Of a stretch of 24,000 bases of DNA, positions 1 through 24,000 are shown piece after piece (within the stretch, counting starts at the first letter, position 1; each line of letters starts with the position of its first letter). The stretch is from contig NZ_JAJLQZ010000013.1 in assembly GCF_020991375.1 (NCBI RefSeq), positions 22,608-46,607 of the forward strand. Reading direction: 5' to 3'. This DNA comes from Glycomyces amatae (GTDB lineage: Bacteria; Actinomycetota; Actinomycetes; Mycobacteriales; Micromonosporaceae). The position numbers and the translations under genes are program-made. The notes beneath the pieces were generated by a model. It searched no databases. It had not been told where the DNA came from and worked only from the letters and a program-made list of their open reading frames with translations.

Positions 1-7046: not shown

Positions 7047-7913
7047 ATGGCAGTGACGTTGAACCGGCCGGAAGCCGATGAACTGAGCGGCATCGCAGCG
7101 GTGCTGCGCGAGTGGCAGTACGACGCGGCGCCGATGCAGCTGCACCCGGGGGACGTGGGCTGGTTCTACCGCTTCGGGGCAGAGGCGGCGGCCGCCGCGG
7201 TCCGCACCTGGAGCCGCGACGGCCGCATACTCGCGATCGGGCTGCTCGACGGCCCCGAACTCCTGCGGCTGACGATCGCCCCCGACGCCTACCGGGACGA
7301 CGAGCTCGCGCGGCGGCTGGTCGCCGACGTGACCGATCCCGGGCGCGGCGTCCTCCCCGCGGGCAAGGCGAACATCGAGGCGCCCAAGGGCGTGCTCCTG
7401 CAAGACCTCCTGCCCGAGTCGGGCTGGAGCGTCGACGAGCCGTGGACTCCGCTGCGCCGCGACCTCGCCGAGCCGGTGGAGGACCCCGGCGTGCGGATCG
7501 AGGCGGCCGGACCGGAGCAGGTGCGCGAACGGGCCGCCGTGCAGCGGGCCGCGTTCGACGGTTCGACGTTCACCGACGAACGATGGCACGCGATGGCCTC
7601 CGGACCGCTGTACGCCGACGCCCGCTGCCTGCTCGCCTACGACGACCAGGGCGAGGCGGTGGCGACGGTGACGGTCTGGTCGGCCGGTCCCGGCCGACCC
7701 GGACTGATCGAGCCGATGGGCGTGCACCGCGACCACCGCGGCCGCGGCTACGGCAGGGCGATCACCGTCGCCGCGGCGGCCGCGCTCCGGGAGATGGGCT
7801 CCTCGAGCGCGATCGTGTGCACCCCGAGCGACAACGCCGGCGGCGTCGCCACCTACGAGTCGGCCGGCTTCCAGCCGCTCCCCGAAGTTCGCGACCTGCA
7901 CCGGGACGCCTAA
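7047..7913 (+). CDS. GNAT family N-acetyltransferase (about 290 aa, two-lobed)
   Basis: C-terminal acetyl-CoA motif ...IEPMGVHRDHRGRGYGRAITVAAAAALREMG...YESAGFQP. ATG 7047 has GAGGTG at 7030-7035; the alternative GTG 7035 overlaps that SD. Confidence 0.8.
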   Translation: MAVTLNRPEADELSGIAAVLREWQYDAAPMQLHPGDVGWFYRFGAEAAAAAVRTWSRDGRILAIGLLDGPELLRLTIAPDAYRDDELARRLVADVTDPGRGVLPAGKANIEAPKGVLLQDLLPESGWSVDEPWTPLRRDLAEPVEDPGVRIEAAGPEQVRERAAVQRAAFDGSTFTDERWHAMASGPLYADARCLLAYDDQGEAVATVTVWSAGPGRPGLIEPMGVHRDHRGRGYGRAITVAAAAALREMGSSSAIVCTPSDNAGGVATYESAGFQPLPEVRDLHRDA

Positions 7914-8000
7914 CGGCACGCCGTTCCGGCAGGGCGCCCCATTTGCATCCTCAATGTACCTTGAGCATCGTTCCCGCCAATCGATGTGAACGGAGGCCGA

Positions 8001-8402
8001 ATGTTCGGAGAGGAAGTAATCGCCCAGCAGCTCGCCGACGCCCGCGCGGCGCTCAGCAGTGCGGTCAACACCCCTGGCGCCCACCGGATCGACCCGATCA
8101 CCGTCGACGGAGCCGATGGTCTCCTCCAGCTGATGTTGAGCGCCGAGGGCCGCGTGGAGACCATCGAGTACGACCCCCGTGTCATGAACTTCGGCTCCGA
8201 GAACCTCTTCGCCGAGATCAAGCGGATGGTCAACACCGCGCTCGACCAGCGAGCCGAAGCCCTCGGCACCGATGAGCCCACGCCGGACCTGAACGCCATC
8301 AACGAATCGGTCGCCGAGATCCAGGACCGCTCCCTGCGACAGTTCCAGGCGATGGGGGCCTCCATCAGCGAGACCATGGCGCGCCTGCAAGGAGGACGCT
8401 GA
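8001..8402 (+). CDS. YbaB/EbfC-fold protein associated with a type VII secretion-style effector locus
   Basis: ...ITVDGADGLLQLMLSAEGRVETIEYDPRVMNFGSENLFAEIKRMVNTALDQ matches the YbaB core pattern. GGAGG lies at 7992-7996 before ATG 8001 (alternative GTG 7986). Confidence 0.7.
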   Translation: MFGEEVIAQQLADARAALSSAVNTPGAHRIDPITVDGADGLLQLMLSAEGRVETIEYDPRVMNFGSENLFAEIKRMVNTALDQRAEALGTDEPTPDLNAINESVAEIQDRSLRQFQAMGASISETMARLQGGR

Positions 8403-8403
8403 C

Positions 8404-8730
8404 ATGGCCGATCTGGACCTCGACCTCGAGTCCTTTCGCCGTGCCGCCGATGAGTTCGACGCCGCCAAGGAAGAGGTGCAGGCGCTCCTCGACCAGTTCA
8501 CCGGCACTCTGGCGCAGTTCGCCGACGCCTTCGGCGGTGACGAGATCGGCATGCTCGTCGGCATGGCGCACGACGCCTGCACCGAAGTCCTGAACGAGTG
8601 CTTCACGACCAACATCGAGGAGATCGCCGACTACGCCGAGGCCATCCGCGACATGGCGGACGGCCACGAAGCCGCCGACAACGAGAACGCGCAGCTCTTC
8701 AATCAGCTTCTGACCGAACTCGGCGGTTGA
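8404..8730 (+). CDS. Small helical EspC/WXG100-like type VII secretion helper or target protein
   Basis: 108-aa acidic helical protein (...FRRAADEFDAAKEEVQALLDQFTGTLAQFADAFGGDEIGMLVG...). AAGGAGGA at 8389-8396. ATG 8404 lies 1 nt after the YbaB-like stop. Confidence 0.65.
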   Translation: MADLDLDLESFRRAADEFDAAKEEVQALLDQFTGTLAQFADAFGGDEIGMLVGMAHDACTEVLNECFTTNIEEIADYAEAIRDMADGHEAADNENAQLFNQLLTELGG

Positions 8731-8763
8731 CCCGCCGCGCCCCGTCACCAGGAGGTGCGCCCC

Positions 8764-9258
8764 ATGGGGATGCAGATACCCGGCGAACTCGCAGGTCTGC
8801 TGAGCATGCTCGGCTACGACTGGCCCGAATCCGACGAGGAGTCGATCTTCAACCTCGCCGGCGAGTGGACCGGGATGGCCTCTCAGATCGGCGACAAGGT
8901 CGAACGGCTCAACAGCGCCGCGGCCACGCTGCTGGAGAACAACACCGGCGCCGACATCGAGGCGTTCAGGGAGGAGTACGAGGATGCGGAGTCGGCCGCC
9001 CGCAACCTCGCAGGGGCCGCCGACCCGGCGGGCATCATCAACATCGGGTTGACGATCGCCGCGGGGATCGTCCTCGCACTCAAAGTCCAGGTGATCGTCC
9101 AGCTCATGATGCTGGCGTTCCAGATCGCCCAGGCGATCGCCACGGCAGCGGTCACCTTCGGAGCGTCCCTCGTCCAAATCCCGATCTTCAAGATGATCAC
9201 CGGCATGATCATCGATCAGCTGATCGGCATGGCCCTGGACATGGTGCTCAATGGCTAG
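8764..9258 (+). CDS. WXG100-like N-terminal domain plus hydrophobic helical region: the carrier part of an actinobacterial polymorphic toxin, ending without a toxin domain
   Basis: Motif ...LGYDWPESDEESIFNLAGEWTGMA... (compare CpnT-type IWPNGD...AW), followed by the hydrophobic stretch GIINIGLTIAAGIVLALKVQVIVQLMMLAFQIAQAIATAAVTF.... GGAGG at 8751-8755 favours ATG 8764 over GTG 8755. TAG at 9256-9258. Confidence 0.75.
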   Translation: MGMQIPGELAGLLSMLGYDWPESDEESIFNLAGEWTGMASQIGDKVERLNSAAATLLENNTGADIEAFREEYEDAESAARNLAGAADPAGIINIGLTIAAGIVLALKVQVIVQLMMLAFQIAQAIATAAVTFGASLVQIPIFKMITGMIIDQLIGMALDMVLNG

Positions 9259-9682
9259 CAAAAGGCGACGGAACAACCCCGAGCTCCCCGAGGGCGGGGC
9301 CGAACTCATCAAGAAGCCCGTCCGCGGCCTGTTCAAGAACGGCAAGGGCGGCCTCAAGAAAGGCGGCGACGGCGCCGACGCAAGTGCTCCGCGCACCGGT
9401 GTCAAAGGTCTGCTCAAGGACGCTGGCCTTCCCACCTCCGGTCGGATACGATACGTTCCGCCCAAGGGGGTCACGCCCACCACCGGACTTCCGAAGGGCC
9501 CGAACGGCGGGTACTTCGACCGTCATGGGAACGAGTGGGTCAAGGGCCCTTCGCGCACCAAGGGCGAGCCGTACGAATGGGATGTGCAGCTCAGCTCGAA
9601 GGGCCGGAACCAGATCGGCTGGACGACCCGGGACGGTTCGCATGCGAACGTGTCTCTGGGCGGCCACATAACCCATAAATGA
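9251..9682 (+). CDS. Polymorphic-toxin C-terminal module: Gly/Lys-rich linker plus a small toxin domain, possibly nuclease-like (exact family not assigned)
   Basis: ATG 9251 overlaps the carrier stop (AATGGCTAG). The linker MASKRRRNNPELPEGG...KNGKGGLKKGGDG is followed by ...GRIRYVPPKG...GGYFDRHGNEWVKGPSRTKGEPYEWDVQLS...GSHANVSLGGHITHK, which resembles C-terminal toxin cassettes. Followed by an ATGA-coupled small ORF. Confidence 0.7.
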   Translation: MASKRRRNNPELPEGGAELIKKPVRGLFKNGKGGLKKGGDGADASAPRTGVKGLLKDAGLPTSGRIRYVPPKGVTPTTGLPKGPNGGYFDRHGNEWVKGPSRTKGEPYEWDVQLSSKGRNQIGWTTRDGSHANVSLGGHITHK

Positions 9683-9978
9683 GGATGCTCAAGGTGGAAT
9701 TCTACGAAAAGGTCAAGGTCGGGCAGAACGCGTCGTTCGCCGAGTACGCCGGACGAGTCGGCGTCGTCGGCGGCATCAGCGACGGCGCCGACGGAGTGAC
9801 CTATTACGCGGTCAAGTTCGAGGACGACGACGTGGTGATGTTCCCCGGGGACCAGCTCGAGTCGCTCGGCGACAAGGCGTCCCCCGACGAGATGTTCCCG
9901 GGCGGGAGCGTCAAGGTGACCGTGGACGAGAAAGGCCACGCCGAGATCGTCGAGGACAACCCCCCTCAGCGGCCGTAG
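9679..9978 (+). CDS. Putative cognate immunity protein (small, acidic)
   Basis: ATGA start/stop overlap with the toxin ORF (9679-9682). 99 aa, MRMLKVEFYEKVKVGQNASFAEYAGRVGVVGGISDG...YYAVKFEDDDVVMFPGDQLESLG. Confidence 0.65.
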   Translation: MRMLKVEFYEKVKVGQNASFAEYAGRVGVVGGISDGADGVTYYAVKFEDDDVVMFPGDQLESLGDKASPDEMFPGGSVKVTVDEKGHAEIVEDNPPQRP

Positions 9979-10002
9979 CGAACGCAACGTGCTCTCCAGA
10001 GC

Positions 10003-10034
10003 CGCCGCTCGGGTCGAAAAGGGCGGGAGCGGCG
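10003..10034. terminator. GC-rich hairpin between convergent genes (candidate bidirectional terminator)
   Basis: CGCCGCTC (10003-10010) pairs with GAGCGGCG (10027-10034) around a 16-nt loop containing AAAA. No clear U-tract. Confidence 0.3.
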
Positions 10035-10038
10035 CGGG

Positions 10039-10758
10039 TCAGGCGGCCCGCCAGTAGGCGAGGGTGTGCGCGCGCTGCTTGGGGACGCCGAGTTCCTTGC
10101 GGGCGAAGGCGGTCAGGGCCCTCGTGGACTTCGCCTCGGCGGCGATCCAGAGGTAGATCCGCTCCGGTTCCTTCGTGAAGTGCGGCAGCTCCTCCCGGAC
10201 CTGCTCCAGCAGTGCGGCGCCGTCCTCGCCCCTGGCGATCTTGCGCAGGTCGTGGCGGATCGGGTCGACGCGGAACGGGAGCTCGTCGTCGTCCGCGGTC
10301 TCGAACCAGATCGTCGCGGGGGTCTCGGGGAACGCGTCGAGCAGGGAGTTGATCGCCGGCAGCGAGGCCGCATCGCCCACGACCAGGAGCCGTTCGGGGC
10401 TCGGGTCCGGCTCGGTGAAGCCGGTGCCCTGCACCGACGCCTCGATCACGTCGCCGGGCTTCGCGGTGCGGGACCAGTCGCTGGCGCAGCCGTCGTGCAG
10501 GGCGAACTCGATGGCGAAGGCGCCGTTCTCGACGTCCGGGTCGACCAGGGTGTAACCGCGCTGATGGGGCCTGCCGTCGTTGTCGAACCACAGGCGCACC
10601 CACATCGTGGGGTGCACGCCGAGTGCCGCGAGCAGGCCGCCGTCGGTGAAGGTGAGGCGCCGGTAGTGCTCGGTGACCTGCTCGGCACCGGTCACGGTGA
10701 ATTTGAAGTCCTTGGCGCGGAACAGCTTCAGTACCGCGCCTTCCCAGCCGTGTCCCAT
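10039..10758 (-). CDS. Siderophore-interacting protein (SIP/ViuB-type ferric-siderophore reductase)
   Basis: FAD-binding beta-barrel motif ...HQRGYTLVDPD..., then an NAD(P)H-binding half ...LLVVGDAASLPAINSLL... and ...YLWIAAEAKSTRALTAFARKELGVPKQRAHTLAYW. GGGAGG lies 6 nt before the ATG. Confidence 0.85.
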   Translation of the reverse strand: MGHGWEGAVLKLFRAKDFKFTVTGAEQVTEHYRRLTFTDGGLLAALGVHPTMWVRLWFDNDGRPHQRGYTLVDPDVENGAFAIEFALHDGCASDWSRTAKPGDVIEASVQGTGFTEPDPSPERLLVVGDAASLPAINSLLDAFPETPATIWFETADDDELPFRVDPIRHDLRKIARGEDGAALLEQVREELPHFTKEPERIYLWIAAEAKSTRALTAFARKELGVPKQRAHTLAYWRAA

Positions 10759-10808
10759 CCCGGGCCTCCCTGGTCGTCCCCTGTGGAGATGCGAGTCGTC
10801 ATTATGTC

Positions 10809-10827
10809 TTAGGTTAGACTAACCTAA
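10809..10827. promoter_or_regulatory. IdeR/DmdR iron box
   Basis: TTAGGTTAGACTAACCTAA is a perfect 19-bp palindrome differing from the consensus TTAGGTTAGGCTAACCTAA only at the central base. It lies 51 nt upstream of the SIP start and 3 nt upstream of ATG 10830. Confidence 0.8.
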
Positions 10828-10829
10828 CT

Positions 10830-13487
10830 ATGAGCTTCATGTGCTACCGGGACGCCTGGGGGATCCCCCACCTGCGGGCGCCCGACGCGAACGCGCTGGC
10901 GTTCGCGCAGGGATGGAACGCCGCCGCCGACCGGGCCTGGCAGATCGAGACCGCGCGCCGCCGCGCGACCGGCACCGCCTCGGCCCTCCTCGGCGAGTAC
11001 TGGATCGGCTGGGACCGCCTGGTCCGGCAGGCCCGCGTGGTCGACACCGCGGTCGCGGCCTTCGACGCGCTGGACTCCGCCACGGCCGACTGGGTCCGCG
11101 CCTTCGTCGCGGGAGTCAACGACGGACTGGCGAAAGGGGCCGCCTCCGGCGCCGGAGACGAGGCCCAACGCCTCTGCGAGCCCTGGGAGCCCTGGACGCC
11201 GCTCGCCTTCTGGCACGCCGACCACCTGCTCTTCGGGGCCGGGTTCCCCGCGAAGCTGTGGCGCGAGCGGGTCCGGGACGCCCTGGGGGAGGACGCCGTC
11301 GACCGGTTCGCCCTGGACGGGCCCGAGCCGGTCGGCTCCAACGGCTGGCTCCTCGACGGGTCCATGACCGCCTCCGGCTCGCCCCTCCTCGCGGGCGACC
11401 CGCACCGCTTCATCCAGCTCCCCGGCTCCTACCAGCAGATCCGCCTCGCCTGCGACGAGTTCGACGTCGTCGGCCTGGCCATGCCCGGCATCCCCGGCAT
11501 CGCCCACTTCGGGCACGCGGGCGGCGTCGCCTGGGGCATCACCAACGCCATGGCCGACACCCAGGACCTCTACCGGGAGCGCCTGCGCCGCAACGCGAAC
11601 GGCTCCGTCGAGGCGTTCGGCCCCGATGGCTGGGAACCGGTCTTCACGCGGACCGAGCGCTTCCAGGTCGCCGACGGCCCCGATCAGACCGTCGAGGTCG
11701 TCGAGACCGCCCGCGGCCCGGTCGTCGCCGGAGGGCCCGAAGAAACCGAGGGGCCGCAAAGTTTCGGGACGGCGCTGAGCCTGCGCGGCCCCGCCCAGGC
11801 GCTCCCCGACCTCGGGTTCGCCGCGCTGCCCCGGCTGCTGCACGCCTCCATCGTCACCGATGTCGATGCCGCGCTTCAGGACTGGGTCCTCCCGGTCAAC
11901 GTGGTCATGGCCGCCGACACCCGGGGCGGGCTCCTCCACCGCACCGCCGGGCGCGTGCCCGAGCGGGACGCGGCGAACCTCCGCAGCCCCGTGCCCGCCT
12001 GGGAGCCCCGCCACGCCTGGGACGGCTGGAAGCGCATGCCCCGCAAGCAGGTCGACCGGATCGCCGTCATGGCCAACGACCGCGCCCTCGCCGCGCCCCT
12101 CGGCGTCGAGTTCTGCCCGCCGCACCGCGCCGACCGCATCCGCTCGTTGCTGGAGGCCCGGTCGGACTGGACCGCCGCCGACATGGCCGCGATCCACGCC
12201 GACACCCGGCTCCCCACGGCCGGCGCCGTGCTCGACCTGCTCCCCGGCCTCGACCTTGACGGCGACGCCGCCTCGCTGCGCAAGACCCTGCTCGCCTGGG
12301 ACCGCCGGATGGACGCCGACAGCACCGAGGCCGCCGCCTTCGCCGCCGTCCGGGCCGCGTTCGTGCGCCGCCTCGCCGCGCTGCCGCGGTTCCGGGCGCT
12401 CGACGGGCCTTCGGGCCTGCCGCCGGTGTTCGCGCCCTGGCTCGCCCTGCGGCCCCGCATCGGGTTCGCCCTGGAGCACGTGCTCGACGCGGCCGCTCCA
12501 GGGGAGGCGACCGGCCCGGGCGCCGCGCAGCGCCTCATCGACCCGGCCGACCGCGACGCCGCCCTGCGCGGCGCCCTCGAGGAGGTCGCCGCCGACCCTC
12601 CCGCCGCCTGGGGCGAGGTCCACCGGCTCGTGCCCTGGGAGGACCTGCCGCCCGGCGCCGAGGAGTCGGAGCCCCTGACGGGCATGTCGGGCGACGCGGA
12701 CTGCGTCCTGTCGACCTCCGGCGTCCCCGGCGTCACCGAGGACTTCTCCCGCGGCCCCGCCGCCCGCTGGGTCTGGGACCTCGCCGACCGGCGCCGGAGC
12801 CGCTGGATCGTCCCCTTCGGAGCCTCCGGGACCCTCGGGCCCCACCACCGCGACCAGTTCCCGCTGTGGCGGCGCGGCGAACTCGCCCCCGTCGTCACCG
12901 ACTGGCACCTGCTGCGAGAGGAGCACCGCATGATCGACCGCCCCGCCGTCTTCGAACGGCGCCTGGAGGGCTTCGGCACCGTCGCCGTCGTCCCCGTCCG
13001 CCCCGCCGAGGACCTCGACCTCATCTACGGCTGGGTCACCCAGGAGCGGGCCCGGTTCTGGGGCATGACCGGCCACTCCCGCGACCACGTGCTGGAGATC
13101 TACGAGTACCTCGACGCGCTGAGCACCCACCACGCGTTCCTGCTGCTGCGCGACAGGGCGCCGATCGCCCTGTTCCAGACCTACGAGCCCGACGCCGACC
13201 CGGTGGGGGAGTGCTACGAGGTCGAGCCCGGCGACATCGGCGCCCACCTCCTGGTCGCCGCCCCGCAGGGCCGCGCCCAGGTCGGGTTCACGGGCAGGCT
13301 CATGCAGGTTCTCACCGCGTACCTCTTCGACGACCCGAAGCACCGGCGGATCGTCGTCGAGCCCGACGCCCGCAACGACCAGGCCCGGGCCCGCATCCGC
13401 CGCCTCGGGTTCACGCTCGGCCCCGAGATCCGGCTGCCGGACAAGACCGCGCAGCTCGCGTTCCTGCGCCGCGAGGACGCCGCCTAG
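10830..13487 (+). CDS. Fusion protein: penicillin amidase/acylase-family Ntn hydrolase (N-terminal, about 700 aa) + IucB/DesC/MbtK-type siderophore N-acyltransferase (C-terminal, about 180 aa)
   Basis: N-terminal: ...YRDAWGIPHLRAPD...AFAQGWNAAADRAWQIE... and the nucleophile motif ...GSNGWLLDGSMTASGSPLLAGDPH. No signal peptide. C-terminal: ...DLDLIYGWVTQERARFWGM...FQTYEP...PGDIGAHLLVA...LFDDPKHRRIVVEPDARNDQARARIRRLGFTLGPEIRLPDKTAQLAFLRRE, the Acetyltransf_8 pattern. Confidence 0.85.
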   Translation: MSFMCYRDAWGIPHLRAPDANALAFAQGWNAAADRAWQIETARRRATGTASALLGEYWIGWDRLVRQARVVDTAVAAFDALDSATADWVRAFVAGVNDGLAKGAASGAGDEAQRLCEPWEPWTPLAFWHADHLLFGAGFPAKLWRERVRDALGEDAVDRFALDGPEPVGSNGWLLDGSMTASGSPLLAGDPHRFIQLPGSYQQIRLACDEFDVVGLAMPGIPGIAHFGHAGGVAWGITNAMADTQDLYRERLRRNANGSVEAFGPDGWEPVFTRTERFQVADGPDQTVEVVETARGPVVAGGPEETEGPQSFGTALSLRGPAQALPDLGFAALPRLLHASIVTDVDAALQDWVLPVNVVMAADTRGGLLHRTAGRVPERDAANLRSPVPAWEPRHAWDGWKRMPRKQVDRIAVMANDRALAAPLGVEFCPPHRADRIRSLLEARSDWTAADMAAIHADTRLPTAGAVLDLLPGLDLDGDAASLRKTLLAWDRRMDADSTEAAAFAAVRAAFVRRLAALPRFRALDGPSGLPPVFAPWLALRPRIGFALEHVLDAAAPGEATGPGAAQRLIDPADRDAALRGALEEVAADPPAAWGEVHRLVPWEDLPPGAEESEPLTGMSGDADCVLSTSGVPGVTEDFSRGPAARWVWDLADRRRSRWIVPFGASGTLGPHHRDQFPLWRRGELAPVVTDWHLLREEHRMIDRPAVFERRLEGFGTVAVVPVRPAEDLDLIYGWVTQERARFWGMTGHSRDHVLEIYEYLDALSTHHAFLLLRDRAPIALFQTYEPDADPVGECYEVEPGDIGAHLLVAAPQGRAQVGFTGRLMQVLTAYLFDDPKHRRIVVEPDARNDQARARIRRLGFTLGPEIRLPDKTAQLAFLRREDAA

Positions 13488-13499
13488 CGTCATCGAGGA

Positions 13500-13591
13500 G
13501 GCGGCCCCCGGTATCCGTGCCGAGGGCCGCCCCCCGAATCCGGCGGGTCCGCGGCGCAGGTCCCAATGCGCGCCGCGGGCCGCCGGATTCG
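13500..13591 (+). terminator. Two consecutive GC-rich hairpins downstream of the acylase fusion gene
   Basis: Hairpin 1: GGCGGCCC (13500-13507) pairs with GGGCCGCC (13524-13531). Hairpin 2: a 12-bp perfect arm CGAATCCGGCGG (13535-13546) pairs with CCGCCGGATTCG (13580-13591), plus an inner 8-bp stem CGCGGCGC/GCGCCGCG. Confidence 0.4.
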
Positions 13592-13741
13592 CTCACGAAG
13601 GCCGCGCGGGCGCGGCGGGGGCCGCCGCCCGGCCTCGTCATCCTCTTGTCTCCCAAGAGCTCACGCGACGCTCCTCCGGGCGGGGCGGAGGGCGTCACGA
13701 GCCAGTCTAAGCAGGTCGATCTATTAGGGTCAATGGCTTGC

Positions 13742-13800
13742 GGTAACCGCGGACCAATTTATTTCATGACTTGACATAATCAATGCCGCGGTTCTAACCT
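13742..13800 (+). promoter_or_regulatory. Candidate promoter (TTGACA-N18-TAACCT) flanked and overlapped by an inverted AACCGCGG repeat
   Basis: TTGACA at 13771-13776 and TAACCT at 13795-13800. GGTAACCGCGGACCAATT (13742-13759) is mirrored by CAATGCCGCGGTTCTAACC (13781-13799). This is the A/T-rich patch upstream of the sugar ABC operon. Confidence 0.4.
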
Positions 13801-13825
13801 GACCCCCAGCCATCGAGTCCGATCG

Positions 13826-15193
13826 ATGCTCCCGGATCACCCTTCGAAGGGACCAAGTGTGCAGAACGACCGACCCCCTCACCCCTCCCGCGCCGCGCTC
13901 GGACGCCGGAACCTCATGAAGGCCGCCGGCCTCGGCCTCGCCGCCGCGCCCGCCCTCGCCGCGTGCGGCCGCGGCTTCGGCGGCGACGACGACTCCGGCG
14001 ACGGCGTCACCCTCAACATGGTCTGGTGGGGCGACGCCGCCCGGGCCGAGAAGACCCAGGCCGCGCTCGACCTCTTCATGGAGCGGAACGAGGGCGTCGC
14101 CATCGAGGTCGAGTACCAGGACTCGGGCCCCTACCAGGACAAGCTCGCCACCCGCTTCGCCGCGGGCGACGCGCCCGACCTCATGGCCATGCGCATGGAC
14201 TCCCTGCGCGAGTACGCCGACCGCGGCGCCCTGCTCGACCTGGGCGAGTACGAGGGCGACCTCGACCTCTCGGGGCTCTCCGACAGCGCCGCGACCCTCG
14301 CCGCGGTGGGCGACAGCGTCTTCGGCGTCCCCGCCGGACTCAACACCATCGGCTTCGTCGTCCGCAAGGACCTCGCCGAGCAGTACGGCGCCGACATTCC
14401 CGACGGCGACACCTGGGGCTGGGACGACCTCGCCGCCTTCGCGCAGACCGTCTCCGACGCCAGCGGCGGCGAGGTCTACGGCACCGGCTTCGACGCCCAG
14501 ACCCTCGCCAACATCGTCGTCTACTGCCGCCAGCAGGGCGAGGACTTCTTCACTGAGGCAGGTGAGCTCGGCATCTCGGCGGCCACCGTCCAGTCCTGGT
14601 TCGAGCTCATCGACGGGATGCGCCGGTCCGGCGCCTACCCGCCCGCCGGGTTCTTCGAGGAGATCGGCGGCGGCCCCGACCAGTCCTACATCGCCCAGGG
14701 CAAGCTCGCCTCGCAGATCATCCCCACCAACAACTTCCTCGGCTACAACGCCGCCTGCGGCGGCAGCCTCGCGCTGCTGCGCATCCCCGGCGAGACCCGA
14801 TCGGTGCGGCGCGGCCAGTCCGTCGACTGCCCGCACTTGTGGTCGGTCGCCTCGGCCTCGAAGCACCCCGAGGAGGCGGTCAAGCTCCTCGAGTTCCTCA
14901 CCAACGACCCCGAGGCCTCGCTCGCCACGGGCACCACGCGCGGCGTCCCCGCCAACGCCGACGTGGCCGAGGAGATCAAGCCCTCGCTCGAACCGGACGA
15001 CCAGCTCGCCACCGAGTACCTCATGGCCCTCCAGGAGGAGGAGCTCCCGCGCTCCTACACGTACCCGCCCGGCGGCAGCGCCATCGCCGACGTCCTCGAC
15101 GTCATCGCCGTCGAGGTCGAGTTCGGACGGACGACCCCCGCCGACGGCGCCGCCCAGTTCATCGCGGAGGCCGAAGGAGCGCTCGCAGGGTGA
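13826..15193 (+). CDS. ABC transporter extracellular solute-binding protein (CUT1 sugar family), Tat/lipoprotein signal
   Basis: ...RRNLMKAAGLGLAAAPALAAC|GRG, then the family-1 SBP pattern (...LNMVWWGDAARAEKTQAALDLF...YQDKLATRFAAGDAPDLM...). Alternative start GTG 13859 (GAAGGGA at 13845-13851). Confidence 0.85.
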   Translation: MLPDHPSKGPSVQNDRPPHPSRAALGRRNLMKAAGLGLAAAPALAACGRGFGGDDDSGDGVTLNMVWWGDAARAEKTQAALDLFMERNEGVAIEVEYQDSGPYQDKLATRFAAGDAPDLMAMRMDSLREYADRGALLDLGEYEGDLDLSGLSDSAATLAAVGDSVFGVPAGLNTIGFVVRKDLAEQYGADIPDGDTWGWDDLAAFAQTVSDASGGEVYGTGFDAQTLANIVVYCRQQGEDFFTEAGELGISAATVQSWFELIDGMRRSGAYPPAGFFEEIGGGPDQSYIAQGKLASQIIPTNNFLGYNAACGGSLALLRIPGETRSVRRGQSVDCPHLWSVASASKHPEEAVKLLEFLTNDPEASLATGTTRGVPANADVAEEIKPSLEPDDQLATEYLMALQEEELPRSYTYPPGGSAIADVLDVIAVEVEFGRTTPADGAAQFIAEAEGALAG

Positions 15194-16134
15194 CCGCCTC
15201 CGCCGCCGAAGCCGCCGTCATGCCGGAGGCGGTCCGCCCGCCGGCGCCCCTGCGAGGGCGCCGGCGGGCGCGAAGGGACCGCGCCGGCTACCTGTTCCTG
15301 CTGCCCTGGTTCATCGGGATGCTCTTCACGATCGTCCCGTTCTTCGCCTCGCTGTACCTGGCGTTCACCGACTACGACCTGCTGACCCCTCCGGAGTGGA
15401 TCGGCCTGGAGAACTTCACCGCGATGTTCTCCGACCCGGCGCTGCTCCAGTCGCTCAAGGTCACGTTCGTCTACACGTTCGTGTCCGTGCCGCTCTCGCT
15501 CGCGGCCGCCCTCGGCGTCGCCATGATGCTCAACCGGGGGATCAGGGGCCTGCCGTGGTACCGGGCCGTGTTCTACCTGCCCTCGCTGCTGGGAGCGAGC
15601 GTCGCCGTGGTCCTGCTGTGGCGCTACGTCTTCGGCCTGGACGGAATCGTGAACGCGTTCCTCGGCCGGTTCGGCGTCGAGGCCATAGCCTGGACCTCCG
15701 ACCCCGACTACGCGCTCACCACCCTCATCATCCTGCACATCTGGACGTTCGGCTCGCCGATGGTGATCTTCCTGGCCGGGCTGCGGCAGATCCCGGTCAT
15801 GTACTACGAGGCCGCGGCCGTCGACGGCGCCTCCAGGTGGCGGCGCTTCCGCTCGATCACCCTGCCGCTGTTGAGCCCCATCATCTTCTTCAACCTGATC
15901 CAGTCGCTCATCGCCTCGTTCCAGACGTTCACGCAGGGCTTCGTCATGAACAACGGCGGCGGCGGACCGGCGAACTCCACATTGTTCTACAACCTGTACC
16001 TGTACCAGCAGGGCTTCAACCAGTTCAACATGGGCTACGCCTCCGCGATGGCCTGGACCCTCCTGGTGATCATCGCCGCCTTCACCGCCCTGACCTTCAT
16101 CTCCGCCAAGTACTGGGTCAACTACGACAACTGA
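15190..16134 (+). CDS. Carbohydrate ABC transporter permease (MalF/BPD_transp_1 type)
   Basis: GTGA overlap with the SBP stop (alternative ATG 15220). ...AGYLFLLPWFIGMLFTIVPF... and the EAA loop ...YYEAAAVDGASRWRRFRSITLPLLSP.... The track ORF from 14839 is over-extended. Confidence 0.85.
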   Translation: MTASAAEAAVMPEAVRPPAPLRGRRRARRDRAGYLFLLPWFIGMLFTIVPFFASLYLAFTDYDLLTPPEWIGLENFTAMFSDPALLQSLKVTFVYTFVSVPLSLAAALGVAMMLNRGIRGLPWYRAVFYLPSLLGASVAVVLLWRYVFGLDGIVNAFLGRFGVEAIAWTSDPDYALTTLIILHIWTFGSPMVIFLAGLRQIPVMYYEAAAVDGASRWRRFRSITLPLLSPIIFFNLIQSLIASFQTFTQGFVMNNGGGGPANSTLFYNLYLYQQGFNQFNMGYASAMAWTLLVIIAAFTALTFISAKYWVNYDN

Positions 16135-16144
16135 GGTCCCACCC

Positions 16145-17047
16145 ATGTCAACGACCATGCAATCGCCGCGGCAGCAGGCGGGGCGCGAGGACGACGACGC
16201 CCTCGTCGAGCGGTTCGGCTCCTCGCGGCGCAGCCGCTTCTCCCGGCACGTGATCCTGTGCGCCATCGGCCTGTTCATGATGTACCCGCTGATGTGGCTC
16301 GTCTCCAGCTCCCTCAAGCCGAACGGCCTGATCTTCTCGGACCTGTCGCTGTGGCCCGCCGCGTGGCACCCCGCCAACTACACCGAGGGCTGGACCGCCC
16401 TGGAGTACGACTTCGGCGTGTACTTCTCGAACTCGCTGGTCATCGTGGTGCTGAGCATCATCGGGAACCTGTTCTCGTGCTCGCTGGCGGCGTACGGGTT
16501 CGCGCGGCTCGACTTCACCGGCCGCAAGCTCTTCTTCGCGCTCATGCTCGGGACGATGATGCTGCCGGGCCACGTGCTGCTCATCCCGCAGTACATCCTG
16601 TTCGCGAAACTCGGCTGGCTCAACACCTACTACCCGTTGCTGGTGCCGAACTTCCTGGCCACCAACGCGTTCTACATCTTCCTGATGGTGCAGTTCATGC
16701 GCTCGCTCCCGACCGAGCTGGACGACGCGGCCCGCATCGACGGCTGCGGCCCGTTCCGCACCTTCTGGAGCATCATCCTGCCGCTGTGCCGCCCGGCCTT
16801 CGCGACCACGGCGATCTTCACGTTCATCTCGGTGTGGAACGAGTTCTTCGGGCCGCTGCTGTACCTCACCGACCCCGAGCTGTACACGGTCCCCTTGGCG
16901 CTCAGGCAGTTCGTCGACTCCGAAGGGCAGTCCGCGTGGGGCCCGATGTTCGCCATGTCGGTGCTGTCGCTCGCGCCGATCATCGGGTTCTTCATCGCCG
17001 GGCAGAAGTACCTCGTCAAGGGCATCGCCACCACCGGCCTCAAATAG
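16145..17047 (+). CDS. Carbohydrate ABC transporter permease (MalG type)
   Basis: ...MMYPLMWLVSSSLKP... and the EAA loop ...LDDAARIDGCGPFRTFWSIILPLCRPA.... GAGG lies upstream of ATG 16145. No ATPase gene is in the operon, as usual for actinobacterial CUT1 systems that share an MsiK-type ATPase. Confidence 0.9.
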   Translation: MSTTMQSPRQQAGREDDDALVERFGSSRRSRFSRHVILCAIGLFMMYPLMWLVSSSLKPNGLIFSDLSLWPAAWHPANYTEGWTALEYDFGVYFSNSLVIVVLSIIGNLFSCSLAAYGFARLDFTGRKLFFALMLGTMMLPGHVLLIPQYILFAKLGWLNTYYPLLVPNFLATNAFYIFLMVQFMRSLPTELDDAARIDGCGPFRTFWSIILPLCRPAFATTAIFTFISVWNEFFGPLLYLTDPELYTVPLALRQFVDSEGQSAWGPMFAMSVLSLAPIIGFFIAGQKYLVKGIATTGLK

Positions 17048-17085
17048 CACCGGACCCGCAAGGGCCGCATCACGAACGGAACGAC

Positions 17086-18594
17086 TTGAAGCAACCGCAC
17101 CGGTCCGCCGACAACGGCGACGGCACCTACCGCAACCCCGTCCTGCACGCGGACTGGTCCGACCCGGACGCGATCCGGGTGGGCGACGACTTCTACATGA
17201 CCGCCTCCAGCTTCCACCGCGTGCCGGGCCTGCCGATCCTGCACAGCCGCGACCTGGTGAACTGGACGATCATCGGCCACGCCCTCGCCCGGCTCGAGCC
17301 CGAGGCCGAGTTCCAGGCCCCGCAGCGCGGCGGCGGCGTGTGGGCCCCCGCCCTGCGCCACCACGGCGGCCGCTTCCGGATCGTCTACCCCGACCCGGAC
17401 CGGGGCCTGTTCGTCACCTCGGCCGAGGACCCGGTCGGCCCCTGGACCGTGCCGCACGCCTTGAAGACCGGCAAGGGCCTCATCGACCCCTGCCCCCTGT
17501 GGACGGAGGACGGCGGCGCCTACCTCGTGCACGGCTGGGCCAAGAGCCGCGCCGGGATCAACAACCGCCTCACCGTGCACCGCATGAGCCCCGACGCCAC
17601 CGAGCTCCTGGACGAGGGCGCCGTCGTGATCGACGGCGACGCGCTCCCCGGATACCGGACCCTCGAAGGCCCCAAGTTCTACCGGCGGGGCGAGTGGTAC
17701 TGGATCTTCGCCCCGGCCGGGGGCGTCACCGAGGGCTGGCAGTCGGCGTTCCGCTCCCGCGACCCCTTCGGGCCCTACGAGGGGCGCATCGTCCTCGCGC
17801 AGGGCGGCACCGACGTCAACGGTCCCCACCAGGGCGCGTGGGTCGACACCGCGGACGGATCGGACTGGTTCCTGCACTTCCAGGACAAGGGCCCCTACGG
17901 CAGGGTCGTGCACCTCCAGCCGATGCGCTGGGGCGAGGACGGCTGGCCCGTGATCGGCGACGGGGGCGAACCGGTCGCCTCGCACGCCAAGCCGTGCGAG
18001 GGCGGGCCCGTCGCCGCCCCGGACGCCGCCGACGACTTCGCCACCGGCATCGGTCCGCAGTGGTCCTGGCAGGCCAACCCCGAACCCCACTGGGGCAACG
18101 CCGATTCCGGCCTGCGCCTCGCCTGCCTCCCCTCGGACGGCGACCTGCGGCTCCTGCCGAACCTCCTGGGGCAGCGCCTGCCCGCCGAGCGGTTCCAGGC
18201 CCGGACCCTGCTGCGCCTCGACGCGGGCCCCGGCGCCCGGGCGGGCCTCGCCGTCGTGGGCGACACCTACGCGTGGATCGGCCTGGAGCGCACCGAGAAC
18301 GGCGTCGACCTGGTCTACCGGGTCCGCGAGGGCGGCGCGGAGGAGGACGCGGCGCGCGAACCGGCCGACGACGTCGCGGCCATCGGCGTGGACGTCGACG
18401 CCGGCGGCCGCTGCCGGTTCCTCACCGGCGCCGTCCCCCGCCAGGTCGGGCCGGTCTTCCAGGCCACCGAGGGCCGCTGGGTCGGCGCCGCGCTCGGCCT
18501 GTTCGCGACCACCGCGGACCTGCTGGTGTCCGGGACCGCGGAGTTCGGCCCGCTGCGCGTCACCGAGGGCCGCGCGGGCGACTATGAAGGCTAG
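17086..18594 (+). CDS. Glycoside hydrolase family 43 (beta-xylosidase/alpha-L-arabinofuranosidase type) with a C-terminal beta-sandwich domain
   Basis: ...TYRNPVLHADWSDPDAIRVGDDFYMTASSF...GVWAPALR...LIDPCPLW...LEGPKFYRRGEWYWIFAPAGG.... TTG 17086 is the only start candidate in this frame after the upstream stop, so the start is uncertain. Confidence 0.85.
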   Translation: MKQPHRSADNGDGTYRNPVLHADWSDPDAIRVGDDFYMTASSFHRVPGLPILHSRDLVNWTIIGHALARLEPEAEFQAPQRGGGVWAPALRHHGGRFRIVYPDPDRGLFVTSAEDPVGPWTVPHALKTGKGLIDPCPLWTEDGGAYLVHGWAKSRAGINNRLTVHRMSPDATELLDEGAVVIDGDALPGYRTLEGPKFYRRGEWYWIFAPAGGVTEGWQSAFRSRDPFGPYEGRIVLAQGGTDVNGPHQGAWVDTADGSDWFLHFQDKGPYGRVVHLQPMRWGEDGWPVIGDGGEPVASHAKPCEGGPVAAPDAADDFATGIGPQWSWQANPEPHWGNADSGLRLACLPSDGDLRLLPNLLGQRLPAERFQARTLLRLDAGPGARAGLAVVGDTYAWIGLERTENGVDLVYRVREGGAEEDAAREPADDVAAIGVDVDAGGRCRFLTGAVPRQVGPVFQATEGRWVGAALGLFATTADLLVSGTAEFGPLRVTEGRAGDYEG

Positions 18595-19477
18595 GCCCGA
18601 CGACGCGGCCTCCCTCGTGCGGACCCATGAGCTGCGGCTCGGCGGCAGGGCGGTCGCCGAGTACGTCTGGCGCCCCCATGCGCCGAACCTCTTGTCGCCC
18701 AGGCCCTTCCTGCACCCTGTGCGGACCCTCGCCGGGACGGAGGTGACCGAGGCGATGCCGCCCGACCACCTCCACCACCTCGGCGCGAGCCTCGCGGTGC
18801 CGGACGTGGGCGGCGCGAACTTCTGGGGCGGGCGCACCTACGTGCGGGGCAAGGGGTCGGTGCCGCTGCCCAACCACGGCGTGCAGCGGCACCACCGCTG
18901 GGAGGCCCGTACCGACGCCGTGCTCGCGCACGAGCTGCGCTGGACCCGCATCGACGGCACCGCGATCCTGCGCGAGCGCCGCCGCATCGCCGCCCGCCCG
19001 GTCGACGGCCGCGCCTGGGCCCTCGACTTCCGGTACTCGCTGCGGAACCTGACCGACGAGCCGCTGCTCATCTCGAGCCCGGGCGCCAAGGGCCGCACCG
19101 GGGCCGGGTACGGCGGGTTCTTCTGGCGGGCCCGGCGGGGCCTGCGCAGCGTCCGCGTCCTCGGCCCCGGCGCCGCGGGGGAGGAGCGCCTCCACGGCGC
19201 CCGCGCCGCCTGGCTCGCCCTCAGCGCCCGCGGCCCCGACCCGTGGACGCTCGTGTTCGTCCCCGAGCCCGGACCGGACGAGCCGTGGTTCGTGCGCGGC
19301 GGCGACTACGTGGGCGTCGGCCCCTCGCTCGCCTGGTCCCAGCCCTTGAAAGCCCTCCCCGGCGAAGGCCCCCGGCGCCGTATCATCACGGTGGTCGCGG
19401 ACGGCGCGCTCGACTCCCGGGCGGTCGAGAAGCTGGTCGAGACCGCGACCGCCGATTTCACGCTTCGAGAAGCGTGA
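18584..19477 (+). CDS. PmoA-family protein (DUF6807), paralog 1
   Basis: ATG 18584 overlaps the GH43 stop by 11 nt. Motifs ...PRPFLHPVRTLAGTEVTEAMPPDHLHHLGASLAVPDVGGANFWGG... and ...GAGYGGFFWR.... Confidence 0.75.
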   Translation: MKARPDDAASLVRTHELRLGGRAVAEYVWRPHAPNLLSPRPFLHPVRTLAGTEVTEAMPPDHLHHLGASLAVPDVGGANFWGGRTYVRGKGSVPLPNHGVQRHHRWEARTDAVLAHELRWTRIDGTAILRERRRIAARPVDGRAWALDFRYSLRNLTDEPLLISSPGAKGRTGAGYGGFFWRARRGLRSVRVLGPGAAGEERLHGARAAWLALSARGPDPWTLVFVPEPGPDEPWFVRGGDYVGVGPSLAWSQPLKALPGEGPRRRIITVVADGALDSRAVEKLVETATADFTLREA

Positions 19478-19502
19478 ATATGAACGTTAAATCCTATAGG
19501 AT
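19457..19502. promoter_or_regulatory. Two perfect palindromes in the A/T-rich gap between the PmoA paralogs (operator candidates)
   Basis: TTCACGCTTCGAGAAGCGTGAA (19457-19478) has 10-bp arms, a 2-nt centre, and spans stop codon 19475-19477. ATCCTATAGGAT (19491-19502) is followed by GTATCC, an extra half-site. Confidence 0.35.
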
Positions 19503-19557
19503 GTATCCGATGCGGTCGACGGGCCGGACCCTTCGGCCGACGGCGACGCCCGCCGCC

Positions 19558-19578
19558 GGCCCCGCGCCTCGCGGGGCC
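19558..19578 (+). terminator. GC-rich stem-loop (attenuator or terminator candidate) between the PmoA paralogs
   Basis: GGCCCCGCG-CCT-CGCGGGGCC: a 9-bp perfect stem with a 3-nt loop and no U-tract. Confidence 0.3.
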
Positions 19579-19661
19579 CGGACACGGACCGCGGACCCTA
19601 TGGGACGCCGCCCGCGCGGCCGGACGCCGCACCGGCGGCGCCCGTGAGACTTGGAGGCGCG

Positions 19662-20561
19662 ATGGAGCACTCCGGCACGACCCGGTCGATGGTCGCGGAC
19701 CGGCCGCCCGACACCGTCCGCATGCAGGTCGACGGCCGCGACGTCGCCAGCTACGTGTGGCGCTCGCAGCTGCCCGCCTCGACCGCGCCCCGGCCCTTCC
19801 TCCACCCCGTGCGCACCCTCGCCGGGTGCCTCGTCACCGACGCGAGGCCGCACTCGCACACCCACCAGCTCGGCATCTCGATCGCCGCGCCCGACATCGG
19901 CGGGCGGAACTTCTGGGGCGGGCGCACCTTCGTCGCCGGGCACGGCCCCGCCTGGCTCGACGACCACGGCGCCCAGCGGCACCGGCGGTGGCTGCGCCAC
20001 ACCGACTCCGAGCTGGCGCACACGCTCCAGTGGGTCGACGCGGACGGGGCCGCGCTGCTGCGCGAGCGCCGCTCGATCGACTGCGCCCCTTTGAACGACG
20101 AGGCCTGGACCCTCGGCTTCCGGACCAGGCTGACGAACGCGACGGACCGGCCGCTGCCGATCCGCAGCCCGGCCGCGCTCGGCCGCGTCGGCGCCGGGTA
20201 CGGGGGCTTCTTCTGGCGCGGACCGGCCGCCACCGGGGACGTGCGCGTGCTCAGCCCGGCCGGGACGGGCGTGCGCGCCGTCCACGGCACCACCGCCCCG
20301 TGGGTGGCCGTCTCCGGCGCCGACGCGGCCGAACGCGAGTGGACCGTGCTGTTCCTGGCCGCCGACGCGACGACCGCCGGGGACCGGTGGTTCGTGCGCG
20401 CCCGCGACTACCTCGGGGTCGGCTCCTCGCTCACCTGGGACCGCCCCCTGGTGCTGGAGCCGGGCGCCCAGATCACTCGGCATATCCTCGCTGTCGTGGC
20501 AGACGGAACCCTCAGCGCGGACGCGGCCGCCGCGCTCGCCGACGCGACGCGGCCCGCATGA
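19662..20561 (+). CDS. PmoA-family protein (DUF6807), paralog 2
   Basis: ...PRPFLHPVRTLAGCLVTDARPHSHTHQLGISIAAPDIGGRNFWGG...GAGYGGFFWR... is collinear with paralog 1. GGAGG at 19653-19657 lies before ATG 19662 (alternative GTG 19644). Confidence 0.75.
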   Translation: MEHSGTTRSMVADRPPDTVRMQVDGRDVASYVWRSQLPASTAPRPFLHPVRTLAGCLVTDARPHSHTHQLGISIAAPDIGGRNFWGGRTFVAGHGPAWLDDHGAQRHRRWLRHTDSELAHTLQWVDADGAALLRERRSIDCAPLNDEAWTLGFRTRLTNATDRPLPIRSPAALGRVGAGYGGFFWRGPAATGDVRVLSPAGTGVRAVHGTTAPWVAVSGADAAEREWTVLFLAADATTAGDRWFVRARDYLGVGSSLTWDRPLVLEPGAQITRHILAVVADGTLSADAAAALADATRPA

Positions 20562-21763
20562 GGGCCGACGACCCCGCCAGGCAGGAGCGCCTGCGCGCCA
20601 TCAACCTCGAACTCGTGCTCCGGCGCCTGCTCGCCGCCGAGGCCCCGGTCTCGCGCACCGAACTGGCCGCCGCGACCGGGCTCACCCGCCCCACGATCAC
20701 GCGGATCGTGGAGGAGCTCATCGCCGGGCGCCTCGTCACCGAGACCGGCGCGACCTCCGACGGCCGCGCCGGCCGCCCCCGCATGGGGCTCCGGCTCTCC
20801 CGCTCCGGCCCGGCCGGGCTCGGGCTCGACATCCGCACCGACGGCCTCGCCGCGTGCGTCGTCGACCTCACCGGCTCGGTGCGCCACCTCGCGTTCGCGC
20901 CGTTCACCGACACCGAGGCCCCGGCCGTGCTCGACCGCTTGGGGCGCATGGCGACCGAAGCGGTGGACGCCGCCTCGCGCGAAGGCCTCACCGTCGTCAC
21001 CGCGACCCTCGCCGTGCCGGGCCCCACGGACGGCGGGATCGTGCGGACCGCGCCCGCCCTCGGCTGGCGGTCGGTGGACGCGGGGGCGCTCCTCACCGAG
21101 CGGATCGGGCACCTCGGGCTCGTGTGCGCGGTCGACAACGAGGCGAACCTCGCCGCGCAGGGCGAGCTGCGCGCGGCGAGGTCGCACACCGACGGCGTGC
21201 CCGACCACTTCGTGTACGTCTCGGGCAGCCTCGACATCGGGGCGGGGATCATCCTCGACGGCCGCCCGCTGCGCGGGTCGCACGGCTGGGGCGGAGAGCT
21301 CGGGCACCTCACCGTCGACCCGGACGGGAAGCCGTGCCGCTGCGGCGCGAGGGGATGCCTCCAGACCTATGCGAGCCTCGCGGCGATCCTCGGCGGCGAG
21401 GCCCCGCCCCCCGGGGTCACGGCGGACGCGGCGGTCCTCGCGCGGGCCGACGCGGGACGGCCCGAGACCCTCGCGGCCCTGGAGGCCGCGGCGCACGCGC
21501 TCGGGGTCGCGCTCGCCAACGTGCTCAACCTCCTCGACATCGACACCATCCTGTTGGGAGGGACGTACGCGCTGCTCTCGTCGTGGCTCGTCGCCGGAGT
21601 GGAGGCCGAGGTGAACCAGCGGGTGCTCTCGGCGGGGTGGGCGCCGATCACCGTGCGGCCCGCGACGCTGGGACCGGACGCGGCGGCGATCGGCGCCGCG
21701 GCGACGGTCATCGACCACATCGGAGCCGACCCGGCCGCCTGGCTGGCCGCCAGGGAGCGGTAG
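20558..21763 (+). CDS. ROK family transcriptional regulator
   Basis: ATGA overlap with the PmoA-2 stop. N-terminal wHTH ...VSRTELAAATGLTRPTITRIVEELIAGRLV..., then a ROK domain with ...DNEANLAAQGE... and the zinc motif ...GHLTVDPDGKPCRCGARGCLQTY. The track ORF from 19757 is over-extended. Confidence 0.9.
   Translation: MRADDPARQERLRAINLELVLRRLLAAEAPVSRTELAAATGLTRPTITRIVEELIAGRLVTETGATSDGRAGRPRMGLRLSRSGPAGLGLDIRTDGLAACVVDLTGSVRHLAFAPFTDTEAPAVLDRLGRMATEAVDAASREGLTVVTATLAVPGPTDGGIVRTAPALGWRSVDAGALLTERIGHLGLVCAVDNEANLAAQGELRAARSHTDGVPDHFVYVSGSLDIGAGIILDGRPLRGSHGWGGELGHLTVDPDGKPCRCGARGCLQTYASLAAILGGEAPPPGVTADAAVLARADAGRPETLAALEAAAHALGVALANVLNLLDIDTILLGGTYALLSSWLVAGVEAEVNQRVLSAGWAPITVRPATLGPDAAAIGAAATVIDHIGADPAAWLAARER
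21639..21668 (+). repeat. Copy 1 of a perfect 30-bp direct repeat (inside the ROK 3' coding region)
   Basis: GGGCGCCGATCACCGTGCGGCCCGCGACGC is identical to 22069-22098. Confidence 0.95.
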
Positions 21764-21793
21764 CGGGTCCTGCCCGCCCGGCTCCGGGCGCCG

Positions 21794-22030
21794 CTATCCG
21801 GCCGCTGCGCCGAGTTCCCTCTCCATGAGTCGTTCCCGGCCCGCCCCGTCGGGCATCGGGTCCCCGAGGCCGCCGGTGTCGCGGAAGCCGTTCCGCCGGT
21901 AGAGCGCTTCGGCGGCCCGGTTGCCGTCCGCGACGGCCAGCCGGAGCACCGACGCGCCCGCCTCCTCGGCCCATCGGATCACCTCGCCGACCAGCAGGTC
22001 GCCGACGCCGCGCGGGCGGCGATCACATGC
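21794..22030 (-). pseudogene. Truncated GNAT acetyltransferase remnant (C-terminal half only)
   Basis: The minus frame reads (stop)ACDRRPRGVGDLLVGEVIRWAEEAGASVLRLAVADGNRAAEALYRRNGFRDTG..., which is motif A/B of a GNAT. The N-terminal beta-strands are absent, with an in-frame TGA at 22031-22033. Confidence 0.6.
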
Positions 22031-22068
22031 TCAGTTCGTCAGGGGCGGTCGGCAGGTCGCCGCGGCGC

Positions 22069-22098
22069 GGGCGCCGATCACCGTGCGGCCCGCGACGC
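22069..22098 (+). repeat. Copy 2 of the perfect 30-bp direct repeat (intergenic)
   Basis: Identical to 21639-21668, 430 bp downstream. It generates the spurious ORF tail ...APITVRPAT that mimics the ROK peptide. Confidence 0.95.
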
Positions 22099-22101
22099 GC
22101 G

Positions 22102-22153
22102 GTTGAACGGTGCAGTTGAACGGTGCGGTCGAGCGGTGCGGTCGAGCGGCACG
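22102..22153 (+). repeat. 4 x 13-bp tandem repeat
   Basis: GTTGAACGGTGCA / GTTGAACGGTGCG / GTCGAGCGGTGCG / GTCGAGCGGCACG, head to tail. It lies between repeat copy 2 and the methyltransferase stop. Confidence 0.9.
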
Positions 22154-22174
22154 GCGCCAGCGGTCTCGCGCCGC

Positions 22175-23029
22175 TCAGGCCGGGTTGGTCGCGGTGACGA
22201 GCCAGAGCGCGACCGGGAACCTGACGGCGCCGTCCACGAGGCGGCGGATCAGCTCGGCGCGCACCTCGTCCACAGCGGACTCCCAGCCCTCCGGGCCGAG
22301 GCGCTGCACCAGCTGCTCCCGGGCGAGGCGGCCCGTGCGGCCGTCGAGGATCATGGTGAGCCGCTCCTCGACGCCGTCGCTGCCGCCGATCCCGTAGTCG
22401 CACATGAAGTCGAAGGCGTCCACGGACACCGCGCCCCACCCGGCGGCCGCCAGCACCGAGGCGGGCCGCTCGGGATCGGCGAACGCGGTCGGCCCGGGCG
22501 CGTCGGGATCGGCGGGTTCGGGCTTCGGGTCGAGCCGGTCCGCGAGGACGCTCGTGCCGTGGCTGAACACCGGGTTCTCCGCTTCGCTCCGCCAGCAGGC
22601 GAACACGAGCCGCGCGCCGGGCGCGGCCGCCCGGCGGAGGTTCGCGAACGCGGCCGCCGGGTCCTCGAAGAACATGACGCCGAAGCGCGAGACGACCCGG
22701 TCGAACGGCGCGCCGGGGGCCTCGGCGAGGAGGTCGGCGGTCTGCGCGTCGGCCACGAGCACCGTCGCCTCGGGGGCGCGGCGGCGCGCGGCCGCGGCCA
22801 TCTCCTCGGCGATGTCCACGCCGACGACCTCGGCGCCCGCGGCGGCGCTCTGCTCCAGCAGCGTCCCCGTCCCGCAGCCGACGTCGAGCACGCGCTGCCC
22901 GGCCGCCGGAGCGGCCTCCGCGAGGATCGCCGCCGTCACCGGCGCGTACACGGCGTCGAAGAGCGCCTGGTTCGCGACCCATCCGGCGGCGCCGGTCGCC
23001 CAGTTCTCCCGCATCGATTCATTCGCCAT
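22175..23029 (-). CDS. Class I SAM-dependent methyltransferase
   Basis: Motif I ...VLDVGCGTGTLLE..., post-I ...VVGVDIAEEM..., and ...PFDRVVSRFGVMFF.... Confidence 0.85.
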   Translation of the reverse strand: MANESMRENWATGAAGWVANQALFDAVYAPVTAAILAEAAPAAGQRVLDVGCGTGTLLEQSAAAGAEVVGVDIAEEMAAAARRRAPEATVLVADAQTADLLAEAPGAPFDRVVSRFGVMFFEDPAAAFANLRRAAAPGARLVFACWRSEAENPVFSHGTSVLADRLDPKPEPADPDAPGPTAFADPERPASVLAAAGWGAVSVDAFDFMCDYGIGGSDGVEERLTMILDGRTGRLAREQLVQRLGPEGWESAVDEVRAELIRRLVDGAVRFPVALWLVTATNPA

Positions 23030-23117
23030 GCCGACACCCTAGCCAAAGGGGAGCGCTTCGGAGCGGTGTGCGGGGCCGGCCGTCGTTCGGAGGGTCGGCG
23101 ACGGAGAGGCGAGCAGC

Positions 23118-23183
23118 GGGACGGGACGGGCCGTGTGGGGCCGGGGTCCGGGCGGGCGGCGACGAGGGGGGTGGGCGGTGGGG
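23118..23183 (+). other. Dense cluster of G-runs (G-quadruplex-capable) in the divergent intergenic region
   Basis: Eleven runs of G3-G6 on the + strand within 66 nt (GGGACGGGACGGGCCGTGTGGGGCCGGGGTCCGGGCGGGCGGCGACGAGGGGGGTGGGCGGTGGGG). Confidence 0.4.
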
Positions 23184-23489
23184 CGTGGTGTCTGAGGATG
23201 GTCTCCGGGCGCGGGTCGACACGCCCGGGCGCGGGGACGATCGCGAGTCCTGTTGCGGCGTAGCGGGTCCGATACTTAAGTTAGGGCTTTCGATGCCTTT
23301 GTCCGATGCGGCCGGGCCTCAGCCGCGCTCCCGCAGGGACCTCTCGCCGTTTCGCCGCTGATCGCCGGTGCCCCGGGCCGGTCGAGTCCTGGACTCGGTG
23401 GCGTGAACCGGATCGGTCCTGAGACTTTCGGGAAGCATCGGGACATGGTACCGTCATCCACATACCGACCAGACGGTTTGGAGTGGTTC

Positions 23490-24000
23490 ATGCAGAGGTT
23501 CGAAGGCCGCGTCGCCCTCGTCACCGGCGCGAGCAGGGGCATCGGCTTCGCCGTCGCCCGCCGCCTCGTGTCCGAGGGCGCGTCCGTCGTCATCACCGGC
23601 CGCGACGAGGAGGCCCTGAAGGCCGCCGTCGCCGAGCTCGGCGAGGACCGCGCCTCCGGCGCCGCCGGGAAGGCCGACGACGCCGAGCACCGCGCCGCCG
23701 CCGTCGCCCACGCCGTCGAGCGCTTCGGCGGCCTCGACCACCTCGTCAACAACGCCGGGATCAACCCCGCGTACGGGCCCCTCACCGAGCTCGACCTCGA
23801 CGCGGCCCGCAAGATCCTCGAGGTCAACGTGATCGCCGCGCTCGCGTGGACGCGCGAGGCCGTCGCCGCCGGGCGCCTCCGGTCGGTCGTGAACATGGCC
23901 TCCATTGCGGGCACCGCCGCCAGCCCGAACATCGGCTTCTACGGGATCTCCAAGGCCGCCCTGATCAACCAGACCGAGCAGCTCGCCGAGGAGCTGGCCC
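23490..24000 (+). CDS. Short-chain dehydrogenase/reductase (FabG-like), 3' partial
   Basis: ATG 23490 follows GGAGTGG. MQRFEGRVALVTGASRGIGFAVARRL... (TGxxxGxG), ...NNAGI..., ...MASIAG...YGISKAAL (catalytic YxxxK). The frame runs off the window end. Confidence 0.85.
   Translation, partial: MQRFEGRVALVTGASRGIGFAVARRLVSEGASVVITGRDEEALKAAVAELGEDRASGAAGKADDAEHRAAAVAHAVERFGGLDHLVNNAGINPAYGPLTELDLDAARKILEVNVIAALAWTREAVAAGRLRSVVNMASIAGTAASPNIGFYGISKAALINQTEQLAEELA

Follow-up and report, generated by a model that had tools for sequence, protein, structure and literature searches.

The 24,000-nucleotide stretch of DNA analysed here (the window), from the soil actinobacterium Glycomyces sp. A-F 0318, carries a five-gene cassette (Table 1) that we read, with a probability of roughly 0.6 that covers the mechanism proposed below, as an antibacterial polymorphic toxin-immunity cassette in split form, one of a dispersed type tied to actinobacterial type VII secretion (T7SS; ESX-4-like, T7SSa). 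It would represent a split version of known actinobacterial T7SS toxin loci (EatA/TapA1/TapA2-like), and the split is the new part: the cassette is unusual because export "handle" and toxin are apparently two translationally coupled proteins, not one fusion.

Table 1. Features of the cassette (window positions)
Position	Strand	Feature	Basis
7986..8402	+	YbaB/EbfC-fold (EspL-like) protein; opens the constant module	ORF; orthologue profile
8404..8730	+	108-aa acidic WXG100-like helical-hairpin helper (Tap/Lap-like)	ORF; profile match
8764..9258	+	Free-standing 164-aa WXG100_2 / CpnT-N-terminal-like trafficking domain ("carrier")	PF25547
9250..9258	+	Overlapping stop/start junction AATGGCTAG	sequence
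9251..9412	+	Toxin leader, residues 1-54: basic tail MASKRRRNNPELPEGG, amphipathic segment AELIKKPVRGLFKNGKGGLKK, Gly-rich linker	
9413..9682	+	Ntox17 domain (residues 55-142) and stop codon	PF15524
9679..9978	+	Acidic candidate cognate immunity protein, pI 4.2-4.4	synteny; ORF

Layout and recurrence of the cassette

The five plus-strand ORFs that a preliminary description had named as YbaB-like protein, helper, carrier, toxin and acidic downstream gene are all present, the toxin ORF (9251-9682) encoding a basic protein of 143 aa; profiles and synteny bear out this order and these roles, and every motif quoted there occurs in the sequence. The spacings of +1, +33, -8 and -4 nt add up for the start codons chosen there, as an ORF and sequence check confirmed, but the YbaB-like and immunity genes probably start elsewhere (at ATG 8001 and possibly GTG 9694, respectively). 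The lower GC3 relative to the flanks is real, though modest (0.79-0.92 vs. 0.89-0.97); overall GC is 0.64-0.66 in the cassette and 0.70-0.76 in the flanks.

The same succession of genes is found again in Actinoplanes, Micromonospora, Actinomadura, further Glycomyces loci and 80 contigs from metagenomes. Two Actinoplanes species, one metagenome contig and at least three further cassettes of the same genome, these last with other payloads, have the identical five-gene order. Such an arrangement is far beyond chance. Its constant parts are four: the YbaB-fold protein, the WXG100-like helper, the free-standing 164-aa WXG100_2 domain and, from the toxin gene, its first ~40 codons. In the Actinoplanes pair dN/dS was 0.08-0.42 across all five genes, values that indicate purifying selection on each of them. 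Computed pI values are 10.4 for the toxin and 4.0-4.4 for carrier, helper and YbaB-like protein.

The YbaB-fold protein and the helper

For the first gene the most likely start is ATG 8001, giving 133 aa with pI 4.4, since GGAGG lies 4 nt upstream (7992-7996) and homologues are 133 aa long. Its single sequence stayed below the curated Pfam and NCBIfam cutoffs (PF02575 weakly, E = 0.039), and the YbaB-fold assignment was secured by the family profile: built from 10 orthologues, it matched PDB YbaB 1J8B over residues 1-86 (E = 8e-8), along with 1PUG (1.8e-7) and M. tuberculosis Rv3716c (5e-4, residues 1-86). The gene stands upstream of the carrier in 49 of the 55 metagenome loci with enough sequence, at dN/dS 0.35-0.51.

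The helper (computed pI 4.05) is preceded at 8 nt by AGGAGG (8390-8395) and lies directly 5' of the carrier in 54 of the 63 loci with room for it. As a single sequence it matched WXG100 PF06013 (E = 6e-4) and TIGR03930 (E = 2.5e-4), both under the curated cutoffs, while a profile of 10 orthologues matched the T. curvata Esx chain 4LWS_A (2.4e-4) and, weakly, EsxB chains. Thus of the label EspC/WXG100-like previously given to it the second half stands; EspC (PF10824) gave no specific signal. The turn motif is FGG in place of WxG, and WGG in the Actinomadura orthologue. A Pfam/NCBIfam profile search of the cassette products gave no LXG (PF04740), DUF3130 or DUF3958 signal.

The carrier

That the third gene encodes a WXG100-like carrier was well founded: it matches PF25547 at E = 8.6e-13 and 48.9 bits (cutoff 27). 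AGGAGG (8750-8755) ends 8 nt 5' of ATG 8764, and GTG 8755 is an alternative start. The N-terminal LGYDWPESDE...AGEW pointed out earlier is present; Pfam WXG100_2 has it as its conserved N-terminal signature, and G[YF]xWP[EQ][SAG]DE served as a working search pattern. LGYDWPESDE is followed by WTG (residues 35-37), F-x3-Y-x3-E (68-76) and a hydrophobic helical region (86-164). Carrier homologues (439, carrying the UniRef name 'Outer membrane channel protein CpnT-like N-terminal domain') were all 162-166 aa long among the best 120, of which 119 have F-x3-[WY]-x3-[ED] and 94 WxG. The YxxxE of the window carrier is atypical for its family, where the aromatic residue is W; that WxxxE stands in for the canonical YxxxD/E in nearly all carriers counts against our main reading. 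Carrier dN/dS was 0.14-0.28.

The hydrophobic region raises an alternative, a carrier that forms pores or sits integrally in the membrane, as has been proposed for the N-terminal channel of CpnT or the EsxE/EsxF pores; it would export the toxin from the producer, or import it by insertion into the target membrane, with a T7SS role that is at most indirect. Hydropathy exceeds 1.6 in 19-residue windows starting at residues 86-144 and the Kyte-Doolittle 19-residue mean reaches 2.25; this 75-residue stretch could mean a membrane protein instead of a soluble secreted bundle, and we count it against our main reading. The homologues are, moreover, named after the N-terminal domain of the CpnT outer-membrane channel; the recognised payloads, almost all nucleic-acid enzymes, must cross the cytoplasmic membrane of the target; and the Arg/Lys-rich toxin leaders might suit entry driven by membrane potential. 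EsxE and EsxF, from the cpnT operon, are reported to form membrane channels (PMC7810871). Nonetheless, the same hydrophobic region belongs to the domain in fused T7SS-type toxins, it contains conserved Lys and Gln, the helper is always co-encoded, and the hydrophobic faces of the EatA N-terminal helices are buried by Tap partners (bioRxiv 10.64898/2026.08.24.746431). We consider this alternative unlikely, if deserving of attention; it is also compatible with T7SS export, and may describe the step that follows it.

A conserved split between carrier and toxin

The carrier ends in Asn-Gly-stop, and the toxin ATG (9251-9253) lies inside the rare AAT codon for that Asn, so that the two ORFs overlap by 8 nt in a +1 frame relation; only a weak Shine-Dalgarno sequence precedes the toxin start. 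Of 71 non-redundant related loci, 52 have this -8 junction (AATGGnTAR / NTG-Gnn-TAR), and NTG-Gnn-TAR is also present in 13 of 17 loci from genomes or assemblies; the remaining offsets seen among related loci are -11, -4, -1, +6 (same frame) and +8. Codon choice at the junction is striking: all 12 loci compared spell the Asn AAT, a codon that supplies 8 of the 85 Asn codons (9%) elsewhere in the carriers and 1 of the 60 in the flanking genes of the window. In Actinoplanes an uncommon Leu codon, CTT, instead furnishes a TTG start. All 77 evaluable metagenome carriers end at the same place.

More distant carrier homologues (about 30-40% identity) are single fused polypeptides of 300-1700 aa with a WXG100_2-type domain at residues 1-160. 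When split and fused states were mapped on the tree, six changes sufficed, against about 43 with shuffled labels. The split arrangement was found conserved across about a hundred related loci, and its codon and tree patterns indicate that it is genuine and selected. Carrier and toxin had rightly been taken as separate genes before, but that their separation is an unusual, conserved feature, given the fused state of distant homologues, had been missed.

These fused homologues, together with the highly conserved junction and the weak Shine-Dalgarno sequence, would also suit an alternative in which AAT GGC TAG is recoded, by stop-codon bypass or a programmed +1 frameshift, to give one fused WXG100_2-Ntox17 protein, the two-ORF appearance being the recoding signal; in L091 and L099-L101 the ORFs are in frame with a stop and 6 nt between them, where readthrough would fuse them. 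One programmed frameshift shared by all loci was rejected on the differing offsets and frames: offsets of -11, -4, -1, +6 and +8 beside -8 mean that no single recoding event could fuse all the pairs, which would need +1 for -8/-11, another non-zero frame for -4/-1/+8 and none for +6. Furthermore, every locus retains a start codon (ATG, GTG or TTG), using otherwise rare codons (AAT, or CTT in Actinoplanes) to do so, the P-site codon varies (GGC, GGT, GGG) and only GGG re-pairs well after a +1 slip, and the toxin ORF always begins with Met and a basic tail that is absent at that place in the fused proteins. We therefore hold recoding to be quite improbable.

Still harder to credit is that the locus is a decaying remnant, a fused toxin gene broken by a frameshift whose downstream ORF is an unexpressed or orphan module kept with its immunity gene. 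Orphan toxin and immunity modules are common in polymorphic toxin loci (L012 and L019 are examples here), and the toxin ORF has the lowest GC3 of the cassette (0.785). Against decay, the split position is identical across genera, the split state is phylogenetically stable, selection maintains the start codon, catalytic-signature residues are intact, and dN/dS is low in both toxin domain (0.08) and carrier (0.15).

Leader, payload and candidate immunity gene

The constant start of the toxin gene encodes a leader whose first ~37 residues are 81-86% identical among proteins with unrelated C-terminal domains (P0075-P0077), and leaders of the same type (basic tail and amphipathic helix) open 69 downstream ORFs. 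The leader is basic (K+R 14/60, pI 10.5), aligns with the K-rich helix that lies C-terminal to the domain in fused homologues, and has AF2 pLDDT <50 at toxin residues 24-43.

The toxin domain, earlier held to be unplaceable in a named family, is Ntox17 (PF15524; 110.6 bits where the cutoff is 25, E = 4.4e-32), in agreement with the NCBI name; the motifs RYVPP...EWDVQLS...HANVS...ITH picked out at the time are conserved Ntox17 columns. Ntox17 is listed among predicted metal-independent RNases with an 'ExD, H' signature (Zhang et al. 2012, PMC3482391), to which the intact conserved E109-W110-D111 and H131/H142 correspond. AF2 pLDDT exceeds 90 over the domain, for which neither sequence search nor Foldseek found a PDB relative; the RNase label thus goes back to the 2012 prediction.

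Behind the same leader and carrier, the 72 ORFs include EndoU (11), Ntox21 (7), Ntox17 (4), GH-E (2), deaminases (4) and CdiA_C (1), most identified payloads being predicted to target nucleic acids. Each is followed by its own downstream gene(s), some by SUKH-type immunity genes. Orphan immunity and orphan toxin fragments also occur, as in L012 and L019.

In each Ntox17 cassette encountered (window, L002, L004, L005) the acidic last gene stands in synteny downstream; it has eight close homologues and dN/dS 0.22, and matched no Pfam or NCBIfam family. Imm31 is the immunity partner reported for Ntox17, which is absent from the actinobacterial listing of the same source (PMC3482391); as a candidate identity for this gene, Imm31 was rejected in the profile search, a point against our main reading. 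Translation from ATG 9679 gives 99 aa and from GTG 9694 it gives 94 aa; GAGGA (9681-9685) 8 nt upstream, the NCBI call of 94 aa and the starts of homologues at other loci support GTG. The earlier account of an ATGA-coupled acidic ORF is therefore sound as to acidity and co-conservation and doubtful as to its start: from GTG 9694 the coupling becomes a gap of +11. An orphan copy of the immunity gene (68% identity) lies behind a different toxin in L019.

A small toxin beside a small acidic candidate neutraliser, away from any secretion locus, might also be an intracellular toxin-antitoxin or abortive-infection module acting in the producer rather than a secreted weapon; Ntox24 and RES, for instance, occur in toxin-antitoxin systems too (Zhang et al. 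2012, PMC3482391). We regard this as very improbable, because the three conserved upstream genes are a WXG100/YbaB set tied to ESX secretion, Ntox17 is otherwise found C-terminal in secreted toxins of the RHS, filamentous-haemagglutinin and MafB types, and payload swapping with SUKH immunity genes is a hallmark of polymorphic toxins.

Proposed mechanism and link to T7SS

We infer T7SS dependence, non-covalent docking, RNase activity and immunity, in a mechanism of the following steps. Ribosomes terminating on the carrier would re-initiate on the toxin ORF, so that toxin would be made only with carrier and at most in equal amount. The basic amphipathic leader may then dock non-covalently on an acidic helical bundle of carrier and helper, taking the position that, in fused homologues, is filled by a helix of the same chain; alignment of the leader with the K-rich helix and the complementary charges (basic toxin, acidic partners) suggest this docking. 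An AF2 single-sequence run on the carrier-toxin concatenation, the one structural test of their contact, gave it no support (pLDDT 44.5). The YbaB-fold protein may serve as a chaperone. A T7SS recognising the WxG and [W/Y]xxx[E/D] features would export the complex; Ntox17 would act in a neighbouring cell, probably as an RNase, and the acidic downstream protein would neutralise the toxin in the producer.

Scans of the window and of about 100 fetched loci found no T7SS core gene, which counts against this reading. N-terminal WXG-type helical bundles are marks of T7SS polymorphic toxins (PMC3482391); M. abscessus ESX-4 exports EatA with TapA1/TapA2, and similar loci are reported across Actinomycetota (PMC13444075); YbaB/EspL-like genes stand first in operons that belong to the ESX-4 SigM regulon (PMC13491425); and an ESX-4-like core is present in Micromonospora lupini (PMC4182475), whose genus carries split cassettes.

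Relation to known systems

The analogy drawn initially with LXG toxins and their small helical partners is reasonable, and a characterised actinobacterial counterpart exists in EatA-TapA1-TapA2-EatI of M. abscessus (ESX-4/T7SSa; PMC13444075; bioRxiv 10.64898/2026.08.24.746431), likewise from Actinomycetota. We found no sequence-level link between EatA and the window carrier, which are likened here by published descriptions. In both kinds of locus, small WXG100-like partner gene(s) precede the coding region for an elongated helical trafficking domain (about 160-180 residues), which in EatA binds the partners through its hydrophobic faces; both also have a variable payload, a downstream immunity gene and a site away from the secretion core. 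However, EatA and eat-like toxins (typically 400-1000 aa) are one polypeptide, whereas the window locus has two genes with an overlapping stop/start; it has one helper and a YbaB-fold protein in place of two Tap proteins, Ntox17 with a predicted cytoplasmic target in place of a cell-wall arabinanase, and an immunity candidate that, unlike that of the EatA locus, has no lipoprotein signal.

CpnT (Rv3903c) of M. tuberculosis, whose N-terminal domain gives the carrier homologues their name, similarly has WXG100 genes upstream (the pair EsxE/EsxF), an N-terminal part that mediates its secretion and a downstream immunity gene (ift). It is nonetheless one large polypeptide that ends in an NAD+ glycohydrolase aimed at host cells, in contrast to the two ORFs, small RNase-type payload and YbaB-fold partner found here, and it depends on several ESX systems and the mycobacterial outer membrane. 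Glycomyces would not be expected to possess such a membrane.

LXG toxins with Lap1/Lap2 (or LapA3/LapA4) of the Bacillota T7SSb (PMC9600955, PMC10801868) share the principle of a composite export signal, made of a helical N-terminal trafficking domain and co-encoded WXG100-like hairpins, with polymorphic C-terminal toxins and adjacent immunity genes. They differ in phylum, in secretion subtype and in the covalent joining of LXG domain and toxin, and no YbaB-fold partner like that of the window locus is described for them. The T6SS offers a parallel in concept: there, a given toxin domain can be part of a secreted structural or trafficking protein (specialised effectors) or a separate protein loaded non-covalently (cargo). 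The parallel is one of analogy only, the machinery being unrelated and homology absent. The fused WXG-domain toxins of actinobacteria (Zhang et al. 2012, PMC3482391) belong to the same N-terminal family and are the more distant homologues of the carrier (30-39% identity); they also have a Gly/Lys-rich linker before small C-terminal toxins and, as in the source genome of the window, several paralogues per genome; unlike in the window locus, that linker joins domain and toxin covalently.

Separation of carrier and toxin genes

The third product of the five-gene cassette was confirmed as a WXG100-like carrier, scoring 48.9 bits against PF25547 (WXG100_2; cutoff 27), with residues 20-145 (counted from GTG 8755) aligned to profile positions 18-144 of 150. 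In databases the family takes its name from CpnT, a toxin of M. tuberculosis, and specifically from the N-terminal domain. The window carrier has the motifs LGYDWPESDE, WTG (residues 35-37) and F-x3-Y-x3-E (residues 68-76, ending in Y72-E-D-A-E76), and its second half (residues 86-164) is very hydrophobic. Of the bipartite WxG and YxxxD/E features tied to export in 'eat-like' loci, WxG was found in 94 of 120 carriers. YxxxE was rejected as a family feature (Y in one of the 120, W elsewhere; WxxxE rather than YxxxE in 118) and is a peculiarity of the window copy. The best PDB match to the carrier profile was S. aureus EsxA, at E ~0.3. Scanning the genome collection with the carrier as single query gave 7 loci; carrier homologues totaled 439 and metagenome matches 189, and ~100 split loci were examined. 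Plasmid and phage collections yielded one weak match for the carrier, on a Streptomyces megaplasmid, and none for the toxin.

To our knowledge, the characterised T7SS toxins (e.g., LXG toxins, EsaD, TslA, CpnT and EatA) all have the helical targeting domain and the toxin in one chain. The window carrier ORF stops at residue 164, and the covalent toxin continuation present in CpnT is absent. The 120 closest carrier homologues were all 162-166 aa long, and among 80 metagenome loci the carriers stopped at the same point in all 77 that could be evaluated. Distant relatives (30-39% identity) are single proteins of either 300-450 or 1300-1700 aa, where the domain at residues 1-160 is followed by a K-rich helix and then the toxin; such fused forms made up 71 of the 129 full-length representatives. 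In the searchable literature, which covers the EatA paper of 2026 (PMC13444075) without its supplementary tables, we found no described split or 'piggyback' T7SS toxin.

At 52 of 71 non-redundant loci the toxin start is embedded in the last carrier codons with an 8-nt overlap, in the form NTG-Gnn-TAR (AATGGCTAG in the window). For the Asn that provides the ATG, 12 of 12 loci use AAT, a rare codon that serves for only 8 of 85 carrier Asn residues elsewhere and for 1 of 60 in the genes flanking the cassette in the window; in Actinoplanes an uncommon CTT Leu codon creates a TTG start instead. Other loci had offsets of -11, -4 (ATGA/GTGA), -1 (TGATG), +6 (same frame) and +8, so that the junctions together span all three relative frames, and every one keeps a start codon for the toxin ORF. 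Recoding, by which carrier and toxin would be made as one fusion protein, is quite improbable on this evidence, since the offsets would need different frames and the start is always preserved by rare codons; a single programmed ribosomal frameshift shared by all loci is excluded on the same grounds. The junctions point to separate translation of carrier and toxin, most simply by termination and re-initiation. In four loci (L091, L099, L100 and L101) the two ORFs are in the same frame, with the stop and 6 nt preceding the ATG, and stop-codon readthrough there would recreate the fusion.

Pseudogene decay of the locus is the least credible of the alternatives. Between two Actinoplanes species, dN/dS ranged from 0.08 for the toxin domain to 0.42 for the YbaB-like gene (table), and on a neighbour-joining tree of the 129 representatives the split/fused state changed 6 times, vs. 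~43 with shuffled labels, which together argue that the split arrangement is not decay.

Location and properties of the features discussed (dN/dS between two Actinoplanes species; L numbers denote fetched related loci)
Feature	Location	Strand	Length (aa)	pI	dN/dS
YbaB-like gene	window 7986-8402	+		4.4	0.42
Helper	window 8404-8730	+	108	4.05	0.30
Carrier	window 8764-9258	+	164	~4.05	0.15
Carrier/toxin junction	window 9250-9258	+
Toxin	window 9251-9682	+	143	10.4
Toxin leader (residues 1-54)	window 9251-9412	+		10.5	0.22
Toxin domain (Ntox17, residues 55-142)		+			0.08
Immunity candidate	window 9679-9978	+			0.22
Siderophore-interacting FAD-binding protein	window 10039-10758	-
Penicillin-amidase/Acetyltransf_8 fusion	window 10830-13487	+	885
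Deaminase fragment, Actinomadura sp. 3N508	L012:7250-7612		121
Additional ESX-substrate-like genes	L015:10961-11192
Additional ESX-substrate-like genes	L020:9859-15858
Toxin ORF with Arg-Gly repeat leader	L017:10488-11267
Toxin ORF with Arg-Gly repeat leader	L026:1887-2708
Toxin ORF with Arg-Gly repeat leader	L032:445-1266
Orphan immunity homologue	L019:1848-2135
Same-frame junction	L091: about 4493-4504

Constant leader and variable payloads

At least three more cassettes of the Glycomyces genome share this junction but carry other payloads. Recognisable payloads among 72 downstream ORFs were EndoU (11), Ntox21 (7), Ntox17 (4), deaminases (4), GH-E nuclease (2) and CdiA_C (1), and some payload genes were followed by SUKH-type immunity genes. 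Every toxin ORF begins with a basic tail, accompanied by a short amphipathic helix. In Glycomyces-like sequences, toxins with unrelated domains were still 81-86% identical over their first ~37 residues, which places the boundary between constant and variable parts inside the toxin gene. A joint alignment placed the leader helix over the columns of the helix by which the chain continues in fused homologues.

Several loci showed variations on this plan. In three (L017, L026 and L032) the short basic tail of the toxin ORF gives way to a leader of about 30-60 residues with Arg-Gly (RGG/GRG) repeats. In the Actinomadura locus L012 the main payload of the split cassette is itself a deaminase, and a deaminase fragment (Toxin-deaminase, E = 8.5e-9) downstream of the cassette's SUKH-1 immunity gene has the appearance of an orphan toxin module that was displaced. 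Within about 10 kb of the split cassettes of L015 and L020 we found more ESX-substrate-like genes (T7SS_ESX_EspC matches, a weak DUF2563 match and two adjacent YbaB_DNA_bd genes), which suggests that effector loci occur in clusters.

The toxin and its immunity candidate

The preliminary description had placed the toxin in no named family. This proved wrong: residues 55-142 match Ntox17 (PF15524) over profile positions 7-98 of 98, with 110.6 bits (cutoff 25) and E = 4.4e-32, and NCBI names an identical protein 'polymorphic toxin type 17 domain-containing protein'. Zhang et al. 2012 (PMC3482391, Table 2) list Ntox17 with the 'Predicted metal-independent RNase toxins', giving proteobacteria and firmicutes as its taxa and Imm31 as its partner. 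The window toxin has the conserved ExD motif and His described there; in an alignment of 74 sequences W110 and D111 are invariant, and E109, H131 and H142, all intact here, are conserved at ≥90%. An AF2 model of the toxin consists of short beta strands and two helices, with pLDDT >90 for the domain. Foldseek of the Ntox17 model against the PDB gave no match below E = 1.6, and phmmer of the toxin against PDB sequences returned nothing.

The acidic immunity candidate lies downstream of every Ntox17 cassette found and has only 8 close homologues. Neither it nor three orthologues matched any Imm family at E ≤ 10, so that Imm31 is not the partner here, though pairing with Imm31 does not define the toxin domain; searches for a Pfam or NCBIfam family gave nothing beyond chance-level matches to small beta-barrel domains. 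The cassette also widens the range of Ntox17 to Actinomycetota and adds a new family of putative immunity proteins. In L019 an orphan homologue (68% identity) of the immunity candidate ends a cassette in which only the leader of the toxin (P0077) is shared with the window toxin, and no Ntox17 domain occurs on that contig; such an orphan copy would fit what polymorphic toxin immunity genes do elsewhere.

Two stand-alone Bacillota Ntox17 proteins, P0045 (Bacillus sp. Sa1BUA2) and P0063 (Paenalkalicoccus suaedae), are homologues of the window toxin. P0045 begins MLRLDLQFFASSQKK, which resembles the N-terminal leader that Prp protease cleaves off ribosomal protein L27 and some capsid and scaffold proteins of staphylococcal phages. 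By this analogy P0045 may be a toxin packaged in phage particles.

Upstream partners of the carrier

The first product had been called a YbaB-fold protein. As a single sequence it scored 14.5 bits against PF02575 (cutoff 25.5), and its orthologues carry precomputed weak or faint PF02575 marks; the fold was borne out by a 10-orthologue profile, of which positions 1-86 matched the solved YbaB proteins 1J8B (8e-8) and 1PUG (1.8e-7) and M. tuberculosis Rv3716c (5e-4). A family-specific C-terminal helix follows the YbaB part. Of 55 loci with enough sequence, 49 have this gene upstream of the carrier gene, which ties YbaB/EspL-like proteins to effector modules and gives a hint of the role of EspL-type proteins. 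For a putative EspL-like chaperone role of the product, or for nucleoid-associated DNA binding, the evidence is contextual: this co-occurrence, and the position of YbaB/EspL-like genes at the head of M. abscessus operons in the ESX-4 SigM regulon.

The helper, described as EspC/WXG100-like, appears WXG100-like by its family profile (E = 2.4e-4 to Thermomonospora curvata Esx chain 4LWS_A; E ~0.4 to EsxB chains), although the single sequence falls below the curated cutoffs (PF06013, 20.5 vs. 27.3 bits; TIGR03930, 21.2 vs. 44.85). At its hairpin turn, 10 of 11 orthologues have FGG, and the Actinomadura one has WGG. In 54 of the 63 loci that extend far enough, the helper gene directly precedes the carrier gene, and the cassette thereby has the small helical partner of Tap/Lap type, immediately upstream of the trafficking domain, that characterises an 'eat-like' locus.

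Proposed mechanism and relation to known systems

The cassette belongs by sequence to the Ntox17, WXG100_2 and YbaB families and would work like the EatA/Tap, CpnT/EsxEF and LXG/Lap systems, but the covalent linkage of trafficking domain to toxin that is common to all described relatives is absent. Its likeness to LXG/Lap (T7SSb) would be one of working, and it is not a member of that system: the LXG domain (PF04740) and the DUF3130/DUF3958 partners were unmatched in the five products at E ≤ 1, and the only related match in the Pfam/NCBIfam search at that threshold was that of the helper to TIGR04197 (E = 0.089).

Four lines of evidence stand behind the putative link to T7SS. WXG-type bundles at the N-terminus have an established association with toxins of T7SS (PMC3482391); the ESX-4 toxin EatA of M. 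abscessus has TapA1/TapA2 as partners, and similar loci are reported across Actinomycetota (PMC13444075; bioRxiv 10.64898/2026.08.24.746431); YbaB/EspL-like genes head operons of the M. abscessus ESX-4 SigM regulon (PMC13491425); and Micromonospora lupini has an ESX-4-like core (PMC4182475). The window itself contained no T7SS core gene (EccB/C/D, MycP), and no fetched locus contained an EccC-like ORF (>1000 aa with several Walker A motifs).

We propose that coupled translation would produce toxin only alongside carrier, that the basic leader would dock on the acidic bundle of carrier and helper in place of the lost covalent continuation, and that an ESX-4-like T7SS would export the complex; Ntox17 would then attack RNA in a neighbouring cell while the downstream protein protects the producer. 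An intracellular toxin-antitoxin role, in which toxin and downstream protein would act within the producing cell, we judged very improbable and rejected. AF2 applied to a concatenation of carrier and toxin (single sequence) gave an uninformative model (pLDDT 44.5, pTM 0.28).

In its widest form, to which we give roughly one chance in five, the reading is that one large actinobacterial clade of T7SS toxins has severed the trafficking domain from the toxin, and that this domain serves as an adaptor which binds non-covalently and can be reused. Re-initiation at the conserved overlapping stop/start would set the carrier:toxin ratio, and the short basic amphipathic leader would be the universal docking tag for a wide range of nucleases, RNases and deaminases. 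Once outside, the carrier would insert its hydrophobic hairpin of 75 residues into the target membrane, and the Arg/Lys-rich leader would drive toxin entry, which would offer a mechanism by which T7SS nucleic-acid toxins cross a Gram-positive membrane. That the carrier is a membrane-inserting or pore protein is made attractive by its hydrophobic region together with the cytoplasmic targets, and is compatible with export; we consider it doubtful.

A large, stably inherited split clade would imply that a toxin can be exported by docking on a carrier protein, and the class would correspond, in T7SS, to the 'cargo effector' of T6SS. If true, this would be the first 'cargo-type' (not fused) class of T7SS effector. 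It would also give a minimal transferable T7SS targeting tag of about 40 residues, a natural system for genetically separating trafficking from toxicity, and a route to the question of toxin release and target-cell entry. Should the docking idea be wrong, the locus would still be a well-defined member of the polymorphic T7SS toxin-immunity class; that class is already known, and what is new would be the split form itself.

Gene calls, composition and flanking genes

The five + strand ORFs were recovered as first described (table), and their spacings of +1, +33 (helper to carrier), -8 and -4 nt are correct for the start codons then chosen. The carrier start at ATG 8764 is backed by AGGAGG 8 nt upstream. 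Two other starts may need revision. The YbaB-like gene most likely starts at ATG 8001, with 7986 too far upstream, given GGAGG 4 nt before that ATG and the 133-aa length of the orthologues. The immunity gene possibly starts at GTG 9694 rather than ATG 9679, given GAGGA 8 nt upstream, the NCBI call of 94 aa and the starts of orthologues in other loci; the reported ATGA overlap of 4 nt exists with the original start, but the coupling would be gone with the later one. Identical toxin, carrier and immunity proteins are recorded from Glycomyces sp. A-F 0318.

GC3 is lower in the cassette than in its flanks, as had been noted (0.79-0.92 vs. 0.89-0.97), and the cassette is modestly AT-richer overall (GC 0.64-0.66 vs. 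0.70-0.76). The promoter and terminator scan gave nothing exceeding shuffle expectation, and a repeat search of 7700-10300 found neither direct nor inverted repeats at the flanks that would suggest the edge of a mobile element. Beyond the cassette, a gene fusing a penicillin-amidase (Ntn-hydrolase) domain to an Acetyltransf_8 GNAT domain adjoins the gene for a siderophore-interacting FAD-binding protein; the two probably act as a pair in tailoring or using a siderophore, with no connection to the toxin cassette.

Follow-up and report, generated by a model that had tools for sequence, protein, structure and literature searches.

According to Zhang et al. (2012, PMC3482391), actinobacterial toxins of the WXG type are made as one polypeptide that includes Gly-rich linkers. 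In a 24,000 nt stretch of high-GC actinobacterial DNA from Glycomyces amatae (the window), a WXG100-like protein, here termed the carrier, instead ends in a stop codon, and a toxin gene begins in another reading frame within its last codons. Is this junction damage to a gene that should be continuous, the trace of a recombination event, or a working arrangement of two genes? An earlier note on the window had proposed all three: assembly indels, out-of-frame joints left by swapping of C-terminal cassettes, and a genuine two-polypeptide system using termination and reinitiation. Our comparisons favour the last. With a probability of about 0.72, positions 7986-9978 hold a translationally coupled five-gene type VII polymorphic-toxin module, in which carrier and toxin are separate polypeptides and the toxin is docked non-covalently. 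The module and the other features discussed are collected in Table 1.

Table 1. Features of the five-gene module and of a deaminase gene used for comparison (window coordinates)
Feature	Length	Positions	Strand	Remarks
Frameshifted DddA-like deaminase toxin gene		1439-2274	+	PF14428 on 3' half; not part of the module
YbaB-fold protein	138 aa	7986-8402	+	First module gene; assigned by a profile of 67 homologues and a fold match
Small acidic helical helper	108 aa	8404-8730	+	WXG100-like/DUF6317-like, below family cut-offs
Carrier	164 aa	8764-9258	+	WXG100_2 helical N-half and hydrophobic C-half; ends ..MVLNG, then stop; alternative GTG start at 8755
Moderate Shine-Dalgarno-like stretch		9231-9247	+	Inside the last carrier codons; anti-SD duplex -7.1 kcal/mol
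Junction AATGGCTAG		9250-9258	+	Toxin ATG 9251-9253 overlaps carrier codons Asn-Gly-stop
Toxin gene	143 aa	9251-9682	+	Starts MASKRRR; Ntox17 domain at residues 55-142 (9413-9676)
Conserved toxin N-segment	~36 aa	9251-9358	+	Basic stretch, then G-A-x-[ILV]-[ILV]..F-[RK]-x-x-K-G-G
Candidate immunity gene	99 aa	9679-9978	+	Assigned by position; ATGA overlap with toxin stop at 9679-9682

Read directly, the carrier frame at 9244-9258 is ...GTG CTC AAT GGC TAG, with its stop TAG at 9256-9258. The toxin frame, +1 relative to the carrier, is closed by TGA at 9221-9223 and restarts with ATG at 9251-9253; sequence and translations thus bear out every position that the earlier note had given for this junction. 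Carrier stop and toxin start overlap as ATGGCTAG. The overlap with the Ntox17 ORF amounts to 8 nt, and the toxin start lies 5 nt before the carrier stop.

The carrier is a member of WXG100_2 (PF25547; 48.9 bits against a Pfam cut-off of 27, residues 20-145) and scores below the cut-off of the WXG100 model TIGR03930 (19.8 bits vs 44.85). Its own start is preceded by a strong Shine-Dalgarno (SD) sequence, AGGAGG, at -13.9 kcal/mol. In an alignment of 85 carriers the mean column identity is 76%, with most of the invariant residues in the hydrophobic half. An AlphaFold2 model built from these 85 sequences is all-helical, with helices at 92-131 and 140-163, and is of low confidence (pLDDT 55.6, pTM 0.33). 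The carrier profile had no match among PDB sequences, and the LXG family is absent among Pfam matches at E <= 1 for both carrier and toxin. The segment Y72-E-D-A-E76 fits YxxxD/E, the export motif that type VII substrates have after their helical hairpin, but this position is W in >90% of relatives and lies inside the second helix of the low-confidence model rather than in a C-terminal tail. Two other assignments were tried and rejected. W35-T-G37 was considered as the WXG motif; a likelier site for the hairpin turn is N60-x-G62, after which come the nearly invariant A67 and the invariant F68. Ntox38 was considered for the hydrophobic half; it is an all-beta domain of 33-43 residues (Zhang et al. 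2012).

To place the carrier among its relatives, its profile was searched against 1.84 billion cluster representatives, which gave 1404 matches, and the best 150 were classed by length. Among these best 150 of 1404, 58 are stand-alone (150-175 aa), 52 are fused (261-700 aa) and 19 are giant (>1000 aa). Fused relatives continue from the hydrophobic segment into a basic amphipathic helix and then the toxin, and the giants come from Streptomyces, where their annotation is that of toxin glutamine deamidase domain proteins. Among named family members, Micromonospora has both kinds, stand-alone and fused. The stand-alone carriers represent 58 clusters at 50% identity; in a tree on the N-terminal 170 residues, a single branch with 98% support parts all 58 stand-alone rows, together with one other, from every fused or giant row. 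On this tree 4 changes suffice to explain the stand-alone label, whereas shuffled labels need 44.8 on average. By this measure the stand-alone carriers constitute an old subfamily distinct from the fused proteins. The only long protein in their clade, the cluster representative P0071 (272 aa), is extended by a Pro/Gly/Thr/Glu-rich low-complexity tail of repeated GDAESGTPPATQ units with no toxin domain.

The junction itself recurs with the subfamily. The source genome (6.17 Mb in 69 contigs) has 13 WXG100_2 matches in a Pfam profile search, and six of its loci share the same stop point: five close carrier paralogues, the window's included, and one distant one. At the paralogue loci a downstream +1 ORF has its ATG inside or at the last carrier codons (aATGggTAA, aATGgcTAG, cATGccTAA, gTGATGg), and each encodes a different toxin followed by a further small gene; the toxins at the five further loci of this genome are an EndoU, a weak match to YwqJ deaminases, and unknown types. 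A scan of relatives, with one genome per species, yielded 80 loci from Glycomyces, Micromonospora, Actinorhabdospora and one MAG, of which 79 were informative. All 79 have a carrier of 164-165 aa and a +1 ORF of at least 166 aa whose start precedes the carrier stop by 5 or 8 nt. Across all loci examined, the toxin start lies within the last carrier codons in 84/84, which is far from what chance would give; 78 loci have the 5-nt offset and six the 8-nt one. Further afield, NCBI gene calls in two Actinoplanes species give Ntox17 orthologues of 142-143 aa within the same five-gene module, again overlapping the carrier by 8 nt. Among 301 Actinomycetota genomes sampled evenly, three had matches at E <= 1e-10, the source genome included, a count that says little about distribution.

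In the two Actinoplanes loci (L103:3001-3003 and L104:3001-3003, from A. teichomyceticus and A. palleronii), the toxin start is TTG, as cTTGgcTAG, and the carrier ends in ..VVLG.

These comparisons bear directly on the possibility that the split arose as an indel in assembly, or through a recent frameshift that made a pseudogene of a fused toxin gene, and that the downstream ORF goes untranslated. A frameshift of this kind does lie 7 kb away, in the deaminase gene. The N-domain of that deaminase occurs in 13 copies in the source genome, of which 11 are open for 242-307 aa and the window copy for only 181 aa; an intact paralogue (C34:382042) aligns with residues 1-86 to 1439-1696 and with residues 146-286 to 1837-2259, in different frames. 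Because the family is normally one ORF and the paralogue aligns in two frames, the deaminase break is, on this alignment, a lesion or a sequencing error. The earlier note had rightly seen that its halves are in different frames, with a shift opposite to that at the toxin junction, but had taken the two junctions to be of the same type, which fails because the deaminase family is normally fused. Copies of the deaminase-type helical N-domain lie at 1-789 and 1439-2569 of the window and at C14:57028, C34:382042 and C1:142445, among others; a further copy, at C17:42667-42972, has an in-frame TGA.

What separates the Ntox17 junction from such a lesion is recurrence. The architecture is identical at 84 loci, in ~45 independent assemblies and in the two Actinoplanes orthologues; the toxin ORFs are unbroken, have a high GC3 and can be assigned to recognisable families of toxins; and the stand-alone carriers form an old, diversified clade. 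Taken as a whole, the damage reading has a vanishingly small chance of being right. In its narrower form, an assembly indel, it is excluded for this junction by the same joint in ~45 independent assemblies and six paralogous loci of the source genome. The earlier note had named a split unique to this assembly, with an untranslated downstream ORF, as a circumstance that would refute its proposal; comparison of related loci gave the same split in 84/84.

Codon usage at the junction indicates what is being maintained there. The toxin starts with ATG in 82 loci and GTG in 2, and with TTG in both Actinoplanes loci. Changes of start codon accompany changes of carrier residue, GTG appearing with Asn -> Ser or Gly and TTG with the carrier end LG. 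The junction Asn codon is AAT in 80/80 loci; elsewhere in the same carriers, where GC3 is 0.94, Asn is encoded by AAC and AAT at 471 : 22 (22/493, 4.5% AAT). The carrier stop is TAG or TAA in 78/80 loci, compared with TGA as the stop of 58/79 toxin genes of the same loci and of 61% of the source genome's long ORFs. With TAG or TAA as the carrier stop, toxin residue 3 is Arg, Lys or Ser. The AAT codons and TAG/TAA stops go against the genomic codon bias, and this explains the locally A/T-richer sequence that had been pointed out at the Ntox17 junction.

A signal for initiation is also present. An SD-like stretch lies 4-20 nt upstream of the toxin ATG, and anti-SD pairing in the 17 nt 5' of the toxin start averages -7.2 kcal/mol over 84 loci, between the values at random internal positions (-3.3 kcal/mol) and at carrier starts (-9.5 kcal/mol). 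Judged from these patterns, it is the toxin start codon and the dual coding at the junction that are under selection, rather than a shift site, and the junction features together are those of a genuine start codon under translational coupling.

The same data weigh against a programmed +1 frameshift at GGC-TAG by which some rounds of translation would yield a carrier-toxin fusion. In its favour, the toxin frame lies +1 to that of the carrier, slippage at the stop would connect ...LNG with toxin residue 3, and an SD-like element does lie upstream. The spacing of that element, however, suits initiation at the ATG, whereas in prfB the SD is 3 nt away from the codon that shifts. The codon before the carrier stop takes eight forms (GGC, GGT, GGG, GGA, GCC, CGG and some longer ones), none of which could re-pair in +1, which agrees with the earlier view that GGC-TAG offers no slip-prone P-site, and the 84-locus set has neither a conserved slippery P-site codon nor an SD ~3 nt upstream of the shift codon, as a prfB-type site would. 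At 13 loci a toxin-frame TGA lies directly 5' of the ATG, so fusion would be possible there only through a shift on the last carrier codon. What is conserved is a start codon (ATG, GTG or TTG), for which fusion has no need. We consider such a frameshift very improbable. The two-polypeptide design with coupled translation, in comparison, gains strong support for the Ntox17 junction from the 84 loci and from the selection seen on start and neighbouring codons.

The toxin of the window is an Ntox17 protein (PF15524; 110.6 bits against a Pfam cut-off of 25, E 4.4e-32), and its translation has no hydrophobic stretch resembling a signal peptide. Among 85 toxin ORFs there are at least 10 unrelated C-terminal types, those recognised by Pfam being ADP-ribosyltransferases, YwqJ deaminases, Ntox15, Ntox17, GH-E and EndoU. 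Their N-termini tell a different story: the first 50 aa of 83/85 toxin ORFs form one similarity network that spans eight unrelated toxin types, with the pattern M-[AVGP]-[RK]-x-[RK]-T..P.R....G-A-[KR]-[IV]-[IVL]-S..L.N..F-R-T-x-K-G-G. Carriers that are 88-93% identical carry unrelated toxins, and toxin divergence begins only after FFRxGKG, so that the constant region comprises the YbaB-like gene, the helper, the carrier and ~36 toxin codons. Among the paralogues of the source genome, DNA identity falls at the junction and decays across the next ~100 nt. The polymorphic boundary, as located by these alignments, is ~36 codons inside the toxin gene and not at the junction, and the exchanged cassette is the toxin domain plus the immunity gene.

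The cassette-swapping reading is thereby divided. Exchange of cassettes is real, but the junction is not the out-of-frame joint that such exchange was supposed to have left, since it lies in a conserved region and the breakpoints fall ~36 codons into the toxin. From the comparative record, then, the Ntox17 junction is neither an indel nor a recombination scar.

An HMM of the 85 toxin N-segments, run against the fused relatives, gave a few matches in the expected place, residues ~163-200, with E 0.2-1, no better than a reversed control. By eye only, the Actinoplanes toxin N-segments (..EGILARAARRLLKRAEQAGRKRG..) resemble the corresponding part of fused relatives (..LLKRAKTLLRRFTRKGAKRGG..), and they look closer to the post-hydrophobic helix of those relatives than does the segment of Glycomyces and Micromonospora.

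The remaining genes complete a compact unit. The profile of the first, YbaB-like protein matches the solved structures 1j8b (E 3.1e-8) and 1pug (E 5.7e-8), which are also the top Foldseek matches of its AlphaFold2 model (pLDDT 74.5; probability 1.00, TM-score on target 0.60-0.71); 68/79 related loci have a homologue. The helper falls short of both PF06013 (E 6e-4, 20.5 bits vs a cut-off of 27.3) and TIGR03930 (E 2.5e-4, 21.2 vs 44.85), and a homologue stands directly upstream of the carrier in 79/79 loci. The candidate immunity protein matches no Pfam family and is 37% identical (E 5e-13) to the product of the gene downstream of the Actinoplanes Ntox17 orthologue. Successive genes of 7986-9978 are spaced by +1, +33, -8 and -4 nt, and the module is probably one translationally linked operon. 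It has the attributes of a polymorphic toxin, namely a constant trafficking part, many unrelated toxin domains and a downstream gene conserved with toxin type. The single polypeptide of Zhang et al. (2012) was not found at these loci, where the carrier has its stop in 84/84 and the toxin has its own start codon.

[quoted passage not shown] Core components score above their cut-offs (EccC 854.7 bits, EccB 168, EccD 195), all on contig C4, which also encodes mycosin-like proteases; these genes are away from the toxin modules and not adjacent to any. The ESX-type core cluster occupies C4:3518-16324, outside the window, and comprises EccC (open frame of 1352 aa), EccD, EccB and a mycosin-like protease. 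Close by, at C4:1936-2142, is a weak WXG100_2 match within a 433-aa Gly/Ser-rich protein. Helper and carrier are both below the curated WXG100 cut-offs, so the link of the module to type VII secretion rests on PF25547, on the fused relatives and on the T7SS elsewhere in the genome.

We propose the following working of the module. Ribosomes terminating on the carrier would restart 5 nt upstream on the toxin start, aided by the moderate SD-like element, and coupled translation would place roughly equimolar toxin beside freshly made carrier. The ~36 basic/amphipathic residues at the toxin N-terminus would dock on the carrier and so replace the covalent link of the fused relatives; the split may be a product of gene fission that has kept a former intramolecular contact. 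Carrier and helper would pair to form a helical secretion signal, the complex could be exported via the ESX-type system of contig C4, and the immunity protein would shield the producer of what may be a toxin for warfare between bacteria. The more general proposition, that stand-alone WXG100_2 carriers represent a 'cargo' mode of type VII secretion with a toxin that lacks a helical targeting domain docked through its ~36-residue N-segment on a carrier that the same mRNA encodes just ahead of it, we put at even odds.

Docking has a competitor in the carrier itself, which might not carry the toxin at all. Its hydrophobic half could act on membranes, either within the producer (as pore or release factor) or at the target (as membrane-active effector or translocator), and the toxin would leave or enter cells by that route without a stable complex. 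Conservation is highest in the hydrophobic C-half, where most of the invariant residues lie, the model (of low confidence) places the long helices 92-131 and 140-163 there, and precedent exists in the pore-forming Esx proteins that aid toxin secretion, EsxE/EsxF with CpnT in M. tuberculosis. Yet fused relatives join the same hydrophobic half covalently to toxins, so that in this family the two move together; both the coupled translation and the conservation of the toxin N-segment point to a physical partnership; and the module lacks the second immunity gene that a membrane-active carrier might call for. A carrier acting on membranes in place of carrying the toxin is therefore an unlikely explanation, though clearly the strongest of those that compete with non-covalent docking.

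Among the known systems nearest to the docked-toxin module are the fused actinobacterial WXG100_2 toxins of the 'T7SS (WXG)' class (PMC3482391), which share with it a homologous WXG100_2 domain and hydrophobic segment (E down to 1e-39), variable C-terminal toxins and downstream immunity genes. Examples are 'WXG100-like domain-containing proteins' of 330-430 aa in Micromonospora and the Streptomyces giants of 1300-1775 aa. They are made as one polypeptide, whereas here the chain stops after the hydrophobic segment, the toxin is a separate overlapping gene and the carriers form their own deep clade. In Mycobacterium abscessus, the toxin EatA depends on ESX-4 and is encoded with TapA1/TapA2 and EatI, and the same study reports that toxin payloads in the phylum are diverse (Benedict et al. 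2026, PMC13444075). That locus, too, encodes an actinobacterial T7SSa toxin, preceded by genes for small helical accessory proteins and followed by one for an inhibitor, but in EatA an N-terminal helical targeting domain belongs to the same chain as the enzyme, and a separate carrier or overlapping start is not described there (PMC13444075). The LXG toxins of Bacillota T7SSb, with Lap1/Lap2, are likewise polymorphic and have upstream helical partners and immunity genes; the small partners and the toxin's helical domain form a composite secretion signal (PMC9600955, PMC10801868). They belong to a different T7SS subtype, their toxin is covalently linked to its targeting domain, and no LXG domain was found here.

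Two broader parallels concern the layout rather than the proteins. Ordinary stop/start translational coupling uses overlaps such as ATGA, TGATG and longer ones; the 8-nt overlap here is standard and the toxin-immunity junction is an ATGA. What differs from ordinary operon overlaps is that this one cuts what sister lineages make as one protein and imposes dual-coding constraints on both genes. In type VI secretion, toxins are either bound non-covalently (cargo) or fused (specialised) to VgrG, PAAR or Hcp. The carrier family similarly has fused and separate-gene versions, with the short toxin segment as a would-be adaptor; machinery and proteins are unrelated, and the likeness is one of analogy only. 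The gene overlap itself is ordinary; the trans-loaded T7SS toxins that it implies are not. According to PMC10730906, all T7SS substrates so far described carry their own helical targeting domain. The literature that we searched by full text contained no description of a split carrier/toxin arrangement, an absence that is not proof of novelty.

If the docked-toxin reading is true, a large and old subfamily has its targeting domain as a separate protein, so that toxins would be loadable in trans, in parallel to type VI cargo effectors. It would make a third class of T7SS substrate, beside toxins with N-terminal and with reverse (C-terminal) helical domains, and a natural plug-in system for payload swapping. 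The module would also offer a handle on how T7SS recognise composite substrates, on the portion of a toxin that suffices for loading (the ~36-residue segment) and on recombinational exchange of payloads. For annotation, short 'WXG100-like' proteins and the small 'hypothetical proteins' downstream of them would be treated as joint toxin modules, and the junction should not be 'corrected' as a frameshift.

The source genome also has two distant WXG100_2 proteins, at C1:383590-383952 (-) and C1:270678-271031 (-), with open frames of 254 and 261 aa. Both end shortly after the hydrophobic segment, with a separate gene within a few bases, and the genes 3' of them encode a hydrophobic signal-like N-terminus and then a toxin-like part. 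These two loci may represent a second, independent arrangement with a separate payload.

Follow-up and report, generated by a model that had tools for sequence, protein, structure and literature searches.

A divergent gene pair on a 24,000-nucleotide stretch of Glycomyces amatae DNA (the window) is probably the orthologue, in Glycomyces, of desJ-desG-desH, an accessory locus for desferrioxamine under the control of DmdR1/IdeR; here desG and desH form a single gene. The orthology assignment is based on architecture, synteny, a shared operator, and family membership. In Streptomyces coelicolor, SCO4048-SCO4050 correspond to desJ, desG, and desH, are controlled by DmdR1, and are needed for desferrioxamine B (DFO-B) (PLoS Biol 2025, PMC12161575). 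Knockout of desG lowered DFO-B about 1000-fold and knockout of desH 16-fold, with a rise in DFO-E, and a desJ mutant made more DFO-B (PMC12161575). [quoted passage not shown]

The window locus encodes the same three functions, namely a paralogue of siderophore-interacting proteins (SIPs), a protein of the penicillin amidase family, and a GNAT resembling DesC. The arrangement agrees as well: SCO4048 (desJ) lies on the complement strand, and an iron box is located in the gap before SCO4049. Like the window locus, desJGH of S. coelicolor is separate from desABCD. The S. coelicolor proteins comprise about 241, 782, and 206 residues, compared to 239 and 885 residues here; desG and desH are separate genes in S. 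coelicolor, but form one reading frame in the Glycomyces window. The published detection rule looks for PF01804 and PF13523 within 1 kb (PMC12161575), and here both domains were found in a single 885-aa frame. Three further characteristics of desJGH were found as well: an iron box between the SIP gene and desG, an adjacent SIP paralogue, and desABCD in the same genome. In their best tblastn segment, split Streptomyces loci with the exact S. coelicolor box were 57-61% identical to the window protein, and they fell into the same tree. This exact box precedes the split desG/desH loci of the same family designated L034, L062, L063, L069, L072, L080, and L093. Publications from 2017 and 2025 have already described this type of locus with its iron regulation, its part in DFO-B formation, and fused forms, and the combination is not new.

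The predicted IdeR/DmdR operator, TTAGGTTAGACTAACCTAA, is located at 10809-10827. Its two arms of 9 nt are 100% complementary and flank one central base, and the 19-bp inverted repeat agrees with the IdeR/DmdR consensus TTAGGTTAGGCTAACCTAA at 18/19 positions (1 mismatch). In a search of the whole 6.17-Mb genome, it was the sole site with at most 1 mismatch to the consensus and the best match overall, and no match with 3 or fewer mismatches turned up when the window was shuffled 100 times. A chance palindrome is ruled out by the genome-wide scan together with the shuffles. The box lies in the 71-bp gap (10759-10829) between the SIP gene and the acylase::GNAT gene. The distance from its start to the SIP start codon (first base, 10758) is 51 nt, and the box ends 2 nt before the ATG at 10830. 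An iron box was present within 320 nt upstream in 71/80 related loci. The window operator differs from the S. coelicolor box at 3 positions and abuts the start codon, whereas in Streptomyces loci at least 16 nt (in typical cases 35-60 nt) separate the end of the box from the point where the protein match starts. The first-pass annotation, made from the window sequence, had described a perfect palindrome close to the iron box consensus, shared by the two divergent genes, and had given the size of the gap and the 51-nt distance. All of this stands, with the box as the unique best match in the genome and its position conserved. Its further statement that the box is 3 nt from ATG 10830 holds as an offset, but not as a spacer, which is 2 nt.

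The close spacing leaves no room for a ribosome site between box and ATG, so that the desGH mRNA probably has no leader or almost none. A -10-like hexamer, TAGACT, is present at 10815-10820 inside the box. In 23/30 Glycomyces loci, the identical 19-mer is followed by YT and then ATG, while the flank upstream of the box varies. In most Glycomyces, operator, putative -10 region, and start codon form a single invariant 24-bp unit. In a distant Glycomyces subclade, the box is found 17-25 nt upstream, and a GGAGG-type site fills the gap in at least two of its loci (L124 and L126). The conserved unit and the leadered distant subclade together support the leaderless reading. A scan of 10600-11000 with the sigma-70 consensus gave no match, so that the assignment of TAGACT as a -10 element is drawn only from its position and from comparing Glycomyces clades with and without a leader. 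The leaderless start originally proposed is probable, the box abutting the start codon in most Glycomyces.

The desJ-like gene (10039-10758, minus strand) encodes a SIP flavin reductase of 239 aa according to Pfam (SIP, E 2.5e-20; FAD_binding_9, E 5.5e-11). A putative Shine-Dalgarno sequence, AGGGAGG (10765-10771, minus strand), was recognized 6 nt before its start codon from the sequence alone. A divergent SIP homologue adjoins the acylase gene in 51/80 related loci.

The fused desG-desH gene (10830-13487, plus strand) is a single ORF of 885 codons for amino acids. Pfam Penicil_amidase (PF01804) matches residues 6-693 (E 2e-144; 483.6 bits, cut-off 21.3) and covers profile positions 5-671 of 675. 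It is the only penicillin-amidase gene in the genome. The closest chain to the acylase in the PDB is 35sz, annotated as 'penicillin acylase family protein'. Residues 6-170 align with residues 14-176 of the alpha chain of this solved, processed enzyme. Accordingly aligned, the alpha-chain region comprises residues 1-169 (10830-11336, plus strand) and ends at the predicted autoprocessing site Gly169/Ser170, and the beta-chain region comprises residues 170-698 (11337-12923, plus strand; 35sz and 4hsr alignments). Ser170 (11337-11339, plus strand), the predicted N-terminal nucleophile, aligns with beta-chain residue 1 (SN...) of 35sz (E 2e-106) and of the glutaryl-7-ACA acylase 4hsr (E 1e-70). His192 corresponds to the beta-23 histidine, aligning with His23, and the GDPHR motif is conserved in both structures. 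The first-pass annotation had reported an intact GSNGW...DPH motif, and G169-S170-N171-G172-W173 and D190-P191-H192 are indeed present and invariant in 43 homologues. Most likely, the precursor would cleave itself at Gly169/Ser170, with the GNAT domain staying attached to the beta chain.

No N-terminal export signal was found in the 885-aa protein, which starts with the conserved sequence MSFMCYRD. The Pfam match begins at residue 6, leaving no place for a signal sequence, in agreement with the earlier description of the acylase as signal-peptide-less. DesGH is thus predicted to be a cytoplasmic enzyme, a location that agrees with the requirement of a partner domain using acyl-CoA. Although penicillin G acylase, PvdQ, and AHL acylases are usually exported by means of a signal peptide, this is not a defining property of the fold. 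NCBIfam contained no specific model for the protein and returned only sub-threshold matches to PvdQ (E 9e-5; 20.5 bits, cut-off 950) and AAC(6').

The C-terminal part of the protein, residues 725-868 (13002-13433, plus strand), is a DesH-type N-acyltransferase (GNAT) domain. Its match to Pfam Acetyltransf_8 (PF13523) has an E-value of 2e-44 and a score of 151 bits (cut-off 27), and its nearest solved relatives are DfoC (5o7o, E 2.5e-26), NcdE, and MbtK. These results bear out its earlier classification as an acyltransferase of the IucB/DesC/MbtK type. DesC, the N-terminal domain of DfoC, IucB, and MbtK belong to the same Pfam family. Identity to DesC of the same genome is only 32%, and the window domain is a distinct paralogue (DesH) with a proposed preference for acetyl-CoA, whereas DesC prefers succinyl-CoA.

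The fusion is genuine, as the first-pass annotation had supposed. The homologues from Glycomyces, Streptomyces, and Kitasatospora, with 55-79% identity, combine PF01804 and PF13523 without exception. A single open frame was found in 26 other Glycomyces genomes and the fused form in 43/80 related species loci, ruling out an assembly artefact or a chance frame. The fusion occurs in nearly all Glycomyces, in 8/9 Kribbella loci, and in the S. griseus group. At the junction (12918-12932, plus strand), GAGGAG is followed after 6 nt by ATG (Met701), representing the former desH ribosome site and start codon, now in frame. In at least 30 split loci, GAGGAG lies inside the end of desG and is followed by a start/stop overlap of the form ATGA or ATGnnnnnnTGA. 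Switches between the fused and the split state number at least about 10. Fusions have been formed or broken many times at a start/stop overlap of 4-14 nt. The AlphaFold model of DesGH (pLDDT 85, pTM 0.80) has a structured linker between the domains, with strands at 696-722. Fusions of desG and desH have been mentioned for S. atratus and Micrococcus (PMC12161575). They share the amidase::acyltransferase arrangement and the association with an iron box, but the Micrococcus fused gene lies inside the des cluster, whereas the window gene stands apart from it. In the present survey, the fusion was far more frequent than these published examples imply.

The relatives of the acylase domain give some indication of its substrate. 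The nearest solved structures and folds are the D-succinylase of Cupriavidus sp. P4-10-C (7ea4, 7eby) and class III glutaryl-7-ACA (cephalosporin) acylase (4hsr, 4hst), which outrank penicillin G acylase and PvdQ in Foldseek searches (PvdQ at rank 42 or lower). In common with DesGH, both have a GDPHR motif and Ser beta-1 as nucleophile. They are hydrolases of short dicarboxylic acid amides, and this is the type of reaction proposed for DesG. They share 24-35% identity with DesGH (Foldseek alignments), lack a GNAT domain and iron regulation, and act on other substrates. That the nearest relatives are dicarboxylic-acyl amidases fits the proposed de-succinylation step. PvdQ of Pseudomonas aeruginosa is likewise an Ntn-hydrolase acylase that deacylates in siderophore biosynthesis under iron control. 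However, it is periplasmic, takes a myristoyl chain off an NRPS product, and is only a distant relative of DesGH. A literature search found no solved or biochemically characterised DesG or DesH.

No NRPS or NIS genes are present in the window, as had been noted before; desABCD are located on another contig. There (contig C8), Pyridoxal_deC, Lys_Orn_oxgnase, Acetyltransf_8, and IucA_IucC+FhuF, the domains of desA, desB, desC, and desD homologues, follow in a row directly behind an iron box. Other good iron boxes of the genome precede desA and genes for siderophore-binding proteins. The genome encodes a single repressor of the DtxR/IdeR family, with Fe_dep_repress, Fe_dep_repr_C, and SH3 domains. 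In two Glycomyces species, desGH is absent although NIS synthetase genes are retained, suggesting that desGH serves an accessory function. A literature search gave no report of desferrioxamine production by Glycomyces.

Taken together with the S. coelicolor model, the locus may work as follows. With plentiful iron, the single IdeR/DmdR-type repressor would bind the 19-bp box, which overlaps the putative desGH -10 region and start site and lies about 50 bp upstream of desJ, so that both genes would be shut off. Under iron starvation, desJ and desGH would be expressed together with desABCD, which have their own box on the other contig. After self-cleavage, Ser170 would remove succinyl from N-hydroxy-N-succinylcadaverine, and the attached DesH domain would acetylate the released N-hydroxycadaverine with acetyl-CoA as donor. 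The product would be the acetyl-capped starter unit that DesD requires to form desferrioxamine B, which is linear, rather than the cyclic desferrioxamine E. DesJ would be a paralogue of SIP-type ferric-siderophore reductases. The present analysis shows the sequence features, how they are conserved, the domain families, and which genes occur together in the genome, and the genetics come from S. coelicolor; binding by the repressor, a leaderless start, self-processing, and the two reactions are inferred. The first-pass annotation had suggested acyl removal or exchange on hydroxamate siderophores, either as tailoring or as recycling after iron release. An acyl swap matches the S. coelicolor model. 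Recycling of the finished siderophore is less supported, because the substrate in the published model is a monomer precursor during biosynthesis.

Other roles for the fused protein were considered. Penicillin acylases can run in the synthetic or transfer direction, and DesG might do so, or DesGH might install phenylacetyl or fatty-acyl caps, giving aryl or amphiphilic desferrioxamines. The domain content would fit such capping equally well, and aryl capping was indeed proposed when desG was named, desG-bearing strains having made aryl-DFOs (PMC5812494). However, it is specifically DFO-B that disappears from S. coelicolor when desG or desH is lost, and this organism is not known to make aryl-DFOs (PMC12161575). 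The closest solved and fold relatives, moreover, act on succinyl and glutaryl rather than phenylacetyl amides, and we regard this role as unlikely. It is also quite unlikely that the enzyme serves salvage, i.e., that after uptake and reductive iron release by DesJ, DesGH strips and re-acylates ferrioxamine units, own or pirated, for recycling or detoxification. The pairing of acylase and SIP reductase genes across one operator (51/80 loci) would suit this role, as would the predicted cytoplasmic location of a protein without signal peptide and the lack of desGH in two Glycomyces species with NIS synthetase genes. In S. coelicolor, however, the knockout phenotypes are biosynthetic, with DFO-B lost and DFO-E increased, and the desJ mutant makes more DFO-B (PMC12161575); intracellular deacylation of finished ferrioxamines is without supporting evidence. 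If salvage were the true function, the DFO-B phenotype of S. coelicolor would have arisen indirectly, through altered precursor pools.

The acylase could, finally, be unrelated to iron, acting in AHL quorum quenching or on beta-lactams, with palindrome and GNAT fusion being incidental. Such enzymes do occur in the Pfam family, and the weak NCBIfam match to PvdQ points in the same direction. Nevertheless, the operator is conserved across genera, the GNAT partner is of the hydroxamate-siderophore type, and a signal peptide, as found in AHL and beta-lactam acylases, is missing from the protein. The succinyl and glutaryl acylases are, moreover, much closer relatives than PvdQ and penicillin G acylase. 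We therefore consider this explanation very improbable.

As a discovery, the locus matters little, and its annotation value is modest. Under NCBI naming, such proteins appear only as 'penicillin amidase' or 'GNAT family N-acetyltransferase', and the locus is located away from the des cluster. The unit of box, -10 region, and ATG in most Glycomyces is a clean case of a predicted iron-repressed leaderless gene. The kinship of the acylase with succinyl and glutaryl amidases supports the proposed de-succinylase step, and the naturally fused, single-chain DesGH would be a convenient protein for in vitro proof of the proposed steps. Naming the genes desJ and desGH predicts capped, B-type desferrioxamines from this Glycomyces.

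The 71-bp intergenic gap at 10759-10829 contains a putative iron box, TTAGGTTAGACTAACCTAA (10809-10827), a palindrome whose 9-nt arms are fully complementary about a single central base. This base is the sole mismatch to the actinobacterial iron-box consensus TTAGGTTAGGCTAACCTAA. Matches with up to 3 mismatches were absent from 100 dinucleotide-preserving shuffles of the window (72% G+C), and in a scan of the whole 6.17-Mb genome the window box was the single best match, with runners-up at 2 mismatches. The box lies between divergent genes. On the minus strand, the SIP gene desJ (10039-10758, start at 10758; Pfam SIP and FAD_binding_9) has an AGGGAGG site, read from the sequence, 6 nt before its ATG. 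On the plus strand, desGH (10830-13487) begins with an ATG at 10830, 2 nt past the box end, and encodes an 885-aa protein with Penicil_amidase (residues 6-693, E 2e-144) and Acetyltransf_8 (residues 725-868, E 2e-44) domains. GC3 analysis and Pfam confirmed both ORFs as genes. The palindromic near-consensus box and the divergent pair described in the first-pass annotation both stand. Genes for a sugar-binding protein, a permease, a GH43 enzyme, two DUF6807 proteins and a ROK regulator follow desGH, and WXG100-like genes (Pfam WXG100, WXG100_2) are found at 8404-9258, just upstream of the locus. None of these neighbours, the WXG100-like genes included, has any connection with the iron locus.

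The system and its fused form have already been published. The penicillin-amidase gene was named desG by Cruz-Morales et al. (2017; PMC5812494), who found it within des clusters or elsewhere beside an iron box. Augustijn et al. (2025; PMC12161575) identified SCO4048-4050 of Streptomyces coelicolor via the predicted DmdR1 regulon and named the genes desJ (SIP paralogue of desF), desG and desH (DesC-like). Desferrioxamine B was about 1000-fold lower in a desG null and 16-fold lower in a desH null, with desferrioxamine E increased. In their model, DesG takes the succinyl group off N-hydroxy-N-succinylcadaverine, and the product is then acetylated by DesH. Fusions of desG and desH were noted in S. 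atratus and Micrococcus CH3 and CH7, and were suggested to exploit a high local concentration of the intermediate (PMC12161575). The S. coelicolor box, TTAGGTGAGCCTAACCTAA, lies between SCO4048 (complement strand) and SCO4049 (PMC12161575, supplementary table), which matches the divergent arrangement in the window. This exact box also precedes several split Streptomyces loci of our survey (L034, L062, L063, L069, L072, L080 and L093), which ties the surveyed family to the published desJGH. The window locus appears to have every defining desJGH feature that sequence can show, with indirect support for orthology to the SCO proteins.

The fusion of amidase and GNAT is real and common. In a large protein collection, full-length homologues (55-79% identical) from many Glycomyces, Streptomyces and Kitasatospora all carried PF01804 and PF13523. 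Species-representative genomes yielded 576 related stretches when scanned; among the best 80 of these, 43 loci were fused, a share biased upward by selection for similarity to a fused query, 36 had adjacent separate desG and desH, and one had no GNAT match inside the fetched stretch. An iron box (up to 4 mismatches) was present within 320 nt upstream in 71 of these 80 loci, and a divergent SIP gene at 51. The gene occurred in 30 of 32 other Glycomyces species genomes, and 26 of these had it as a single complete open frame, which disposes of the possibility of an assembly artefact. The two genomes without it had zero PF01804 genes, yet kept IucA/IucC synthetases. Irregular frames were seen in four Glycomyces genomes: the gene was broken across reading frames in G027 (contig C33) and G029 (contig C8), and longer frames in G001 and G008 (910 and 965 aa) matched in pieces, suggesting inserts. 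The cause is either decay of the gene or faulty assembly. In L021 (CAYMOR010000007.1, a Myxococcota MAG labelled uncultured Haliangium sp.), a fused desGH without iron box or SIP gene nearby nested among Streptomyces in the tree, pointing either to contamination during binning or to horizontal transfer.

On the acylase-domain tree, the fused/split state required 15 changes, at least 10 of them forced by well-supported branches. Where desG and desH are separate, they share 4-14 nt (ATGA or ATGnnnnnnTGA) downstream of a GAGGAG motif within the end of desG, so that a small indel at this start/stop overlap joins or parts the frames; this would explain the frequent switching. The split-locus motif persists in frame at the window's fusion junction (12918-12932, plus strand) as GAGGAG, 6 nt and ATG (Met701), which, judged from the sequence, once served desH as ribosome site and start codon. 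Internal initiation at Met701 could still yield a free DesH domain beside the fusion.

The proposal of a leaderless desGH transcript is supported by a comparison of Glycomyces clades. The 19-mer, YT and ATG were invariant in 23 of 30 loci, with free variation immediately upstream of the box. In a distant subclade (L122-L127), the box lies 17-25 nt before the ATG; the gap contains a GGAGG-type ribosome site in at least L124 and L126 and is purine-rich in the others. Should transcription begin at a fixed point with respect to the box, with TAGACT (10815-10820) as the -10 and the start about 7 nt downstream, transcripts of the distant clade would carry a short leader that includes a ribosome site, and those of the main clade essentially no leader. 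A scan of 10600-11000 for the sigma-70 consensus found no promoter. In several Streptomyces loci (L053, L065, L066, L073, L076, L077, L081, L089 and L091), a pair of overlapping iron-box matches, shifted by 5 bp (pattern TTAAGTTAGGCCAGCCTAACCTAA), lies about 35-75 nt ahead of the acylase match, an arrangement suggestive of a compound operator.

Elsewhere in the genome, contig C8 carries homologues of desA, desB, desC and desD in succession (Pyridoxal_deC, Lys_Orn_oxgnase, Acetyltransf_8, IucA_IucC plus FhuF). An iron box (2 mismatches) directly precedes the first, overlapping the first bases of its stop-to-stop frame, with the first listed start codon about 50 nt after the box. The DesH-like domain shares only 32% identity with this DesC and is therefore a separate paralogue. 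Further boxes occur on stretches of C23 and C67 carrying siderophore-binding-protein genes (Peripla_BP_2). A single repressor gene of the DtxR/IdeR family, with an SH3 domain, is present, and desGH is the genome's only penicillin-amidase-family gene. Contig C12 has another set of IucA/IucC-type synthetase genes (about 204.5-206.6 kb; L002-L004, L008), so that a second NIS siderophore is probably made; the genome-wide scan (up to 4 mismatches) found no iron box near it, the C12 boxes being about 208 kb away.

Residues 6-170 of DesGH align with the alpha chain of 35sz (a processed 'penicillin acylase family protein'), and Ser170 with residue 1 of its beta chain (E 2e-106) and of that of glutaryl-7-ACA acylase 4hsr (E 1e-70). 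The GDPHR motif is conserved with solved acylases (His192 is beta-23), and 43 homologues all retain G169, S170, N171 and H192, bearing out the intact nucleophile motif. From this alignment and invariance, autoprocessing at Gly169|Ser170, which would leave the GNAT on the beta chain, can be soundly inferred. No signal peptide was found in DesGH, in keeping with its attachment to a domain that depends on acyl-CoA. The nearest solved relatives of the GNAT domain are DfoC, NcdE and MbtK.

An AlphaFold model of DesGH (43 sequences; pLDDT 85, pTM 0.80) has a structured linker. Its nearest PDB folds were D-succinylase (7ea4, 7eby) and class III cephalosporin/glutaryl acylase (4hsr, 4hst), with penicillin G acylases, MacQ and PvdQ behind. 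D-succinylase and class III glutaryl acylase both act on short dicarboxylic acid amides, and this kinship supports, by analogy, the proposed de-succinylation by DesG. Less likely readings are, in descending order, aryl or fatty capping, aryl-cap installation being the role proposed for desG in PMC5812494; the salvage of ferrioxamines after import; and, least likely, an acylase without relation to iron. The first-pass annotation read the locus essentially correctly: its acyl exchange agrees with the swap model of PMC12161575, but the substrate proposed there is a monomer precursor in biosynthesis, not the finished siderophore.

Beyond PMC5812494 and PMC12161575, the analysis adds four small points: the fusion is common and labile, the junction still has the ribosome site and ATG of desH, operator and start codon form one unit in most Glycomyces, and DesG is akin to succinyl/glutaryl amidases.
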